Shown: in pieces, positions 1-64,000 of the stretch | Layout of the letters: each line of letters starts with the position of its first letter | Numbering within the stretch: position 1 is the first letter of the stretch | Assembly: GCA_033551855.1 (NCBI GenBank) | Contig: JAWSUI010000009.1 | Span: 1-64,000 of the forward strand | Source: Deferrisomatales bacterium | GTDB lineage: Bacteria > Desulfobacterota > Deferrisomatia > Deferrisomatales > JACRMM01 | Direction: 5' to 3' | DNA: 64,000 nucleotides | Position numbers and translations under genes: made by a program | Notes under the pieces: generated by a model | What the model was told of the DNA's origin: nothing | Databases searched by the model: none | The model's input: the letters and a program-made list of their open reading frames with translations, nothing else

Positions 1-183
1 CGGACGCATCCCCAGGAAAGGGAGCTTCCGGGTTTTCTGTGGGCGCGAGGAACCATCGTGTTCTCGCGCAGTGGCGCAGAGGCGCCGGGAAAGACAAAGA
101 ATTCCTCCGCGTCCCAGCGGCTCCGCGCGAGATCGTTCTTGCCCGCGATTGACCCACTGAGCTTCCGGAAGGGCCCGAGAAAG

Positions 184-211
184 GCCCACCCGGTCGTTTA
201 CCGGAAGAACC
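184..211. mobile_element. Right end of an ISL3-like element or MITE (same terminus as 25014-25222 and 62234-62442); left end lies outside the window or is not recognisable
   Basis: gcccacccggtcgtttaccggaagaacc is identical to the right end of the 62234-62442 element, but bases 1-180 differ from that element's interior. Confidence 0.65.
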
Positions 212-213
212 AT

Positions 214-243
214 AAGAAAGGGCAGGGTTTGCACCCTGCCCTC
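214..243 (-). terminator. Intrinsic terminator after atpE
   Basis: On the minus strand: stem agggcagggt-gcaa-accctgccct followed by ttctt. Confidence 0.7.
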
Positions 244-303
244 GAAGGCGAGCGAAGATGAGGAAGGCCCCGGGGAAAGATCCCCGCGGGGCATCCGGGT
301 ACC

Positions 304-630
304 TCAGAACTTCAGGACGATCATCAGGGCGATGACCAGGGCGTAGATCACCAGGGATTCGATCAGGGCGAGGCCGATGATCATCGGCGTCACCAGCTTG
401 CCCGAGGCCGACGGGTTGCGGGCGATGCCGTCCATGGCGGCGGCGAGGCCCCTGGCCTGACCGAGGGCGCCGCAGGCGGCCGCGATCGCGATCGCGAGCC
501 CGGCGGACAGGGCCATGATGCCGTGAACCGCCTCGTAGCCGTCCTGCGCGTACGCGGGGGCCGCGGTCACGACCAGGCCCAGCAAGGCAAGGGGCGCAAC
601 GGACCAGAGCTTCTTGAGCATGTCATTCAC
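304..630 (-). CDS. atpE: ATP synthase F0 subunit c, with N-terminal extension
   Basis: GIARNPSA loop and ALIESLVIYAL ion-binding helix; follows atpB. Confidence 0.97.
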   Translation of the reverse strand: MNDMLKKLWSVAPLALLGLVVTAAPAYAQDGYEAVHGIMALSAGLAIAIAAACGALGQARGLAAAMDGIARNPSASGKLVTPMIIGLALIESLVIYALVIALMIVLKF

Positions 631-689
631 CTCCTCTCTCGTGGTTTTTCGGGAACGCGGGCGGCGAAGGCCCGCGGAGACACGGGCTC

Positions 690-1436
690 TCAGTGCTCAC
701 CATGCTCGATGGCGCCCGAGAAGTACACCATCGTCAGGAGCATGAACACGAAGGTCTGGATGGTGCCGACGAAGATCCCCAGCACCAGCGTGAAGATCGG
801 CACACCGAAGGGCACGAGCATGAAGAAGACGGCCCCTACCTTGTGCTCTCCGGTCATGTTTCCGAACAGGCGCAGGCTCAGGCTCATCGGCCGGGCAAGG
901 TGGGAGATGATCTCGATGGGGATCATCAGCCACGCCAGCCACCAGAAGGGCCCCGCGAAGTGCTTCAGGTAGGACACCCCGTGCTCCCGGAAGCCGTAGA
1001 CGTGGGTCATGGCGAAGACCACGAGGGCACAGGCGAGGGTCGTGTTGAGATTGCCGGTGGGAGCCGAGAAGCCGGGCACGAGACCGGAGAGATTGCTGAA
1101 CAGGATGAAGAAACCCAACGTCCCCACCAAAAAGAGGAACCGCGGGGCCACGTGCCCCATGGAGTCGCGCATGATGCCCAGGATCGCCGAGACCATGACC
1201 TCCATGACGGTCCGCACCGTGAGCCGGCCCTCGGGGACGAGGTCCTCGTCGGTGAGGTTCTCGGTCCGGATCCGCGCGCGGGCGAGGAAGGCCAGGGTGA
1301 GGATGATGAGGCCGATGAGGATGGCGTTGGACACGTGGAGTGCCGGTTCCCCGGTCTCCGGGTGGGGCAGGCTCTTCTCCACCCAGCTCAGCCCCGGGAT
1401 CAGCGAGGTCCAATAGATGTCGCCGGCTGCTGCCAT
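690..1436 (-). CDS. atpB: ATP synthase F0 subunit a
   Basis: RPMSLSLRLFGNM and IQTFVFMLLTMVY motifs; multi-pass membrane protein. Confidence 0.97.
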   Translation of the reverse strand: MAAAGDIYWTSLIPGLSWVEKSLPHPETGEPALHVSNAILIGLIILTLAFLARARIRTENLTDEDLVPEGRLTVRTVMEVMVSAILGIMRDSMGHVAPRFLFLVGTLGFFILFSNLSGLVPGFSAPTGNLNTTLACALVVFAMTHVYGFREHGVSYLKHFAGPFWWLAWLMIPIEIISHLARPMSLSLRLFGNMTGEHKVGAVFFMLVPFGVPIFTLVLGIFVGTIQTFVFMLLTMVYFSGAIEHGEH

Positions 1437-1458
1437 GAGCCCTACCCTCCGATGGAAC

Positions 1459-1875
1459 CTAGCGTCGCGCCAAGCGAAGTACCGCTTCGGCGGTGATGGC
1501 GACGAGGAGCGTCGAGAGCCCCACGAGAAACCCGATCACGTCTACCCGAAACTTCAGGACGAGGACCCCGACGAGCAACAACAACCCAAGGAACTTGAGC
1601 CAGTAGACGGCCGCGCTGCCCACCCTGGCCCGCCCACCGAGGAACACCTTCCGGAGGACGCCCACGATAACCCGGAAGTTGACCGCCATGAGGACCCCGC
1701 CGGCGAGCGCTCCGGTCGCGAACTCCCGGGAGACGCCGAGCCCCGCCACGCTGACGGCCGCGACCAGTGCGAGGTTGAGCACCTCGATCCGGTTGGTGCT
1801 CACCTCCCCGATGGGGGGGGCCTCCGGCTCGGTGACGGCCCCGGGTCCGGCGGGCTCATTCGGGCGGCTTGCCAT
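1459..1875 (-). CDS. atpI: ATP synthase subunit I (AtpI-type membrane protein)
   Basis: Four hydrophobic segments, directly upstream of atpB; ATG at 1875 (MASRPNE) chosen by eye. Confidence 0.8.
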   Translation of the reverse strand: MASRPNEPAGPGAVTEPEAPPIGEVSTNRIEVLNLALVAAVSVAGLGVSREFATGALAGGVLMAVNFRVIVGVLRKVFLGGRARVGSAAVYWLKFLGLLLLVGVLVLKFRVDVIGFLVGLSTLLVAITAEAVLRLARR

Positions 1876-2116
1876 GGCCCTCCTGCTCGCCCTCCTGCTG
1901 GAGGTTTCGCACCACCCGCAGGAGGCTGCGAAACCCGGCGACCGCGCCGCACAGCAGCCAGAAAAGGGTGAGCCAGGGCGCCGTGCGCCCTTCGAACACC
2001 TGGGTGTCGAGCACGTACCCGATCGCCGCACCGACGGCAACCGAGACCCCCAGCTCCAGGGTCCCAGCACTGACCCGGGTGATCAGTCGGGAGGCCTCGC
2101 GGGGCTGGGAGCTCAC
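1856..2116 (-). CDS. AtpZ/AtpI-family small membrane protein (ATP synthase gene 1)
   Basis: LELGVSVAVGAAIGYVLD...PWLTLFWLLCGAVAGF pattern; first gene of the F0 operon. Confidence 0.85.
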   Translation of the reverse strand: MSSQPREASRLITRVSAGTLELGVSVAVGAAIGYVLDTQVFEGRTAPWLTLFWLLCGAVAGFRSLLRVVRNLQQEGEQEGHGKPPE

Positions 2117-2373
2117 CGGTCACTCCGCCCCCCCGGCGGAAAAGTCGGCTCTCTATAGCATGCCGCCCGAAAGACCGTCAAGCGCGCCAACAGCGCGCCG
2201 ACAGACCTTGGATCCACCCCCCGGCACGTGCTCGGAGTCCGGGAGCCCCGGAGGGCAGCCCCGGGTGGCATCGACCGGCCCGCGGCGTCCGGCGCCACCG
2301 GGTGAAGCCCGGCGCACCGGGGCCTGGTGGAAGGTCCGAGACGGAGGGAGGTCGCGGGGGCCTCCGCCGCCCC

Positions 2374-3666
2374 TCACCCGGTCTCGAGGGACGCCAGCGT
2401 CGCGTCCGCCGCCTCCAGGGTGCGGCCCAGGTCGTCCTCTGTGTGGGCCAGGCTCAGGAACCCCGCCTCGAACTGGCTGGGGGCCAGATTCACCCCCCGC
2501 TCGAGCATCCCCCGGAAGAAGCGGCCGAAGCGCTCCGTGTCGCTGGCCAGCGCAGAGGCGTAGTCCGTGACCGGCCCTTCCTGGAAGAAGGTCGTGAACA
2601 TGGCGCCCACCCGGGTGTGATACGCCGGCACACCGCGGCGGCGGGTCAGCTCCGCCAGGCCGTCGCAGAGCGTCTTCGACTTCTGCTCCAGGGCCTCGTA
2701 GACCCCGGGCCGGCACAGCGCCCGCAGGGTGGCGAGGCCCGCGCTCATCGCCAGAGGGTTTCCCGAGAGGGTCCCCGCCTGGTAGACGGGGCCGGCGGGT
2801 GAGACCTGCCCCATGATCTCTCGTTTGCCGCCATAGGCCCCCACGGGCAGCCCCCCGCCGATGATCTTCCCCAGGGTGGTCAGGTCCGGCGTCACCCCAT
2901 ACCGCTCCTGGGCGCCCCCCAGGGCCACCCGGAAGCCGCTCATGACCTCGTCGAAGATGAGGACGATGCCTTCGCGGGCGGTGATCCGCCGCAGTCCTTC
3001 CAGGTAGCCCTCGGCCGGGGGGACGCACCCCATGTTCCCGGGCACGGGCTCCAGGATGACGCACGCGATCTCGCCCGGATGGGCGCGCACGAGGGCCTCC
3101 ACGGCCTCGAGGTCGTTGTAGGGCACGGTGAGGGTGTTCTTCGCCACATCGGCAGGAACCCCCGGGCTGGTGGGCACGCCGAAGGTGGTAGCCCCCGAGC
3201 CGGCCTTGACCAGCAGGCCGTCCTCGTGGCCGTGGTAGCACCCCTCGCACTTGACGATCTTGTCCCGGCCGGTGAAACCCCGCGCCACGCGGATGGCGCT
3301 CATCGTGGCCTCGGTCCCGGAGTTGACCATCCGCACCATCTCGACGCTCGGCACACACACCGTCACGAGCTCCGCCATCTCCACCTCGAGCTCGGTGGGG
3401 GCGCCGTAGGACGTGCCGTTCTTGAGGGCTTGCTCCAGGGCCGCCCGGACCTCCGGATGGTTGTGCCCCAGGATCATCGGCCCCCAGGATCCCACGTAGT
3501 CGATGTACGCATTGCCATCGACGTCGAAGAGACGGGAGCCCTCCGCCCGGGCGATGAAGACCGGCCGGCCGCCCACCGCCCGAAACGCGCGAACCGGGCT
3601 GTTGACCCCGCCGGGGATGAGTTGGACGGCCCTTTCGAAGAGGGCGTGGGAGCGGGTGTGCTGCAT
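2374..3666 (-). CDS. hemL: Glutamate-1-semialdehyde 2,1-aminomutase
   Basis: [54 protein letters not shown]. Confidence 0.98.
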
Positions 3667-3776
3667 GAGCAACCTCCGGGTGGCAATGGGACCGAACCGC
3701 GGGCCCGGCCGGGATCCGGGGGCACAGCTAGCACGAACCGGCGGCCGTATCAAGAAAAATCCGGGATTTCGCTAAC

Positions 3777-3806
3777 TTGAATGCCCAAAACGAGCCATGC
3801 TATAAG
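3777..3806 (+). promoter_or_regulatory. Putative sigma70 promoter for the LysM gene
   Basis: TTGAAT-18 nt-TATAAG with a TG extension, in an AT-richer divergent intergenic region. Confidence 0.45.
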
Positions 3807-3906
3807 GACACCCCGCATGGAGCGCTCCACGTGCCGCCGACACTACGCCCTCCTCCGAGGGTCCCCCCGGGGGCTGCCGGGCCCAGGCGCCGGAGCCCGG
3901 GTCCCC

Positions 3907-5538
3907 ATGGCTCGTCGCAAACGCGGTGGCGCCTGCCTGGCTGTCTTCGCCGTCCTGGGCATCCTGTCTCTCGCCCGAGCACAGGTCCCCGGAGAGCCTC
4001 CGCCTGCCCAGGGAACCCGCCTGCGTTTCGAACGGGCGCTCTCCGTCCAGAGCACCGAGGTGGGGACGGTTTTCGTCGAGACGCACACCGTTGCGCCGGG
4101 GGAGGACCTGTGGGAGATCCTCTCCCGCGGGCACGGGGCAACGGAGGAAGACCTGCCGGGTCTGCTCGAGGCGTTCCGCGCCGTGAACCCGAGCGCCGAC
4201 CCGCGCCGGTTGGTTCCCGGCCAGGTGATCCGCGTCCCCGTCCGGGTGGACGGAGGGCCCAGACCTCCCCCCCCGGAGTCGCCCGCCTCGACCTACACGG
4301 TCGAGGCGGGCGACAGCCTGTGGCGGATCCTGCGGACCCGGCTGCAGGTCCCCCAGGAGCGGATGCAGGACGCTTTGCAGGCGGTAGCGAGGGCCAATCC
4401 CCAGATCCGCAACCTCGACCGGATCTACGTGGGGCAGAAGATCGTCCTTCCGACCTTGGCGGAGGCCCCCCCCGGGAGGCTCCCCCCCCGCGCCGTGCTG
4501 CCCGCTTCGTACCGCACCTCTCTGCAACTCCTCCAGGACTTAGGCTGCGAGGTGGTTTCCGCCGGGGAGACCTTTCTGCCCTTGGGAGGGGGACAGACCC
4601 TTCGGCTCGACGCCTCGGACTTCCCCCTCGTTGTCGGCCCCTCGGGCAGCAAGGTGATCCTCGATCCCCGGGGCCGGCTGAGCGCCGCGCTGGCCCGGGC
4701 GGCGCGCGAGGAGTGGGGCTACCACTGCGTGGCCGGGGTAGATGCCGACCCGGAAGCGTACCTGGGCGCCATCCTGCCTCACCTGGGGTTCTTCGAGCTC
4801 ACGGAGGGGGAGCGCTCGATCTCCCTCGGCGGCGGCACCGAGCTCGTCGCCCTCGCCCGCTGGACCGTGGTGCCCACGCCCGAGGATCTCTGGGCGGGAA
4901 ATGCACACCTGCTCTTCCCGCCGGGCTCGGCACTGGATCCCCGGCTCGTGCAGGCTGCGCTTCGGGCAGGCTTCGCCTCCCACCCCCTCGGCCCCGTGCT
5001 GACCGCCACCCCCACCCCTGCCTGGGCCGGCACCGGCCTCGCCGTGCTTCCCATGTCCGACCCGGCCGAAGGGGCGGCCCGCCTGCTCTCGCTGCTGGGC
5101 GTTTCTCACAGAGTCCGGCCGGTGGTGGAGTGGCGACTCGAGGGGGGCGTCACGTACCGGATCTCTCCCCTCCTGACCCTGCGCTTCGGCGGCCTGGAGT
5201 ACGCGGTACCCCCTGCCGCACCCGCCCGCGCAGAGCAGGTCCTCACCCGGGCCGGATACTTCACCATTCCCTGGCCCTCGGGGGCGACTCCCCTGAACGT
5301 GCTCGGGGACCTCCTGGCACTGCTCGGAACCCCCCACGACCGGGCCACGGTGGACGTTCCGCCGGGGCAGGCCCTGCGTCTGCGGGTCTCGGGAATCCTG
5401 CTCGAGGAAAGCCGCCTGGCGGCAGTGCTCTACCCGGACCTGCCGGGGGGCCGGCTCCTGCTCACGGAGGGGAACCCGCCTGCGGCGGCCGCCGAGATCC
5501 TCCTGGAACAGGGATTCCTGCCCTGGCTCGTCCGCTGA
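3907..5538 (+). CDS. Exported LysM peptidoglycan-binding protein (two LysM domains)
   Basis: Signal peptide; [13 protein letters not shown]...[10 protein letters not shown] and [13 protein letters not shown]...[10 protein letters not shown]. Confidence 0.85.
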
Positions 5539-5548
5539 GGAGTTTGTC

Positions 5549-6043
5549 GTGGTCCCAACCCTCCGATCGAAGATCCTTGCGGTTCCCTCCCTGCTCGAGG
5601 CCCTGGAGCCCCGGCGCCGGGCGGGAGAGCGGCTGGTCTTCACCAACGGGTGTTTCGACATCCTACACCCGGGACACGTGACGTATCTCGAGGCCGCCCG
5701 AGACCTGGGCGACCTCCTGGTGGTGGGCCTCAACTCCGACGAGAGCGTCCGCCGCCTCAAAGGCGCCAGCCGCCCCCTCCTCCCCCAAGACGACCGTGCC
5801 ACCGTGCTCGCGGGGTTGCGCAGCGTGGATTTCGTGGTGACCTTCGAGGAGGACACCCCGCTGCGCCTCATTCAGGAGCTCGTGCCGGACGTGCTCGTCA
5901 AGGGAGGGGACTGGCCGGTGGAGGGGATCGTGGGAAGGGAGGTCGTGGAAGCCGCGGGAGGCCGCGTGGTGACGATCCCCTTCCTGGAGGGACGGTCGAC
6001 GACCGGGATCGTGGAACGGGTGCTGGAGCGGTGTCGGCCGTAG
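5549..6043 (+). CDS. rfaE2: D-glycero-beta-D-manno-heptose 1-phosphate adenylyltransferase
   Basis: [42 protein letters not shown]. Confidence 0.95.
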
Positions 6044-6066
6044 GGACACGACGCCCCAGCGCCCTC

Positions 6067-7608
6067 TTACCTGCCTTGCTCCGGCTGCCGCCCCTCGCGG
6101 TCACACCGAACGGCCTCGTAGGCTTGCGGGAAGGCGAAGGGCTCCTCCTCCCCGTGGAACCCGCGGTGACAGGCCCGGCAGGACGCCTCGGCGGGCTGTC
6201 GGACCATCACGCCCTCTCCCCGGTGCCGCCCACCGGGCCCGTGGCACGCCTCGCACCCCACCACCGGCTCCAGGCTCGGCCCCGTCGCCCGCTGGAGCGA
6301 GGTGGAGTGACACGCCAGGCACTCGGGGTTCCGGGAATCGCCCTTGAGCGCCGCGTAGGCTCGCGCGTGGGGCGTGCGGGCCCACGCCCGGTACGCCTCC
6401 GCGTGACACGAGCGACACGAAGCCGAACCCGCGTGGAGCACCGCCTGGGCAGGATAGGCGGTGCGGTCACCCGGGGCGGCGGCCGGCGCGATCGGTGCCG
6501 GGGGAGGGCTCGCGACCTGCCGCCGGCGCCACTCCTGCTCCTGGCTCTTGTATTCCTGCACCCACGCGAGGACCTCCGGCACCTCCCCCCCCCGGGCCTC
6601 CAAGGGGGCCACCCGGTGGCGAAAGACCGCAGGTGCCCCCCTCAGGGCCGCCAGGGCCTCCTCCGCGCGGGCGATCCGCTCCTCCAGAGGCAGCACGGTT
6701 CCCGTGAGGGGCCGCTCCCCTTGGGGCCCCTCACGGAGCTCCCCGCGCAGGATGTCGAGCCGCGCGCCGAGGACGTCCTCCTCGGCGAGATTCCGTGGCG
6801 CCCGCCAAGAGTGGAGAGCCTCGGCCGGAACATCCAGCACGCCCAGGTACTGCCCCCGATTGGACGCGTGAAGCAAGACGGCGTGGCCCTCCACCGGGGG
6901 TACCGGCAGGTATTCGGCCGGTCCGCCTCCCACGACGAAGGCCAGCTCGGGAAACTCTCGGGCGAGGGCCTGTTCGGCCGTCCGCCCCAGGTTGGAAAGG
7001 CAAAGGACGGCCGCCGCCTCGGACAGGTGGGGCAAGACCTCCCGCAGGGCCTCCGCCGGCGGGTCGACCCGCACGCCCAGCTGGCCGTCCCATGCGGGGT
7101 TGGGCGCGAGAAACCCGACCACGGCCACGGAAGCTCCTCCCCAGCGGACCAGCCGCCACCGGGGAAAAGGGTGCTCCCCATCGGCGGACCGCAGGTTGGT
7201 GGCCACCCACGGGACACCGGGGTTTGCCTCCAACTCCTGCAAGAACGCCAGCCCCGCGGCCAGGTCGCGCCGTCCCACGTTCACGGCGGCGACCCCGTCC
7301 GCAAGCGCCGCCCGGGCGAGCAGGCGGGCCCGATCCCTCAGAAGCTGGGCATGGGGCTGCCCCGTCACCAGGATCTGGGCGAAGAGCAGATCCCCTGCGT
7401 CCACGTACAGGAGCGCCGGCCGTTCCTGCCTCAGTCGCTCCAGCTCAGCCGCTCTTCGGGCCAGACCCCCGAACCGGCCGGAGCCTCACCCGCAGGGTTC
7501 GATCTCCGCTAGGACACTGGAGGAGTACACCAATCGGTGCCCCAGCTCCCGGGCCTCCCCCGGCCAGGCCGCGGCCAACAAAAACCCCAACAAAACCAGT
7601 GGCTTCAC
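6067..7608 (-). CDS. Exported UshA/5'-nucleotidase-fold selenoprotein (CGU, Sec at codon 41) with C-terminal tetraheme cytochrome c domain
   Basis: GTG at 7608 after an AAGGAG RBS; signal peptide; EIEPCG-TGA(7486-7488)-GSGRFGGLARRA continues in frame into VDAGDL; four CxxCH motifs (CRSCH, CLACH, CEACH, CRACH). Confidence 0.85.
7451..7485 (-). promoter_or_regulatory. Putative bacterial SECIS hairpin
   Basis: Right after the UGA: lower stem gctc/gagc, upper stem ggccgg/ctggcc, G-rich apical region. Confidence 0.6.
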
Positions 7609-9512
7609 CGTTTCTCCTTTCGCCCGAAGAGGGCCCCCAGGACGCTCCCCTTCCGCTCCTGCCGCATCCGCAAGAGGCGCAGCTCCCGCAGGGCCTGCAC
7701 GTGGTTCGGATCCCTGGCCAGCGCGGCCTCGAGGTGGGTCCGGGCGGCCTCCAGATCCCCTTGGAGTGCCCGAAGGTGCCCGAGACGGAAAGACGGCTCG
7801 GCCGACGCCCCGAGCAGCCCCCGGGCCCGAAGCAGGAGCTCCTCCGCCTCGGGCAGGACGTTCTCCCGTCCCGCCGCCGCCTGGTGCAGACGAGCAATCC
7901 CCAAGTGGAGGGCGTACTCTCCCTCTTCCGGATTGGCCTCCCATGCCCGGCGCAGCGCCTCGGCCGCGTCGTCCCAGGCCCGTCGACGCAGAAGAAGGCG
8001 CCCCTCTTGGAAGCAGGCCTCCGCCTCGAGAACCCTGGCGCCGCCCGCCACCTCCTCTTCGAGCCCCTCCTGCAGGAACTTGAGGTACTCCCGGCGCCGC
8101 ACTTCGGCTTTCAGGGCCTCGTACGCCGCCTGGACCAGGTGGAAGATCTCCGCGTGGATCTGCCGGAGCTCGGGCGGGTCGCTGGGAGCCAGCATGTCGG
8201 GGTGGACGTCCTTGGCCCGGGTCAAGTAGCTCTCGCGCACCTTCTCGTCGCTTGCGGTGAGGGGAACCTCCAGGACCTGGAAGTAGTTGCGGGACCGGAG
8301 GGCCTCTAGCCGGTGCCGCGCCCGGCGCACGCGCTCCATGTCCGCGGGGTCGAGCCTCCAGGCGGGGCGTTCCCCGGCCCCGCGAGAGAGGGTCAGGTAG
8401 CCCCGCAGGAGGAGGTAGTAGAGGAACCGCACCTCCGCCTCGCCCTTGAGCTCGCCGAGCACGTCTCCCAGCTTCTTGCCCCGCAGCCGGCGGAGAACCC
8501 GGAGGAGGTGCAGGTCCTCCCCCCCCAGGGGGACCTCCGACGCCACCCCGAAGAGCTCCGCCGCGGGCAGGAGGTGCAGTGCCACTTGGGGCCGCAGCGT
8601 AGAGGTCACGCGCTCGAAAGGCAGGTGCGAACGAACCCCGTCCCAGAGCAGCCTGTGGCCCTCCAAGGGTCTCCCCGGAATCCGGGCCGGAGGCTCCTGG
8701 TGGGGCGAGAGACGAAAGTCCCCTCCCTGCCAGGTGAAGATGTCGAGCACCTTTCGGGCGACATGGTCCCGCACGGCTTCGACGAGGCTCTCGGGGTCGA
8801 TGAGCCCGCGGGCGACCAAAAACTCCCCCAGCTTCCGCTTGGTCCGCAGCATCGCATCGATACCTTCCCGGTACGCCGCTTCGCCGACCGCCCCCCTGTC
8901 GAGCAGGTAGCGCCCCAGGGTCTCACGCATCTGGTTGGACAGGGCGAACGTGATCTCCCCGTCCTGGAGGAAGACGACCTTCTTGGCCCGTCCCCACTGC
9001 ACGTTGAGGCACCCGGTGGCCTTGTGAAACGCCAGGTCCTGGAGCAACACGGGGAAATCCACGGCCGCGAGGCTGCCCCGGGTGAGGATCTCGGTGGGAG
9101 AGAAGGGGGTGACCGCCCCCGGCAGCGAGGCGGGAGCGTCCTCGGCAAGCAGCGCGCGCAACCTCTCTCTCAGGGAGTGCGCCGTGAGCGGTTTCTTCAG
9201 GAAGTCGAGGGCGCCGAGCCCCCCCACCGCCTCGGTGCGGATGTCGGTGTCCCGATGCACCGCACCCATGACGAATGCGGGCACCTCCTTGCCCCCTCGG
9301 GCCTCCCGGATCCGGCGCAGGAGAGCCAATCCACCCTTCTTCGGGAGGAGCACCTCGATGAACAGCAGGTCGGGGCCGACTTCCAAGAACCGATGGAACC
9401 CCTCGTCGTCCTGGGAGGCGGTGTGCAGCTCTGCGCCGAGCCCCTCGAGCAGCTCCCCCAGGACGACCCCGGTGCCTGGATCCTGGTCCACGATCAAGAC
9501 GCGCTTCTTCAT
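7605..9512 (-). CDS. Receiver-like + DUF4388-like + DnaJ (J-domain) + TPR protein
   Basis: MKKRVLIVDQD receiver start with FLKKP; NYFQVLEV...AKDVHPD J-domain; C-terminal TPR-like helices; ATGA overlap with the glnE stop. Confidence 0.85.
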   Translation of the reverse strand: MKKRVLIVDQDPGTGVVLGELLEGLGAELHTASQDDEGFHRFLEVGPDLLFIEVLLPKKGGLALLRRIREARGGKEVPAFVMGAVHRDTDIRTEAVGGLGALDFLKKPLTAHSLRERLRALLAEDAPASLPGAVTPFSPTEILTRGSLAAVDFPVLLQDLAFHKATGCLNVQWGRAKKVVFLQDGEITFALSNQMRETLGRYLLDRGAVGEAAYREGIDAMLRTKRKLGEFLVARGLIDPESLVEAVRDHVARKVLDIFTWQGGDFRLSPHQEPPARIPGRPLEGHRLLWDGVRSHLPFERVTSTLRPQVALHLLPAAELFGVASEVPLGGEDLHLLRVLRRLRGKKLGDVLGELKGEAEVRFLYYLLLRGYLTLSRGAGERPAWRLDPADMERVRRARHRLEALRSRNYFQVLEVPLTASDEKVRESYLTRAKDVHPDMLAPSDPPELRQIHAEIFHLVQAAYEALKAEVRRREYLKFLQEGLEEEVAGGARVLEAEACFQEGRLLLRRRAWDDAAEALRRAWEANPEEGEYALHLGIARLHQAAAGRENVLPEAEELLLRARGLLGASAEPSFRLGHLRALQGDLEAARTHLEAALARDPNHVQALRELRLLRMRQERKGSVLGALFGRKEKR

Positions 9513-12487
9513 CCGCCGACTCCCCCGAGAAGGGCCTCGTAGGCCGTCCGCACGCGCCGCCTCTGGCGGTCCACGTCGCCCTGGAGCGCCGTCGGGTCTT
9601 CCTCGGGGCGTCCCAGCCCACGGGCGAGCTCTCGGAGGCGCTCGGGCTCCCCGGGCAGGACGTCGGTAGGCCGCTCCTGGAGGATGCGCAGCCGTGCCTC
9701 CACTCGGCGCAGGAAGCGATAGCCCTCGGCCAGGGCCCGCCCCTCGCCGTCGGGCACCAGGCGCCGCCGCCGCAGGGCACCCAGGGCAGCCAGGGTGTTG
9801 GGGCTGCGAACATCCGGGTAGCTCCACCCGTGAAGGAGCTGCAGCGCCTGCACGGCAAACTCCACGTCCAGAATCCCGCCGCTGCCGGCCTTCAGGTCCA
9901 CCCGGCCGTCGCTCCCGCGCCGAGCCTCCGCCTCGAGCCGATCCCGCATCCCCCGGATCTCAGGCCGCGGATCCGAGGCCGGGGGAGCCCCGTAGAGCAC
10001 CCGGTCCACCACCTCACGGGCCTGGCGGCCCAGCCCCGGGTCCCCCGCCACGGGGCGCAGGCGGATCAGGGCCTGCCTTTCCCAGGTGAGGCCCCCCCCG
10101 CCCCGATGATACGCCTCGAAGGCTTCCAGCGACGTCACGAGGGGCCCGGCCTGCCCAGAAGGGCGAAGCCTGGCATCCATCCGGAACGCGATGCCTTCCC
10201 GGGTGCGCGTGGCCAAGGCGCCGATGAGCCTCTGGGCCAAGCGCGCAAAGAAGTCCGAGGCGGACAGACCCGCCCGGGGAGACTCGGCTGGGCCATCGGG
10301 CGGCTGATAGACGAAGAGGACGTCGAGGTCCGAGTGGTAGTCGATCTCCCCGCCCCCGAGCTTCCCCAGACCCAAGACGGCGAAGCGTGCCTCCGACCCC
10401 GCCGCCCCCTCGGGCGGCCCGTACTTGCGAACGAGCCGCGCCATGGCGTCCCGACAGGCCTGCTCCAGACAGACCTCCGCCACGCGGGTGAGCTGCGCTC
10501 CGGTCTCCTCGGGTTCGAGGCCGCCCGCGAAGTCCTGCAGGGCGATGCGAAGGAATTCGGCGTTGCGGAACCTGCGCAGCGCGTCCAGGCGCTCCTCGTC
10601 GTCGCGGGTCCGGCCCACCGCCTCGGAGAGCTCGGCGGCAAGCTGCCCGCCGGACTTCTCACGCACCGCGTGGCTGCCCAGGACCAACTCGTCCAGCAGC
10701 TCCGGATGCCCCACCAGGTACCGGGAGAGAAAATCGCTGGTCCCGAAAAGGGTGAGCAGGAGCTTCGCCGTCGCCGGATTTTCCTCGAGAAGGGCAAGGT
10801 ATCCCTCGCGCGCCCCCGATCCCGACAGAAACTCCCCCAAGCGCAGGAGAGCCCGGTCCGGGTCGGGGCACTGGCAGGCAGCGTTCAGGAGGAAGGGCGC
10901 CACCCGGGTCAAGACCCGGCGCGCTCGGGGGGTGGGGCGGCCTCGGGGGGGGCCGTGTCTGAGCAGCGCGAACCCCTCCAGGGCCCGGACCGGGTCTCGA
11001 AAGCCCGCGCGAGCCAAGGCCGTGTGGGCGGCTGGGTCTTCCGGCGCGAGAGCGAGGAGCCCCCGGGCCTCTGCCACCCCCCGCTCCTCCTCCCACTCCC
11101 GGGACGCCCCCTGGGCAAGCCGTCCGTAGTACCCGTGAACCTCGGACCGGACCCGGTCCAGGGCCGCAAGAAACGGCCCGGTGGGGGATGGTCCGCCGTA
11201 CCCCATGCGGCGCGCCACGACCTCGAGCTCCTCGCGGTCGGCCGGCAGCCGGTGGGTGCGGCGCAGGTGAAGGGACTGCACGGCGTGCTCCAGGGTCCGA
11301 AGGAACCGGTAACACCGTGAGAGGTCTTGTGCCGCGGCCGCCTCGACGACCCCCGCGGCGGCCAGCTTTCGCAAAGCCTCGAGTGTGTTTCGCTCGCGGA
11401 CCTCGGGCAGGCGCCCACCGTGGATGAGCTGCAGGGTCTGCACGAAGAACTCGACCTCTCGGATGCCCCCCGTTCCGAGCTTGAGGTCCCCCGGCCCTCC
11501 CAAACGCCGGGCCGAGTGTCCCTCGATCCGGCGCTTCATGTCGACGATGTCCTCCACCGTCGTGTAGTCCAGGCTGCGCCTGTACACGAAGGGCTCCACC
11601 TGTGCGAGGAAGCACTCTCCCAGCCCCCGGTCGCCCGCAATCGGGCGGGCCCGCATCAGCGCTGCCCGCTCCCACGTCTGACCCCAGGACTGGTAGTAGA
11701 ACACGGCGTTCTCGAGGGGCTGGGCCAGCTCGCCGTTTCGGCCTTCCGGCCTGAGGTCGAGATCGACGCGAAAGACCAGGCCGTCCTCCGTCACACGTCC
11801 CAGGGCATCGGCGGCCAGGCTCACCAGCCGAGGGAAGAAGTCGCCCGGGCTCGTCGATCCCCGGGGCCCTCCCGAGGTGCGGCCCCGCCCGGTCCGGTAC
11901 AGCACCAGCAGATCCACGTCGGAAGAGAGGTTCAGCTCGCTGCCGCCGAGCTTGCCCATGCCCAGGACGCAGGCCCGGTTCGGCTCGCCGTCTTCCCCCA
12001 GGGGCTCGCCGTGCCGGGCGACCAGGTGCCCCCATGCCCAAGACAGGGCCGCCTCCACCGCCGCCTCTGCCAGGGCGCTCACCTCCCGGGCCGTCACCTC
12101 CACCGGCGCCAGGGCCAGGGCCTCGCGGGAGACGATGCGCAGGAGCTCCCTGCGCCCCACGCTGCGCAGGCGGCGGAGGAAGTCTTCCGGCTCTTCCGGT
12201 GGTCCAGGGCGAGCGGCAAGCTCGGAGGCGTACTCTTCCCGGGTCCGTTCCCGCGAGATCCCGGGCTCCGCCAGCACGCAAACCAGTCCGGGCTCCCGGC
12301 ACAACCATGCCCCCGCAATCCGGGAGGAACCCGCCACCCGCCCCAGGCGGGCCACGCCGACAGGGCCGAGCCCCTCGGGAAGCCCTGCCTCCCCGAGCAG
12401 GCGCGCCAGCACCGGTTCCGCCCACTTCGGGCTCGGCGCCTCCGTCAGTGCCTCTCGGACACCTCTTCTCCCCGCGCTTGCGCTCAC
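9509..12487 (-). CDS. glnE: Bifunctional glutamine synthetase adenylyltransferase/adenylyl-removing enzyme
   Basis: Two nucleotidyltransferase domains (GMGKLGGSELNLSSDVDL; GLGKLGGGEIDYHSDLD), RVDLDLRPEG, KLGTGGIREVEF; start uncertain. Confidence 0.95.
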   Translation of the reverse strand: MSASAGRRGVREALTEAPSPKWAEPVLARLLGEAGLPEGLGPVGVARLGRVAGSSRIAGAWLCREPGLVCVLAEPGISRERTREEYASELAARPGPPEEPEDFLRRLRSVGRRELLRIVSREALALAPVEVTAREVSALAEAAVEAALSWAWGHLVARHGEPLGEDGEPNRACVLGMGKLGGSELNLSSDVDLLVLYRTGRGRTSGGPRGSTSPGDFFPRLVSLAADALGRVTEDGLVFRVDLDLRPEGRNGELAQPLENAVFYYQSWGQTWERAALMRARPIAGDRGLGECFLAQVEPFVYRRSLDYTTVEDIVDMKRRIEGHSARRLGGPGDLKLGTGGIREVEFFVQTLQLIHGGRLPEVRERNTLEALRKLAAAGVVEAAAAQDLSRCYRFLRTLEHAVQSLHLRRTHRLPADREELEVVARRMGYGGPSPTGPFLAALDRVRSEVHGYYGRLAQGASREWEEERGVAEARGLLALAPEDPAAHTALARAGFRDPVRALEGFALLRHGPPRGRPTPRARRVLTRVAPFLLNAACQCPDPDRALLRLGEFLSGSGAREGYLALLEENPATAKLLLTLFGTSDFLSRYLVGHPELLDELVLGSHAVREKSGGQLAAELSEAVGRTRDDEERLDALRRFRNAEFLRIALQDFAGGLEPEETGAQLTRVAEVCLEQACRDAMARLVRKYGPPEGAAGSEARFAVLGLGKLGGGEIDYHSDLDVLFVYQPPDGPAESPRAGLSASDFFARLAQRLIGALATRTREGIAFRMDARLRPSGQAGPLVTSLEAFEAYHRGGGGLTWERQALIRLRPVAGDPGLGRQAREVVDRVLYGAPPASDPRPEIRGMRDRLEAEARRGSDGRVDLKAGSGGILDVEFAVQALQLLHGWSYPDVRSPNTLAALGALRRRRLVPDGEGRALAEGYRFLRRVEARLRILQERPTDVLPGEPERLRELARGLGRPEEDPTALQGDVDRQRRRVRTAYEALLGGVGG

Positions 12488-12805
12488 GGCCGGCCCCCGC
12501 GGTCCACGCCACACCGGCGGCCCAAGGCCCCGGCCCGTTCCGGGAGGCCCTCCGAAGGCCGCCCCCCGCTTCGCACGGCGGCGGCGGCGCGGCCGGGGGC
12601 GCCGCCCCCGGCCGCATCCCGGAAGAGCCTCATGTTTGTGGAACCACAATCCGATGATGCCGTATGATGATGGCCCCTCGAGAAGGAGTCTGTCACTATA
12701 GCCCGTGAGAGGCCGGCGTCAACGGCTTCAGCGCGTCGCCGCTGCGCACGCCCCGCTCGGCGATCCGGCTTCGCGTCGCCGCCCTCTCCCTTTGGGGGTC
12801 CCTCC

Positions 12806-14269
12806 ATGGAAGCCTCGGCACAGACCGATCCTCCGCACCGCATCCTGGTGGCCGACGACGAGGCCGACATCACGGCTGTACTCGGCCACATCCTGACGGC
12901 GCAGGGCTACGAGGTGACCACCACCGACAACGGCGCCGACGCGTGGGAGAGGGCCCGCGCCGAACCTTACGACGCGATCCTCACGGACCTGAAGATGCCC
13001 CGCATGGGGGGCTTGGAGCTCCTGCGGAGGGTGAAGGAGGCCCGTTCCCCCTCGGCTGTCATCGTGATGACCGGCTTCGCCACCGTGGAGACAGCCATCG
13101 AGGCCCTCAAGATCGGTGCGTACGACTACATCGTCAAGCCCTTCAAGGTCGATGAGCTCCTGCAGCTCGTGGAGCGGGCGCTGGAAAAGGTCCGCCTGGA
13201 AGCGGAGAACCTCCAGCTCCGCGAGCAGATCGCCCTGCTGCGCCTGAGCGAGGCCGTCGCGTCCAGCCTCTCCCTGGACGACGTTCTGGGGATCGTCGTG
13301 GAGGCAGCCCTGAAGGAAGTGGATGCCGACGGTGTCGAGCTCCTCTTTCGGCCTCCGGGTTCCGCCGAGTACAGCCGGAGGCTTTCCCTGCGTCCGGACG
13401 GCGCCTCGGACCCCGTGTTGGCGGACGTTCCGGGGCTCGAGGGGCTCATGCAGGACGCGGCCCACCTCCAGGTCCGGGGCGAGAGGCTTGCCCCGCTCCT
13501 CGTGCCCCGACACTCGGATCGGGTGCGCACCCTCCTCGCGGTACCGCTTCGCCGGGGGGGCCAGATGCTGGGCGTCCTCAACGCGTACACCCACAAGGTG
13601 CGGAAGGGCTTCCTCCCTCGGGAGGAGAAGGCCCTCATGGTGCTCGGCGACCGTGCTGCCACCAGTCTGGAGAATGCCCTGCTGTTCGCCGACCTCCAGA
13701 ACACGTTCGCCGACACGATCCAGAGCCTGGCCCTGGCCCTGGAGGCAAAGGACGCCTACACCCACGGCCACTCGGCCAACGTCACGCGCCTTTGCCAGGC
13801 CACGGCGGGCGAGATGGGCTTGGACGGCGCCTTCTGCGCCACGCTTCGCCAGGCGGGGATTCTTCACGACATCGGGAAGATCGGGATATCCAGCTCGATC
13901 CTCAACAAGCCCGACCGTCTGACCGCCGAGGAGTACGAAGCCATCAAGATGCACCCCCGGGTCGGGCAGCGCATCCTGAAGCCGATCAAGTTCCTCCAGG
14001 ACGTGGCACCGATCGTCTATCACCATCACGAGCACTGGGACGGCAAGGGCTATCCCGACGGACTGGCAGGGGAGGAGATCCCCCTCGGTTCCCGATTGAT
14101 GCTCGTCGCCGACACCTATGACGCCATGACCTCCGACCGCGCCTATCGGCCGGGTCTGTCCCACGAAGTGGCCCTGGCGGAGCTGCGCCGATGCGCGGGA
14201 GCCCAGCTCGACCCCCAGTGCGTCGAGGCGTTCCTCCGCTCCTGGGAGAACCCGCGGGAGAACGATTGA
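12806..14269 (+). CDS. Response regulator with GAF and HD-GYP (c-di-GMP phosphodiesterase) domains
   Basis: ILVADDE/ILTDLKMP receiver; GAF-like middle region; YTHGHS, LHDIGKIG, HHEHWDGKGYPDGL. Confidence 0.93.
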   Translation: MEASAQTDPPHRILVADDEADITAVLGHILTAQGYEVTTTDNGADAWERARAEPYDAILTDLKMPRMGGLELLRRVKEARSPSAVIVMTGFATVETAIEALKIGAYDYIVKPFKVDELLQLVERALEKVRLEAENLQLREQIALLRLSEAVASSLSLDDVLGIVVEAALKEVDADGVELLFRPPGSAEYSRRLSLRPDGASDPVLADVPGLEGLMQDAAHLQVRGERLAPLLVPRHSDRVRTLLAVPLRRGGQMLGVLNAYTHKVRKGFLPREEKALMVLGDRAATSLENALLFADLQNTFADTIQSLALALEAKDAYTHGHSANVTRLCQATAGEMGLDGAFCATLRQAGILHDIGKIGISSSILNKPDRLTAEEYEAIKMHPRVGQRILKPIKFLQDVAPIVYHHHEHWDGKGYPDGLAGEEIPLGSRLMLVADTYDAMTSDRAYRPGLSHEVALAELRRCAGAQLDPQCVEAFLRSWENPREND

Positions 14270-14730
14270 GCCCCTCGACCTGCCGCCTCCTCGCTTCGGG
14301 CCTCGGGGCGGGGCGCGTACCGGTGGCACCGGGAACGGCGGGCACCCTGGCTGCGGTTCCCCTCGTCTGGGCCCTGGCACACCTGCCGCCGGCAGTCGAG
14401 CTGCTCCTTCTCGTCGTCTCCCTGCCGGCTGCGGCGGCGGTCTGCGACAGGGCGGCCAAGCTGGACGGGAGAGGAGACCCGGGATGGATCGTGCTCGACG
14501 AGATGGTCGGTTTCTGGGTGGCAGTGGTGCTGCTCCCGCCCCGGCCGCTCCATCTGGCCGCCGGGTTTGTTTTGTTCCGCCTGTTTGATATAGTGAAGCC
14601 CCCCCCGGCGGGCTGGTTGGACCGCAACATGAAGGGCGGCTGGGGGATCCTCTTGGACGACGTGGCCGCCGGCCTGTGGACTCGCCTCGTGCTCGGAGTG
14701 ATCCTGTGGTTCGCCGCCCCCGGTTCGTAG
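14266..14730 (+). CDS. pgpA: Phosphatidylglycerophosphatase A
   Basis: APGTAGTL, DPGWIVLDEMVG, LFRLFDIVKP, GILLDDVAAG. Confidence 0.93.
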   Translation: MSPSTCRLLASGLGAGRVPVAPGTAGTLAAVPLVWALAHLPPAVELLLLVVSLPAAAAVCDRAAKLDGRGDPGWIVLDEMVGFWVAVVLLPPRPLHLAAGFVLFRLFDIVKPPPAGWLDRNMKGGWGILLDDVAAGLWTRLVLGVILWFAAPGS

Positions 14731-14785
14731 GTCGGTCCGCGGATGCCGCCCCGCAGGGCGGCCGTCCCGTCCCCTTTCGCGGTCC

Positions 14786-15280
14786 GTGTCCGAGGCCCCC
14801 GTGAGCTCCTCCCCGGAGCAGCGCCTGGCCGAAGCCCTGGGTCGCGGGGGAGGGCCCTTGTCTCTGGCTGAATCCTGCACGGGGGGCCTGATTTCTCACC
14901 GGGTCACCAACCTAGCAGGGGCCTCCGAGTACTTCGACCGCTGCGTGGTCGTGTACTCCAACCGTGCCAAGGTGGAGCTCCTGGGAATCCCCGAGGGACT
15001 CCTGGCCACCCACGGGGCGGTGTCGGAGGCCTGCGCGCAGGCCATGCTGGCCGGGCTCTTTGCGCGGACGCCGGCGCGCTTGGCGGCTGCCGTCACGGGC
15101 ATCGCCGGACCCGGCGGCGGCACCGCCGCCAAGCCGGTGGGCACCGTCTGGGTGGCGTGGGGGCGACCGCACCGCGCGAGGACGGAACGTCTCTTGCTGT
15201 CCGGCAGCCGCCAGGAGGTCAAGGCGGGGGCCGCGGAAGCAGTGCTCGAGCGCCTGGCCGAGGCCGCCGAGGAGCCCTGA
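14786..15280 (+). CDS. cinA: CinA C-terminal domain protein (NMN deamidase, PncC-like)
   Basis: AESCTGG, GAVS, TGIAGPGGGT..KPVGTV. Confidence 0.9.
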   Translation: MSEAPVSSSPEQRLAEALGRGGGPLSLAESCTGGLISHRVTNLAGASEYFDRCVVVYSNRAKVELLGIPEGLLATHGAVSEACAQAMLAGLFARTPARLAAAVTGIAGPGGGTAAKPVGTVWVAWGRPHRARTERLLLSGSRQEVKAGAAEAVLERLAEAAEEP

Positions 15281-15846
15281 TGAGCTCGCTCGTGCGGTGT
15301 TTTGTCGCGGCAGACCCCTCGCCGGAGGCGCGAGAGGACTTGGTGCGCCTGCAGCGTCGCCTGGGGGCTGCCGGCCTCGCGTGCCGCTGGGTGGCGACCG
15401 GGGCGCTGCACCTCACGGTGAAGTTTCTCGGAGAGGTCGAGGCCGCGACCTTCGAGAAGGCCCTGGAAGTGCTGGGGCGGCCCCTCGGGGTGGGGGGGGC
15501 CTTGCAGCTCGCGGCCTCGGGGGTGGGCGCCTTCCCCTCGCCCCAGAGAGCCCGGGTCATCTGGGCCGGGCTCTCTGGGGATGCGGGGGCCTTGGCCCGC
15601 GCGGCGTTCTCGGTGGAAGCCAGGCTGGAACCCCTGGGGATCCCCCGGGAAGGACGGCCCTTCCGGGCCCACGTCACCCTCGGGCGCGCGCGAGGTCCCG
15701 GGGGGATCTCTGGGGCCCGGGATGCCCTCGAGGCCGAAGCCGGGCACCGGGGGCCGAGCTTCGAGGTGAGAGCTCTCGTGCTCTACGAGAGCCGTTTGCG
15801 CTCCGGGGGGCCGCAGTACGTGCCCCGACTCTCCATCCCCCTCTGA
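15280..15846 (+). CDS. thpR: RNA 2',3'-cyclic phosphodiesterase (2H family)
   Basis: LHLTVKFLG and FRAHVTLGR HxT motifs. Confidence 0.93.
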   Translation: MSSLVRCFVAADPSPEAREDLVRLQRRLGAAGLACRWVATGALHLTVKFLGEVEAATFEKALEVLGRPLGVGGALQLAASGVGAFPSPQRARVIWAGLSGDAGALARAAFSVEARLEPLGIPREGRPFRAHVTLGRARGPGGISGARDALEAEAGHRGPSFEVRALVLYESRLRSGGPQYVPRLSIPL

Positions 15847-16059
15847 GCCCACGAGCGGGGCCCTCCCACGGCCACAGAGCCGACGGGGGGAGACCGCCTC
15901 CGCCGAGGGGACGGAAGGGGGACCCCTTGGGGGCCCCAAGGGACCATCGCGCCGGGACGGGCCGGACTTGTCCGGAACCGGGAAGGCGCCTCACGAGCTC
16001 TGGCACGGCCCCGGAGACGCAGGCGGGTCGCCGAGGGGCCCACGACCGGGAGGATACCC

Positions 16060-17085
16060 ATGGCAGGGGATCGCGATCAGGCGGTGCAACTGGCCATCGG
16101 CCAGATCGAGAAGCAGTTCGGCAAGGGCGCGATCATGCGCCTGGGAGTGGGCGGACCGGTCAAGGGCATCGAGGTGATCCCGTCGGGCTCCCTCTCCCTG
16201 GACGTCGCGCTGGGGATCGGCGGCTACCCCAGAGGACGCGTGATGGAGATCTTCGGGCCCGAGTCTTCGGGCAAGACCACCCTGGCGCTGCACGCCGTGG
16301 CCCAAGCCCAACGCGCGGGCGGGATCGCGGCTTTCGTCGATGCAGAGCACGCCCTGGACGTCTCCTACGCCAGGAGGCTGGGGGTGAGCGCCGAGGACCT
16401 GCTGGTATCCCAACCCGACACCGGGGAGCAAGCCTTGGAGATCACCGAGGTCCTGGTGCGCAGCGGAGCCGTGGACATCGTGGTGGTGGACTCGGTGGCA
16501 GCCCTCGTTCCCCGGGCCGAGATCGAGGGGGAGATGGGCGACAGTCACGTGGGCCTCCAGGCCCGTCTGATGAGCCAGGCCCTTCGGAAGCTCACCGCGA
16601 CCATCTCCAAGTCCCGAACCCTGGTGATCTTCATCAACCAGATCCGCATGAAGATCGGTGTAATGTTCGGGAATCCCGAGACCACGACAGGGGGCAACGC
16701 CCTGAAGTTCTACTCTTCGCTGCGCCTCGACGTCCGCCGGGTGGGGGCCTTGAAGGACGGGGACCAGTCCGTGGGCAACCGCACCCGGGTCACGGTCGTG
16801 AAGAACAAGGTCGCGCCGCCCTTCCGCAAAGCCGAGTTCGACATCCTGTACAACGAGGGGATCAGTGCCGTGGGGGACGTGCTGGATCTGGCCGTGGAGC
16901 GCGGCTTCGTGGACAAGCGGGGGTCCTGGTACGTGTACGGGGAGACCCGTATCGGCCAGGGACGGGAGAACGCCCGGGCCTTTCTCAAGGAGAACGCCGA
17001 CGTGCTGGCCGAGCTCGAGGGGAAGGTGAGAGAAGCGAGCGGCCTCGTGCGGCCGGAGGCCGCGCCCCGGGAAGGCGTGAGCTGA
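16060..17085 (+). CDS. recA: Recombinase RecA
   Basis: [35 protein letters not shown]. Confidence 0.99.
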
Positions 17086-17103
17086 GAGCCAGGGAGGGCA
17101 GCC

Positions 17104-18246
17104 ATGGAGCTCAATGACATCCTGCAGGTGGCCTCGAAGGCGAAAGTGTCCGACATTCACTGCAAGGTGGGGCTGCCTCCGATTTTTCGGCGCGACAGTC
17201 AGCTCTACCCGTACAAGGAGGCGGGGCGCCTGACCCCCGAGTGGCTTACCGCCACCGCCTTGGCCATGATGAGCCCCGCCCAACAGGACGCCTTCGGCCG
17301 CAATCACGAGGTGGACATGGGCTATGGCATCCCGGGCCTGGGTCGCTTCCGTGCCAGCGTGTTCCAGCAACGGGGCACCGTGGGTATGGTCTTCCGGGTG
17401 ATCCCCACCGAGATCAAGACCATCCCGGAGCTGAACTTGCCGAAGGTGGTGGAAGAGATCGCCATGGAGCCCCGGGGGCTGGTGCTGGTCACCGGCACGA
17501 CCGGCTCGGGAAAGTCCACCAGCCTGGCGGCGATGATCGACGTCATCAACCAGCGCAAGACCAGTCACGTCATCACCATCGAGGACCCGATCGAGTTTCT
17601 CCACCGCGACAAGAAGTCGATCATCAATCAGAGGGAGGTCGGCTTCGACACCCTGAGCTTCGCAGGCGCCCTCAAGAGCGCCCTGCGCCAGGACCCCGAC
17701 GTCATCCTCGTAGGGGAGATGCGCGACTTCGAAACCATCGAGACGGCCCTCGTGGCCGCGGAAACCGGCCACCTGGTGCTCTCCACCCTCCACACCGTGG
17801 ACGCGGCCGAGACCATCAACCGGATCATCTCGGTCTTCCCCCCCTACCAGCAGAAACAGGTGCGCCTGCAGTTGGCGAGCATCATCAAGGGAATCGTCTC
17901 CCAGCGGCTCGTGCCCCGGGCGGACGGCAAGGGGCGCGTGCCCGCCGTGGAGGTCATGGTGGCCACGGCGAGGATTCGGGAATGCATCGAGATTCCGGAG
18001 AAGACCAAGGAAATACGCACGGCCATCGCCGAGGGGTACACCACCTACGGCATGCAGTCCTTCGACCAGTCCCTGCTGGGGCTCCTGAGCACGAACCTCA
18101 TCACGCACAAGGAGGCGCTGCGCCAGTCCTCCAACCCGGACGACTTCGCCCTCAAGCTGTCGGGAATCAGCTCGACGAGCGACGCGCGCTACGCCGGAGG
18201 CGAAGCCCCGACCCGGGGCGCCGGACCGGGAATCGAACGCTTCTGA
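17104..18246 (+). CDS. pilT: PilT/PilU-family type IV pilus retraction ATPase
   Basis: GTTGSGKST, TIEDPIE, ALRQDPDVILVGEMRD, AAETGHLVLSTLHT. Confidence 0.93.
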   Translation: MELNDILQVASKAKVSDIHCKVGLPPIFRRDSQLYPYKEAGRLTPEWLTATALAMMSPAQQDAFGRNHEVDMGYGIPGLGRFRASVFQQRGTVGMVFRVIPTEIKTIPELNLPKVVEEIAMEPRGLVLVTGTTGSGKSTSLAAMIDVINQRKTSHVITIEDPIEFLHRDKKSIINQREVGFDTLSFAGALKSALRQDPDVILVGEMRDFETIETALVAAETGHLVLSTLHTVDAAETINRIISVFPPYQQKQVRLQLASIIKGIVSQRLVPRADGKGRVPAVEVMVATARIRECIEIPEKTKEIRTAIAEGYTTYGMQSFDQSLLGLLSTNLITHKEALRQSSNPDDFALKLSGISSTSDARYAGGEAPTRGAGPGIERF

Positions 18247-18287
18247 ATGTTTCGCCGTCGCGGCCCGGCCGCTGAAAAGGAGCCTTG

Positions 18288-20933
18288 ATGAAGGGCGACG
18301 AGATCCGGAGGCGCTTCCTCGAGTACTTTGCTCGGCAGGGCCACCTCGTCCTGCCGAGCTCGCCTCTCATCCCCCACAACGACCCCACCCTGCTCTTCAC
18401 CAATGCGGGGATGGTGCAGTTCAAGGATATCTTCACGGGCCAGGAGAAGCGCCCCCATGCGCGAGCCGCGACCTGCCAGAAGTGCCTGCGGGTCTCCGGC
18501 AAGCACAACGACCTGGAGAACGTGGGCCGCACCGCCCGGCACCACACGTTCTTCGAGATGCTGGGCAATTTCTCCTTCGGCGATTACTTCAAGCGCGACG
18601 CCATCCGCTTCGCCTGGGAGTTCCTCACGGCCGAGCTGGGGCTACCGGCAGACCGTCTCTGGGTCACGGTGTACGAGAAGGACGACGAGGCCGAGGCCCT
18701 TTGGCAGGCCGAGACCCCGGTCCCGGCCGAGCGGATCGTGCGCTGCGGCGAGAAGGACAACTTCTGGGCGATGGGCGACACGGGCCCCTGTGGGCCCTGC
18801 AGCGAGATCCACTTCGACCACGGCCCCGGCCGCTATCCGTGCCCCGACCCGGAGAGCTGCAGCCCGGCGTGCGATTGCGACCGGTTCCTCGAGCTCTGGA
18901 ACCTCGTCTTCATGCAGTTCGAGCGCGCGCCGGACAGAACGATGACCCCCCTGCCCAAGCCCAGCATCGACACGGGGGCCGGCCTCGAGCGCATCGCCGC
19001 GGTTCTCCAGGGGGTTCACTCCAATTTCGACGCCGATCTGTTCCGTCCCCTCATCGAACTCACGGCGGCGCTCGGGGGGGTGCGCTACGGGGAGCACCCG
19101 GAAACGGACGTGAGCCTTCGGGTGGTGGCGGATCACATCCGCGCAGCGGTGTTCCTGATCGCCGACGGCGTGCTCCCCTCCAACGAGGGGAGAGGCTACG
19201 TTCTTCGCCGCATCATGCGCCGGGCCATGCGCCACGGCTGGCTGCTGGGGTTCCGAGAGCCCTTCTTCCACAAGGTTTCGGGGATGGTGGTGGACCGGAT
19301 GGAGGGCATCTACCCGGAGCTCTCCGACAAACGATCCTACGTGGCGAATGTGATCCTGCACGAGGAGGAGCGGTTTTCCCGCACCCTGGAGCGGGGCCTC
19401 CAATTGCTGGAGGACGCGGTGGCGGAGCTTCCGGCCTCCGGGGAGCGAACGCTTCCAGGCTCGGTGGTGTTCCGCCTGTACGACACCTTCGGTTTCCCGG
19501 TGGACCTGACCGAGGACATCGTCCGGGACCGGGGGATCCGCCTGGACGAGTCGGGCTTCGAGGCCGAGATGGACGCCCAGCGGGAGAAGGCCCGCAGGGC
19601 ATGGAAGGGTTCGGGCGACGAGGGCTTGGCCGCCGGGTACCGCGAGCTGCGGGAGGCGGGCGTTTCCTCGGTCTTCGCCGGGTACGAAACCCTGGAGACC
19701 CGCAGTCCGGTGCTGGCCCTCCTGGCGGGGGGGCGCCGAGTCCCGGAGGCCCGGGAGGGGCAGACCGTCGAGGTGGTTTTGGCCGAGACCCCCTTCTATG
19801 GGGAGAGCGGGGGGCAGGTGGGGGATCGGGGCAGCGTGGCCGGGGAGGGGTTTCGCGTCGAGGTGGAGACGTCGGTCAAGCCTTTCCCCCACCTGATCCT
19901 CGCCCGGGGCACGGTCAGCCGCGGGACGATCCGCACGGGGGACGAAGCCCTCGCGAGGGTGGAGTCGGGAGAGCGGTTCCTCACGGCCCAGAACCACTCG
20001 GCCACCCATCTCCTCCAGGCGGCCCTGAGGGAGGTGCTGGGGGACCACGTGAAGCAGGCGGGGTCCTTGGTCGGCCCGGACAGGCTTCGTTTCGACTTCA
20101 CCCACTTCGCGCCCCTGAGCCGGGAGGAGGTCCGCGACGTGGAAAGACGAGTCAACCGGTGGGTGGTGGAGAACCACCCGGTGACAGCCACCGAGGAGGC
20201 CTTCGACGCCGCGGTGTCCGCCGGCGTCACGGCCTTGTTCGGGGAGAAGTACGGGGACCGGGTGCGGGTCGTCCGGATGGGGGGAGTGTCCGCCGAGCTG
20301 TGCGGGGGAACCCACGCCGGGCGCACGGGAGACATCGGGCTGTTCAAGATCCTCTCCGAGACCGGGGTCGCCGCCGGGGTGCGGCGCATCGAGGCCGCCA
20401 CCGGGGAGAGGGCGGCGGCCTACGTCGATGACCTCGAAGACCGGCTCGCGGAGGTGGCGGCCCTCACCAAGGGCACGCCCGAGGATGCGACCGAGCGGGT
20501 CCGGCGGCTCCTGGACCGCGTTCGGGAACTGGAGCGTGAGGTCTCCACCCTGCGCGCCCAGATGGCGGGGGGCGCCGCCAAGGACATTCTCGCCTCCGCC
20601 AGGAACATCAAAGGCGTCCAGGTTCTCGCCACCCGGGTTCCCGCTCAGGATCCGAAGGCTTTGCGTGAGTTCGCCGATGGCCTCCGAGACCGCCTGGGGT
20701 CCGGAGTTCTGGCCCTGGGAGCCGAGGCCGAAGGCAGGGCCCTCCTGTTGGTAGCCGTTACCAAGGACCTGACCGGGACCCTCTCGGCGGGAGAGCTGAT
20801 CCGCCCCCTGGCGGAGGCCGTCGGAGGCCGGGGAGGCGGCAGGGCCGACTTGGCCCAGGCGGGCGGGACTGACCCGTCTCGGCTCGACGCGGCGCTCGCG
20901 GCGTTCGGACAGGCCGTGGAAGCCCGCCTCTGA
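18288..20933 (+). CDS. alaS: Alanine--tRNA ligase
   Basis: TLLFTNAGMVQFK, HHTFFEMLGNFSFGDYFK, HSATHLL, ELCGGTH. Confidence 0.99.
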   Translation: MKGDEIRRRFLEYFARQGHLVLPSSPLIPHNDPTLLFTNAGMVQFKDIFTGQEKRPHARAATCQKCLRVSGKHNDLENVGRTARHHTFFEMLGNFSFGDYFKRDAIRFAWEFLTAELGLPADRLWVTVYEKDDEAEALWQAETPVPAERIVRCGEKDNFWAMGDTGPCGPCSEIHFDHGPGRYPCPDPESCSPACDCDRFLELWNLVFMQFERAPDRTMTPLPKPSIDTGAGLERIAAVLQGVHSNFDADLFRPLIELTAALGGVRYGEHPETDVSLRVVADHIRAAVFLIADGVLPSNEGRGYVLRRIMRRAMRHGWLLGFREPFFHKVSGMVVDRMEGIYPELSDKRSYVANVILHEEERFSRTLERGLQLLEDAVAELPASGERTLPGSVVFRLYDTFGFPVDLTEDIVRDRGIRLDESGFEAEMDAQREKARRAWKGSGDEGLAAGYRELREAGVSSVFAGYETLETRSPVLALLAGGRRVPEAREGQTVEVVLAETPFYGESGGQVGDRGSVAGEGFRVEVETSVKPFPHLILARGTVSRGTIRTGDEALARVESGERFLTAQNHSATHLLQAALREVLGDHVKQAGSLVGPDRLRFDFTHFAPLSREEVRDVERRVNRWVVENHPVTATEEAFDAAVSAGVTALFGEKYGDRVRVVRMGGVSAELCGGTHAGRTGDIGLFKILSETGVAAGVRRIEAATGERAAAYVDDLEDRLAEVAALTKGTPEDATERVRRLLDRVRELEREVSTLRAQMAGGAAKDILASARNIKGVQVLATRVPAQDPKALREFADGLRDRLGSGVLALGAEAEGRALLLVAVTKDLTGTLSAGELIRPLAEAVGGRGGGRADLAQAGGTDPSRLDAALAAFGQAVEARL

Positions 20934-21066
20934 CGGACCCGCGTGGGTTGACGGCGCCGAGGGCTGGGTTAGTCTGGGGACCATGGCCCGCGGTCGCGGG
21001 CCGACCGGGGAGCCGCTTCCCAGCGGTCCCCGAGAAAAAGGACGCACCACTCGAGAGGAGGATGCC

Positions 21067-21411
21067 ATGCTCGACTTCTTCCGAAAGGCCGCTCTGGCAG
21101 GAATCGGGGCTATCACCCTCACGGAGGAACGCGCCCGCAAGCTCGTGGAGGAGTTGGTGGAACAGGGGCGGGTGAGCCGGGACGAGGGCGAGTCCCTCAT
21201 CAAGGACATGATGGCCAAGGCCGAATCCTCTCGGACCGAGTGGGAGGGGCGCATCCACGAGATGGTGCAGGACGTCTTTCGGAAGATGGACCTGGTCCCG
21301 CGAGGGGATCTCCAAGCGCTCGAAGGGCAACTGAGGCTCCTGGAGAGGCGCGTGGCGGAGTTGGAGCACCGGGAGAGGGAGCTCGAGGAGCAGATGCCGG
21401 TCCCGGAGTAA
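21067..21411 (+). CDS. Phasin-family (PhaF/PhaI-like) coiled-coil protein
   Basis: MLDFFRKAALAGIGAITLTEERARKLVEELVEQG pattern with coiled-coil tail. Confidence 0.75.
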   Translation: MLDFFRKAALAGIGAITLTEERARKLVEELVEQGRVSRDEGESLIKDMMAKAESSRTEWEGRIHEMVQDVFRKMDLVPRGDLQALEGQLRLLERRVAELEHRERELEEQMPVPE

Positions 21412-21495
21412 GCGGGTGCGGCGGGGCGGCTGTCGGGCGACGCCGCCCAGGGGTTCCGGGACGCCCCGGGAGCTTTCCGCCGGGAGAGGCGAGCC

Positions 21496-21933
21496 CTAGC
21501 CCCCCCAGCGGAGCAGCCGCACCCCGTCCCGGAATTGGATCTCGACCCTGTGGGGCGGGATCACCCTGAGGACGAGGCCGAAACCGAGGGAAGGGTGCTC
21601 CACCAGGTCTCCGGCCTGCGGCCGCGCCCCACCGCCCCAGGAAATGGCAGCGCGGGGATCCAACCCCTTCATTTGGGCATGCCAGGCGGCCTCCGGGGTT
21701 TGGGGGCCGCCTAAGCCACCCGGCTCCCGTCCCGAAGAGGCGCCGGGGGTCGGGCCGGGGACAGAGCCCGCTCGGCTCTCGCGGTGCCTGTGAACCCCCT
21801 CGCAGGCGGCGCACTGGACCTTTACCGCCCGGCCCGCCACGACGGAGATCACGATGTGCCGGGTCGACGCCCGGCACTTGCCGCAGTGGGAGACGATCCG
21901 CCCCCCGACGACGGGGCCCTCTACTGCCGCCAT
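21496..21933 (-). CDS. Hypothetical protein with Zn-ribbon and C-terminal Tudor-like segment
   Basis: CGKC...H...CAACEGVH; GDLVEHPSLGFGLV. Confidence 0.7.
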   Translation of the reverse strand: MAAVEGPVVGGRIVSHCGKCRASTRHIVISVVAGRAVKVQCAACEGVHRHRESRAGSVPGPTPGASSGREPGGLGGPQTPEAAWHAQMKGLDPRAAISWGGGARPQAGDLVEHPSLGFGLVLRVIPPHRVEIQFRDGVRLLRWGG

Positions 21934-22019
21934 CCCGAACCTCCAGCCATTTGCCGCGGGGGAGGACCATCCCCAGTCCCCCGGGTGTGCCGAGGCGAGC
22001 AAGAGGAAGCGAGGCACCG

Positions 22020-22394
22020 GTGACCTACGACCCGAACAACGTCTTCGCCAGGATCCTGCGGGGAGAGATCCCCTGCGAGAAGGTCTACGAGGACCCCTAT
22101 GCCTTCGCATTCCACGACATCGCGCCCCAGGCGCCGGTTCACGTCCTCGTCATCCCCAAGGGGGAGTATGTGTCCTTCGACGACTTCTCCGCCTCCGCGC
22201 CCCCGGAAGCGGTCGCCGGGTTCTACCGCGCGGTGCAACGGGTGGCGGAGAGCCTCGGTGCCCGGGAGGGCGGCTACCGCGTCCTCTCCAACGTCGGACC
22301 CGACGCACACCAGGAGGTGATGCACTTCCACCTCCACCTCTTTGCCGGCTGCGACCTGGGCCGGATGATCAAGAAGGGGCTCGGGACCTCCTGA
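22020..22394 (+). CDS. Histidine triad (HIT) nucleotide-binding protein
   Basis: YDPNNVFARILRGEIP, DIAPQAPVHVLVIPK, HFHLH. Confidence 0.95.
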   Translation: MTYDPNNVFARILRGEIPCEKVYEDPYAFAFHDIAPQAPVHVLVIPKGEYVSFDDFSASAPPEAVAGFYRAVQRVAESLGAREGGYRVLSNVGPDAHQEVMHFHLHLFAGCDLGRMIKKGLGTS

Positions 22395-22428
22395 CGAAGT
22401 TCCCCGGGGCGAGCCTTCTGCGGGCGCC

Positions 22429-23001
22429 TCAGTCCTCTTCCGACTCCTGGGACGCCTCCTTCCTCCACAGGGCAAAATCGTCGATCGCCGCGTCGTCGGT
22501 CTCCTCGTTCTCGTCCCCGGCGAAGAACAGTTGGCCCGTGTTGCGCTCCCGGAGCGGTCCTTTGGGGGCCCGCTCGTCCTTGAGGCCCTGCCCCTCCCGC
22601 TTGCGGCGGTTGCGCGGCCGCGCGTCCGGTCCGAAGGTTCCCCGCGGCTGACCCGGGGAGGCAGACGCCTCCCCGCCCGCCAAATCCTCGGTCGGTTGCC
22701 CCGGGCCGGACCTCGGCCCGGGGCGAGGGGGCGGCCGCGGCGCGGCGCCTTCCTCCCGCGCACGGGCCTCGTTGACCGCGAGGGGGCGCCCCTTGAACAG
22801 CTGTTGGTGGAAGCGGCGGATGGCATCCTCAGCCTGGGCACGATCGCCGAACTCGACGAATGCGAACCCCCTCGGCTTGCCCGTCTCCCGATCGGTCGGG
22901 ATCCGGACGTACGAAGGGGAACCGGACGCGGAGAAGAGCTCCTTGAGCTCCGCCTCCGTCACGTCGAAGGAGAGGTTTCCCACGAAAAGCCGAACCGACA
23001 T
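22429..23001 (-). CDS. RRM RNA-binding protein with long low-complexity C-terminal tail
   Basis: LFVGNL (RNP2) and RGFAFVEF (RNP1); GAGGAGG RBS. Confidence 0.92.
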   Translation of the reverse strand: MSVRLFVGNLSFDVTEAELKELFSASGSPSYVRIPTDRETGKPRGFAFVEFGDRAQAEDAIRRFHQQLFKGRPLAVNEARAREEGAAPRPPPRPGPRSGPGQPTEDLAGGEASASPGQPRGTFGPDARPRNRRKREGQGLKDERAPKGPLRERNTGQLFFAGDENEETDDAAIDDFALWRKEASQESEED

Positions 23002-23263
23002 CGTTCCTCCTCTTGTTACGGTGCTCGACGCAGGCAGGGGCGCCGGCCCTCCCGGGAAGCCCGGCACGTTCCACGATCGACCGGAGGCGCTCTCCCCCGG
23101 CCCGGAGATCGAACGCCGTCCGCGTAAGCCCCTCGTGCAGGTCCCGAGACGGTCCCTTCTGTGGGGGTGCTGCCCCCATGACGAAAGGGACCCGCCGATT
23201 GCCGGGTCCCTCCTCGACGTTCCCTGCTCCAGCGGCGCACCGACACATAGGGCCTGCCGGCGC

Positions 23264-23292
23264 AAAGTACGCCCTCCGCGCCCGCGTGTCAA
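23264..23292 (-). promoter_or_regulatory. Sigma70 promoter for the RRM gene, implying a roughly 255-nt leader
   Basis: TTGACA-17 nt-TACTTT on the minus strand. Confidence 0.65.
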
Positions 23293-23371
23293 CGCTCCCG
23301 ACGCCCTCCCGAGAGGCGCCCGGCCCCGATTTCGGGGGCCGGGAAGCGCTTGCGCACCACTGCGCCATCTG

Positions 23372-23597
23372 CGGATCGGCCAGAGTCCACCACCACTTTG
23401 TGGGGCGGAATCCGGGAGCCCAGGAGAGCAGCCCCGTGCCGCATCCACCGACCCGACGAGTCCGGCGCAAGCGGGTGCAGCCCGGCGCATAGGGGACTGC
23501 TGGGACACTTCTTCGAATTGCCGCGGATTGCGGGGCGAAACGCAGGGGCTCCCGGACCCCGCCTGCGAACCAGCCGGTGGATCCAGGTCGGCGACCC
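23372..23597 (-). repeat. Interspersed palindromic repeat or MITE family B, copy 1
   Basis: Reverse complement closely matches 41049-41270 over about 200 bp; internal inverted repeats such as tccgggagccc/gggctcccgga. Confidence 0.85.
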
Positions 23598-23672
23598 CCC
23601 CTTGGCCCCGGCCTCCGAACCGGGTAGATTGGGGCGCGGCCGAAAGCGACGTCTACCCGTGGAGAGGCTCCC

Positions 23673-24800
23673 GTGGCTTCTGACCCGTACCCTCGCCTTG
23701 CCAGGCACCTCGACCGCCTGCCCGGCGGCTTCCCGCCTACGGAAAGCGGCGTGGAGCTGCGCATTCTCCGCCGGCTGTTCACGGAGGACGAGGCCCGGCT
23801 CGCCGTAGCCCTCACGGTCATCCCCGAGGAGGCTCGCGTGGTCGCCCGGCGCGCCGGTCTTTCCCTCGAGGAAGCCCAGAGCCGCCTTGACGCTTTGGCC
23901 GGCCGGGGGCTGGCCTTCTCCCTGCGCCCCCGCAAGGCCCCACCCCGTTACATGGCCGCCCAGTTCGTCATCGGCATCTGGGAGTACCACGTCAACGACC
24001 TGGACCCCGAGCTCGTGAAGGACGTCAACGAGTACATCCCGCACCTCTTCGATCCGGACACATGGAAAAAGGCGCCGCAGCTGCGCACCGTACCCGTAGG
24101 CCGGAGCGTCGTTCCGGAGAACGCGATCCTGGCCCACGAGGAGGCGGAGGTGCTCGTTCGCTCCCAGCGGACGATCCTGGTAGCCCCTTGCATCTGCCGC
24201 CGGGAGCACAAGATCGCTGGAAAGGGCTGCGACCGGCCCGAGGAGGCCTGCCTGGTCTTCGGCGCCGCGGCCGACTACTACGAGCGTAACGGGCTCGGCC
24301 GGCGGATCGGGATCGACGAGGCCGTCTGGATCCTTCGCCGGGCCGACGAGACGGGCCTCGTCCTCCAGCCGAGCAATGCCAGGCATCCCGTAAACATCTG
24401 CTGCTGCTGCGGGTGCTGCTGCCAGATCCTCAAGAACATCGCCCGGCACCCCCGGCCCGCTGCTCTGGTCTCTGCCCCCTTCGTAGCCGTCTTCGACCCG
24501 GCCGCATGCTCCGGCTGCGCGGTGTGCGAGGGACGCTGTCCGATGGGTGCCCTCTCCGTGGCCCACGACGTGGCCCGGTTCGACCCCGAGCGCTGCATCG
24601 GCTGCGGTCTGTGCGTCTCCACGTGCCCCGCGGGGGCTTTGCGACTGAGCCGCAAGCCCGAGGGCGAGCAGCCCCCGGTGCCCCGTACCGTGACAGAGGC
24701 CGCTCTGCGCCTCGGGCGGGCACGGGGCACCCTGACCCCCTCCCGTCTGGCCTGGACCGTCCTTCGCTCCAAGCTGGACCGCCTTCTCGCCGCCCGCTAG
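23673..24800 (+). CDS. 4Fe-4S dicluster protein with N-terminal HTH-like region
   Basis: CICR, C..PEEAC, ICCCCGCCC, CSGCAVCEGRCP, CIGCGLCVSTCP. Confidence 0.88.
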   Translation: MASDPYPRLARHLDRLPGGFPPTESGVELRILRRLFTEDEARLAVALTVIPEEARVVARRAGLSLEEAQSRLDALAGRGLAFSLRPRKAPPRYMAAQFVIGIWEYHVNDLDPELVKDVNEYIPHLFDPDTWKKAPQLRTVPVGRSVVPENAILAHEEAEVLVRSQRTILVAPCICRREHKIAGKGCDRPEEACLVFGAAADYYERNGLGRRIGIDEAVWILRRADETGLVLQPSNARHPVNICCCCGCCCQILKNIARHPRPAALVSAPFVAVFDPAACSGCAVCEGRCPMGALSVAHDVARFDPERCIGCGLCVSTCPAGALRLSRKPEGEQPPVPRTVTEAALRLGRARGTLTPSRLAWTVLRSKLDRLLAAR

Positions 24801-24935
24801 CGCTAGGGTCTCTCGGGCGGCGCCCCCCCCCCCCGGCCTTCCCGGACCATCCCCGGGAGCGCAGACCTCCCCGAGTGATTATTGTATGGCTGATAGAAGC
24901 TGCCTAGCGGGCGTAAACCCAACCCGTAGGCACTT

Positions 24936-24975
24936 GGGCTTCGGGCTATCCTCCTGGCCCGGAGCTCCTTTTTTG
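24936..24975 (+). terminator. Intrinsic terminator whose loop carries an anti-SD-like CCTCC
   Basis: gggcttcgggc-tatcctcctg-gcccggagctc followed by tttttt. Confidence 0.7.
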
Positions 24976-25013
24976 GCCGCTCCGGGGAATGACGGGTTTC
25001 CTCGCCCCAAAAC

Positions 25014-25222
25014 GGTTCATCCGGGAAGTGATCGGGTACTCGTGTCCAGGGACGACCGGGTGGGCCGGGTCACGCAGGCGGACGGCCCCTCGACGGGAGC
25101 AGCCCCTTCGGGAGCCGCGATGCCGCGAGGATTCCGAATGCGGCGCGGGAGCGCTCCCACCGTGCAGCCCGGCATCGTCCGCCGGAGGGGGCGGGCCCAT
25201 CCGGTCGTTTACCGGAAGAACC
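25014..25222. mobile_element. 209-bp ISL3-like MITE (family A), copy 1
   Basis: Imperfect terminal inverted repeats (GGTTCATCCGG.../...CCGGAAGAACC); 16 mismatches versus 62234-62442 by manual count; degenerate flanking duplication cccaaaac/ccaaagac. Confidence 0.88.
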
Positions 25223-25277
25223 CCAAAGACGGCCGGGCCTTTCCCCTTGACTCCCCTGCCGTTGTACGCCGAATATT

Positions 25278-25293
25278 GACTGACCACTCAGTC
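25278..25293. promoter_or_regulatory. Putative TetR operator palindrome
   Basis: GACTGA-ccac-TCAGTC just upstream of the TetR start and downstream of a TTGACT -35-like hexamer at 25247. Confidence 0.65.
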
Positions 25294-25310
25294 TGCTCCC
25301 CAGAGGTTGC

Positions 25311-25898
25311 ATGAACCGCAGAACGGCCATCCTGCACGCGGCGGAAGAGCTCTTCGCCGAGCGCGGGTACGACGGCACCTCCACATCGGCAATCGCCGAA
25401 CGCGCCGGTGTGGCCCACGGCACGGTCTTTCACCATTTCCGCACCAAGGAGAACCTGCTCCTGGAGCTCGCAGAGACCCTGACCGGGAGCTACGTGGAGG
25501 GCCTCGAGCGGCTGTCCCCGGCCGGGGGATCCGGGTGGGAGATTCTCGAGCGGGCGGTCCGGTATCATTTCGCATTCATGCGGGACTACGACCGGGGCAT
25601 CGTGGTCCTGGTCCAGGAGTCTTCCCGCATCTTCGGAACCGCAGTGGGCGCCGGGCGCTCCGCCGAAGGGCTCCGCCGGGGCATAGCGGCCATCCACGAG
25701 ATCCGTCGCAGCATCCTGGTGCAGGGGATGGCCGACGGCTCCATCCAGCAAGTGCCCCTGGAGGGAACCGTCTTTCTACTCGGGAGCATTCTGGGAGGGA
25801 TCGTCAACCTGAAGGCCAGGGGCTGGATGGACGTGCCCCTAGACCTGGAAGAGACCGCCGTGGCGTTCTGCCGCCGCAGTCTGTCCTCGTCAGGGTGA
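25311..25898 (+). CDS. TetR/AcrR family transcriptional regulator
   Basis: AILHAAEELFAERGYDGTSTSAIAERAGVAHGTVFHHFRTKENL HTH. Confidence 0.95.
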   Translation: MNRRTAILHAAEELFAERGYDGTSTSAIAERAGVAHGTVFHHFRTKENLLLELAETLTGSYVEGLERLSPAGGSGWEILERAVRYHFAFMRDYDRGIVVLVQESSRIFGTAVGAGRSAEGLRRGIAAIHEIRRSILVQGMADGSIQQVPLEGTVFLLGSILGGIVNLKARGWMDVPLDLEETAVAFCRRSLSSSG

Positions 25899-25987
25899 GC
25901 CGCAGACTTTTTGAATCCACGGCCCCCCCGCCGGGCAGGGGCGGCAGATGCCGGCCTCTCGAGCCCTACGTCGAAAGGAAGCGGACG

Positions 25988-27571
25988 ATGACCACGGCGG
26001 AACACCGCTGGAGATCTCTACTCCCCTGGACGGCCCTTCTCGCAGCCCCCCTCACGGCTGTGCTCGTCGGTGCCGCCGCTGCCGATCCCGGGGCCGAACG
26101 CCCCCCTTTGAGGTTGCGGGAGGCCCTCGCCCTGGGCATCCAGCGCAACCTGGACCTGCGCCTCCAGGAGATCGCCATCCCGGTGAGCGAGCAGGAGGTC
26201 GTAGCTCGGGAGGCCGAATTCGATCCGGTGATGGAGGCCGGGGCCGACGCGCGCGCAGACAAGGTCCCCAGCGCCGCCGGCGGCGGCCGAGACCCGAATC
26301 TGGTGCGCACCACCGGGGCCGACGTGGGTGTGCGGAAGCGTTTCACCACCGGGCTCGAGTCGCGTCTGGCCGCCGAGACCTTCCGTCGGACCACCGACGA
26401 CCCCGGCACCGCGTTGGTTCCGGCGTACCGGACGTTCCTGGTTCTCGACCTGACCCAGCCCCTGCTCAGGGATCGGGGCCGGGAGGTCAACACGTCGGCC
26501 CTCCGGGAGGGCCGCAACGCCGTGCTGCAGGCCCGCTATCTCCACCTCGACCGGGCGCTTCGCATCGGAGAGGAGATCGAGCTCGCCTACTACGACCTGG
26601 CCACGGCCCACCAGCTCCTCGCCTACCGGGTCGAGGCGCGGGGGCGCGCGGAGGAGCTCCTGGCCGGCAACCGCGAGAAGTTCGAGGCAGGCGTCGTGCC
26701 CATCACCGAGGTGCAGCAGGCGGAGACCGCCGTGGCGGCCCGAGACGAGCAGGTGGTTGTGGCCCGCCAGCTCGCCGACCGCGTTACGACCCGCCTGTGG
26801 GACCTACTGGAGATCCGCCGGGGCGACCCCGGCTACGGGGCTCCCTTCGTAACCGAGCCCCTGCCCCCCGCTCCCGAGGACTACCCGGAGCTGGAGGAGG
26901 CTCTGGCGGTGGCGCTCGCGGAGCGCCCCGACCTGCGGGAGCGGCTGCTGGAGGTGGAGAACCGGGATCTCCGCGTCGCGTTCTCCCGCAATCAGACGCT
27001 GCCGCGGCTCGACCTCGTGGCGACCCTGGGTCTCAACGGGCTTTCCGGAGACGAGCGCGAGGGGTTCTCCTCCGATTACGACGGGCGATACCTCGACTCC
27101 TGGTCTCGCCTGCCCGACGGGGACGGGTACCAGTGGCTCGCGGGCGTGCGCCTCGCCTACCCCTTGGGCAACCGCTCCGCCCAAGCCCGCCTGCGCCAGA
27201 GCGCCTGGGAGAAGCGGCAGGCGGTGTACGGGCTCAAGCGCCTCGAGGGGACCGCTGAGGCGGAGGTGGAACGCGCCCTCGTGGACGTGCGCCGGGGGTT
27301 GGAGCGGTATCGGGTGGCAGAGCGGTTCCACCGTTTGGCGGCCGCGACCTTGAGCCAGGAGATGGAGCGTCTGAAGGAGGGGCTCTCCGATACCTTCCGC
27401 GTCCTGACGTTCCAGGACGACCTCACCGAGGCCCACATCCGCAAGGAGGCCGCCCTCTCCGACTCCCAGAAGGGGTTGGCGAGCCTGTACCGGGCCATGG
27501 GCAAGAATTTGGAGCGCCACGGGATCGTAGCCGAGCTGCAGGAGAAGGAGAGCGAGCGTGAACATCCGTAG
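25988..27571 (+). CDS. TolC-family outer membrane efflux protein
   Basis: LREALALGIQRNLDL, LTQPLLR, NQTLPRLDL, LAYPLGNR; first gene of the efflux block. Confidence 0.9.
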   Translation: MTTAEHRWRSLLPWTALLAAPLTAVLVGAAAADPGAERPPLRLREALALGIQRNLDLRLQEIAIPVSEQEVVAREAEFDPVMEAGADARADKVPSAAGGGRDPNLVRTTGADVGVRKRFTTGLESRLAAETFRRTTDDPGTALVPAYRTFLVLDLTQPLLRDRGREVNTSALREGRNAVLQARYLHLDRALRIGEEIELAYYDLATAHQLLAYRVEARGRAEELLAGNREKFEAGVVPITEVQQAETAVAARDEQVVVARQLADRVTTRLWDLLEIRRGDPGYGAPFVTEPLPPAPEDYPELEEALAVALAERPDLRERLLEVENRDLRVAFSRNQTLPRLDLVATLGLNGLSGDEREGFSSDYDGRYLDSWSRLPDGDGYQWLAGVRLAYPLGNRSAQARLRQSAWEKRQAVYGLKRLEGTAEAEVERALVDVRRGLERYRVAERFHRLAAATLSQEMERLKEGLSDTFRVLTFQDDLTEAHIRKEAALSDSQKGLASLYRAMGKNLERHGIVAELQEKESEREHP

Positions 27572-28862
27572 AAGACGAGGCACGGCACTGACCCTCCTGG
27601 CCGGGCTGGCCGTGGCGGCGTGCGGCCAGGAGGCCGCCCCGCCGCCAGGGGCAACGCCCGCCGGGCACCGGGCGGTCCCCGTCACCGTGGCGGAGGCCGT
27701 GGCCCGTCGCGTCGAGGTACGCCTCGAGCAGGTGGGTACCCTGGAGGCCAGCCGCTCCGTCACCCTGCGGTCCGAGGCCAGTGGCACGATCGTCGAGGTA
27801 CCCTTCGCCGAGGGACAGCCGGTCCGGGAGGGGGCGGTGCTGGTGCGCCTGGACGACCGCAAGCTCCAGGCCGAGACCGCCATGCTCGAGGCCAGCCTCC
27901 GGCAGCTCGAGGTGCGGCTAGCCAACCGCCGGCGGGACCTGGAGCGAAACCCCGCCCTGGTGGAGGCCGAGATCCAGAAGCTCGACGAGCAGGTGCGCCA
28001 GCTTCGGGTCCGCCTGGCCAACCGGGAGCGCGACCTGGAGCGCAACCGGCCCCTGGTGGAGCGGGACCTCATCGCCCGCCAGGCGTTCGACCGCATCCAG
28101 ACCGAGGTGGACGAGCTCAGATCCGACATCGCCCGCACCGAGCTGGAGCTCGCCCGGCAGCGGGATCTGGTGGCGAAGCAGAGCGCCGACAGCATTCGCA
28201 CCGACATCGGAGAGATCGAGGCCCAGATCGCCCGGACCGAGGCGAGCCTGGTCCAGCAGCGGGTGCGCCTGGCCGACGCCACCATCCGGGCCCCTTTCTC
28301 CGGCGTGGCCGACGTGCGCAACGTGAACGTGGGAGACTTCCTCGCGGTGGGTGGCCCCGTGGTCACGGTGGTGGACTTGGACCCCCTGGAGATCACGTTC
28401 CGGGTTCCCGAGAGGCACCGGCCCAGGATCTCGACCGGCCTGCCCGTGGCGCTGCGGGTCGATGCGGCCCCGGGAGAGGTCTTCACCGGAACGGTCTCCT
28501 TCCTTTCGCCCCAGGTGGACCCGGAGACCCGCTCCTCCCTGGTGAAGGCGGCGGTGCGCAACCCCGAACACCGCCTCAGCCCCGGTATGTTCGCCCGGGT
28601 AGAGGTCCTGCTGGAGGTCCGCGAAGACGCCCTGACCGTGCCCTGGGAGAGCGTCATCCAGACCGAGTCGGCGACCTACCTCTACGCGGTGGAGGGAGAC
28701 GCGGCCCGGCACGTACCCATCGAGCTCGGAGAGACCACCAGCGAGTGGGCCGAGGTGCGGGGCACGGACCTGCAGCCGGGGTCCCTCGTCGTGCTGGAGG
28801 GGAAGTTCTCCCTCCGCGACGGCGCCCAGGTGGCCCTCCCAGGGCCGCCCCGGGAGCCGTAG
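27558..28862 (+). CDS. RND periplasmic adaptor (MFP) lipoprotein with duplicated, elongated alpha-hairpin
   Basis: Lipobox VAAC; GTLEA..V.LRSEASG, IRAPFSG, LSPGMFARV; internal repeats at 27870-28259. Confidence 0.93.
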   Translation: MNIRRRRGTALTLLAGLAVAACGQEAAPPPGATPAGHRAVPVTVAEAVARRVEVRLEQVGTLEASRSVTLRSEASGTIVEVPFAEGQPVREGAVLVRLDDRKLQAETAMLEASLRQLEVRLANRRRDLERNPALVEAEIQKLDEQVRQLRVRLANRERDLERNRPLVERDLIARQAFDRIQTEVDELRSDIARTELELARQRDLVAKQSADSIRTDIGEIEAQIARTEASLVQQRVRLADATIRAPFSGVADVRNVNVGDFLAVGGPVVTVVDLDPLEITFRVPERHRPRISTGLPVALRVDAAPGEVFTGTVSFLSPQVDPETRSSLVKAAVRNPEHRLSPGMFARVEVLLEVREDALTVPWESVIQTESATYLYAVEGDAARHVPIELGETTSEWAEVRGTDLQPGSLVVLEGKFSLRDGAQVALPGPPREP

Positions 28863-28907
28863 GCGCACCGACCCCCCAGCCCCTGACCCCCCGGACCCGG
28901 AGCCCCC

Positions 28908-31900
28908 ATGTTCCTTCCCCACTTCTCCATTCGCCGCCCCGTAACCGCCACGGTCATGGTGGGAGCCCTGGTCGTGTTCGGCGCCATCGGGTTTTCACGC
29001 CTGGGCATCTCTCTTTACCCCGACGTGGACTTTCCCATGGTCACCGTGACGACCACCTGGGAGAACGCCCGGCCCGAGGAGGTGGACGGCGAGGTCACCG
29101 ACCAGCTCGAGGACGCCATCAGCGCTGTGAGCGGCATCAAGCACATCGTCTCCCAGAGCTTCCTGGGCCGTTCCCAGATCACCGTGGAGTTCGAGCTCTC
29201 GAAGGACATCGACGTCGCGGCACAGGAGGTGCGCGACAAGGTGTCGGCCCGTTTGGGCCGCATTCCCCGCGAGGCCGACGCCCCGGTCATCGACAAGCTC
29301 GACATCAACGCCCAGCCCATCATGTGGCTGGCCCTCACGGGCCAGCAGGCCATCGAGGAGCTGACCCGGTTCGCCGGCGACCAGGTGCGCCCCATGCTCC
29401 AGAGGATCGACGGCGTCGGCGAGGTGCGCCTCGGGGGCGCCCGGGAGAAGGAGGTGCGCCTGTGGCTCTACCGGGAGCGCCTGGCAGCGTACAACGTGGG
29501 GGTGGAGGAGGTCATCGCGGCCCTTCGTGCCCAGCACGTGGAGGTGCCCGGCGGCACCATCGACTCCCCGGAGAAGGAGTTCGTGATCCGCACCGTGGGC
29601 CAGTTCGAGGGGCCCGAGGAGTTCAACGAGCTGATCGTAACCTACCGGCAGGGCACCCCCGTGCGCCTGCGTCACCTGGGCTACGCCGAGGCCGGTCGGC
29701 AGGAGAGCATGAGCCCCGCTCGCTTCACCACCCGGGAGGGCCCGGACAAGACCGTGGCCCTGGGCGTCTCGCCCCGCTCCGGCGCCAACCAGGTCGCGAT
29801 CGCTCGGGAGGTCAAGCGGGTGCTGCCCCAGATCGAGGCCATGCTCCTCGAGGGCATGGCGGTGCGCATCGCCTCGGACAACACCCGGTTCATCGAGGAG
29901 TCCATCGCCGAGATCCGGTTCCAGCTCCTGCTGGGAGGCCTCGCCGCGGCGCTGACCATCCTGTTCTTCCTCCAGAACCTGCGCACCACGCTCATCAGCG
30001 CCGTGGCGATCCCCACCTCGATCGTGGCCACTTTCGCCACCATGTACTGGATGGGATTCACCCTCAACAACATGAGCATGCTGGCGCTCGTGACCGCGGT
30101 GGGCCTGGTCATCGATGACGCCATCGTCATGGTGGAGAACATCTTCCGCCACCGGGACACCCTCGGGAAAGGCCCCATGCGCGCGGCCTACGACGGGTCG
30201 GCCGAGGTCTTCTTCGCCATCATCGCGACCACCGGGGCACTGGCCGGGGTGTTCCTGCCCGTGGCCTTCATGGGGGGCATCGTGGGACGCTTCTTCTTCG
30301 AGTTTGCCGTCACCATGGCCTTCGCCGTGCTCTGCTCCACGTTCGTGGCCATGACCGCCGTGCCCATGCTCTCCTCGCGGTTCCTGCGGCTCGACAGCGG
30401 GAAGGGGCGCGTCTTCCACGTCTTCGACCGCGCCGTGGACGCCCTCTCCCGCAGGTACCGGGTTCTCCTGGGATGGGCCCTGCGCCACCGCCTGTCCGTG
30501 GTGGCGGTGGCGCTGGCGGCCCTCGTGGCCGGGGGCGTCGTCTTCCAGCGCCTGGGCAAAGAGTTCATCACGGCCGAGGACCAGAGCCGGTTCATGGTGC
30601 GCATGAAGACCCCCCTCTCGTACTCCCTCGAGAAGACCGATCTCGTGCTCCAGCGCGTGGAAGACGAGCTACGGGCTATCCCCGAGGTGAACCACTTCTT
30701 CAGCGTGAGCGGCTGGGGGGGGGCCCAGAACGCCCTCACCGTGGTCACCCTCGTTCCCAAGGACCAGCGCCGACGGACCCAGAAACAGATCCAGGCCGAG
30801 ATCAACGCCATGCTTCGCCAGGTGCCCGACACCCGGGGCATCGCGGTGGACATCTCCCCCCTGGGAGGTGGCGCACGCAACGAGGACATCCAACTCGTCG
30901 TCCAGGGGCCCGACCTGGAAGCCCTGGACCGGTACTCCCAGGCCATCATGGACCGCCTGGGGCAGACGCCCGGTTACGTGGGGATCTCGCGGGACCTGGA
31001 CATCGGCAAGCCGGAGGTGCGGCTCCGCATCGACCGGGAAAGGGCGGCCGACGCGGGGGTGAGCGTGCGAGACGTCGCGGCGGCGGTAGGGGCCCTGATG
31101 GGAGGCGTCAAGGTGGGGGACTACAAGGAGGGCGGAAAGAGCTATGACGTGCGCCTGCGCCTCGTGAAGGAGCACCGGGAGCTCCCCGAGGACGTGGGGC
31201 GCCTGTGGCTGCGGGGCAGCGAGGGCAGGCTCGTGGACGCCAGCGGATTCGTCTCGACCGAGGTCGGCGTGGGGCCGAGCGTCATCAATCGGACCGACCG
31301 CCAGCGTGCCGCCACGGTCTACGCCAACATCCAGAACAAGGTGCTGGGGGCCGCCCTGCCCGAGGTCCAGGAGATCGCCGACCAGATCCTCCCCGAGGAG
31401 TACACGACCCGTTTTGCCGGCCGGGCCGAGGCCTTCAAAGAAACCGGGGGGTATGTGGCCTTCGCGTTCCTTCTGGCCATCGCGATCACCTACATGGTCC
31501 TGGCGGCCCAATTCGAGAGCTTCGTCCAGCCCTTGTCCATCATGACCGGGCTGCCCCTGGCCTTCGTGGGCGCCTTCGGCCTCCTCTACCTCCTGGGCAA
31601 CACGTTCAATCTCTTCTCGATGATCGCCCTCATCCTCCTGGTGGGCCTCGTGACCAAGAACGGCATCCTGCTCATCGAATTCACGAACCAGCTTCGGGCA
31701 CGGGGGCTTCCGGTGTACGAGGCCCTGGTGGAAGCGGGCGCGACGCGGCTGCGCCCCATCCTCATGACCGCGGTGTCCACCGTGGCGGGGGTGGCCCCCG
31801 TGGCCCTGGGCCTGGGGGTGGGGAGCGAGAGCCGCCAGCCCCTGGCCGTGGCCATCGCGGGGGGCATCCTCTCCTCGACCTTCCTGACCCTGGCGGTGGT

Positions 31901-32048
31901 TCCCGTGGCGTACAGCTACCTGGATCAGCTCTCCCAATGGCGCCTGGTGGCACGGGTCAAGGACCGCCTGCTCGCCCGGGACCACCCGGTGGGCGCCGAC
32001 GAGGATCCCTCCAGCCTCACCCCCTTGAACCGAGAGGCCTCCCCATGA
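28908..32048 (+). CDS. RND efflux permease (AcrB/MdtBC-like), paralog 1
   Basis: SIRRPV, GLVIDDAIVMVENI, KNGILL, RLRPILMT. Confidence 0.96.
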   Translation: MFLPHFSIRRPVTATVMVGALVVFGAIGFSRLGISLYPDVDFPMVTVTTTWENARPEEVDGEVTDQLEDAISAVSGIKHIVSQSFLGRSQITVEFELSKDIDVAAQEVRDKVSARLGRIPREADAPVIDKLDINAQPIMWLALTGQQAIEELTRFAGDQVRPMLQRIDGVGEVRLGGAREKEVRLWLYRERLAAYNVGVEEVIAALRAQHVEVPGGTIDSPEKEFVIRTVGQFEGPEEFNELIVTYRQGTPVRLRHLGYAEAGRQESMSPARFTTREGPDKTVALGVSPRSGANQVAIAREVKRVLPQIEAMLLEGMAVRIASDNTRFIEESIAEIRFQLLLGGLAAALTILFFLQNLRTTLISAVAIPTSIVATFATMYWMGFTLNNMSMLALVTAVGLVIDDAIVMVENIFRHRDTLGKGPMRAAYDGSAEVFFAIIATTGALAGVFLPVAFMGGIVGRFFFEFAVTMAFAVLCSTFVAMTAVPMLSSRFLRLDSGKGRVFHVFDRAVDALSRRYRVLLGWALRHRLSVVAVALAALVAGGVVFQRLGKEFITAEDQSRFMVRMKTPLSYSLEKTDLVLQRVEDELRAIPEVNHFFSVSGWGGAQNALTVVTLVPKDQRRRTQKQIQAEINAMLRQVPDTRGIAVDISPLGGGARNEDIQLVVQGPDLEALDRYSQAIMDRLGQTPGYVGISRDLDIGKPEVRLRIDRERAADAGVSVRDVAAAVGALMGGVKVGDYKEGGKSYDVRLRLVKEHRELPEDVGRLWLRGSEGRLVDASGFVSTEVGVGPSVINRTDRQRAATVYANIQNKVLGAALPEVQEIADQILPEEYTTRFAGRAEAFKETGGYVAFAFLLAIAITYMVLAAQFESFVQPLSIMTGLPLAFVGAFGLLYLLGNTFNLFSMIALILLVGLVTKNGILLIEFTNQLRARGLPVYEALVEAGATRLRPILMTAVSTVAGVAPVALGLGVGSESRQPLAVAIAGGILSSTFLTLAVVPVAYSYLDQLSQWRLVARVKDRLLARDHPVGADEDPSSLTPLNREASP

Positions 32049-32341
32049 AGATGCTCATCATCGTCTACAACACGAGCTGCGAAGAGGACATCCGCGAGGT
32101 GCTGCGAAACCGGGGAATCCGCCACTACAGCCAGATTCCAAAGGTCTTCGGGCAGGGGGACGCGGGGCTTGTGGACGGCTCCCTCCTGTGCCCCGGCCAG
32201 AACGCCATGGTCTTCCTCGTGCTCTCGGACGACGAGGCCCGGGCGGCGGCCGAGGCCGTGCGCCAGCTCGTGCTCAGCACGGGGGGCTGCGGGTGCGTGC
32301 CCATCCGGGCCTTCCTGGTGCCGTGCGAGCAGGTGGTCTAG
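32045..32341 (+). CDS. Small P-II-like transporter-associated protein (PG0541-like)
   Basis: MKMLIIVYN...V.GQG..G...G...PGQN...IRAFLVPCEQVV; ATGA overlap with RND paralog 1. Confidence 0.75.
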   Translation: MKMLIIVYNTSCEEDIREVLRNRGIRHYSQIPKVFGQGDAGLVDGSLLCPGQNAMVFLVLSDDEARAAAEAVRQLVLSTGGCGCVPIRAFLVPCEQVV

Positions 32342-32359
32342 CGGAGGTCCGGAGCCCCC

Positions 32360-35300
32360 GTGTTCCTTCCCCACTTCTCCATCCGCCGCCCGGTGGCGGC
32401 CACCGTGCTGGTGGGAGCCCTGGTGGTCTTCGGCATCCTCGGTGTCTCACGGCTGGGGGTGTCCCTCTACCCCGACGTGGACTTTCCCAACGTCACCGTC
32501 TCCACCCGCTGGGAGAACGCCCGCCCCGAGGAGATCGACAACCAGGTCACCGACCAGCTCGAAGACGCCATCAGCGCCATCAGCGGCATCAAGCACATCA
32601 CCTCCCAGAGCTCCCAGGGCCGCTCCCGGATCACCGTTGAGTTCGAGCTCACCAAGGACCTGGACGTGGCCGCCCAAGAGGTGCGCGACAAGGTCTCGGC
32701 CCGGCTGCGGCGGCTGCCCTCCGACGCTGAAGTGCCGGTCATCGACAAGCTCGACATCAACGCCCAACCCATCCTCCGCCTCGCCCTGACGGGCCAGCAC
32801 GCCATCGAGGACCTGACCCGGTTCGCCCAGGACGAGGTGCGCCCCCTGCTGCAACGCATCGAGGGGGTGGGGGAGGTGAGCCTGGGCGGCGCCCGCCAAA
32901 AGGAAGTGCACCTGTGGCTCTACCGGGAGCGTCTCACCGCATACAACGTGGGGGTAGACGAAGTGATGGCGGCGGTCCGGGGCCAGCACGCGGAGGTGCC
33001 CGGCGGCCGGATCGAGTCGTTGGACAAGGAGTTCCTCATCCGCACGGTGGGGGAGTTCGCGACCCCCGAGGAGTTCAACGAGCTCATCGTGGCCTGGAGG
33101 GACGGCACCCCCGTGCGCCTCCGCCACGTGGGCTACGCCGAGGCGGGCCGGCAGGAGAGCCTCTCGGTGGCCCGCTTCACCACCAAGGAAGCGGTGAGCC
33201 GCACCGTATCCGTCAACGTGGCCCCCCGCTCCGGTGCCAACCAGGTGGCCATCGCCCGGGCGGTCAAGGACATGCTCCCGGAGATCCGGGCCATGCTGCT
33301 GGAGGGCATGACGCTGCACATCGCCACCGACACCACCGAGTTCATCGAGCAATCCATCGACGAGCTCCGGTTCCAACTCTTCCTGGGGGGCCTGGCAGCG
33401 GCGCTCACGATCCTGATCTTCCTCCAGAACGCCCGCACCACCCTGATTAGCGCGCTCTCCATCCCCACCTCGGTCATCGCCGCCTTTGCCGCCATGTACG
33501 GGATGGGGTTCACCCTCAACAACATGACCATGCTCGCCCTCATCACCGCCGTGGGGCTCGTGATCGACGACTCCATCGTGACGGTGGAGAACATCTACCG
33601 CCACCGGGACGCCCTGGACAAGGGACCCCGGCGAGCCGCGTTCGACGGCTCCGGGGAGGTGTACTTCGCGATCCTCGCCACCACCGCGGCGCTGGCGGGG
33701 GTGTTCCTCCCGGTCGCCTTCATGGGGGGGCTCGTGGGGCGCTTCTTCTTCGAGTTCGCGGTGACCATGGCCTTTGCCGTGGTCTGCTCCACCTTCGTGG
33801 CCATGACCGTCGTGCCCATGCTCGCCTCCCGGGTGCTCACGGTGAACCGGGACAAGGGGCGGGTGTTCCGGGCCTTCGACCAGGCCGTGGCCGGCCTCTC
33901 GGCCCTGTACCGGCGCCTCCTCGGCTGGGCACTGCGCCACCGCCTCGCCGTGGTGGGGCTCGCCGCCCTGGCCCTCGCCGCGGGGGGCTTTCTCTTCCAG
34001 AACCTGGGCAAGGAGTTCATCACTGCGGAGGACCAGAGCCGATTCACCGTGCGCATCCGCACCCCACTCGCCTACTCCCTGGACAAGACCGACGAGCTCC
34101 TGCGCCGGGTGGAGGGGCACCTGCGGGCCATCCCCGAAGTGAGCCACTTCTTCAGCATCAGCGGTATCGGGGGCTCGGCCCAGAACGCCATCGCCATCGT
34201 CACGCTGGTGCCCAAGGACCAGCGGTCCCGGTCCCAGCGGGAGGTCCAGCGAGAGATCAACGGGTTCCTCCGGACCATCCCGGATCTCCGGGGGGTCGCG
34301 GCCGACATCTCCCCCATGGGGGGCGGCGCCCGGAACGAGGACATCCAGCTCGTCATCCGGGGGCCGCGGCTGGAGGCCCTCGACCGTTACTCCCAGGAGA
34401 TCATGGAGCGCCTGGAGCGCACGCCCGGTTTCGTCGGCCTCACCCGGGACCTGGACGTGGGCAAGCCCGAGGTGCGGGTGCGCATCGACCGGGAGAAGGC
34501 GGCCGACGCCGGGGTGAGCGTGCGCGACGTGGCCTCCGCGGTGGGGGCCTTGATGGGGGGCGTCCAGGTGGGCGAGTACAAAGAGGGGGGCCGCACCTAC
34601 GAGGTGCGCCTTCGCTTGGTACCCGAGCACCGGGAGCTGCCGGGAGACGTGGAGCGAATCTGGTTGCGCTCCCGAGACGGGCGCCTGGTGGACGCCAGCG
34701 GTTTCGTCTCGGTGGACGTGGGGGTGGGTCCGAGCGTGATCAACCGCCTGGACCGCCAGCGCTCGGCCACGGTGTACGCCAACCTGGAGGGGCTCGTCCT
34801 GGGAGACGCCCTGCCCCGGGTGCGGGCCTTGGCGGAGGAGGTGCTCTCCGACGGCTACACCGTCAAGTTCGCCGGACGCGCCGAGACCTTTGGGGAGACG
34901 GGTCAGTACGTTGCGTTCGCCTTCCTCCTCGCCATCGTCCTCACCTACATGGTGCTGGCCTTCCAGTTCGAGAGCTTCCTCCAACCCTTGGCGATCATGA
35001 CCGGCCTGCCGCTCACCTTCGTGGGCGCCTTCGGCCTGCTCTACCTCATGGGGAACACCCTCAACCTCTTCTCCATGATCGCACTCATCCTGCTCGTGGG
35101 GTTGGCCACCAAGAACGGCATCCTGCTCATCGACTTCACCAACCAGCTCCGGGCCAAGGGCCTGTCGGTCCACGAGGCCCTGGTGGAGGCCGGCGCAACG
35201 CGGCTCCGCCCCATCCTCATGACCGCGATCTCCACGGTCGCCGGTGTCGTTCCCGTGGCCGTCGGCATAGGGGTGGGGAGCGAGAGCCGCCAACCCCTGG

Positions 35301-35455
35301 CAGTGGCCATCGCCGGGGGGATCCTGTCGTCGACCTTCCTGACCCTCGCGGTGGTACCCGTGGCGTACAGCTACCTGGAGCAGCTCGGGGGCTGGAGAGT
35401 GGTGGGCTGGGCAAAGGGGAAGATCTTCGCGCGGGACGCGACGGGGGAAGAGTGA
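32360..35455 (+). CDS. RND efflux permease, paralog 2
   Basis: Colinear with paralog 1 and highly similar; GLVIDDSIV, KNGILL, RLRPILMT. Confidence 0.96.
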   Translation: MFLPHFSIRRPVAATVLVGALVVFGILGVSRLGVSLYPDVDFPNVTVSTRWENARPEEIDNQVTDQLEDAISAISGIKHITSQSSQGRSRITVEFELTKDLDVAAQEVRDKVSARLRRLPSDAEVPVIDKLDINAQPILRLALTGQHAIEDLTRFAQDEVRPLLQRIEGVGEVSLGGARQKEVHLWLYRERLTAYNVGVDEVMAAVRGQHAEVPGGRIESLDKEFLIRTVGEFATPEEFNELIVAWRDGTPVRLRHVGYAEAGRQESLSVARFTTKEAVSRTVSVNVAPRSGANQVAIARAVKDMLPEIRAMLLEGMTLHIATDTTEFIEQSIDELRFQLFLGGLAAALTILIFLQNARTTLISALSIPTSVIAAFAAMYGMGFTLNNMTMLALITAVGLVIDDSIVTVENIYRHRDALDKGPRRAAFDGSGEVYFAILATTAALAGVFLPVAFMGGLVGRFFFEFAVTMAFAVVCSTFVAMTVVPMLASRVLTVNRDKGRVFRAFDQAVAGLSALYRRLLGWALRHRLAVVGLAALALAAGGFLFQNLGKEFITAEDQSRFTVRIRTPLAYSLDKTDELLRRVEGHLRAIPEVSHFFSISGIGGSAQNAIAIVTLVPKDQRSRSQREVQREINGFLRTIPDLRGVAADISPMGGGARNEDIQLVIRGPRLEALDRYSQEIMERLERTPGFVGLTRDLDVGKPEVRVRIDREKAADAGVSVRDVASAVGALMGGVQVGEYKEGGRTYEVRLRLVPEHRELPGDVERIWLRSRDGRLVDASGFVSVDVGVGPSVINRLDRQRSATVYANLEGLVLGDALPRVRALAEEVLSDGYTVKFAGRAETFGETGQYVAFAFLLAIVLTYMVLAFQFESFLQPLAIMTGLPLTFVGAFGLLYLMGNTLNLFSMIALILLVGLATKNGILLIDFTNQLRAKGLSVHEALVEAGATRLRPILMTAISTVAGVVPVAVGIGVGSESRQPLAVAIAGGILSSTFLTLAVVPVAYSYLEQLGGWRVVGWAKGKIFARDATGEE

Positions 35456-35488
35456 GGAGGTGAAGGATCTGAGGCGGCTTGGATCGTA

Positions 35489-35580
35489 ATAGGACCCATG
35501 GGACGAATAGGACCTGTGAAAACCGGGGGCCCTTACCACCCATGGGTCCCATAAGTCCCATTCGTCCTGTAGGTCCTATA
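35489..35580. repeat. Inverted pair of 9-bp tandem repeat arrays (ATRGGACNN) between convergent genes
   Basis: Plus strand ataggaccc/atgggacga/ataggacct; minus strand ataggacct/acaggacga/atgggactt/atgggaccc. Confidence 0.8.
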
Positions 35581-36406
35581 CCTTCCACTCCCCCCCTACC
35601 ACCTCGATCCGAGCCATCTCCGCCAGCCGGGGGCCGTCGATGGCGGCCAGGCTGTCGAGGAGGTTCACTTGGAAGGTGCCCGGTCCCGCAGCTCCCCTCG
35701 CCGCGAGCTCCCCGGCGGACCCGAGGTAGGCCAGGGCTCCCGCTGCTGCTTCCCAGGGATCGCCGGGCACCGCCAGGAAGGCGCCGATCAGGGCGGTTGC
35801 GGTACACCCCGTGCCCGTGACCCGGGCCAACAGGGGGTGGCCGTTGTGAACCCGGCAGGCGCGGTGCCCGTCGGTGACGAAGTCCACCGCCCCCGTGACG
35901 GCCACGGCCGCACCGAGCTCCCGGGCAAGGCGGACCGCGTCCTCCGCCGCCTTCTCGACGCCGTGGACCGCTTCCACCCCCTTGCCCCCGGCCCCGGGCC
36001 GTACCAGAGACAGGACCTCGGAAGCGTTCCCTCGGAGAACGGAGATCTTCACCTCACGGGTCAGCCGCCGGGCGGCCTCGGTCCGCAGGCGCGTCACCCC
36101 CGAACCCACCGGATCCAACACTACCGGAATCCCTCGATGGTTGGCGGCCCTGCCCGCCTGGGCCATGGCATCGACCCACGGGGGCGAAAGGGTGCCGATG
36201 TTGAGCACCAGCGCCCCGGCCGCGGCCACCATCTCCTCCACCTCCTCCCGGGCGTGCGCCATCACGGGCGCCGCGCCGCAGGCGAGGAGGGCATTGGCCG
36301 TCACGTTCATGACCACGTAATTCGTGATGTTGTGAACCAGGGGGCGCTGCCCCCGCACTCGCTCGAGGCGCTCCGCGGCACCCCGCCCCACGTCCGGCTG
36401 CGTCAC
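35576..36406 (-). CDS. thiM: Hydroxyethylthiazole kinase
   Basis: PLVHNITNYV, APVMA, LVLNIGTL, VLDPVG, RGNASE, VTGTGC. Confidence 0.96.
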   Translation of the reverse strand: MTQPDVGRGAAERLERVRGQRPLVHNITNYVVMNVTANALLACGAAPVMAHAREEVEEMVAAAGALVLNIGTLSPPWVDAMAQAGRAANHRGIPVVLDPVGSGVTRLRTEAARRLTREVKISVLRGNASEVLSLVRPGAGGKGVEAVHGVEKAAEDAVRLARELGAAVAVTGAVDFVTDGHRACRVHNGHPLLARVTGTGCTATALIGAFLAVPGDPWEAAAGALAYLGSAGELAARGAAGPGTFQVNLLDSLAAIDGPRLAEMARIEVVGGEWKV

Positions 36407-37080
36407 GTCTCTTCCTCCTCGTCCGGATGGCGGGCGCCGGGCTCCTCCAGTGCCAGGAGCAGCCGCCGGGTCGCCTCGGCGGGGTCCTCCTCGCAACACA
36501 CGGCTGAAATCACCGCAAACCCTTGGGCTCCCGCCCGGAGGACCGCACGAGCCCGTACCGCGTCGATGCCGCCGATGGCGATCACCGGAGCCGGCAACGC
36601 CGCCGCCACCTCCCGCAGCAGCTCGAGACCCCTCACCGGGGCCGCGTCGGCCTTGGAGCCCGTCGGATAGACCGGGCCGAAGCCGACATAGTCCGCGCCC
36701 TCCTCGATGCAACGCCGCGCCTGCTCCACCGTAGACGCCGATCCGCCGATGATCGCCCGCGGCCCGAGCAGGCGGCGCGCGAAGGGGATGGGGGCATCGC
36801 TCTGACCCAGGTGGACGCCGTCCGCTTGCGACGCCAGCGCCACGTCCACCCGATCGTTGACGATGAAGGTAGCGCCGGCAGCCCGGCAAACCTGCCCCAT
36901 CTGCCGGGCCACGGCGATCAGGACACGGGTGGACCCGGTCTTCTGGCGAAACTGAACCACGTGGGCCCCCCCCTCCAAGGCCCGTACGGCCAACTCCACG
37001 TGGGAGAAGCGGGTTTGCAGCTCCACATCGGTGAGCACGTGGACACGCCCGACCCGTTCCGACCTCCTCCATCCGGCCAT
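36403..37080 (-). CDS. thiE: Thiamine-phosphate synthase
   Basis: VQFRQK, FIVNDRVDVA, DGVHLGQSD, GPVYPTGSK, AIGGID. Confidence 0.96.
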   Translation of the reverse strand: MAGWRRSERVGRVHVLTDVELQTRFSHVELAVRALEGGAHVVQFRQKTGSTRVLIAVARQMGQVCRAAGATFIVNDRVDVALASQADGVHLGQSDAPIPFARRLLGPRAIIGGSASTVEQARRCIEEGADYVGFGPVYPTGSKADAAPVRGLELLREVAAALPAPVIAIGGIDAVRARAVLRAGAQGFAVISAVCCEEDPAEATRRLLLALEEPGARHPDEEEET

Positions 37081-37211
37081 CGTCACTCTTCTCGGGGCTC
37101 CCTCGGCCCTGAACTCCCCCCCTCCGGGCCCCCGGAGGGGGACATCCCACCGGTCCTCCAGTATAGCAAGGGAAGCGGCGCACCAGAATCCACCGCCACA
37201 TCGTGGGCCGG

Positions 37212-37490
37212 TCACACCCGGTGCATGTAGCGGAAGACCTCCGCATCCTGCACCATGACCTGGAGGCCCATCCCTTCGACCGAACCCTGGAGGCGGCGTG
37301 CGAGCTCGGGAAGGTCGACCGGGGCCCGGCCGGCGTCTGCCAGGAGCGTCATCGCGAAGATCGTCCCCCCCAGGATCTTCTGGTTGATGTCTTCGATGTT
37401 GACCCCGTTCTCGGCGAGGCAGGTGGCGATGCGGGCCACGATTCCGACCTGGTCCTGGCCGATCACGGTTACGACCGTCTTCCTGGACAT
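37212..37490 (-). CDS. ACT domain protein (UPF0237-like)
   Basis: VVTVIGQDQVGIVA...NIEDINQ...VFRYMHRV. Confidence 0.88.
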   Translation of the reverse strand: MSRKTVVTVIGQDQVGIVARIATCLAENGVNIEDINQKILGGTIFAMTLLADAGRAPVDLPELARRLQGSVEGMGLQVMVQDAEVFRYMHRV

Positions 37491-37516
37491 CTCCGTCCTC
37501 CTCGGGAGGTCAAAGG

Positions 37517-38623
37517 TCAACGGCTGGTCGCGGTGCGCGGGGCGCGGGGCGGTCCTCTCGGTTCTTCCGGCCCGGAGGCGAAGGGCAGGGTCCCGGCCAC
37601 CAGGAACGCGGCACCCAGGAGGAGCACCGCCTGGGTCTCTCCCACCGGCAAGCCGGCGGACGGGACGAGCACCACTCCCAGCGCAATCGCCACCCCCGCC
37701 GCCACAATGGCAGTGAACCTTCCCCCCAAGCCCAGGAGGGAGCCGGGGATCCCGCCCGCCCCGAAGGCCAGCGCCTGAAAGATATCTGCCCTTCGACTCG
37801 GGGCCAGAAGCTGGAGCGACTCGAGGCCCAGCCCGAGGAGCACCGCCGCCCCGAGCCCGACGGCAGCCCGCTGCAGCGGCTTTGCCGCCCGTTCCGTCCG
37901 GGCGACAAGCGCGGCGCAGATCGCCCCCAGAAGGATCAGGTGCCCCGATGAGGTGATCCAGGACCACCAACCGGGGAACCGGCGGAAGCTCGAGGTGAAA
38001 CCCTGGGTCTGGCTCCAGAGGGTGCCGGTCTGCACCGTGCCCGGCAGCAAGGCCCACACGGCGAGGCACACCGCCCACAAAGCAAAGAGGGCATGGACCG
38101 TCTCCCCCCGGGCGAGAGCCTCCCCCCATTCCCACACGACCTCCCGGACGCACGTCTCCCATAGGCGCCCAACCCCCACTCCCAACAGGGCCCCGAGCCC
38201 ATCCACGACCACGTCCGTCGCCGTGGTGCGCCGCGCGGGGAGGAACAACTGGAGGGCTTCTACGATCAAGCTCAGGACGAGGGCAGCCGCCAGCACCTTC
38301 CCCAGCCGGCCCCGGCGCCCATACATCAAGCGCCACCCAGTGAACCCGAAGGGCAGGAAGAGGCCGAGATTGGCGAAGACGTCGCTCCAGAGCGGCGGCC
38401 GCCCCCTCTCCACGAAGGGGATCCACTGGATGTCGCTGACGGCGCGGGAGAGGGCTTCCGGTGACGCATCTCCCGTGAAGGGCATAAGGGTCCACCACAG
38501 GATCAACAAGACCGACGCTGCCCAGGCAAGGGCTCGGGCCCAGGTCGGCGTCTCGAGCCGGTTGTGGGGGTTCCTTCGACCGGTCCGGCGCAGGGCTTGC
38601 GACGCTCGCTCGGATGGGGCCAT
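37517..38623 (-). CDS. VanZ-family membrane protein
   Basis: ANLGLFLPFG, VEALQLFLPARRTTATDV, second ESLQ..P.R..D repeat. Confidence 0.8.
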   Translation of the reverse strand: MAPSERASQALRRTGRRNPHNRLETPTWARALAWAASVLLILWWTLMPFTGDASPEALSRAVSDIQWIPFVERGRPPLWSDVFANLGLFLPFGFTGWRLMYGRRGRLGKVLAAALVLSLIVEALQLFLPARRTTATDVVVDGLGALLGVGVGRLWETCVREVVWEWGEALARGETVHALFALWAVCLAVWALLPGTVQTGTLWSQTQGFTSSFRRFPGWWSWITSSGHLILLGAICAALVARTERAAKPLQRAAVGLGAAVLLGLGLESLQLLAPSRRADIFQALAFGAGGIPGSLLGLGGRFTAIVAAGVAIALGVVLVPSAGLPVGETQAVLLLGAAFLVAGTLPFASGPEEPRGPPRAPRTATSR

Positions 38624-38684
38624 CGGCGGATGCTGGCACAGGGACGAAGCGACCGTCAAGAATGGCCAGCCCCGCCCACGAGGG

Positions 38685-39068
38685 TTACCCTCGGGCCAGG
38701 GCCTCCCGCGCGCGCTCCGCCGCAGCCTCGGCGAGCTTCGGGTGTCCTCCCAGCACCTCGGCTGCACGGAACTCCACCCCCGGGTGCCTGGCCGTCAGTC
38801 GCTCGAGCTCGCGGGGTATCTCCTCGCGCACGTGGGCGCCGGGGAACAGGAAGAAGGGAAGCACGACCACCCTGCGGAACCCGGCGGCCACACAGCGATC
38901 TGCAGCCTCGGCGAGACCAGGCCGACGCAACTGGAGAAAGGCCACCTCCACCCGCACGGGCCCGAGGAGGTCCGCCAACTGCCGCGCCACGGCGCCCAGG
39001 CCTTCGATGGCCTCAGGGAGCCGGCTTCCGTGGCCCAGCAGGATGATCGCAGCGTCCTCCTCCCCCAT
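38685..39068 (-). CDS. CbiX/SirB-type chelatase (short form)
   Basis: ILLGHGSR, AFLQ, PFFLFPGAHVREEIP. Confidence 0.88.
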   Translation of the reverse strand: MGEEDAAIILLGHGSRLPEAIEGLGAVARQLADLLGPVRVEVAFLQLRRPGLAEAADRCVAAGFRRVVVLPFFLFPGAHVREEIPRELERLTARHPGVEFRAAEVLGGHPKLAEAAAERAREALARG

Positions 39069-39191
39069 CGTCCGGGACCTCCGCACCGATGTCGGACCAA
39101 GGCCGCGACGGTCACGTACGCGTCCCCGGGTGTCAAGAGCAGGGCCGCCCCGCCCGCCCGCAGGGGGGTCAAGTGGTCGTCGGCAGAGTTT

Positions 39192-40238
39192 CTACAGGGC
39201 CCCCGCGCCCTCGATCCCATCCATCACCTGGAGCTTCTCGATCAGGTCTGCAACCCGACAGGCATAACCCCACTCGTTGTCGTACCAGGCCACCACCTTC
39301 GCCATCCGGTCCTGGCGCACGTGGGTGAGTTGGGCGTCGACGATGGCCGAGTGAGGGTCGCCGATGATGTCGACGGAGACGATGGGGTCGGTGGTGTAGT
39401 CCATGATCCCCTGCAGGGGCCCTCGGCAGGCGGCCCGCATGGCCTCGTTGATCTCCTCGGCGGTCGCCTTCCTCTCCAGCATCACCGTGAGGTCGATGAG
39501 GGAGCCCGTGGGGACCGGGACGCGAAACGCGAGACCCTCGATCCTCCCGTCCAGCTCCGGGATCACGATCCCCAGCGCCTTCGCCGCCCCGGTGGAGGTC
39601 GGGATGATCGACAGGGTAGCCATCCGGGCCCGACGGAAGTCCTTGTGGGGATAGTCGAACAGCCGCTGGTCGTTGGTGAAGGCGTGCACCGTCGAGAGGT
39701 ACCCCTTGGCGATGCCCCAGTTCTCCAGGAGCACCTTCGCCACCGGTGCCGCGCAGTTGGTCGTGCAGGAGGAGTTGGAGATGATGGCGTGCTCGGGGCG
39801 AATGACGTGATCGTTCACCCCCATCACGATGGTGGCGTCGAGGGGGTCCTTCGACGGAACCGTGAGGATCACCCGCTTGGCGCCGGACCGGAGGTGTCCC
39901 TCCAGCTGGGAGACCCGGCGGAACACCCCTGTGGATTCCACCACGTAATCCACCCCGAGATCCGCCCAGGGCAGCTCCAAGGGATCGCCGCTGCGCTTGG
40001 CGGCACCCTTGATGACCTGCATGGCGTCGCCGTCGATCACCATTCGACCGTCCCGCAACTCCACGCTCCCGGGGAACCGGCCGTGGATGGAGTCGTACTT
40101 CGTGACCATGTACAGCGCCTCGATATCCGCCAAATCGTGAAGGGCCACGAAATCGAAGTTCTTCTTGTACTTCTTGGCGGCCCGGAGCACGAGGCGGCCG
40201 ATGCGGCCGTACCCGTTGATGGCGATGCGAACGGCCAT
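39192..40238 (-). CDS. gap: Type I glyceraldehyde-3-phosphate dehydrogenase
   Basis: INGYGRIGR, SNSSCTTNC, IPTSTGAAKA, WYDNEWGY. Confidence 0.97.
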   Translation of the reverse strand: MAVRIAINGYGRIGRLVLRAAKKYKKNFDFVALHDLADIEALYMVTKYDSIHGRFPGSVELRDGRMVIDGDAMQVIKGAAKRSGDPLELPWADLGVDYVVESTGVFRRVSQLEGHLRSGAKRVILTVPSKDPLDATIVMGVNDHVIRPEHAIISNSSCTTNCAAPVAKVLLENWGIAKGYLSTVHAFTNDQRLFDYPHKDFRRARMATLSIIPTSTGAAKALGIVIPELDGRIEGLAFRVPVPTGSLIDLTVMLERKATAEEINEAMRAACRGPLQGIMDYTTDPIVSVDIIGDPHSAIVDAQLTHVRQDRMAKVVAWYDNEWGYACRVADLIEKLQVMDGIEGAGAL

Positions 40239-40367
40239 GGCGAGTCCTCCTGGAGACAAGGGGAGACGCGAGGCTCCCCGATATGGTCAACGGCCCGCCC
40301 CAGGATAGCCCGGGGCCGAGATGCCGCAACCCGGCGCAGCCGCTTCCCCCGGCGTCGCAGGTGCGGA

Positions 40368-41027
40368 TCAGCGGATCCGCCTGGCCACCTCGTCGCCGAT
40401 CGCCGTGAGCTCGACCCCGGCCCGGTGGAAGAGCTCCCCCCACGTGGACGCCCCAGACCGGACGCTGGCGAGGAATGCCGCGGGCTCCGATCCCGCGACC
40501 CGAGCCAAGAGCACCGCCGCCAGCGTTTCGGCGTCCGTGGCCCCTGCGCTCCGGAGGGCCTGGACCGCCTCGGGGGCGGCCCCTAGCCGCTCCGACGCTG
40601 CGGCGTCCACCACCGCCGAAGCGAGAACCGCGTCCGGCGAACCGCGCCGCAGGACGCCGTTCAATTCCCCTCCGACCCGCTCCGGTCGCACTCCGAGCCT
40701 GTCGAGGGCGTCCGCCCAGTTCCCCGAGCGGGCCCGGGCGTCCAGGAGCTCCGGGGCAGAGAGCCCGCTCTTCGCCCCCACGAAATGGGCGAGCCACAGA
40801 TCCTCGTTCGCGGTGCCGGTCATCTTCGCCTGGACGACCGATCGTTTCTCGATCCCGAAGGCGGAGGCCATCACGGAGTTCTGCACCGTGGCCAGCACGT
40901 AGGGATCCGCTGCCGCCGGCCGCGCGGGGTCGAAGGAGCGGTCCCGGAAACAGTGGCAGGATACGGCCCGGCCCTCTGCCGGGGCGCTGGCCAGGGCCAA
41001 CAGGACACAAAGGAGAAGAACTCGCAT
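40368..41027 (-). CDS. Exported hypothetical protein
   Basis: Signal peptide MRVLLLCVLLALA; SCHCFRDR motif; GGAG RBS. Confidence 0.65.
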   Translation of the reverse strand: MRVLLLCVLLALASAPAEGRAVSCHCFRDRSFDPARPAAADPYVLATVQNSVMASAFGIEKRSVVQAKMTGTANEDLWLAHFVGAKSGLSAPELLDARARSGNWADALDRLGVRPERVGGELNGVLRRGSPDAVLASAVVDAAASERLGAAPEAVQALRSAGATDAETLAAVLLARVAGSEPAAFLASVRSGASTWGELFHRAGVELTAIGDEVARRIR

Positions 41028-41048
41028 GGCTGCTCCCAGGACACATGG

Positions 41049-41270
41049 GTGGACGGACCCCTGGATCCACCGGCTGGTTCGCAAGCGGGGTCCGGGAGCC
41101 CCTGCGTTTCGCCCCCCAAAACGCGGCAACTGGAAAAAGTGTCCCAGCCGTCCCCGGTGCGCCGGGCTTCACCCGCTTGCGCCGGCCTCGTCGGGTCGGT
41201 GGATGCGGCGCGGAACTGCACTCCAGGGCTCCCGGACTGCGCCCCGCAATCTGGATTCTGGGACCGCCCC
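41049..41270 (+). repeat. Interspersed palindromic repeat or MITE family B, copy 2
   Basis: Matches the reverse complement of 23372-23597; perfect internal IR gtccgggagccc/gggctcccggac. Confidence 0.85.
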
Positions 41271-41366
41271 AGTGTGTCGCCGTCTCGCCGCACGAGCCTT
41301 GACTCCGGTCAAGACCTCCCAGGAAGGGGGATTCCCGGGCGGTGCCGCGGGGCTCCACCCCCCCCC

Positions 41367-41395
41367 TTTACACGCGACCCCGTCTGGGGTACCAA
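41367..41395 (+). promoter_or_regulatory. Putative sigma70 promoter for argS
   Basis: TTTACA-17 nt-TACCAA. Confidence 0.35.
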
Positions 41396-41453
41396 GGGCC
41401 CCCCAAAGCGGGGAACTGCAAGAGGAGCCCCGAGAGGGCTGCGGAGGAAGAGC

Positions 41454-43223
41454 GTGAAACCCCTTCGAGAGAAGCTTTCGTCCCTGGTCGCCGAGGCCTT
41501 CCGTACCGCCGGGCTGGATCCTTCCCTCGGAGAGGTGGTGGTGTCGGCTCGGCCGGATCTGGGGCAGTTCCAATGCAATGGGCCCCTGCCGGCGGCCAAG
41601 GCAGCCAAGGCGAACCCGCGTCAGATCGCCCAGGCCGTCGTGGACCGCCTCGCCCACGACGACGTGTTTCGCTACGTGTCCGTGGCGGGCCCCGGCTTCA
41701 TCAACCTCAGCCTCACGGACGAGTTTCTGGCGACCCACGCCCGGGAAATGCGGTCGGACCAGAACCTGGGCTGCGCTCCCGTCGCCTCGCCCCAGAGGAT
41801 CGTGCTGGACTACGGAGGGCCGAACATCGCGAAGCCCATGCACGTGGGGCACCTGCGGGCCGCCATCATCGGGGAGAGCCTGAAGCGCCTGGCCCGTTAT
41901 CTGGGCCACGACGTGGTGGGCGACGTGCACCTGGGGGACTGGGGCCTCCAGATGGGCATGGTGATCGCGGAGCTGGCTCGGAGACGCCCCGACCTGCCCT
42001 ATTTCGAGGCGACCCGCTCCGGGCCATACCCATCGGCGTCCCCGGTGTCCGCGTCCGAGCTGGAGGAGATCTACCCCACCGCGAGTCAGCGGGCCAAGGC
42101 GGACCCCGGCTTCGCCGAGGCTGCCCGTCAGGCCACCTTCGAGCTCCAACAGGGGCGTCCCGGCTACCGGGCCCTCTGGCGGCACCTCGTGGACGTCTCG
42201 GTGGCGGAGCTCAAGGCCGACTACGACCGACTCGAGGTGGGGTTCGACCTCTGGTTGGGGGAGAGTGACGCCCAACCCTGGATCCCTCCCCTCATCGAGC
42301 GGCTCCGAGCCGGCGGGCACGCCCGCGAGAGCGAGGGCGCCCTCGTGGTGGACGTGGCAGAAGCCGGGGATGCAAAGGAGCTGCCGCCGCTGCTCCTCCT
42401 CAAGTCCGACGGCGCGGCCCTCTACGGAACCACGGACCTGGCGACCCTGGACCACCGGGTACGGGACCTCGGGGCGCAACGAGTCCTCTACGTCGTCGAC
42501 AAACGCCAAGCAGACCACTTCACACAGGTCTTCCGCGCGGCCCGAAGGACAGGCATCGCCCCCCCCGCCGTGGGGCTCGAGCACATCGGCTTCGGCACCA
42601 TGAACGGATCGGACGGGAGACCGTTCAAGACCCGCGAGGGGGGGGTCATGAAGCTTCGCGACCTCCTGGATCTCGTCACCGCCAAGGCACGGGAGAGGAT
42701 CCGAGAGGCCGGGGTCGCCCGGGACTACCCGCCGGACGAGGTGGAGCGGATCGCGCAGTTGGTGGGGATCGCCACCCTCAAGTATGCCGACCTGTCCAAC
42801 CACCGGGCAAAGGACTACATTTTTGACCTGGAGCGCTTCTCGTCCTTCGAGGGGCGAACCGGGCCGTACCTCTTGTACGCTGCGGTGCGAACCCGCTCCA
42901 TCCTGCGCAAGGCTGCCGAGGCCGGGCTCGTGCCCGGCACGCTGGCGCCCGCGGCGGACGACGTGGAGCGCGGTGTCCTGCTGACCCTCGCGAGATACCC
43001 GGACTCCCTCCACGCCGCTTTCGAGAATCGCGCCCCGAACATCCTTTGCGATTACGCCTACGAGCTGGCAACGGCCTTCACCCGCTTCTACCAGGAGCAC
43101 CACATCCTCAGCCAAACCGACCCCGCCCGCCGGGCGTCCTGGCTCGGCCTGTGCGATCTCACGGTGAGGGTGCTCCTCCAGGTCCTGGAGCTGCTGGGGA
43201 TCCGGGTGCCCGAGCGGATGTGA
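41454..43223 (+). CDS. argS: Arginine--tRNA ligase
   Basis: GPGFINL, PNIAKPMHVGHLR (HIGH), KSDGAALYGTTDLA, FKTREG, GIRVPERM. Confidence 0.97.
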   Translation: MKPLREKLSSLVAEAFRTAGLDPSLGEVVVSARPDLGQFQCNGPLPAAKAAKANPRQIAQAVVDRLAHDDVFRYVSVAGPGFINLSLTDEFLATHAREMRSDQNLGCAPVASPQRIVLDYGGPNIAKPMHVGHLRAAIIGESLKRLARYLGHDVVGDVHLGDWGLQMGMVIAELARRRPDLPYFEATRSGPYPSASPVSASELEEIYPTASQRAKADPGFAEAARQATFELQQGRPGYRALWRHLVDVSVAELKADYDRLEVGFDLWLGESDAQPWIPPLIERLRAGGHARESEGALVVDVAEAGDAKELPPLLLLKSDGAALYGTTDLATLDHRVRDLGAQRVLYVVDKRQADHFTQVFRAARRTGIAPPAVGLEHIGFGTMNGSDGRPFKTREGGVMKLRDLLDLVTAKARERIREAGVARDYPPDEVERIAQLVGIATLKYADLSNHRAKDYIFDLERFSSFEGRTGPYLLYAAVRTRSILRKAAEAGLVPGTLAPAADDVERGVLLTLARYPDSLHAAFENRAPNILCDYAYELATAFTRFYQEHHILSQTDPARRASWLGLCDLTVRVLLQVLELLGIRVPERM

Positions 43224-43240
43224 GAAGGCCCGAGGGCAGG

Positions 43241-43280
43241 GCATGAGAAAGATCTCATGCCGATTTCAGGATGCTCTCAT
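43241..43280 (+). promoter_or_regulatory. Putative transcription-factor sites upstream of degP
   Basis: Perfect IR gcatgaga-aaga-tctcatgc; tctcat/tttcag/tctcat at 11-bp spacing. Confidence 0.5.
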
Positions 43281-43332
43281 CTCGCAGCCTTATTCTACGG
43301 CTGGAATGATCGATTGACGCAGGAGGTGGAAC

Positions 43333-44736
43333 ATGAAACAGAGGAAGATCTTTCCGTTCCTGACGGTGCTCGCTGCGCTGGCGGCGGGCGCGTACGCGGC
43401 TTGGGCCGCTCCCGCTCCGGAGTCCTTCGCTCCCTTGGCGGAGCGCTTGACGCCCAGCGTGGTCAACATCTCTACCACGAGCACCGTTCGACCCTCGGCC
43501 CCCTTCCGCGCCCCCCCGAGGGGAAGGGACCCCTTTCGGGAGTTTTTCGGTGAGGAGTTCTTCCGTCGGTTCTTCGGCGAAGACGCTCCGCGGGAGTTTC
43601 GCTCCCAGAGCCTGGGCTCCGGGTTCATTCTCGATCGGGAGGGGTACGTCATCACCAACAACCACGTCGTGCGCAACGCCGACCAGATCGTGGTGAAGCT
43701 TTCCGACGAAGTGGAGTTCGAGGCGAAGGTGGTGGGCACCGACCCGAAGACCGATCTTGCCCTCATCCAGTTCGACCCCAAGGGCGTGACCCTGCAACCC
43801 GTGGAGATGGGGGACTCCGACGCCCTTCGCGTGGGCGAGTGGGTCATGGCCATCGGCAACCCCTTCGGCTACGGCCACACCGTTACCGCCGGCATCGTGA
43901 GCGCCAAGGGACGCGTCATCGGCGCAGGGGCTTACGACGACTTCATCCAGACCGATGCGGCGATCAACCCCGGGAACTCCGGCGGCCCCCTGTTCGACGC
44001 CGGTGGGCGCGTGGTCGGGATCAACACGGCCATCGTGGCGGGGGGTACCGGCATCGGGTTTGCGATCCCCGTGAACCTGGCCAAGCAGGTGGTCACCCAA
44101 CTCAAGGACCAAGGCAAGGTCACCCGCGGCTGGCTAGGGGTCATGATCCAGCAGGTCACCCCCGAGCTCGCCAGACAGTTCGGACTGGAGGAGACCCGCG
44201 GCGCCCTGGTGGGCGGGGTGACGCCCGGCGGGCCCGCGGAGAAAGCCGGGCTGCTGCGCGGTGACGTCATCTTGGAGTTCGACCGGGTCGCGGTGGGCCG
44301 AATGAGCGAGCTCCCGCGCCTGGTGGCTCAGCGCGCACCGGGGAGCAAGGTCGAGGTGCTCGTGCTGCGCAAGGGCGAGCGGAAGACCCTCACCGTCACC
44401 CTCGGCGAGCTCAAAGACGAGACCGTGGCGGCAGCAGAGCCCGCCTCCGAGCAGGAGCTCGGCCTCACGGTGCAGGAGATCAGCCCGGAGCTTCGGGCCC
44501 ATCTGGAGTTGGATACGGACCAAGGCCTGGTGATCTCGGGGGTGGATCCCAGCGGCCCCGCGGCCGGCGCGGGTCTGCGACGGGGCGACGTGATCCTGGA
44601 GGTGAACCAGCAAGAGGTAGCGGATCTCGACTCCTACCGGCGCGCCCTGGGGGCTGCGGAGGGCAAGGACAGCGTGCTGTTCCTGATCCGGCGCGGCCAG
44701 GGCAGCCTGTACGTAGTGGTTCCCATGAAGACGTGA
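43333..44736 (+). CDS. degP: DegP/DegQ (HtrA) periplasmic serine protease with two PDZ domains
   Basis: ITNNHVV, DPKTDLA, AINPGNSGGPL, two PDZ-like domains. Confidence 0.95.
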   Translation: MKQRKIFPFLTVLAALAAGAYAAWAAPAPESFAPLAERLTPSVVNISTTSTVRPSAPFRAPPRGRDPFREFFGEEFFRRFFGEDAPREFRSQSLGSGFILDREGYVITNNHVVRNADQIVVKLSDEVEFEAKVVGTDPKTDLALIQFDPKGVTLQPVEMGDSDALRVGEWVMAIGNPFGYGHTVTAGIVSAKGRVIGAGAYDDFIQTDAAINPGNSGGPLFDAGGRVVGINTAIVAGGTGIGFAIPVNLAKQVVTQLKDQGKVTRGWLGVMIQQVTPELARQFGLEETRGALVGGVTPGGPAEKAGLLRGDVILEFDRVAVGRMSELPRLVAQRAPGSKVEVLVLRKGERKTLTVTLGELKDETVAAAEPASEQELGLTVQEISPELRAHLELDTDQGLVISGVDPSGPAAGAGLRRGDVILEVNQQEVADLDSYRRALGAAEGKDSVLFLIRRGQGSLYVVVPMKT

Positions 44737-44759
44737 CGCGCTCCCCGGAGGAGACGTCG

Positions 44760-44793
44760 AGAGGGGCCCCCCGCGGGGGCCCCTCTGTTTTTC
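44760..44793 (+). terminator. Intrinsic terminator after degP
   Basis: agaggggcccc...ggggcccctct followed by gtttttct. Confidence 0.8.
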
Positions 44794-44825
44794 TGGTTCC
44801 TCCGGCAAACGCCCGGCCGGGCTCC

Positions 44826-45794
44826 TCACCGAGGCCCGCCGCCACCGGGCTCCAGGGTCCGCAGGGTGTGTTGATAAGGGGAAGGGTCCATTCCCAGCAG
44901 CCGGGCATTCCCCACGGCCCTCTCTGCCAGGACACGGGCCTCGCCGGCGCGCCCGGCCTGCGCCAGCAGCAGGGCCAGGTTGTTCAGGGGCTCGGGCCGG
45001 CCGGACCCCACGGCGTGGGATCGGCGAAACGCATCCTCGGCGCCCGGCAGGTCTCCCACGGCATAACGTGCATTGCCCAGTCCGAAGGTGCCCCGCCAGT
45101 CGCCCGCCCAGCGGCGGGCAAAGGCCTCATAGCCGGCCCCGGCCTGGAGGGCGTGGCCACCCTCTTCCAGGTCCGCCAGACTCTCGAGGATCCCCTCCCG
45201 ATCGTCTCCCGCTGGAAGCCGGCCCGGGGGGAGGGCGAGGAGCCCGAAGGCGCCGCCCCGCTCCCAGGTGCGCCGGAGTCTTCCCAAGGCCACCCCCTCG
45301 GGGGCCGGGCCGCCTGCGTGGAGCACGGCGATCCCCTCGCTCAGGTCATATCCCGTGAGCACCGAGTAGTGCCACCGCGGCAGCCACCCCAACCCTCGGT
45401 TTTCCAGGAGGAGGACGGGATGCCCCGCGCCCGCTTCGGCCAGGAGCGCCTCGAAATGGGGGCGAACCCGGTAGGCCAGGAGCCCGCGGGCCCGAACCTC
45501 CCGGGGGAGATCGATGGGCAGGGTGCCGGAGCGACCGGGGAGGTACACGAGGGGGGCGAGGGCCTCCGGCGTCTCCGGGTGCCCCGCCCAGGCGAGGAGG
45601 GAGGCCAGGGAGGTGGGACCGCAGTGGTCCTCGGTCTGCACCAGGACCGGAACGCCCTCCACCCGCGCCCGTGGGGGAAGCTCCACGTCCCGCAGGCGAG
45701 AGAGCCCGGAGGCGCACCCCCCCAGCGTCCCCGCCAGGGGAAGCGCCACCGCGAGCAGACAGACGGCGCGGGCACGTCCGTGGACACCCCCCAC
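44826..45794 (-). CDS. PA2778-family C39-like cysteine peptidase lipoprotein with TPR
   Basis: Lipobox LGGC; QTEDHCGP, VYLPGRSGTL, WHYSVLTGYD; TPR with NNLA. Confidence 0.85.
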   Translation of the reverse strand: MGGVHGRARAVCLLAVALPLAGTLGGCASGLSRLRDVELPPRARVEGVPVLVQTEDHCGPTSLASLLAWAGHPETPEALAPLVYLPGRSGTLPIDLPREVRARGLLAYRVRPHFEALLAEAGAGHPVLLLENRGLGWLPRWHYSVLTGYDLSEGIAVLHAGGPAPEGVALGRLRRTWERGGAFGLLALPPGRLPAGDDREGILESLADLEEGGHALQAGAGYEAFARRWAGDWRGTFGLGNARYAVGDLPGAEDAFRRSHAVGSGRPEPLNNLALLLAQAGRAGEARVLAERAVGNARLLGMDPSPYQHTLRTLEPGGGGPR

Positions 45795-45798
45795 GCCG

Positions 45799-46194
45799 TC
45801 AGCGAACCGATTTCTTGACGAAGGGGAAGACGTTGGTGAACCCGAGGATGTCCGTGATCAGGAGCACGATGAAGATAAACAGGACGGCGGCGATGACGAC
45901 CCCGACCCCATTGCCGGCCGCCGGAAGGCGGTCCCACTCGTCCAGGGCCCGCTGGGCCTCTGCGTCCGTGAGGCCGGCGACCCGGCGCACCGCTTCCGCC
46001 CGGTCCACCCCGTAGGCCTCCAGCGCCCGCGCCACGTCCTCCCGCTCGAGGACGGAGACCAGCCGGGCCTGGGGCCCTTCGACCGTCGCGCGGGTCGACA
46101 CCCAGCCGGCCGTCGCGGGGGAGGTGGGCAAGGACAGGCACAGGACGGCAAAGACAACTAAGAGGGACGTGAGCTCTTTCCAGGGGCGGGACAT
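45799..46194 (-). CDS. PA2779-family protein
   Basis: Signal peptide, RVAGLTDAE, LPAAG, C-terminal TM LLITDILGFTNVFPF. Confidence 0.85.
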   Translation of the reverse strand: MSRPWKELTSLLVVFAVLCLSLPTSPATAGWVSTRATVEGPQARLVSVLEREDVARALEAYGVDRAEAVRRVAGLTDAEAQRALDEWDRLPAAGNGVGVVIAAVLFIFIVLLITDILGFTNVFPFVKKSVR

Positions 46195-46613
46195 GGCTAA
46201 CCTCCTCGCTCGGGGATCCAGAAACAGCGTCGGGGGCCCAAGTTTACGGAAATCCTGGTGCCCGTCAACCGAGGCACCCCGTCCTGGACCCACCGCCCGT
46301 CAAGTGCTCGGGGTCGGGCGGGTCCGGCGGCGCAGGCGGACGGCCGCTCGAGGACCGTATCCCCGTCGGGGCCCGTGGACCCTTCGGGCATCCCGCAGGA
46401 CCCGAGGGCCCGCAAAGTCGGGGCGTCCGGCAGCGGCCGCCGGCGTGGGCGGACCCACCCCGCCGTTTCCCGGCCGAGCCGATACTTCCCCCCTGCGCAG
46501 CCTCCGCATGAGGGGCAGGGTTCCGGCTCATCTGGCGCACCCGGGCCGGGACCGTGTAGAGTCACCGGGCCGCGGCGGCGAAGTCCTTTCCGCGAATGTC
46601 AGGAGAAGGTCCC

Positions 46614-47099
46614 ATGCCGACGATGGAGGAGGTCAAGGCGTACCTGGCCGGCCACGGAATCGGGGTGAGGGAGTTCGACGTCCCCACCCCGACCTCCGAG
46701 ACCGCCGCCCGAGCCGTGGGGTGCTCCGTGGGGGAGATCGCCAAGACCGTGCTCTTCGTGGTGGGGGGGGTTCCCGTGGCCGTCGTCGCCTCCGGGGACG
46801 TGAAGGTCATCGGGAGCAAGCTCAAGAAGGCCACCGGGCTCACGGGGAAGGTCAGGCTGCCCACGGCCGAAGACGTGGTTCTCCACACGGGCTATGCCCC
46901 GGGCGGCGTCTGCCCCTTCCTCCTCCCCCCCGGGCTGCTCATCGTCATGGACTCGTCGCTCCGGCGCTTTCGCACGGTCTTCCCGGCAGCCGGCAACGAC
47001 CACTCCGCGGTCCCCGTCACAGTGGATCGCCTCCTGGGTCTTACCGGTGCCCGCGAGGTGGACGCCTGCGAACCCCCGGGCGGCAAGGCGGCGCCGTAA
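46614..47099 (+). CDS. YbaK/EbsC family aminoacyl-tRNA deacylase
   Basis: IAKTVLF, TGYAPGGVCPF, FPAAG. Confidence 0.9.
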   Translation: MPTMEEVKAYLAGHGIGVREFDVPTPTSETAARAVGCSVGEIAKTVLFVVGGVPVAVVASGDVKVIGSKLKKATGLTGKVRLPTAEDVVLHTGYAPGGVCPFLLPPGLLIVMDSSLRRFRTVFPAAGNDHSAVPVTVDRLLGLTGAREVDACEPPGGKAAP

Positions 47100-47225
47100 G
47101 CGCCCGCCGCCGCCGCGACCGCTTCGCCGAGCTTCCGAAATCGATCCCCCGTCCGAAGGACCTTGCCTCGTCCGGGCCTTCGGGTAGCCTGTGGGCCTCG
47201 AACCGCCACCCCCGAACGGCGAGCC

Positions 47226-48869
47226 ATGGCCCAGCAAAGCTTTCTCCACGACCTCATCCTTCACGGCTCCTTCGACCGCGCGTTGCTCGATTCCTTCCGC
47301 GTCGAGGAGCCGAGCGACGAAGTGCGGGGACTTTCTGTGGCTTTCGAGGCTCTGGCCACGGAGCTTCCGCCCGAAGACCTCGAGAGGGCCGGCGCCGTGC
47401 CGCCGGAGGCCCTGGCCTCCCTGGGCGGTCGGGGGTTCTTCGGGATGACCGTCCCGCGAGACTACGGGGGGCTCGGGCTCCCCTTCTCCCAATACCTGAA
47501 GGTCGTCGAGCGCATGGCCGCCGTCGACCTCTCCTTGGCCATGGTGTCGCTGGCCCACCTCTCCATCGGCGTCCAGGGTATCGTGCTCTTCGGCACCCAC
47601 GAGCAGAAGAGGCGCTACCTCGCACCCGCCGCAGCGGGCGACCGGATCTTCGCTTACGCCCTGACCGAGCCCGAGGTCGGTTCCGACGCCAAGCACATCC
47701 GAACCACGGCCCGGCTCTCGGAGGACGGTTCCCACTACGTCCTGAACGGCCAGAAGACCTATATCACCAACGCCAACTATGCCGGGGGCTTCACGGTGTT
47801 CGCGCAACTCCACGGTCATCGGCCCGGACACATGGGAGCCTTCATCGTGGAACGGGCGTCGGAGGGGCTGACGGTCGGGCCGGACATGCCCAAGATGGGG
47901 CTGAAGGCGAGCTCCACCGCGTTTCTTCGCTTCGACGACGTGAACGTCCCGATCGAGAACCTGCTCGGCAAGCCGGGGGACGGGTTCCGGGTCGCGATGA
48001 CGGTGCTGAGCTACGGCCGACTGGCCGTGTGTGCCGCCGGCCTGGGCCTCGTGGAGCGTTCCGTCACCGACATGGTCCGACGCGCGAAGTCCCGAGTCCA
48101 GTTCGGGGTCCCCATCGCGAGCTTCGAGCTGATACAGGAAAAGATCGCGTCGGCGCAGATCAGCGCGTACGTGGGGGAGGCCATGGTCGAGCTCGCCGCT
48201 CGTCAACTCGAGGAACGCCCCACCGCGAACGTGGCGCTGGAGACCAGCCACTGCAAGCTCTTCTGCACCACTCGGGCCTGGACGGTGCTCTACGACGCCA
48301 TGCAGGTGGCCGGGGGGTCGGGGTACCTCTCCACGAACCCCTACGAACGGCGCATGCGGGACTACCGCGTGGCGACGATCTTCGAGGGGACCACCGAGAT
48401 CCACTCGATGTACCCTGCCCTCCTGCTCTTGCGATCCCTCGGTGACGGTCTTCCCCGGGGCGCTCCCGCCAGGGCGCTGGCCTTGGTCCGGGGGGCCTTT
48501 CGGAGGCCTGCCGGGCCGACGCCGTCCGGCGACGCCGGCGTCCGGCGGGCCCTGTCACTCGCCCGGCGGTGCGGACGGGTGCTCGTCCGGCTTCTCCACC
48601 TGGGGCTCCTCTTCTACGGGAAGGAAGTGGTCTCCCGAGAGTTCTTCCTGAGGCGGCTCACCTGGCTGAGCGCCCGGGAGTACGGTCTCCTGGCGGGCGC
48701 TGCGCGCCTGGAGGGAGAGCGGCGACAGGGTCAACCCGTGGACGGTTCCGGCGCCCTGCTGGCCGCGTTTGCCGAGGAGACCGCCCGGGAGCTGCCCGAC
48801 CTGAGGCGACTGCGCTCCACCAGGACGGAGCGCCTGATGACCGCCATCACCCGGCGACTCGCTTCGTGA
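47226..48869 (+). CDS. Acyl-CoA dehydrogenase (VLCAD/ACAD9-like, with C-terminal extension)
   Basis: YALTEPEVGSDA, LNGQKTYITN, KMGLKASST, GGSGY, IFEGTTEI. Confidence 0.92.
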   Translation: MAQQSFLHDLILHGSFDRALLDSFRVEEPSDEVRGLSVAFEALATELPPEDLERAGAVPPEALASLGGRGFFGMTVPRDYGGLGLPFSQYLKVVERMAAVDLSLAMVSLAHLSIGVQGIVLFGTHEQKRRYLAPAAAGDRIFAYALTEPEVGSDAKHIRTTARLSEDGSHYVLNGQKTYITNANYAGGFTVFAQLHGHRPGHMGAFIVERASEGLTVGPDMPKMGLKASSTAFLRFDDVNVPIENLLGKPGDGFRVAMTVLSYGRLAVCAAGLGLVERSVTDMVRRAKSRVQFGVPIASFELIQEKIASAQISAYVGEAMVELAARQLEERPTANVALETSHCKLFCTTRAWTVLYDAMQVAGGSGYLSTNPYERRMRDYRVATIFEGTTEIHSMYPALLLLRSLGDGLPRGAPARALALVRGAFRRPAGPTPSGDAGVRRALSLARRCGRVLVRLLHLGLLFYGKEVVSREFFLRRLTWLSAREYGLLAGAARLEGERRQGQPVDGSGALLAAFAEETARELPDLRRLRSTRTERLMTAITRRLAS

Positions 48870-49037
48870 GCACTCCTGCCGCCCGGAGGCCGGGCACACG
48901 CCAGCGCACACGGCCCGCCCCTGTGCGCGCTCCGGCACCCTGGCGGGCGGCCGCTCAAGCCGGGGGCGCCCTCTGCCGATGAACGGCCCGGCCTTCCGTG
49001 GCAGCTGCCGGCCCCCCTTCCGACCGGAGGACGACCC

Positions 49038-49823
49038 TTGCGACGCGCCGCGACGATCATCACCCTCTCCCTGCTCCTCACCGCTCCCGGCGCCGCCGCC
49101 GCGGCCGTGGAGCTCGGCCTCAAGGGCGCCTACTGGGTGCCCGAGTTCTCCGGGCAGTTCCGTCTCGACCGCAGCGGGACTCGGGGCACGGTCGTCGATG
49201 CGGAGGACGACGCGGGCATCGACGACGAGAACTTCTTTTTCGGCGAGGCATGGCTCCGGGCCGGACGGCACCGGCTCTCTCTCGCGGCCATGCGGGTGGA
49301 GTACTCGGGGGCGCGGGTGCTCTCTCGGGAGATCACCTTCGGAGCAAGGACGTTCGTGGCGGACGGGCGGGCAGAAAGCTCCCTGGAGTACAACGCGCTC
49401 GACCTGGCCTACCAGTACGACCTGATCCTCCTGAAGGGGGGTCTTGCCGGCCTCTCCTTGGGGCCGATCCTCCAGCTCACCTACCTGGACGGGGACCTTG
49501 CGATGAGCGGAGAAGGTAGCGTCAACGGGACGACCGGTCGCGCGGAGGCGTCGAAGGCCTTCCAGATTCCCCTCCCCCTGATCGGCGCGGGAGCGCGCCT
49601 CGGTCTCTTGACCGGATGGCTGGAGGCGCGGGCACGGGCTGTCGGGATCGCCTATCGGGGAGACGCTGTCTGGGATTTTCAGGCAGAGGCTGCTCTCACC
49701 CTTTTCCCGTTCCTGGAGATCGTCGGGGGCTACCGCCGCTTCGTCATCGACGTCGACCGGGATGGCGTCCTCCTCCACTACACCCAGTCCGGTCCGTACC
49801 TCGGCGCGGCCCTGGTCTTCTGA
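49038..49823 (+). CDS. Outer-membrane beta-barrel protein
   Basis: Signal peptide, alternating amphipathic strands, C-terminal GPYLGAALVF ending in Phe. Confidence 0.8.
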   Translation: MRRAATIITLSLLLTAPGAAAAAVELGLKGAYWVPEFSGQFRLDRSGTRGTVVDAEDDAGIDDENFFFGEAWLRAGRHRLSLAAMRVEYSGARVLSREITFGARTFVADGRAESSLEYNALDLAYQYDLILLKGGLAGLSLGPILQLTYLDGDLAMSGEGSVNGTTGRAEASKAFQIPLPLIGAGARLGLLTGWLEARARAVGIAYRGDAVWDFQAEAALTLFPFLEIVGGYRRFVIDVDRDGVLLHYTQSGPYLGAALVF

Positions 49824-49871
49824 ACCCGGGCCCCCCCGCCCCGGCAAGGATCCAACGGCCCACCGAGCCCC

Positions 49872-49907
49872 GTGTCCGCACATCCCTGTGTGTCCGCACA
49901 TCCCTGT
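49872..49907. repeat. Perfect 18-bp tandem duplication abutting a -35 box
   Basis: gtgtccgcacatccctgt x2. Confidence 0.9.
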
Positions 49908-49935
49908 TGACGAGGAGAGGACGATCGTTTACAAG
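49907..49935 (+). promoter_or_regulatory. Putative sigma70 promoter of the XRE-cupin/CoA-transferase operon
   Basis: TTGACG-17 nt-TACAAG. Confidence 0.55.
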
Positions 49936-49980
49936 GGTCGGAGGCCGGTCGCGCCGCATAACCACGGTTGGAGACCACCA

Positions 49981-50520
49981 ATGTTGGGCCAGAAGCTCAA
50001 GAGCGCTCGCCTCGCCCGAGGGTACAGCCTGGAAGAGCTCGCTCGGAGGACGGGTTTCTCCAAAAGCTTTTTGTCCCAGATCGAGAACGGCAAGAACTCC
50101 CCCTCGATTGCGAGCCTGAAGACGATCACCCAGGTCCTCGGGGTCAGTATCGGGGAACTGTTCGAGGTCGACCGGGGGGACCAGGTCTATTTTCTCCGCA
50201 AGAGGGACCGAATCCCCTTCGAAGTCGTGAAAGACAAGGTGATCTTCGAGTTCGGCGCTTCGAAGGTCCCGAACCGGAAGATGGAGGCGATCTTTTTCAC
50301 CCTCCTCCCGGGGGGAGAGAGCGAGGGAGACTACACCCATGACGGCGAGGAGTTTGGCACGGTGGTCGCGGGGACCCTCCACCTCGAGCTTGGGGGCCGT
50401 GAGTACGTCATGGAACCCGGTGATTCCATCTATTTCAGCTCCACGATTCCGCACCGCTGGAAGAACGCGGGCGACGAGCCCATGCGGGCCCTCTGGGTGA
50501 TCACCCCCCCGTCCTTCTGA
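49981..50520 (+). CDS. XRE-family HTH regulator with cupin domain
   Basis: SLEELARRTGFSKSFLSQIENGKNSPS; HDGEEF...GDSIYF...PHRW. Confidence 0.93.
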   Translation: MLGQKLKSARLARGYSLEELARRTGFSKSFLSQIENGKNSPSIASLKTITQVLGVSIGELFEVDRGDQVYFLRKRDRIPFEVVKDKVIFEFGASKVPNRKMEAIFFTLLPGGESEGDYTHDGEEFGTVVAGTLHLELGGREYVMEPGDSIYFSSTIPHRWKNAGDEPMRALWVITPPSF

Positions 50521-50574
50521 CCCTCGCAGCCGGAGCCCGTACGGGCCCCATCTCCTCCTCCCGCCTGGAGTCCC

Positions 50575-51027
50575 ATGGACATCTTCCAACGCAGCATCCA
50601 CTCCAACGTCAAGCGCCTGGACGATGACCGGCTCCAGGTGACGAGCTCCCTTCTCGACCTGGAACACTCGTTCCACCTGGAGCTGGTGGTCCGGGTTTCC
50701 ACGGCCGCCATCGAGTCGGCCAAGGGCGCCATGAGCAAGACTCCCCTCACCCGGTGCCTCCAGGGAGTCGAGGCCATTCCGGGCCTGGTGGGGCTCACCA
50801 TCGGCCGAGGGGTGGTCCGGGAGATCCAGCGCCGGATGGGCGGCCCCCGGGGCTGCGCCCACATGGTGGAGCTGATCCTGGACGCCGTGCGCCTCGTCTC
50901 CATGCTGCTCATCGGGGACACCGTGAACTACTGGGGAGAGCTCAAGGAAGAGTTGAGCGAGGAGGAGATCGTGGCGCGGGGCAGGGAGAAGCTCAAGAAC
51001 ACCTGCCTGGTCTTCGCGGAGGAATAG
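50575..51027 (+). CDS. DUF2889-like protein
   Basis: LLDLEH, P..RC, GLTIGRG, GGPRGCAHMVEL, KNTC. Confidence 0.75.
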   Translation: MDIFQRSIHSNVKRLDDDRLQVTSSLLDLEHSFHLELVVRVSTAAIESAKGAMSKTPLTRCLQGVEAIPGLVGLTIGRGVVREIQRRMGGPRGCAHMVELILDAVRLVSMLLIGDTVNYWGELKEELSEEEIVARGREKLKNTCLVFAEE

Positions 51028-51028
51028 G

Positions 51029-51949
51029 GTGGACACCAAGCGGGTAACGCTGGAGGAGGCGATCTCCCAGTTCGTGCAGGCCGGCGACGCCGTGGTGCTC
51101 GGGGCGGCCCTGGAGTCTCTCATTCCCTTCGCGGCGGGCTTCGAGCTGGTGCGGCAGGGTCTGCGCAACCTCACCCTCGTGGGGCCCATCTCCGACATGC
51201 TCTTCGACGTCCTCATCGGGGCCGGTTGTGCGCGCCGGGTGGAAGCGGCCTGGGTGGGCAACGTGATGATGGGCACGGGGTACAACTTCCGCCGCGCCGT
51301 GGAGTCGGGCGTGCCCCGGGCCCTGGAGGTGGTGGACCACACCAACTTCACTCTCCAGACGGGCCTCAAGGCGGCCGCCCAGGGGCTCTCCTTCCTGCCG
51401 ACCCGGACCGCGCTGGGAAGCTCGATCCTCGAGCGCAATCTCGACCTCACGACGATGCGCTGCCCTTTCACGAACGCCCCCTTGGTCGCGGTGAGGGCGA
51501 TCGAGCCCGACGTGGCGATTCTCCATGTGCAGAGGGCCGATGCGAAGGGCAACGCCCACGTCTGGGGCAATCTGGGCGTCACCCAAGAAGCCGCCTTCGC
51601 CGCGCGCAAGGTGATCGTGGTGGCCGAGGAGATCGTGCCCCCCTCGGTCATCGCCAGCGACCCCAACCGAACCCTCATCCCCGGCTTCCTGGTCTCTGCC
51701 GTCGCGGAAGCCCCGTGGGGAAGCCACCCCTCGCCCTGCCAGGGTTACGCCAACCGGGACCATCGCTTCTACGCGGAGTACCACGCGGCCAGCCGGACCC
51801 GGGAAGGCTTCCTCGAGTGGCTGGACCGCTACGTGTGGGGCCCGGGCAGCCACGGGGGGTATGTGGAGCTCCTGCAGGCCTCCGGGCGGCTCGAGGAACT
51901 GGCGGTCGCGAACCACGCATACTCGGTGCCGTCGGACTACGGGTACTGA
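51029..51949 (+). CDS. CoA-transferase subunit A (GctA/PcaI-like)
   Basis: PFAAGFELVRQG, PDVAILHVQRADAKGN, IVVAEEIV, PWGSHPS. Confidence 0.9.
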   Translation: MDTKRVTLEEAISQFVQAGDAVVLGAALESLIPFAAGFELVRQGLRNLTLVGPISDMLFDVLIGAGCARRVEAAWVGNVMMGTGYNFRRAVESGVPRALEVVDHTNFTLQTGLKAAAQGLSFLPTRTALGSSILERNLDLTTMRCPFTNAPLVAVRAIEPDVAILHVQRADAKGNAHVWGNLGVTQEAAFAARKVIVVAEEIVPPSVIASDPNRTLIPGFLVSAVAEAPWGSHPSPCQGYANRDHRFYAEYHAASRTREGFLEWLDRYVWGPGSHGGYVELLQASGRLEELAVANHAYSVPSDYGY

Positions 51950-51987
51950 CCCCCTGCCGGTCCGAGACGCGGACGGAGTCATAACGG

Positions 51988-52749
51988 ATGACGCGAGAGT
52001 TCACCCCCGGCGAGCTCATGATTGCCCGCGCCGCGCAGGAAATCCAGGACCGGGAATTGGTCTTCGTCGGCATGCGCCTTCCCCTGCTCGCCTTCCTCCT
52101 GGCTCGGTCCACCCACGCCCCGGGGGCCGTGGGCCTCTTCGAGAACGGCGTCCTGCGCGACACTCCCGCCTCGGCGCCCCTCATTACCATGAGCGATTCC
52201 CCCAACATTCGCGAAGCCCGGATGTGCATGGGGATGGAGACGGCCATGGGGCTCCTCCAGGCAGGCCGGGTCGACCTGGGGTTCATCGGAGGCGCCGAGG
52301 TCGACCGCTATGGGAATCTCAACACGACCGAGGTGGGGGACGGCGGCCGGACGGTGCGGCTCCCGGGAAGCGGCGGGGCCTGTGACATCGCGTGCCTGGC
52401 CTCCCGACTGGTGGTCGTGATGAAGCACGAGCGGCGCCGTTTCGTCGAGCGCGTGCGCTACTGCACGAGCCCCGGGTACGGAGAGGGGGGGCGATGGCGG
52501 GAGCACCAAGGCCTCGCCCGGGGAGGGCCGACGGCGGTGATCACCGACAAGGCGGTCTTTGGGTTTCACCCCCGGACCCGCGAAATGGTCCTCCTCTCCG
52601 TGCATCCCGGCACCTCCCCGGAGGAGGTCCGAGACCTCACCGGCTGGCCCCTGTTCCTGCCGGCCCAGGTGCCGGAGACCCCGACTCCCAAGGCCCTGGA
52701 TCTAGAGGTGATCCGGCGCTACGACCCCGAGGGGTTCTGGAGCCGGTGA
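51988..52749 (+). CDS. CoA-transferase subunit B (GctB/PcaJ-like)
   Basis: FENG (catalytic Glu region), GGAEVDRYGNLN, RLPGSGGA, HPG. Confidence 0.9.
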   Translation: MTREFTPGELMIARAAQEIQDRELVFVGMRLPLLAFLLARSTHAPGAVGLFENGVLRDTPASAPLITMSDSPNIREARMCMGMETAMGLLQAGRVDLGFIGGAEVDRYGNLNTTEVGDGGRTVRLPGSGGACDIACLASRLVVVMKHERRRFVERVRYCTSPGYGEGGRWREHQGLARGGPTAVITDKAVFGFHPRTREMVLLSVHPGTSPEEVRDLTGWPLFLPAQVPETPTPKALDLEVIRRYDPEGFWSR

Positions 52750-53036
52750 CCCCGTCGGTCCGCCGGGAGATCCTGGAGCGGCTTCGGAGGGGACCGGCGA
52801 CCCTGCGGGAGCTCTCCCGGGAGCTCGGGCTACGGGAGAGGGAGACGGCGGAACATCTCGGGCACGCGGCCCGGTCGCTTCGGCAAGGGGAAACGCTGGC
52901 AGAGGTGCCGGCCGAGTGCCGGGGGTGCGGCTTCCGGTTCCGGAAGCGGGAGCGGCTGACCACTCCGGGACGCTGCCCCCGCTGCCGGAGCGAGCGGATC
53001 CGGCCGGCGGTGTTTCGGGTGGAATCCGCCTCCTGA
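52746..53036 (+). CDS. Small HTH + Zn-ribbon protein (COG3357-like)
   Basis: TLRELSRELGL...HL.H; PAECRGCGF...PGRCPRCRSERI; GTGA overlap with the upstream stop. Confidence 0.8.
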   Translation: MTPSVRREILERLRRGPATLRELSRELGLRERETAEHLGHAARSLRQGETLAEVPAECRGCGFRFRKRERLTTPGRCPRCRSERIRPAVFRVESAS

Positions 53037-53116
53037 GGAACCTCCCACGCAGCCCCGCTGGACCTGCCTCGGGGGGCCGGGAGACGAGCCGCCTGCGAAC
53101 CTCGGAGAACCCGTCC

Positions 53117-54037
53117 ATGCTGACGCCCATGGAGCCCGCATATAGGGCGGCGCTCGCCGACGGGCGCCTGCACCGCGCCCTCCGGGAGGCCTGGAGCCGC
53201 CTGGCCTCTTGCGACCTCTGTCCCCGGCGCTGCGGCGTCGATCGGCTGCGGGGGGAGGAGGGTTTCTGCCGCACCGGCCGGCGCGCCCGTGTGGCGTCCG
53301 CGGGGCCGCACTTCGGGGAGGAAAGACCGCTCGTGGGGAGCGGAGGCTCGGGGACGATCTTCTTCTCCGGGTGCAACCTGCGGTGCCGGTTCTGCCAGAA
53401 CTGGGAGCTGAGCTGGGAAGGGGAAGGGGCGGAGATGCTTCCGCACCGCCTGGCCGACACCATGCTCGACCTGCAGGCCCGGGGTTGCCACAACGTGAAC
53501 CTCGTCACCCCCTCCCACGTGGTGCCCCAGCTCCTGGCCGCCGTTGTCCTGGCGACCCGGAAGGGCCTCTGCCTTCCGCTGGTCTACAACTCCAGCGGCT
53601 ACGACTCGGTGGACACCCTGGGCCTGCTCGACGGGGTGATCGACCTCTACATGCCGGACATGAAGTGGGTCGATCCCACCGCGGGAGAACGGCTGGCGGG
53701 GGTCCCCGACTACTGGGACGCAACCCGCGAGGCGGTGCGGGAGATGCACCGCCAGGTGGGGGACCTGGTCCTGGACCGGCGGGGCATCGCCCTGCGGGGG
53801 CTCCTCGTCCGGCACCTGGTCATGCCCGACGGCCTTGCCGGCACCGGGCGGGTCATGGAGTTCCTGGCGACGGAGGTCTCTCGCGACACCTACGTCAACG
53901 TCATGGCCCAGTATCGGCCGGTGGGCGAGGCCTGGGAGCTTCCCCCCCTCGATCGGCGCATCACCCGGGCCGAGCACGCCCACGCCCTGGCCGAGGCGCG
54001 GCGGGCCGGGCTGCGAAGAATCGACGGGGAACCCTGA
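53117..54037 (+). CDS. PflX-like radical SAM protein
   Basis: CDLCPRRC, HFGEE, GTIFFSGCNLRCRFCQN, YMPDMK, RHLVMP, NVMAQYRP; start 53117 or 53129. Confidence 0.9.
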   Translation: MLTPMEPAYRAALADGRLHRALREAWSRLASCDLCPRRCGVDRLRGEEGFCRTGRRARVASAGPHFGEERPLVGSGGSGTIFFSGCNLRCRFCQNWELSWEGEGAEMLPHRLADTMLDLQARGCHNVNLVTPSHVVPQLLAAVVLATRKGLCLPLVYNSSGYDSVDTLGLLDGVIDLYMPDMKWVDPTAGERLAGVPDYWDATREAVREMHRQVGDLVLDRRGIALRGLLVRHLVMPDGLAGTGRVMEFLATEVSRDTYVNVMAQYRPVGEAWELPPLDRRITRAEHAHALAEARRAGLRRIDGEP

Positions 54038-54041
54038 CGGT

Positions 54042-56942
54042 TCACCCCCCCAGCCGCTGTTCGACGGCCTGCTTGTAGAAGAGGTAGTGGCCGGTGGTGA
54101 CGAAGGCGCCGCAGTGCTCGCGGGCAAACCCGGCGTCCAGGAACACGCGGGTGACGAAGGGCTCGTCCCCCCCGCCCGAGAGGCGAGCCTCACGGATCCG
54201 GCGCCGGGTCTCGGCAACGGGGTCGCCCACCTCTCCGCTGCGGATCGATTGGTCGCCCCACGTGATCCGGTACCCCGCTTCCTCCCCCTCTCCCTTCCCC
54301 GTCCCGCGCTCGATCACCAGGCCCTCCGGCAGGAGACCCAGGGCCCGCACCCGGCTCAGATGTTCGCGGGTCGCCGTGCGCGCATGCCACTTCCCCTCCC
54401 GGAGCAAGGAGTGGATCCTCAAGACCTGCCTCAGGCTCTTGCCCCGGAGAGGGCTGCCGTGCTGGCCCCCCACGTCGGCAACCGTTCCCTCCAGGAAGAG
54501 CAGGAGCCTCGCGAGGCGATAGGGGAAGCGCTCGGCGGGGCCTGCGACCCGAGAGAGATGGCCCACCTCGTCCACGACGAGGATCGTCTCCCGGCCGCCT
54601 TCCTCCCAGAGGAAGACGTCGATGAGGCCCGCGCACGCCGCCGCGAAGGCGGCCTTCAAGGGGGCGAGCTCCGGGTCCGAGCTCTCCACGCGGGTCTCGA
54701 CCCGGGTGTGGGGCCCCACGCCGCAGAGGAAGCGCAACAAGCCCTCCCGGCTTGGGAACGTACGGCAGCGCAGCTCCCCCGGGCCGCTCCGATCCAGGAC
54801 GTAGGCCCCGGTCGCCGACATCCCGACCAGCCGCCGGCGCAGGCCTTCGGGAAACCGCCTCCCCCCGAGAAGGCCGGCCGCCGCAGCCAACTCCCGCTGG
54901 AGGCGGCGGGGACTACCCCGGAGGACTCCCACCTTGTGCAGCGGTGCGAAGACTTGGAGGCTCGTAGGGTCCGGGCTCCGCAGCAGGAAGGGCACCAACA
55001 CCTCCTCCGCGAGAGCTTGCAGCGCATCGGGGCCGTGCCATCGGCGGCAGAAGGTCTCCCCCCAGCTGTTCGAGAAGACGGCCCTCACTTCCTCCGAACC
55101 GCCTCCCTCCCCCCACAGGCTCGGGACGATCAGCAGCCTGTCCGGCACGGGATCCGCCGAGAGGGCCTCGTGAGACGGCTCCGAGACCCGTGTGCGTTCC
55201 ACAAGTTCCGTCAGCCGGCGGATCAGGGCCTCCAGATCCGCGGCGGGGACCCCCCCCGCCAACCCCCTGCAGAAGACGCGGGTGCGGGTCCCCACGAGCC
55301 GGTTCCGGGCGGCCCAGACCAAGAGCTCCAGCGGGTCGTCGGAACTCCGGAGGAGCTCCCGCTCGGCCCCACCCACGGTGGGGGACGCGACCCGACCGCG
55401 AAAGAGCCTCCACGGGACCTCCCCGTCGGGGAGCCGCTCCTGGTGCAGGGACACGCAGGGCTCCTCCACACCGCCTCCCACGAGGTGCAGGACCTCCACC
55501 TTGTCCTGTTCCCGACCGTAGACGGCTCGCAGCTTGCGCCCCAGGACGTCCAGGTCGCGCGGGGTGATCCGCGGGGTCTCCTCGCCCGTGCCGAGGGCCT
55601 CGCGGATCCGCTGATAGGTGCGGAGGAAGTACCGGTCCACCTCCCTCGCCAACCCCGCGACCCACTCGAGCCTCCACGTCTCGAAGGCGTTCAGGCAGCG
55701 CAGGCGCCGCTCGTCCCAACCCCAGGAGGCGACATACTCCCGCAGCACGGCTTCATCCGACCCTAGCGACAGGAGGGTGGGGGTAAAACGCAGGGAAGGA
55801 TCCAGGCGAACACCGGTCTTCAGGTAGAAGCACCGTGCCAGGAGGTCCTCTGCCGCGGCCTCCCCGTGAACGCGGTAGTGGGCCAGCACCTCGTCGAAGA
55901 GCAGGCGGTAGGGGTCGACCCGCTCGCCCGCGAGCACCCGCTCCTTGAGCCGCTCGCACAGGGGGCGGCCTTCGGGACCGGAGCGCGCCCCCCTTTCGAG
56001 AAGCCCGAGCTTGAGCGCCGACTTGAAAGGGGACTTCCAGCCCTTCACGATCTGCCACACCACCGCACCGAAGAGCTCCCCGGGGGGGACCCGCTCCACG
56101 CAGCCCAGATCGACGTACCCTCCCGCGTCGAAAGCCGAAGACTGCCGCAGCAGGTCGCAGTGGCGACGGTACTCTTCCGGGCCGACCCCGGGGGGCACCA
56201 GCCGCCAGAAGGGCGCCTTGCCCGCCAGGGGAACGCCCGTGCGGTAGAACTCCTCCTTCAACAGCGCCCCCATCGCCGAGCCGCAGCCCTCGGGCCCGGC
56301 CTCCCCGAAGTCGTTGCGGCAGACACTCTGCGTTGCCTGCAGGAAGAGGTGGACCTCCAGGCGGCAGTGGCGGTTCATCCAGGCTTCCACGGCGGCCACC
56401 TTGCGTCGAAAGAGCTCCAGGCCCCAGCCGGAGACGGCCGGCCCGTGGCACACCCAGACGTCCAGGTCGGACTCCCCGGAGAAACCGATGGTGCCCGCAC
56501 TTCCCATGACGGCCACCAGCTCCACCGCGGGCCGCAGGACCCCCGAGGGGCGAGGGTCGGCTCCGGGGAAGTGCCGGCGGGCGAGCCGGATCTCCTCCCG
56601 GTGCGGAGAATAGCCCGAGACCCCGACCGGGCACTGGGGGTCGTCCACGTAACCGGGCAGGCCGGGCCGATTCAGGTGGAGAAGCAGGGGCAGCAGGCGC
56701 AGGGCCTCCTCCGCCCTCGGACCGAGCTGGGCTTCGATGCGCCGGCGGCGGAAACGGTCATATGCCGCGAAGGCCGCCTCCGCGGCCCGGGCACCGGCCA
56801 CGGGAGCATCGGCCTGCAGGGACAGGAACCCCTTCGGGGGGAAGCTCTCCCGAGAAGGCGCCAGGCTGGATGCGTAGCTCACAAGACCCTCCGTTCGCCC
56901 CGAAACACCCCTTGCACCTACCATCGGCCGCGGGGCACCCAC
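54042..56942 (-). CDS. cyaA: Class I adenylate cyclase
   Basis: LLPLLLHLN.PGLPGYV, MGSAGTIG...SDLDVW, LLKEEFYRT, AGKAPFW, SPFKS, CFYLK; start uncertain. Confidence 0.85.
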   Translation of the reverse strand: MGAPRPMVGARGVSGRTEGLVSYASSLAPSRESFPPKGFLSLQADAPVAGARAAEAAFAAYDRFRRRRIEAQLGPRAEEALRLLPLLLHLNRPGLPGYVDDPQCPVGVSGYSPHREEIRLARRHFPGADPRPSGVLRPAVELVAVMGSAGTIGFSGESDLDVWVCHGPAVSGWGLELFRRKVAAVEAWMNRHCRLEVHLFLQATQSVCRNDFGEAGPEGCGSAMGALLKEEFYRTGVPLAGKAPFWRLVPPGVGPEEYRRHCDLLRQSSAFDAGGYVDLGCVERVPPGELFGAVVWQIVKGWKSPFKSALKLGLLERGARSGPEGRPLCERLKERVLAGERVDPYRLLFDEVLAHYRVHGEAAAEDLLARCFYLKTGVRLDPSLRFTPTLLSLGSDEAVLREYVASWGWDERRLRCLNAFETWRLEWVAGLAREVDRYFLRTYQRIREALGTGEETPRITPRDLDVLGRKLRAVYGREQDKVEVLHLVGGGVEEPCVSLHQERLPDGEVPWRLFRGRVASPTVGGAERELLRSSDDPLELLVWAARNRLVGTRTRVFCRGLAGGVPAADLEALIRRLTELVERTRVSEPSHEALSADPVPDRLLIVPSLWGEGGGSEEVRAVFSNSWGETFCRRWHGPDALQALAEEVLVPFLLRSPDPTSLQVFAPLHKVGVLRGSPRRLQRELAAAAGLLGGRRFPEGLRRRLVGMSATGAYVLDRSGPGELRCRTFPSREGLLRFLCGVGPHTRVETRVESSDPELAPLKAAFAAACAGLIDVFLWEEGGRETILVVDEVGHLSRVAGPAERFPYRLARLLLFLEGTVADVGGQHGSPLRGKSLRQVLRIHSLLREGKWHARTATREHLSRVRALGLLPEGLVIERGTGKGEGEEAGYRITWGDQSIRSGEVGDPVAETRRRIREARLSGGGDEPFVTRVFLDAGFAREHCGAFVTTGHYLFYKQAVEQRLGG

Positions 56943-57011
56943 AGATAAGGCCTACTGGCCGTTCCGCCCCCCTCCCGTGCGACCGGATCCGGCAGAACTG
57001 GGACCCGACTA

Positions 57012-57165
57012 TGGGCGCCTACAATTCACCACCACGTCGTGGGCGGAGTCGGGGATCCCCCATTTGCACCGGACTCGGCGGGTTGGTCGAGGCGGTGCGG
57101 GGCTGCGCTCCAAGGCTCCCCGGCCCCGTTCGGATATCTGGTGGTGGATTTGGGGCACGCGGACA
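57012..57165. repeat. Degenerate short member of palindromic repeat family B
   Basis: ttgcaccggactcggcgggttggtcgaggcggtgcggggctgcgctccaaggctcccc...tggtggtgga resembles the reverse complement of about 23380-23475; caccacca/tggtggtg ends. Confidence 0.6.
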
Positions 57166-57245
57166 TCTTGCCGGGAAGCGGGGCCGGGAGTAGCGTGGAC
57201 CGGAGCAGGGGGGAACCGGAGGCCTCGATCCCGAAGGGCACGAAG

Positions 57246-57593
57246 ATGCGGCAAACTGTCGTCTGGGCGCTGTTGGGGGTGGCCGTGTGGAGCTCCGCGG
57301 CCTGGGGTCTGGGGTCCCGCCCGAACGGCCCCCCCGCCCCCCGCTCCGACAAGGACGCGCTCCAGCTCATCGCCGAGGCGGTCCAGGGCGGCGAGATCGA
57401 CGCCGACACGGCGGTGCTGTACCGGGTGTACGCGGTCATGGACGGTGCGAAGCTGCCGTCCCGGTTCCACAGCACCGTGCCCCTGCGCGACGGCACCCCG
57501 ATCCTGCGGGAGGCCAGGAGCCGGTACCCGGACCTCCGGCCCGACGTCCGCGAAGCCTTGGACCCGTATCTCTTTCCCGGAGGCAGACCATGA
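57246..57593 (+). CDS. Small exported protein homologous to the propeptide of the downstream metalloprotease
   Basis: Signal peptide; GEIDADTAVLYRVYA..LP..RDGTPILR aligns with GELDRATADLYRLYA..LP..RCGTPILR in the next gene. Confidence 0.8.
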   Translation: MRQTVVWALLGVAVWSSAAWGLGSRPNGPPAPRSDKDALQLIAEAVQGGEIDADTAVLYRVYAVMDGAKLPSRFHSTVPLRDGTPILREARSRYPDLRPDVREALDPYLFPGGRP

Positions 57594-59686
57594 GGGTGCG
57601 GTGGGTTTTCGGAGCGGCCCTGGCCCTGGGGCTCCTGGGCGGGAGCTACGGGGCCCACGGCACCCCCCGCTCCGGGCCCCTCACCGGGCTCGACACCCGT
57701 CCGGCGGCGCTCACGGCCGCCGGGGAGCTCGACCGGGCTACCGCCGACCTGTATCGGCTCTACGCGCTGATGGCCGCCGACCGGCTGCCCCGTGAGCTCC
57801 GGGCCGAGTCGCCGGAAGGCACGGCCGCGAAGATCGGTCTACCCCTCGCCTCCGGGCCTGCCGGCCACCGGTGCGGCACGCCGATCCTCCGCGCGGTCCG
57901 GGCCCGTCTGGACGAGCTCCCGGCCGAGCTGCGGGCGGAGGCCGAGGAGCTGCTCGCCCCGCCCCGGCCGGCGGCGGCCCGTTCGGCCGGGCAGGTCGGG
58001 GGAAAGGACTTCTCCCCCGTGCTCCTCAACTGGGTCGTCACGGAGAACTTTTCCATCCAGTGGGGGCCGGACCTGACCAACGAGGACGGCTCGCTCCCGG
58101 TGCGCGACCTGGACGCCAACGGCATCCCGGACGTCGTCGAGCGCTGGGCGGAGCTCTTCGAGGCCAGCTACCGTACCGTGGCCGAGGTGCTCAAGCCGGG
58201 GGTGCCGGACACCGTCCCCGAGGGAACGGCGCTGGCGTCCCACCGGGTCCCCGTCTACATCGCGAACTCCTCGCCGGATCAGCTCTTCGAGAACATCGAC
58301 CCCACGTCCGGGATCTACGCCTTTACCGTCAGCAGCCCGATCCCCTACATCGTCGTCAACAACGACCTCCGGTTCGTGCCCCCCAACGACGAGGGCCCCA
58401 CCGCAGAGGACAGGATTCGAGGGGCCATGAAGATCACCGCGGCCCACGAATTCTTCCACGTGATCCACTTCCTCTACGAGCCCTCCGTCTGGAACGTAAT
58501 CGAGGACGACTGGTGGCTGGAGACCAGCGCCACGTGGATGGAGGACGAGGTCTTCGGCGGGGTCAACGACTACCACCAGTACTACCCCGGCTGGACCTTC
58601 TTCGTGGAGGCAGGTCTCCCGGTGCCCTTCGGTGACGACCACTACGTGACCCGGGCCTACGGTGGGGCAATCTTCGCCAAGTACCTCTCAGAGCACGTGG
58701 CGGGGCGTCGGATGATGGGGGAGCTCTGGGACCTCATCCGCCCGGCCCCAGCCCCCGGCCGGCGCATCCTCCAGGCCCTGGATGTCTGGGCTGCTTCCCG
58801 AGGGTTTTCCGACCTCGAGGAGATGTTCCTCGGCTTCACCGCAGCCAACGCGGTGATGGACTACGAGGAGGGGGGAGCCTACGGAGCGGTGCCGATCCGC
58901 AAGGACTCCCTCACGGCGGACAGCACGACGGACCTGCTGCCGCCGGTCTTCCCGCCACAGCCGCAGCGGATCCCGGCGCCGAGCTACCTGGGGGCCACCT
59001 ACCTGCTCGAAACGGGCGGGGGCGGGCCCGGTGTCCAGGTCGCCCTGTCCGGGGCCCCCGCCGAGCGCTGGGGGCTTTCTCTCGTGCTGGCCCACCCCGA
59101 GGGGTACAGCCTGGCGCTCGGGGCGAGCGCGCCCGACGGCGAAACGAGCATTGCGGTCACGTCGCTCGTCGACTTCGACCGCGTCTACGCGATACCCTCG
59201 TACCTGACCCCACCCGTTGACCCCGCTGCCTCGGTGTCGTACGCCACCACGGCGACCGCAGTGGCAGCCGGTGATCCGGTTCCCCCGGGAGGGGTGGGGG
59301 CCCTCTCCCTCACACCGGCGGTCGGAGGCTTCGACGCCTCCTGGTCGCCGCCGGGGGACCCCGACGCGGCGGGCCACGTGGTGCGCTGGAAACTCGAGAA
59401 TGAGGGAACGTTCCTCGGCAGCCGGACCTTCGTCGCCCCCGTGACCGCGGCGGAGGTGCGCGGACTCGACGTGGGCACCTACGACGTGGATGTTTTCGCC
59501 TACGACCGGACCGGGAACCGGGGGCCCTCCCCGGCCGTCCTCCCCCAGGTCGTCGTGAGCGAGGCCGGGCGAGAGGCGGCGATTCCACCCGCCGACGAGA
59601 TCATCCTGGGGGCAGGCCAGACCGTTCCGACCTCCGGCGGTGGCGGCGGTGGTGGCGGGTGCTTCCTGACGTCCCTGGGCCCCTGA
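57590..59686 (+). CDS. Secreted gluzincin-type metalloprotease (MXAN_6640-like) with FN3-like domain and Gly-rich/Cys C-terminal tail
   Basis: Signal peptide; RCGT; DLDANGIPD; TAAHEFFH..WWLETSATWMED; FN3-like W...Y.V.V.AYD..GN; ends GGGGGGGGCFLTSLGP. Confidence 0.85.
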   Translation: MRVRWVFGAALALGLLGGSYGAHGTPRSGPLTGLDTRPAALTAAGELDRATADLYRLYALMAADRLPRELRAESPEGTAAKIGLPLASGPAGHRCGTPILRAVRARLDELPAELRAEAEELLAPPRPAAARSAGQVGGKDFSPVLLNWVVTENFSIQWGPDLTNEDGSLPVRDLDANGIPDVVERWAELFEASYRTVAEVLKPGVPDTVPEGTALASHRVPVYIANSSPDQLFENIDPTSGIYAFTVSSPIPYIVVNNDLRFVPPNDEGPTAEDRIRGAMKITAAHEFFHVIHFLYEPSVWNVIEDDWWLETSATWMEDEVFGGVNDYHQYYPGWTFFVEAGLPVPFGDDHYVTRAYGGAIFAKYLSEHVAGRRMMGELWDLIRPAPAPGRRILQALDVWAASRGFSDLEEMFLGFTAANAVMDYEEGGAYGAVPIRKDSLTADSTTDLLPPVFPPQPQRIPAPSYLGATYLLETGGGGPGVQVALSGAPAERWGLSLVLAHPEGYSLALGASAPDGETSIAVTSLVDFDRVYAIPSYLTPPVDPAASVSYATTATAVAAGDPVPPGGVGALSLTPAVGGFDASWSPPGDPDAAGHVVRWKLENEGTFLGSRTFVAPVTAAEVRGLDVGTYDVDVFAYDRTGNRGPSPAVLPQVVVSEAGREAAIPPADEIILGAGQTVPTSGGGGGGGGCFLTSLGP

Positions 59687-59734
59687 GCCCGCCCCCAAGA
59701 CGGCCAGATCACCGGGGATTTTCCCCAACGGCTC

Positions 59735-60163
59735 TCAACCCGGTGCACTACCTTGCAGCCGGGTCACCGCCTCTCGCAGATACCCCGGCACCGGCGTGGG
59801 GGCGTGGGACTCCCGGTCCAGGACCACGTAGATCTCCACCCCCTCGGCCACCAGGCGGCCCGTCGCCTCCTCCGTGGCCCGGAGGCCGAAGGTGAGGGAG
59901 GTGTTGCCCACGCGGGTGACGCGGACCCCGCAGACGAGGGTCTCCCCGAAGCCGCCGGAGGAGCGGAAGTCGCACTCCGCCCGGGCCAGCACCAGGTCGT
60001 GGCCGCGGCGGGTCAGTTCGGCGTAGGGCAGGCCCAGCGCCTCCAGATAGTCGGTGATGGCGTCGTCGAAGTACACGAAGTAGTTGGCGTTGAACACGTG
60101 TCCCTGGGTGTCGGTGTCCGAAAAACGGACCTTACGCTGGTAGACGACCGGGTACTCCGCCAT
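59735..60163 (-). CDS. Acyl-CoA thioesterase (4HBT/YbgC family)
   Basis: VRFSDTDTQGHVFNANYFVYFD. Confidence 0.92.
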   Translation of the reverse strand: MAEYPVVYQRKVRFSDTDTQGHVFNANYFVYFDDAITDYLEALGLPYAELTRRGHDLVLARAECDFRSSGGFGETLVCGVRVTRVGNTSLTFGLRATEEATGRLVAEGVEIYVVLDRESHAPTPVPGYLREAVTRLQGSAPG

Positions 60164-60187
60164 CCGCCCTCCTCCTTCTCAAGATGT

Positions 60188-61570
60188 TCAGCCCGTTCCC
60201 GGCGGACGGGGCCCTTCCCCGCCGCGCGGCCCCTCCACATCCCCTGCCAGCGCCCCGGCGCCCATCAAGGCGAGGCCGCGCCACCCGACCTCTAGGAGCC
60301 GTGCCAGGCCCAGCTCGCGCCCCAGCGCCCCGAGCAGGTACCCCCGGGCCGCGACCTCGAAGGAGAAACCCGGGTGGAGGAGGCGGGCGGTTCCTTCCAC
60401 CGTGATGAGGGCCTTGGCCAGCAGGCCGTACTTGCGGGGAAAGCTGACGCGGTGCCGGTGCACGGCGCCCAGGATGCCCCGGCCGATGCGGGAGAGGGAC
60501 GTCTCCCCCAGGGAGGGGCCCAGGGCCTCGTCCATGATCCGGCCCACGGCCTGCGCGAAACCCGCCGCCTCCTGGGGCGGCACGTGCACCCCCAGCCCCG
60601 CCAGGTGGCGCAGGGCGAGGGGGGCATCCCGGGAGAGCAGTCCGGCCAGGGCGCCCAGCACGTCCCGGCGCTCCCGCGGGCTCAGGCGGCCGGTGATGCC
60701 GAAGTCGAGGTACGCGATCTCGCCCTGTGGGGTGATCAGGAGGTTCGCAGGGTGGAGGTCCGCGTGGAACAGGCCGTCCCGGACCACCTGCTGGAGAAAG
60801 GCCCGGGCGCCCCGTTCCGCCAGCTCGGCGTAATCGCTGCGGCCGCGGGCCGCGGCCGCGGAGATCTTCACCCCCTCCACGTACTCGGCCGTCAGGACCC
60901 GTCGGGTGGTCCAGCCCCAGTGGACGCGGGGGATCCGGATGCCGGGAAAGTCCCGGAAGTTCCTCCCCAGGGCGCCGGCCACCTCGGCCTCGCGCCGGAA
61001 GTCGAGCTCCTCCTCGAAGGTCTCGCGGAGCTCCCCCCAGAGGGCGGCCGCATCCAGGCGGCTCCCCAAGGGCGTCAGGCGCACCAGGAAGGGGAGCAGG
61101 TCCGCCGCGAGGCGCAGGTCCCGCCGCATGGACGCCGCTGCCCCCGGGCGCTGGACCTTGACGGCCACCGCCTCCCCCCTCGGGAGCACGGCCCGGTGGA
61201 CCTGGCTCAAGGAAGCCGCGGCGAGGGGCTGCGGGTCGAAATCCCGGAACAGCCGGGCCAGGGGCGCACCCAGCTCGGCTTCCACCCGCCGGCGAACTTG
61301 ATCGAAGGCTACCGGCTCGGCCCGGTCCTGGAGGCGCTCGAGCTCGGCCAGGGCGTCGGGAGGCACCAGATCGGGGCGGACCGAGAGCAACTGCCCGAGC
61401 TTGATGAATGCCGGGCCCAGGCGCTCGAAGGCCCGGCGCACGGACGCGGCCAGAGGGGCCCAGGAACGGGAGCGCACGCTGCCCGCAGCTCCCCAGGCCC
61501 CCGCCCACGCCAGGGCGGCGAGCACCGCTCCCAGCCGGACCGCTCCCTCAACCCTCCCCACGGCCGGCAA
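60188..61570 (-). CDS. ABC1/UbiB (AarF) family atypical kinase
   Basis: LGPAFIKLGQLLSVRPDL, AAASLSQVHRA, VAVKVQRPG, FHADLHPAN, LDFG. Confidence 0.92.
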   Translation of the reverse strand: MPAVGRVEGAVRLGAVLAALAWAGAWGAAGSVRSRSWAPLAASVRRAFERLGPAFIKLGQLLSVRPDLVPPDALAELERLQDRAEPVAFDQVRRRVEAELGAPLARLFRDFDPQPLAAASLSQVHRAVLPRGEAVAVKVQRPGAAASMRRDLRLAADLLPFLVRLTPLGSRLDAAALWGELRETFEEELDFRREAEVAGALGRNFRDFPGIRIPRVHWGWTTRRVLTAEYVEGVKISAAAARGRSDYAELAERGARAFLQQVVRDGLFHADLHPANLLITPQGEIAYLDFGITGRLSPRERRDVLGALAGLLSRDAPLALRHLAGLGVHVPPQEAAGFAQAVGRIMDEALGPSLGETSLSRIGRGILGAVHRHRVSFPRKYGLLAKALITVEGTARLLHPGFSFEVAARGYLLGALGRELGLARLLEVGWRGLALMGAGALAGDVEGPRGGEGPRPPGTG

Positions 61571-61901
61571 ATCTCTCCAGTTTCTCCTCGAGCCCCCGGA
61601 GCCGGGCCCGCAGCTCCTCCACCTCGGCCCGGAGGTCCGTGCCGTCGTCCCGATGCAGGAACCCCATCTGTCGGAGCTCCGCGGTGAAGGCCTCAGAGAG
61701 GATCCCCTTGAGCGACTCCTTCTCCTGCTCCACCGCCAAGAGGAACTCCTGATACTGCTGCCGCACGTCCTGGGGCGTCTCCCTCGCGCGCCGCAGGGCG
61801 TCCCGGATCCAGTCGTCGGCCTTTTCGTGGAGGAGCAGCCACGCCCCGAAGAAGGCGAGGCTCCCCTTTTCGCCGGGGGAAGGCATGCGGTCCATCGTCA
61901 T
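61548..61901 (-). CDS. Phasin-like coiled-coil protein
   Basis: Amphipathic N-terminus and EVEELRARLRGLEEKL tail; GGAGG RBS; overlaps the ABC1 kinase start. Confidence 0.6.
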   Translation of the reverse strand: MTMDRMPSPGEKGSLAFFGAWLLLHEKADDWIRDALRRARETPQDVRQQYQEFLLAVEQEKESLKGILSEAFTAELRQMGFLHRDDGTDLRAEVEELRARLRGLEEKLERFAGRGEG

Positions 61902-61953
61902 CTCCTCCGCAAGGCGGGTCCGTCGCGGCCTCGGCACGACCTCGCCGGGCACG

Positions 61954-62187
61954 AGTGACTCAAACCACAGGTCCGAGTGATACCGAGGACGCCCCTGCAC
62001 CCGGGCTGCAAGGCGCGAGGAGCGAGAATACTGGCCAAATTCCACCGATGATTTCGCAGAAGCTCGGAATCGGACAGCCGCAGGCTGCCGGCAGGCGAGG
62101 GCCATGGATGGTCCGAGTCACGAGCAACGCCGCAGACCGGAATGCAGGGGCGGCCGAATCACCTTCGCAATTGTGGTTTGAGGCACT
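61954..62187. mobile_element. Putative MITE (family C) with long imperfect terminal inverted repeats
   Basis: agtgactcaaaccaca...cgcccctgca versus tgcaggggcg...tgtggtttgaggcact; 15 of 16 terminal bases match; boundaries CGAG/CTAG. Confidence 0.65.
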
Positions 62188-62233
62188 AGACCACGGTTGC
62201 CCTCGCGCCGCAACGGAAAAGCCCCCTCAAGTC

Positions 62234-62442
62234 GGTTCATCCGGGAAATGACCGGGTACTCGTGTCCAGGGACGACCGGGTGGGCCCGGCCACGCAGGCG
62301 GACGGCCGCTCGACGGGAGCAGCCCCTTCGGGACCAGCGATGCCGCGAGGATTCCGGATGGGGCGCGGGAGCACACCTACCGTACAGTTCGGCATCGTCC
62401 GCCGGAGGGGGCGGGCCCACCCGGTCGTTTACCGGAAGAACC
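62234..62442. mobile_element. 209-bp ISL3-like MITE (family A), copy 2, with exact 8-bp target-site duplication
   Basis: 24-bp TIR with 3 mismatches; flanked by ctcaagtc at 62226-62233 and 62443-62450. Confidence 0.92.
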
Positions 62443-62503
62443 CTCAAGTCCGCCCCGCCGGTGCCGATCAGAGGGCGGGAACGGGTCTGCTCAGGAGGGC
62501 ACG

Positions 62504-63304
62504 ATGGATCTCGCCACCATTCTCGGTCTCGCCGCCGGCGTAGGACTGATCGTTTCGGCCCTCCTCCTGGGGGGGGCGCCGCTGGCCTTCGTGGACCTCC
62601 CGGCGCTGCTCATCGTGCTCGGGGGGATGACGGCCGTAACCTTCGTCATGTTCCCCTTGCGGACCGTCCTCGGGTCGATCCGGGTCGCCGTCAAGGCTTT
62701 TCGAGAAGACCCGTGGAACCTCGATGCGATCATCGATCAGATGGTAAGTCTCTCCCGCCTGGCCAGGACCAACGGCATCCTCGCCCTGGAGGACGCCGAG
62801 AGGGAGATCCAGAATCCCTTTCTCAAGAAGGGCATCCAGCTCGCCGTGGACGGCAACGAAGAGGAACTCATCCGGTTCATCATGGCCACCGACGTGAGCT
62901 TCACGAGGGAGCGCCACCTGATCGGCCAGAAAGTGTTCCGCCAGTTGGGCGCCATGGGGCCGGCCTTCGGGATGATCGGCACCCTGATCGGCCTGGTCCA
63001 GATGCTGCGCACGTTGGACGACCCCTCCTCCATCGGCCCGGCCATGGCGGTGGCTCTCCTCACGACCTTCTATGGGGCCCTCCTCTCGAACCTGGTGTTC
63101 CTCCCCATCGCCAACAAGCTGGAGTTTCGAAGCAAGGAGGAGGCGCTGGCCAAGCAGGTCGTGACGGAAGGAATCATCTCCATCATGCAGGGCGCCAACC
63201 CCAAAGTACTCAAGGACAAGCTCGAGGCCTTCGTGTCCCCGACGATGCGCCGGGACAAGCGCGACGGCTCTCCGACCGTGATGACCACCGAAGAGGCGGC
63301 GTAG
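62504..63304 (+). CDS. motA: Flagellar stator A subunit (PomA/MotA)
   Basis: MDLATILG, ARTNGILALE, PAFGMIGTLIGLVQML, AVALLTTFYG. Confidence 0.93.
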   Translation: MDLATILGLAAGVGLIVSALLLGGAPLAFVDLPALLIVLGGMTAVTFVMFPLRTVLGSIRVAVKAFREDPWNLDAIIDQMVSLSRLARTNGILALEDAEREIQNPFLKKGIQLAVDGNEEELIRFIMATDVSFTRERHLIGQKVFRQLGAMGPAFGMIGTLIGLVQMLRTLDDPSSIGPAMAVALLTTFYGALLSNLVFLPIANKLEFRSKEEALAKQVVTEGIISIMQGANPKVLKDKLEAFVSPTMRRDKRDGSPTVMTTEEAA

Positions 63305-63307
63305 CCC

Positions 63308-64000
63308 GTGCAGCCGAACCCGCCGTGGTTGAGCCGGGACCCTCGGGAGGAGGCAGAGCACGCCGTTCCGGCGTGGACGGTCACCTTCGCCGACCTGGCC
63401 CTCCTGCTCCTGACGTTCTTCGTCCTCCTCCTGTCCTTCGCCAACCTGGACGCCCAGAAGTTCCGAGACATGCTCGGCAGCGTGAAGGACGCCTTCGGGG
63501 TGCAGAAACAGACCGTCGGCGACGCCTCCGCTCGGGCCGCGGGGGCGATCGACCTGTCGGCACACCAGGGCGCCGGCTGGCGCCTGGACCCTGCTCCCGG
63601 GGAGGCAGGCCACTCCCCACCGATGGATCAAGCCCTCACCATCATCCGGGCGAGATTCGAGGGCTTGGGGGGCGGTACGGAGGTCCTGGCGGGAGACGAG
63701 GAAGTCACCGTGCGGGTGGCCGGAAAGCTTCTCTTCCTCGCGGGCTCGGCGGAGCTTCGCCCGGAAGCCGCCGAGATCATGGCCCGCGTGGGGGGTGTGC
63801 TCCGGCAGTACGTCTTCGACCTGTACATCCTCGGGCACACCGACGCAGTTCCGTTCGAGACGGCCCAGTTTCCCAGCAATTGGGAGCTGAGCTCGGCCCG
63901 GGCGGCGGCCGCCCTGCGCCACCTGGTGGCGGAAGGGGCCGACCCCCGGCGCCTGGTGGCCCTGGGGCTCGCGGACACCCGACCCATCGAACCCAACACC
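63308..64000 (+). CDS. motB: Flagellar stator B subunit (PomB/MotB), truncated by the window end
   Basis: WTVTFADLALLLLTFFVLLLSF, GHTD, SNWELSSARA OmpA-like domain; absent from the ORF track because there is no stop in the window. Confidence 0.92.
   Translation, partial: MQPNPPWLSRDPREEAEHAVPAWTVTFADLALLLLTFFVLLLSFANLDAQKFRDMLGSVKDAFGVQKQTVGDASARAAGAIDLSAHQGAGWRLDPAPGEAGHSPPMDQALTIIRARFEGLGGGTEVLAGDEEVTVRVAGKLLFLAGSAELRPEAAEIMARVGGVLRQYVFDLYILGHTDAVPFETAQFPSNWELSSARAAAALRHLVAEGADPRRLVALGLADTRPIEPNT

Follow-up and report, generated by a model that had tools for sequence, protein, structure and literature searches.

Two neighboring ORFs in the window (the whole 64,000-nucleotide stretch of Deferrisomatales bacterium DNA analyzed here, from contig JAWSUI010000009.1) are likely to be a single gene in which the UGA at codon 41 encodes selenocysteine (Sec), the product being a predicted exported UshA-like CxU selenoprotein of 513 residues with a proposed redox mechanism. 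The ORF list cuts the frame into pieces at 7486..7944 and 6067..7404; as the original prediction had it, the sequence and its translation give one continuous 513-codon frame on the minus strand, from 7608 to 6067, split by a single in-frame TGA at 7486-7488 (Table 1). The ribosome-binding site and GTG start of that prediction were found as well, along with a putative signal peptide. The start codon shares the sequence GTGA with the TGA stop of the gene upstream, AGGAG or GGAG is also present ahead of the starts of orthologs, and the N-terminus, judged by eye, is hydrophobic here and in all full-length orthologs inspected. The TGA lies in the motif E-P-C-G-TGA at codons 37-41, followed by G (context EIEPCG-U-GSGRFGGLARRA). 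The GC3 of the gene is 0.86.

Table 1. Features of the predicted selenoprotein gene and its product, in window coordinates.
Feature	Position	Strand	Remarks
Shine-Dalgarno-like AGGAG	7614..7618	-	5 nt ahead of the GTG start
Complete selenoprotein gene	6067..7608	-	513 codons plus TAA stop (6067-6069), reading through one TGA
GTG start	7608-7606	-	Read from the sequence
Predicted signal peptide	7552..7608	-	Residues 1-19, VKPLVLLGFLLAAAWPGEA; putative cleavage site
UshA / 5'-nucleotidase-like metallophosphoesterase-fold domain	6604..7539	-	Approximately residues 24-335; helical insert at approximately residues 262-325
Cys39-Gly40-Sec41 (TGC GGG TGA)	7486..7494	-	Predicted Sec codon TGA 7486-7488, codon 41
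Possible extended SECIS with lower stem	7446..7480	-	nt 9-14 with nt 38-43; local minimum-energy fold
Predicted SECIS upper stem-loop	7455..7473	-	UUCGGG / loop GGUCUGG / CCCGAA; nt 16-34 from the U of UGA
Pro/Ala-rich linker	6436..6510	-	Residues 367-391; predicted disordered
Tetraheme cytochrome c554-like domain	6094..6435	-	Residues 392-505
CxxCH motifs	6403-6417, 6307-6321, 6241-6255, 6166-6180	-	C398, C430, C452, C477

Conservation across the TGA codon

We extracted 28 related sequences from 21 genomes of the same order (Deferrisomatales). All 28 carry TGA at the same position of the motif (C-x-TGA), and the protein is conserved on both flanks. Every one of the 21 genomes has a match, a TGA occurs inside every match that covers the N-terminus, and each of the 23 full-length ORFs contains a single TGA and four CxxCH motifs. 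In an alignment of 31 sequences, C39, G40 and the Cys or Sec at residue 41 are invariant. A TGA at one motif position in 28 of 28 relatives, together with an invariant Cys/Sec in 31 sequences, is more than would be expected by chance. Cys is present at the Sec41 site in seven distant homologs, and the family is widespread: among its best 150 cluster representatives, 84 have C-x-C, one has WGR, and 65 are N-terminally truncated, apparently at a Sec codon. The homologs thus have what the original prediction expected of them, Sec or Cys at the TGA site with conservation on either side.

If the TGA were instead a real stop, the locus would encode two products: an upstream ORF of 40 codons and, from the GTG at 7404, a separate cytochrome of 445 residues. 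Both pieces are in the ORF list, and the 29 closest database proteins are all annotated as short forms that start downstream of the Sec codon, which is the truncation by automated annotation that had been foreseen. We nevertheless consider this reading very unlikely, because the short form has no signal peptide, which a c-type cytochrome needs (c-type heme attachment requires export), and because protein conservation crosses the TGA in all 28 relatives and the Cys forms are continuous proteins. It is also at odds with the presence of Sec machinery in the genome and of a SECIS-type hairpin after the UGA, both described below. The truncated entries start at widely differing points, 27 of them exactly at xGGL, as gene callers behave after a Sec codon that they have not read.

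Still harder to credit is a gene broken by a sequencing error or a recent nonsense mutation, in favor of which there is nothing beyond the stop itself. The same TGA is found in all relatives, across four families of the order, in both paralogs in this genome, and in a separately assembled public contig that spans the whole gene (word depth 28.7). The differences in that contig are two substitutions and one 3-nt deletion, none of which falls at 7486-7488. The TGA is not an assembly error.

Reading the UGA as Sec calls on dedicated machinery, for which the original prediction proposed a search of the genome. The set is complete: tRNA-Sec (70.9 bits, anticodon TCA), selA (573 bits), selB (307 bits) and selD (367 bits, with a TGA of its own) are all present and all score above the cut-offs of their families.

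Candidate SECIS hairpins downstream of the UGA

Two overlapping hairpins follow the UGA. Bacterial SECIS elements, according to the accessible text of PMC13188914, have a loop of 3-9 nt, a stem of 4-16 bp, a G in the first two loop positions, a location 16-37 nt from the UGA, and a folding energy of -7.5 kcal/mol or lower. The predicted SECIS at nt 16-34, which starts 12 nt past the UGA, falls within these published constraints in its stem (6 bp), loop (7 nt, opening with GG), spacing (18 nt) and energy (-8.8 kcal/mol), and it belongs to the local minimum-energy fold (-19.6 kcal/mol). Its GGUCU at nt 22-26 is invariant in all 29 aligned sequences, and GGU CUN, CGA and AGA are held at synonymous sites (GGT in 16/16, AGA in 16/16, CGA in 14/16). 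The Sec site of FdhA in this genome uses the identical register, with a GGUCU loop and a stem of 6 bp at nt 16-21. Because the conserved RNA overlaps a conserved GGLARR peptide, the protein accounts for part of the nucleotide conservation. The possible lower stem is poorly conserved, with a nearby register (nt 9-12 with nt 37-40) only 65% paired across the clade to which the gene belongs.

The hairpin named in the original prediction, GGCCGG/CUGGCC, does exist at 7479-7474 / 7464-7459, starting 6 nt past the UGA, but it is probably not the functional SECIS; the overlapping hairpin at 7455-7473 fits instead. Its loop lacks a G in the opening two positions and its spacing from the UGA is only 12 nt, both outside the published constraints, and it forms just 3 of its 6 pairs in two paralogous groups (alignment read by eye). 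Within the clade, the two candidates cannot be told apart by pair counts (90.0% of cells paired in the GGCCGG/CUGGCC hairpin, with 2 compensatory cells, versus 91.1% in nt 16-34). Covariation at nt 16-34 is weak: there is one compensatory pair, the observed score was reached by 94 of 500 shuffles, and the percentage paired was reached by 19 of 500. In paralog groups B and C, no pair has changed to another standard pair, so covariation there is zero. Overall, there is too little variation for covariation tests to prove either hairpin.

Broader searches were less specific. The 81 nt around the UGA have a folding z-score of -1.0, and 29 of 200 shuffles fold equally well. A scan of positions 5500-8500 against Rfam (E up to 10) gave four chance-level matches and no SECIS family. 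A crude genome-wide scan for TGA followed after 18 nt by GGTC with a stem, which returns mostly noise, found 59 sites after TGA versus 5 after TAA and 5 after TAG. Among these sites, only FdhA and three UshA-like genes look genic on both sides of the TGA, judging the flanking peptides by eye.

Family membership and domain architecture

By sequence, the gene is a member of the catalogued but uncharacterized UshA-like CxU family of selenoproteins, and not a new type. Its sole strong NCBIfam match is the equivalog model NF041198 (UshA_like_PCGU, "UshA-like (seleno)protein"; E = 2.6e-80), which spans residues 25-485 in one stretch that corresponds to positions 25-512 of the 519-position profile and includes the heme domain. 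The P-C-G-U motif and the full UshA-like plus heme architecture of NF041198 are present, as are the hallmarks of the CxU family, namely UshA / 5'-nucleotidase homology and an in-frame UGA in a CxU motif aligned with Cys. The family appears as "UshA-like protein, COG0737, CxU" in the tables of PMC2398784, PMC9312934 and PMC13188914, in keeping with the original prediction that a selenoprotein type of this kind had already been described. Reviews from 2008 to 2026 list it; in their accessible text, UshA-like selenoproteins are mentioned nowhere but in tables and a single sentence of a discussion; we found no functional study of the UshA-like CxU family in the openly readable literature. The novelty of the gene was overstated in one respect: members of the family ordinarily have an UshA-like domain fused to a tetraheme domain, as seen from the extent of the NF041198 match and from the CxxCH counts given below. 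A selenoprotein specialist would find the gene unsurprising.

The NF041198 score of the gene, 270.5 bits (260.6 by six-frame search), does not reach the curated cut-off of 275, as compared with scores of 324-356 bits in two paralogous clades. The cut-off is reached by only 2 of the 13 members of this gene's clade and by all 7 members tested from the two paralogous clades. The clade of 13 sequences is monophyletic and separate from the paralogous ones (support 100/100), and its main split (six f2 sequences versus the rest) mirrors the families of the relatives. A lower NF041198 cut-off or a clade-specific model would probably repair many of the truncated database records, from which the signal peptide and a likely active-site motif are missing.

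Genomes of the order carry the UshA-like family in up to three paralogous clades, and a search of genome contigs for related loci found three, of which one is close. The neighbors of the gene in the window, a response-regulator/DUF4388/DnaJ/TPR gene and a cytidylyltransferase, provide no functional link. Elsewhere in this genome, a paralog on contig C8 adjoins multiheme and cytochrome b genes. The surroundings of the group B paralog are CbcL-like.

The N-terminal domain has an UshA-like fold. An AlphaFold2 model (pLDDT 84.1) has as its top Foldseek matches the E. coli UshA structures 1oie and 2ush (E = 2e-18, about 279 columns), and a profile search matched the 5'-nucleotidase 2z1a (E = 8e-30), with profile scores of 107 bits for 5'-nucleotidases versus 80 bits for SoxB. 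A Pfam search matched neither Metallophos nor 5_nucleotid_C. Metallophosphoesterases usually have seven dimetal ligands. Six of the seven positions aligned with these ligands are replaced here, so, as judged from aligned residues, most of the dimetal ligands are replaced on the UshA fold, and the conserved set of active metallophosphoesterases is not found. The loss of ligands largely follows the original prediction: GNHE aligns with GRRD, SH with SN, and GHSH is lost, its place being taken by GGPA. The exception is DxH, which in the alignment to 2z1a corresponds to SVL (S31-V32-L33) and not to SSV. DAGD (at the GDxxD motif) is kept with its aspartate, and D115 is also retained.

The C-terminal domain contains the four CxxCH motifs originally reported. 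It matches Pfam Cytochrome_C554 (PF13435; E = 3.7e-9, 37.8 bits versus a gathering threshold of 20.8), and its profile matches include OcwA (6i5b), in the heme part of that protein, as well as cytochrome c554 (1bvb). Each of the 31 aligned members has four CxxCH motifs, which are invariant along with H414 and H462; among the best 150 representatives, 146 have four motifs and the other 4 have three. The linker that joins the two domains has pLDDT <50 at residues 375-391, and its length differs among orthologs.

Proposed redox role and comparison with known systems

From these alignments we infer a non-hydrolytic periplasmic redox function, which both the loss of metal ligands and the presence of a heme domain would fit. 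Sec41 would be inserted by SelB, bound to the hairpin at nt 16-34, and the protein would be exported by the Sec pathway and then have its four hemes attached in the periplasm. The C-G-U motif would be placed in the loop after the first beta-strand, at the metal-binding spot of UshA (a position read from alignments only). There, Cys39-Gly-Sec41 would cycle between a selenenylsulfide and a selenol/thiol, and the four-heme chain would carry electrons between the Cys/Sec pair and the pool of periplasmic cytochromes, so that the protein would be an oxidoreductase rather than a hydrolase. As a substrate we can only tentatively suggest a species with sulfur-sulfur bonds, such as polysulfide, thiosulfate or tetrathionate, a guess that has a real but minority chance of being correct. 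An UshA fold that has lost its metals and is linked to four hemes by a Cys/Sec pair makes a good target for biochemistry.

The protein might alternatively have remained a hydrolase of a SoxB-like or phosphoesterase-like kind, with Sec41 as the nucleophile that attacks an ester (sulfate, thiosulfonate or phosphate) and with hemes confined to sensing or regulation. Its fold is that of UshA and SoxB, it retains D115 and the DAGD aspartate, and it has weak matches to the SoxB family, although these are far below the cut-off (28.8 bits here and 75.2 bits in a group C paralog, versus a cut-off of 550). We think hydrolysis improbable in view of the six replaced ligand positions, the absence of the UshA C-terminal nucleotide-binding domain, the cost of a four-heme chain for a role that is not redox, and a profile nearer to 5'-nucleotidases than to SoxB.

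Another arrangement puts Sec41 (or Cys39) on a heme iron, as a ligand or in contact with it, making a heme-selenolate catalytic center and leaving no free redox pair. Hemes with His/Cys ligation are present in SoxAX and TsdA, and cytochrome c554 has one five-coordinate heme. Since H414 and H462 are the only histidines invariant outside the CxxCH motifs, the heme domain provides no conserved histidine as a sixth ligand for at least one of the four hemes, which fits a heme-selenolate center. The AlphaFold2 model, however, contains no hemes, the interdomain Pro/Ala linker is predicted to be disordered, and selenenylsulfide pairs in other families typically have the C-x-U spacing, according to the accessible text of reviews. 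We regard direct ligation as unlikely, about on a par with hydrolysis. A broader version of the idea, marginally less doubtful in our estimation, is that UshA-like CxU proteins are periplasmic enzymes of a new kind, with a phosphoesterase scaffold that has lost its metals holding a selenolate directly on or beside a five-coordinate c-heme for sulfur or selenium chemistry, and with this gene's clade as a third, separately specialized isoenzyme. If that were true, the heme-selenium center could turn over polysulfide, thiosulfate or selenite, and the clade would have retained the Sec codon throughout the order, wherever a genome gives a readable N-terminal part.

The redox reading we prefer, with a cycling Cys/Sec pair, can be set against several known systems. 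E. coli UshA and other 5'-nucleotidases (1ush, 2ush, 1oie, 2z1a) share the N-terminal metallophosphoesterase fold; in the protein described here, by contrast, the metal motifs are replaced, the C-terminal nucleotide-binding domain is missing, and C-G-U and four hemes have been gained. The thiosulfohydrolase SoxB (2wdc, 4uwq; TIGR04486) has the superfamily fold, works in the periplasm, and has a cysteine-bound sulfur compound as its substrate, but it keeps its dimanganese site and is a hydrolase without hemes. The c554-like module of OcwA (6i5b) and Nitrosomonas cytochrome c554 (1bvb) each offer a four-heme module with the order of motifs seen here, and the profile match covers positions 378-486, whereas c554 and OcwA are stand-alone electron carriers or terminal reductases without an UshA-like domain or Sec.

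Among selenoproteins, NF049981 ("UshA-like (seleno)protein family 2") is also UshA-like with a Sec near its N-terminus, but the match to it is weak (residues 25-77, 40.8 bits, short of the cut-off of 140) and its profile of 262 positions lacks the heme domain. The accessible text of PMC13188914 gives the motif of family 2 as CxxU, not CxU. Members of NF041198, by comparison, have P-C-G-U after the first strand, an UshA-like N-terminal domain and a four-heme C-terminal domain, and they exist in both Sec and Cys forms. Within that shared plan, the clade of this gene differs in having a helical insert of ~60 residues and an Arg in place of the Asn at the GNHE position.

The predicted selenoprotein gene and its in-frame TGA

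The gene lies on the minus strand of the window (7608..6067), where the ORF list cuts a single frame into two pieces. Its coordinates and description in the original prediction, made without database searches, proved correct, down to the start, the ribosome-binding site, the lone TGA, the motif and the heme-binding sites. Reading through the TGA gives a product of 513 residues. Its N-terminus is hydrophobic and is followed by the motif EIEPCG-U-GSGRFGGLARRA; the long domain after CGU has no match in a Pfam search, and the C-terminal part, which contains four CxxCH motifs, matches Pfam Cytochrome_C554.

Coordinates of the features discussed. Contigs C5, C8, C50 and C80 belong to the genome that carries the gene; nt are counted from the U of the UGA.
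Feature	Location	Strand	Details
GTG start	7608-7606	minus	overlaps TGA stop of upstream gene (GTGA)
AGGAG	five bases upstream of GTG	minus	read from sequence
In-frame TGA	7488-7486	minus	single interruption of frame (sequence and translation)
TAA stop	6069-6067	minus	end of frame opened by GTG
Upstream gene	7605-9827	minus	740 residues; response-regulator receiver, DUF4388, DnaJ, TPR domains
First hairpin (original prediction)	nt 10-15 / nt 25-30		90.0% of cells paired in gene's clade; 2 compensatory cells
Alternative hairpin	nt 16-21 / nt 29-34		loop GGUCUGG; 91.1% of cells paired in gene's clade; 1 compensatory cell
selD	C50:3310-4233		in-frame TGA
Formate dehydrogenase alpha-type gene	C5:61220-64975		in-frame TGA inside match, DHCARL-TGA-HSATVAGL
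C8 paralog	C8:54806-56203 (locus L002:913-2310)	minus	EISPCG*LKNPRGGLAKRA; NF041198 355.9 bits, above cut-off
C80 paralog	C80:7850-9232 (locus L056:1468-2850)	plus	TVGICG*AQNPLGGLAKKA; NF041198 324.7 bits, above cut-off
Two neighbor genes of C8 paralog	L062:1910-4141 and L062:6657-8534		contig C8

The proposal that this TGA encodes selenocysteine is supported by both the genome and the homologs. Searching the genome for the Sec machinery recovered a tRNA-Sec (70.9 bits, anticodon TCA) as well as selA, selB and selD, each scoring over its family cut-off. Matches occur in every one of the order's 21 genomes, with a TGA inside each match that covers the N-terminus. The sequences extracted from relatives (28 of 28) share the motif, with the TGA directly behind C-G (or C-x) and conserved protein on either side. 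Each of the 23 complete ORFs contains a single TGA and four CxxCH motifs, and opens with a signal-peptide-like start behind a ribosome-binding site. Cysteine occupies the TGA position in seven more distant database homologs. When 1.84 billion cluster representatives were searched, the best 150 matches comprised 84 with C-x-C at the site, 65 that begin downstream of it (27 of these exactly at xGGL) and a single one with W-G-R. A separately assembled public contig (word depth 28.7) spans the gene with no difference at the TGA; since the two samples may be identical or related, it excludes only an assembly slip. This is the combination of evidence by which selenoprotein genes are usually recognized computationally, Sec insertion itself being predicted.

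Some family representatives have unusual sequences. P0184 is the one with W-G-R in place of C-G-C or C-G-U. P0046, P0053 and P0071 carry C-E-C or C-D-C and are about 1,190-1,207 residues long; since each aligns to the profile in three or four stretches, they may represent duplications or fusions.

Gene order around the locus is conserved, with the same upstream neighbor in 12 of the loci retrieved from the order and the same downstream neighbor, a convergent cytidylyltransferase gene, in 14. These neighbors give no hint of function.

Position of the predicted SECIS element

Two overlapping hairpins follow the UGA. The stem-loop of the original prediction exists and pairs as well as the alternative within the gene's clade, and covariation is too weak to choose between them (94 of 500 shuffles reach the covariation score observed for the alternative). 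As set out in a review (PMC13188914), the bacterial SECIS model requires a loop of 3-9 nt with G in its first two positions, a stem of 4-16 bp, a UGA-to-loop distance of 16-37 nt and an energy no higher than -7.5 kcal/mol. The alternative lies within all of these limits (spacing 18 nt, -8.8 kcal/mol), whereas the first hairpin has a loop that opens with UU and a spacing of just 12 nt. The minimum-energy fold of the local 45 nt (-19.6 kcal/mol) includes the alternative. In the paralogous clades only its equivalent stem fits (nt 16-21 / nt 28-33, 86.4% paired); the first register pairs at 3 of 6 positions, reading the alignment by eye. The formate dehydrogenase gene of this genome shares the register of the UshA-like genes, with a perfect 6-bp stem (nt 16-21) and a GGUCU loop (nt 22-26); among the UshA-like genes, GGUCU is unchanged in all 29 sequences aligned. 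The SECIS of E. coli fdhF also has a GGUC loop at an equal distance from its UGA.

Codon usage points the same way. The predicted 3' arm and loop are formed by window positions 7455-7467, where CGA AGA encodes the Arg-Arg after GGLA and GGT its second Gly. Although GC3 of the gene is 0.86, the clade keeps GGT (16/16), AGA (16/16) and CGA (14/16). Retention of these A/T-ending codons points to a probable constraint on the RNA in addition to that on the GGLARR peptide. Evidence other than covariation therefore favors nt 16-21/29-34 over the first hairpin as the candidate SECIS element.

A distinct clade of a catalogued family

The single strong NCBIfam match of the product is NF041198, 'UshA_like_PCGU, UshA-like (seleno)protein' (E = 2.6e-80, one stretch), which places it in the described UshA-like CxU type, as originally proposed. 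The match spans profile positions 25-512 of 519, so the profile already takes in the heme-binding C-terminus, and the UshA-like/heme fusion is the normal architecture of the family and not new. In the tables and passages that concern it, the family 'UshA-like, COG0737, CxU' is listed in a 2008 ocean metagenome survey, with 76 Sec and 92 Cys sequences (PMC2398784), in a 2022 review (PMC9312934), and in a 2026 review that names NF041198 (PMC13188914). Those passages are silent on function, and our literature search found no functional study of the family.

The score of the gene is slightly below the curated cut-off of 275 bits (270.5 bits; 260.6 by six-frame search). In a maximum-likelihood tree of 31 sequences, the gene and 12 orthologs form one clade (support 100/100) and the remaining two Sec clades are separate (98/95). 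NF041198 scores are 242.5-288.6 bits in the gene's clade, with 2 of 13 members at or over 275, and 324-356 bits in the paralogous clades, with 7 of 7. All 29 of the closest database proteins (40-99% identity) start after the Sec codon, the truncation by annotation that had been anticipated, and the few with names, assigned to Deferrisomatales or Deltaproteobacteria, are labelled 'hypothetical protein' or 'multiheme c-type cytochrome'. Judging by these names, the organism probably belongs to the Deferrisomatales. The gene is thus real and was correctly spotted, its Sec residue being predicted, and it is a new member, in a distinct and under-recognized clade, of a catalogued family. The surprise is moderate to low; the practical value lies in better annotation and in giving the family a first biochemical target.

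Two further members in the same genome, on contigs C8 and C80, have C-G-TGA at the same place, and paralogs of both other clades occur in many genomes of the order. In one relative (contig C10:43564-47298, locus L051) paralogs of these two clades adjoin on opposite strands, each with a TGA. Judging from sequence, the genome under study probably holds at least five selenoprotein genes (three UshA-like, formate dehydrogenase and selD).

Fold, hemes and proposed function

An AlphaFold2 model built on the 31-sequence alignment (mean pLDDT 84.1, pTM 0.70) has a confident N-terminal domain, a disordered linker (residues 375-391) and a heme domain of only moderate confidence, as expected for a heme-free model. 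Foldseek ranks E. coli UshA structures first (E = 2e-18 over about 279 columns), then other 5'-nucleotidases and SoxB. When solved structures were searched by profile, positions 6-244 matched 2z1a (E = 8e-30) and positions 378-486 matched cytochrome c554 and the heme portion of OcwA. The UshA-like fold is thereby confirmed, as is the loss of most metal ligands: aligned to 2z1a, the protein has S31-V32-L33 at DxH, G-R-R-D at GNHE, S-N at SH and G-G-P-A at GHSH, and retains only the DAGD aspartate motif. It differs from UshA in that the nucleotide-binding C-terminal domain of the latter is absent (Pfam search).

Across the 31 sequences, C39, G40, U/C41, G47, G48, G72, D115 and G252 are invariant in the N-terminal domain, and the four CxxCH motifs, H414 and H462 in the heme domain. 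With two extra histidines for four hemes, at least one heme has no conserved sixth His ligand from that domain. Near the C-terminus, and outside the heme motifs, lies a fifth cysteine, C505 (R-C-D/P/N; VRCDR, residues 501-505, window 6094-6108); it is kept in 13 of 13 members of the gene's own clade but is not conserved in the paralogous clades.

One neighbor of the C8 paralog encodes a protein of 625 residues that combines multiheme cytochrome c and cytochrome b561-type domains and that we take to be CbcL-like; the other encodes a multiheme cytochrome of 743 residues that contains NapC/NirT and MtrC-like domains. These neighbors suggest a link to respiratory electron transfer.

The single frame, the conserved Sec/Cys site, the UshA fold without metal ligands and the four heme-binding motifs are established. 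If the protein is exported and its hemes are attached, a Cys39/Sec41 selenenylsulfide couple could be supplied by the heme chain, and we infer from this that it would act as a periplasmic oxidoreductase. Our best guess at the substrate is a sulfur-sulfur bonded compound, for which there are two weak arguments: the position of the C8 paralog next to respiratory multiheme and cytochrome b genes, and the fold that the N-terminal domain shares with SoxB.

Follow-up and report, generated by a model that had tools for sequence, protein, structure and literature searches.

In the stretch of Deferrisomatales DNA analysed here (64,000 nucleotides of contig JAWSUI010000009.1, hereafter the window), a small gene coding for 115 amino acids (57246..57593, + strand) is a free-standing copy of the N-terminal helical domain of the protein encoded immediately downstream, an MXAN_6640-like zinc metalloprotease of 698 amino acids (57590..59686, +). 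The small gene was defined by homology, conservation and a structural model, and the protease by a match to NF045524 and an AlphaFold2 model. The small protein is probably an exported, propeptide-like inhibitor acting in trans, which would dock on the activated protease and block its zinc with Asp82. The observations behind this proposal are the homology of the two proteins, their domain boundaries, the conservation of the small gene, the coupling of the two genes, and the gluzincin-type catalytic motif and fold of the protease.

A sequence-only reading of the locus had claimed that the 115-residue ORF resembles the N-terminal region of the protease whose start it overlaps through ATGA, and three measures agree that the resemblance is significant. 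BLASTP aligned residues 49-111 of the small protein with residues 45-124 of the protease (27 of 80 positions identical, one 17-residue gap, E 2e-8); the Smith-Waterman score of the pair was 98, against a mean of 36.6 for shuffled sequences (sd 5.4, maximum 69), and none of 5000 shuffles reached 98; profile-profile comparison of the small-protein family with the attached-domain family gave a probability of 99.1% (E 9.4e-19, 75 columns). The locus thus shares with stand-alone propeptide-like inhibitors a separate gene whose product has its homolog in the N-terminal segment of a protease. At the DNA level the two genes are alike in only one patch of 57 columns, and the small gene is accordingly no fresh duplication. 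The codons for Asp82 of the RDGT motif of the small protein (GAC, 57489..57491, +) and for Cys95 of the RCGT motif of the protease (TGC, 57872..57874, +), respectively a candidate zinc-blocking residue and a candidate cysteine switch, align to one column, and the replacement of Cys by Asp noticed in that first reading is genuine. Asp occupies this column in 19 of the 20 rows of the small-protein family alignment. Equally correct was the remark that the small protein lacks HExxH, the motif found in the protease as HEFFH at residues 286-290.

Inspection by eye indicates a probable signal peptide at residues 1-21 of the small protein (57246..57308, +), without a lipobox Cys, and a lipobox Cys in the signal of several of its relatives. 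AlphaFold2 predicts a four-helix domain at residues 38-111 (57357..57578, +), with helices at 38-47, 53-65, 84-96 and 99-109 and block means of pLDDT of 92-98 over residues 41-110; the model thus has the small protein folding by itself into four helices. In the protease model, these correspond to the helices at 36-43, 49-61, 97-105 and 112-122 of the attached domain (residues 36-124; 57695..57961, +; delimited by BLASTP and the model), a candidate propeptide with a low-confidence insertion of 17 residues. The small protein ends exactly at the start of the protease linker, i.e., at the domain boundary, and this, together with the four shared predicted helices, argues for an inhibitor. A profile scan of the small protein returned no Pfam or NCBIfam match, and neither I9, I29 nor any other Pfam inhibitor or propeptide family was matched among 52 members. 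The model of the small protein had no Foldseek match at E 0.001, an Atlas search with the small protein gave no usable match, and neither the small protein nor the N-terminal domain had a VIA match at Z of at least 5 (best Z 4.6), a result that does not imply a new fold.

The protease matches NF045524 (MXAN_6640_HExxH, NCBIfam) with an E-value of 3.7e-37 and 128.6 bits (131.1 bits in another run), which is below the curated cut-off of 140 bits, and it is, on its sequence, a close relative of the MXAN_6640 family. The catalytic domain covers residues about 140-432 (58007..58885, +), as judged from invariant columns and fold matches, and contains the HEFFH motif (58445-58459, +) and Glu311 (58520-58522, +), an invariant residue whose position suggests the third zinc ligand. 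H286, E287, H290, E311 and Y357 are invariant in an alignment of 43 relatives, and the combination of HExxH with a downstream Glu, the role of E311 being assigned from its position, is that of gluzincins. The full-length AlphaFold2 model (pLDDT 88, pTM 0.89) points the same way: its best fold match is lugdulysin (7bb9; Z 18.6, rmsd 4.7, 307 aligned residues; lugdulysin range Z 17-19), followed by M1 aminopeptidases (Z 13-15) and Grimontia collagenase (Z 13.2), and the modelled catalytic domain is a gluzincin fold. The NF045524 match, the lugdulysin fold and Atlas look-alikes carrying DUF6055 or Peptidase_M30 link the enzyme to the MXAN_6640/DUF6055/M30 group (lugdulysin, 7bb8/7bb9), from which it differs by its sub-threshold score, by an identity of only 10-11% to lugdulysin and by an N-terminal domain without a clear solved match. 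Peptidase M30 of Pfam gave no match to the protease at E up to 1, so that this likeness is one of fold only. In the model the catalytic domain is followed by a beta domain, a fibronectin type III (FN3) domain (residues about 562-659; 59273..59566, +; profile and fold matches) and a Gly-rich CFLxxL tail; by sequence, solved structures match the protease only within the FN3 domain. Apart from Cys95, the only Cys of the protease is Cys691 in the tail. A search of the window's genome (G000) found only one MXAN_6640-like protease, a point in favour of the proposed inhibitor.

A GGAGG ribosome-binding-like site lies within the final codons of the small gene and is followed by the ATGA stop/start overlap (57579..57593, +), and the two genes are presumably coupled in translation. 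GC3 is 0.90-0.91 in both ORFs, and a pattern search at the locus found no match to a sigma-70 promoter or to a terminator. A profile built from 20 small proteins was used to search the genomes of the order and matched 13 of 21, of which 12 hold a strong stand-alone copy and one (G019) an attached domain only. Across 401 genomes of the phylum, with 10 candidates scored per genome, 10 matched, and those outside the order were only G025 and G068, two of the five genomes of one unrelated family. The free copy is accordingly present in 14 genomes, 12 in the order and two in that family. The neighbourhood reported for the window proved general: in each of the 14 genome pairs the small gene lies directly 5' of the protease gene and overlaps it by 4 bases (the protease of G016 is cut by a contig end), an invariable association that supports an inhibitor of the adjacent enzyme. 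Two metagenome pairs (L024, L026) have the same 4-base overlap. Close homologs carry the source labels Deferrisomatales or Deferrisoma. Three loci of one set and two of the five in another encode small proteins that the tally already included, and were left out of it; L028 was rejected as a free copy, being a distant, longer ORF, and a third search for homologs brought nothing new.

The protease also occurs by itself. All six genomes of family f3 have it and the free copy was found in none of them, from which it follows that the free copy is dispensable, a point against an inhibitory role; in three genomes of family f1 (70-97% complete) the core of neither gene was found. Second protease copies without a free copy occur in G001, G008 and G068, and several relatives hold two or three matches to the protease family per genome. 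At one locus of G001 (L032, C10:29000-38000), one free copy is followed by two tandem protease paralogs with Cys in both attached domains; this locus and L033 show a second long, similar-looking ORF context 3' of the protease.

In nine relatives from the order, identity to the window's genome is 58-76% for the small protein, 52-87% for the catalytic domain and 48-76% for the attached domain (48-53% in eight of the nine). Conservation of the small gene thus roughly equals that of the catalytic domain and exceeds that of the attached copy, as would suit an inhibitor. Nei-Gojobori dN/dS of the mature small gene is 0.143/0.575 = 0.25 (G000-G002) and 0.037/0.187 = 0.20 (G010-G020), and for the same two pairs it is 0.17 and 0.16 in the catalytic domain and 0.35 and 0.48 in the attached domain, all values in which the high GC3 compresses dS. 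Judged by this conservation, the 115-residue ORF is a real conserved gene. The probability that it is a decaying 5' duplication fragment or a spurious ORF, the outcome that would have undone the sequence-only reading, is negligible, considering that the ORF is intact in 14 genomes at dN/dS of 0.2-0.25, that its stop position is conserved and that it has little DNA likeness to the protease gene.

The free copy of the order is nevertheless no recent offshoot of its neighbour. It scores 98 against the neighbour's attached domain and 123-153 against five compact domains of other lineages, and a recent duplication of the neighbouring protease gene was rejected on the ground that the free copy is closer to those distant domains. 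In the order the free copy is of old standing and retains the compact form, the attached copy having gained the insertion. The small gene is, as the sequence-only reading had it, a paralog of the N-terminal domain of the protease; it is a conserved one, and no recent copy of the adjacent gene. In G068 (family f9), the highest score of the free copy, 212, is against the attached domain of its own neighbour. In a tree of 50 of 70 rows (three long-branch and 17 near-redundant rows dropped; f9 rows compositionally unusual), f9 free and attached copies group together (99/96), apart from the free copies of the order (99/98); an AU test on 78 columns did not reject a single origin of the free copy (p 0.063).

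The lower score against its own neighbour, with no sign of cognate matching in the order, weighs against an inhibitor. The free copy could instead be a folding chaperone or escort for the catalytic domain, one that has taken on a job poorly done by the diverged attached copy, with any inhibition incidental. One-to-one translational coupling would suit this role, as would the order's attached copy, with its insertion and faster evolution beside a compact free copy, and propeptides commonly help folding (PMC6993865). However, in f9 the attached domain, itself compact, closely resembles the free copy, which has been kept all the same, the f3 genomes have the protease and no free copy was found there, and a conserved potential zinc ligand suits blocking better than folding; a chaperone is consequently unlikely, if far from fanciful. 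The free copy could otherwise be a broad-spectrum shield against same-family proteases of other cells or of paralogs, rather than a cognate inhibitor. Its closeness to the domains of distant members, the two or three family matches in several relatives and the lipoprotein-type signals on some free copies lend themselves to such a shield. Yet in all 14 genome cases the free copy sits beside a protease gene, with no orphan copies or arrays in the genomes searched, and synteny ties the locus to a housekeeping-type gene, that of a class I adenylate cyclase (window 54042-56942, -), which is divergent from the pair and stands back to back with it across the order at every locus long enough to show it. 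A shield is for these reasons quite improbable.

The helical domain extends far beyond the pair. A homolog search of 1.84 billion representatives gave 1402 matches at E up to 0.001, of which the best 150 were examined. All 30 long matches scanned from these 150 fit the MXAN_6640 profile, six of them above its cut-off, and on these profile matches MXAN_6640-like HExxH...E proteases usually carry the four-helix domain at the N-terminus; that its place is otherwise N-terminal to such catalytic domains is a further argument for an inhibitor. The domain corresponds to no Pfam or NCBIfam family and to no clear solved match. Further apparently complete free copies among the best 150 of the 1402 are P0080, P0082, P0086, P0099, P0101, P0104, P0149 and the P0225 cluster, whose five members share an end and a lipobox-like signal. 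P0149, P0225 and P0227-P0230 form a second group of seemingly complete, lipoprotein-like free copies, in which Cys is retained (KCGTP) and the C-terminal tail is acidic.

In the Cys/Asp column, the free copies of the 14 genome pairs have Asp in 13 and Gly in one (G025), and the latter is awkward for an inhibitor; their partner attached copies, readable in 13, have Cys in ten, Asp in one (G008), His in one (G025) and Asn in one (G068). Among 38 close proteases, 34 cover the column, with Cys in 30, His in two, Asp in one and Asn in one. Among 25 distant proteases found with the protease as query, 23 cover it, with Asp (9), Ala (4), Glu (3), Ser (3), Gly (2), His (1), Met (1) and no Cys. The conserved Cys or Asp in an N-terminal segment that characterizes cysteine and aspartate switches is therefore present here, and is variable in distant proteases. 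In 86 HExxH rows from the best 150 of the 1402 matches, a set biased by the Asp-rich small-protein query, the column holds Glu (18), Asp (11), Cys (10), Ser (10) and a mixed rest including many non-ligands, Asp or Glu often standing one column later. Cys or His nonetheless concentrates there, in 33 of 57 rows as opposed to 8 of 57 in the next-best column, and in a second set in 12 of 84 as opposed to 4. Such a concentration fits a fourth zinc ligand and, with Cys in 30 of the 34 close attached copies, favours an inhibitor; the switch-type position that had been suspected does behave like a metal-ligand position. What did not survive is the idea that the free copy alone has Asp, as an oxidation-insensitive redesign. 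Asp is present in attached domains as well (G008; 9 of 23 distant ones), as are His and Asn, and among other apparent free copies P0149 and the P0225 cluster have Cys and that of G025 has Gly. These residues leave the idea without a basis, and Asp is a common state of the helical domain.

Part of these data fits a structural role. The switch residue lies two positions before an invariant helix-capping Thr, and Asp, Asn, Ser, Cys and Gly are typical turn residues; a turn role would count against zinc blocking, as does the Ala, Ser, Gly or Met in 10 of the 23 distant attached domains. In the protease model, Cys95 is the only beta-bridge residue before position 136 (DSSP), which places its partner outside the helical domain, a point in favour of an inhibitor; that partner could be linker residue 136, which would weaken the point. 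Rather than a propeptide that is cut off, the helical domain might be a lid that stays in place or a module for interactions; the free copy would then serve as an adaptor, a decoy or a regulatory subunit, and Cys/Asp would be a residue of the helix turn and no zinc ligand, as the non-ligand residues in many distant copies would allow. P0083, P0108 and P0193 consist of two or three tandem helical domains, each followed by a Cys-flanked helix, without a protease domain, and in P0162 the helical domain is far from the catalytic motif; the M1 enzymes, the closest gluzincins matched, are not known to have such a propeptide. Against this stand the lone Cys that those 30 of the 34 close secreted proteases retain, with no second Cys in the core to pair with it, the nature of the substitutions among close relatives (His, Asp and Asn), and the lower-confidence basic linker that follows the domain in the model, and a permanent lid is on balance unlikely.

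Inhibition in trans would proceed in four steps. The small protein and the protease would both be exported; the protease would be made as a zymogen, its cleft closed by the attached domain and its zinc bound by Cys95; a cut in the Arg/Pro/Ala-rich linker (residues about 123-138) would free the cap; and the co-translated free copy would bind in trans to the surface that the cap had left, with Asp82 where Cys95 had been. Premature or stray activity would thereby be kept in check, whether in the periplasm or on the cell surface. Export, zymogen processing, zinc contact, binding and inhibition are the inferred parts of this scheme; both metal switches and stand-alone propeptide inhibitors have precedents elsewhere (PMC6949598, PMC6993865, PMC2873492).

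According to the parts of the sources available, Spi of Streptococcus pyogenes is a small propeptide analogue, encoded by an adjacent and transcriptionally coupled gene, that inhibits SpeB (PMC2873492, PMC3462683). The likeness lies in a propeptide analogue encoded next to its protease; the difference is that SpeB is a C10 cysteine protease and Spi is thought to be cytoplasmic, whereas here the enzyme is a zinc gluzincin and the small gene lies upstream, with an export signal (by eye) and an all-helical product. Stand-alone inhibitors of the I9 type (POIA1, the yeast peptidase B inhibitor, SUB1-ProM, TgMIC5) mimic propeptides in trans, SUB1-ProM from a syntenic locus beside subtilase genes (PMC6993865), and I29 counterparts include CTLA-2alpha, crammer and BCPI (PMC4089206). 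These too come from genes of their own and imitate a protease propeptide, but as described there they act on serine or cysteine proteases, have unrelated folds and no metal-ligand switch, and their inhibition is demonstrated where ours is conjectural. Switches of the Cys, Asp and His types block the zinc with a fourth ligand, as in mirolysin and ulilysin (CG motif), astacin, fragilysin-3, karilysin and BepA (PMC6949598, bioRxiv 2020.07.07.192476). A conserved Cys-Gly motif and the alternation of Cys and Asp within one family recall the present case, while those switches, in the parts available, act in cis and mostly in metzincins, as opposed to a helical domain of 80 residues on a gluzincin, both attached and free, whose zinc contact is presumed. 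Potempins of Tannerella forsythia are exported inhibitors of 98-132 residues encoded immediately 5' of proteases, and PotA, which inhibits karilysin, has aspartate-switch elements (PMC9890683). They share with the small protein its probable export, its size class, its place upstream of a metalloprotease gene and, in PotA, the Asp-switch elements; PotA is however an OB-fold beta-barrel, and the part of PMC9890683 available describes no derivation from a propeptide.

The literature searched, which covered few subscription journals and did not include MEROPS, yielded nothing on MXAN_6640 and no metalloprotease case of a stand-alone propeptide-like inhibitor. The pair is apparently undescribed for the MXAN_6640-like family, as the earlier reading had supposed, the general design being known from cysteine and serine proteases. 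If the proposal is true, the propeptide-derived inhibitors known for serine and cysteine proteases gain a metalloprotease counterpart, and a protease group that is so far uncharacterised has its unnamed pro-domain (1402 representatives, E up to 0.001) defined. The scaffold occurs in nature with Cys, Asp, His or Asn, both in attached and in free form, and lends itself readily to a comparison of switch chemistry, and the 80-residue protein would be a handle for producing and assaying MXAN_6640-like enzymes. It is quite possible, if short of probable, that a large gluzincin group with an undescribed four-helix pro-domain and a single, interchangeable zinc-blocker (Cys, Asp, Glu, His, Asn) has more than once split off that domain as a free exported inhibitor, which would make a new family of trans metal-switch inhibitors.

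The Gly-rich linker and CFLxxL tail of the protease (59633..59683, +) resemble the start of the CFI-box-CTERM domain of relatives, carried in full by P0085, and may be a sorting or anchoring signal akin to a cut-down CFI-box-CTERM. Three proteins of the window's genome, the protease included, have a Gly run and CFLxxL at most 8 residues from the stop; the other two are an FN3/ZU5-like surface protein and a subtilase (C23:2912-4954 and C38:22369-24288; L053, L054). Downstream, genes for a 4HBT-type thioesterase (window 59735-60163, -) and an ABC1 atypical kinase (60188-61570, -), both ordinary, converge on the end of the protease gene, and the ORFs at 62504-64000 (+) may be MotA/MotB-type stator genes, which they resemble by eye.
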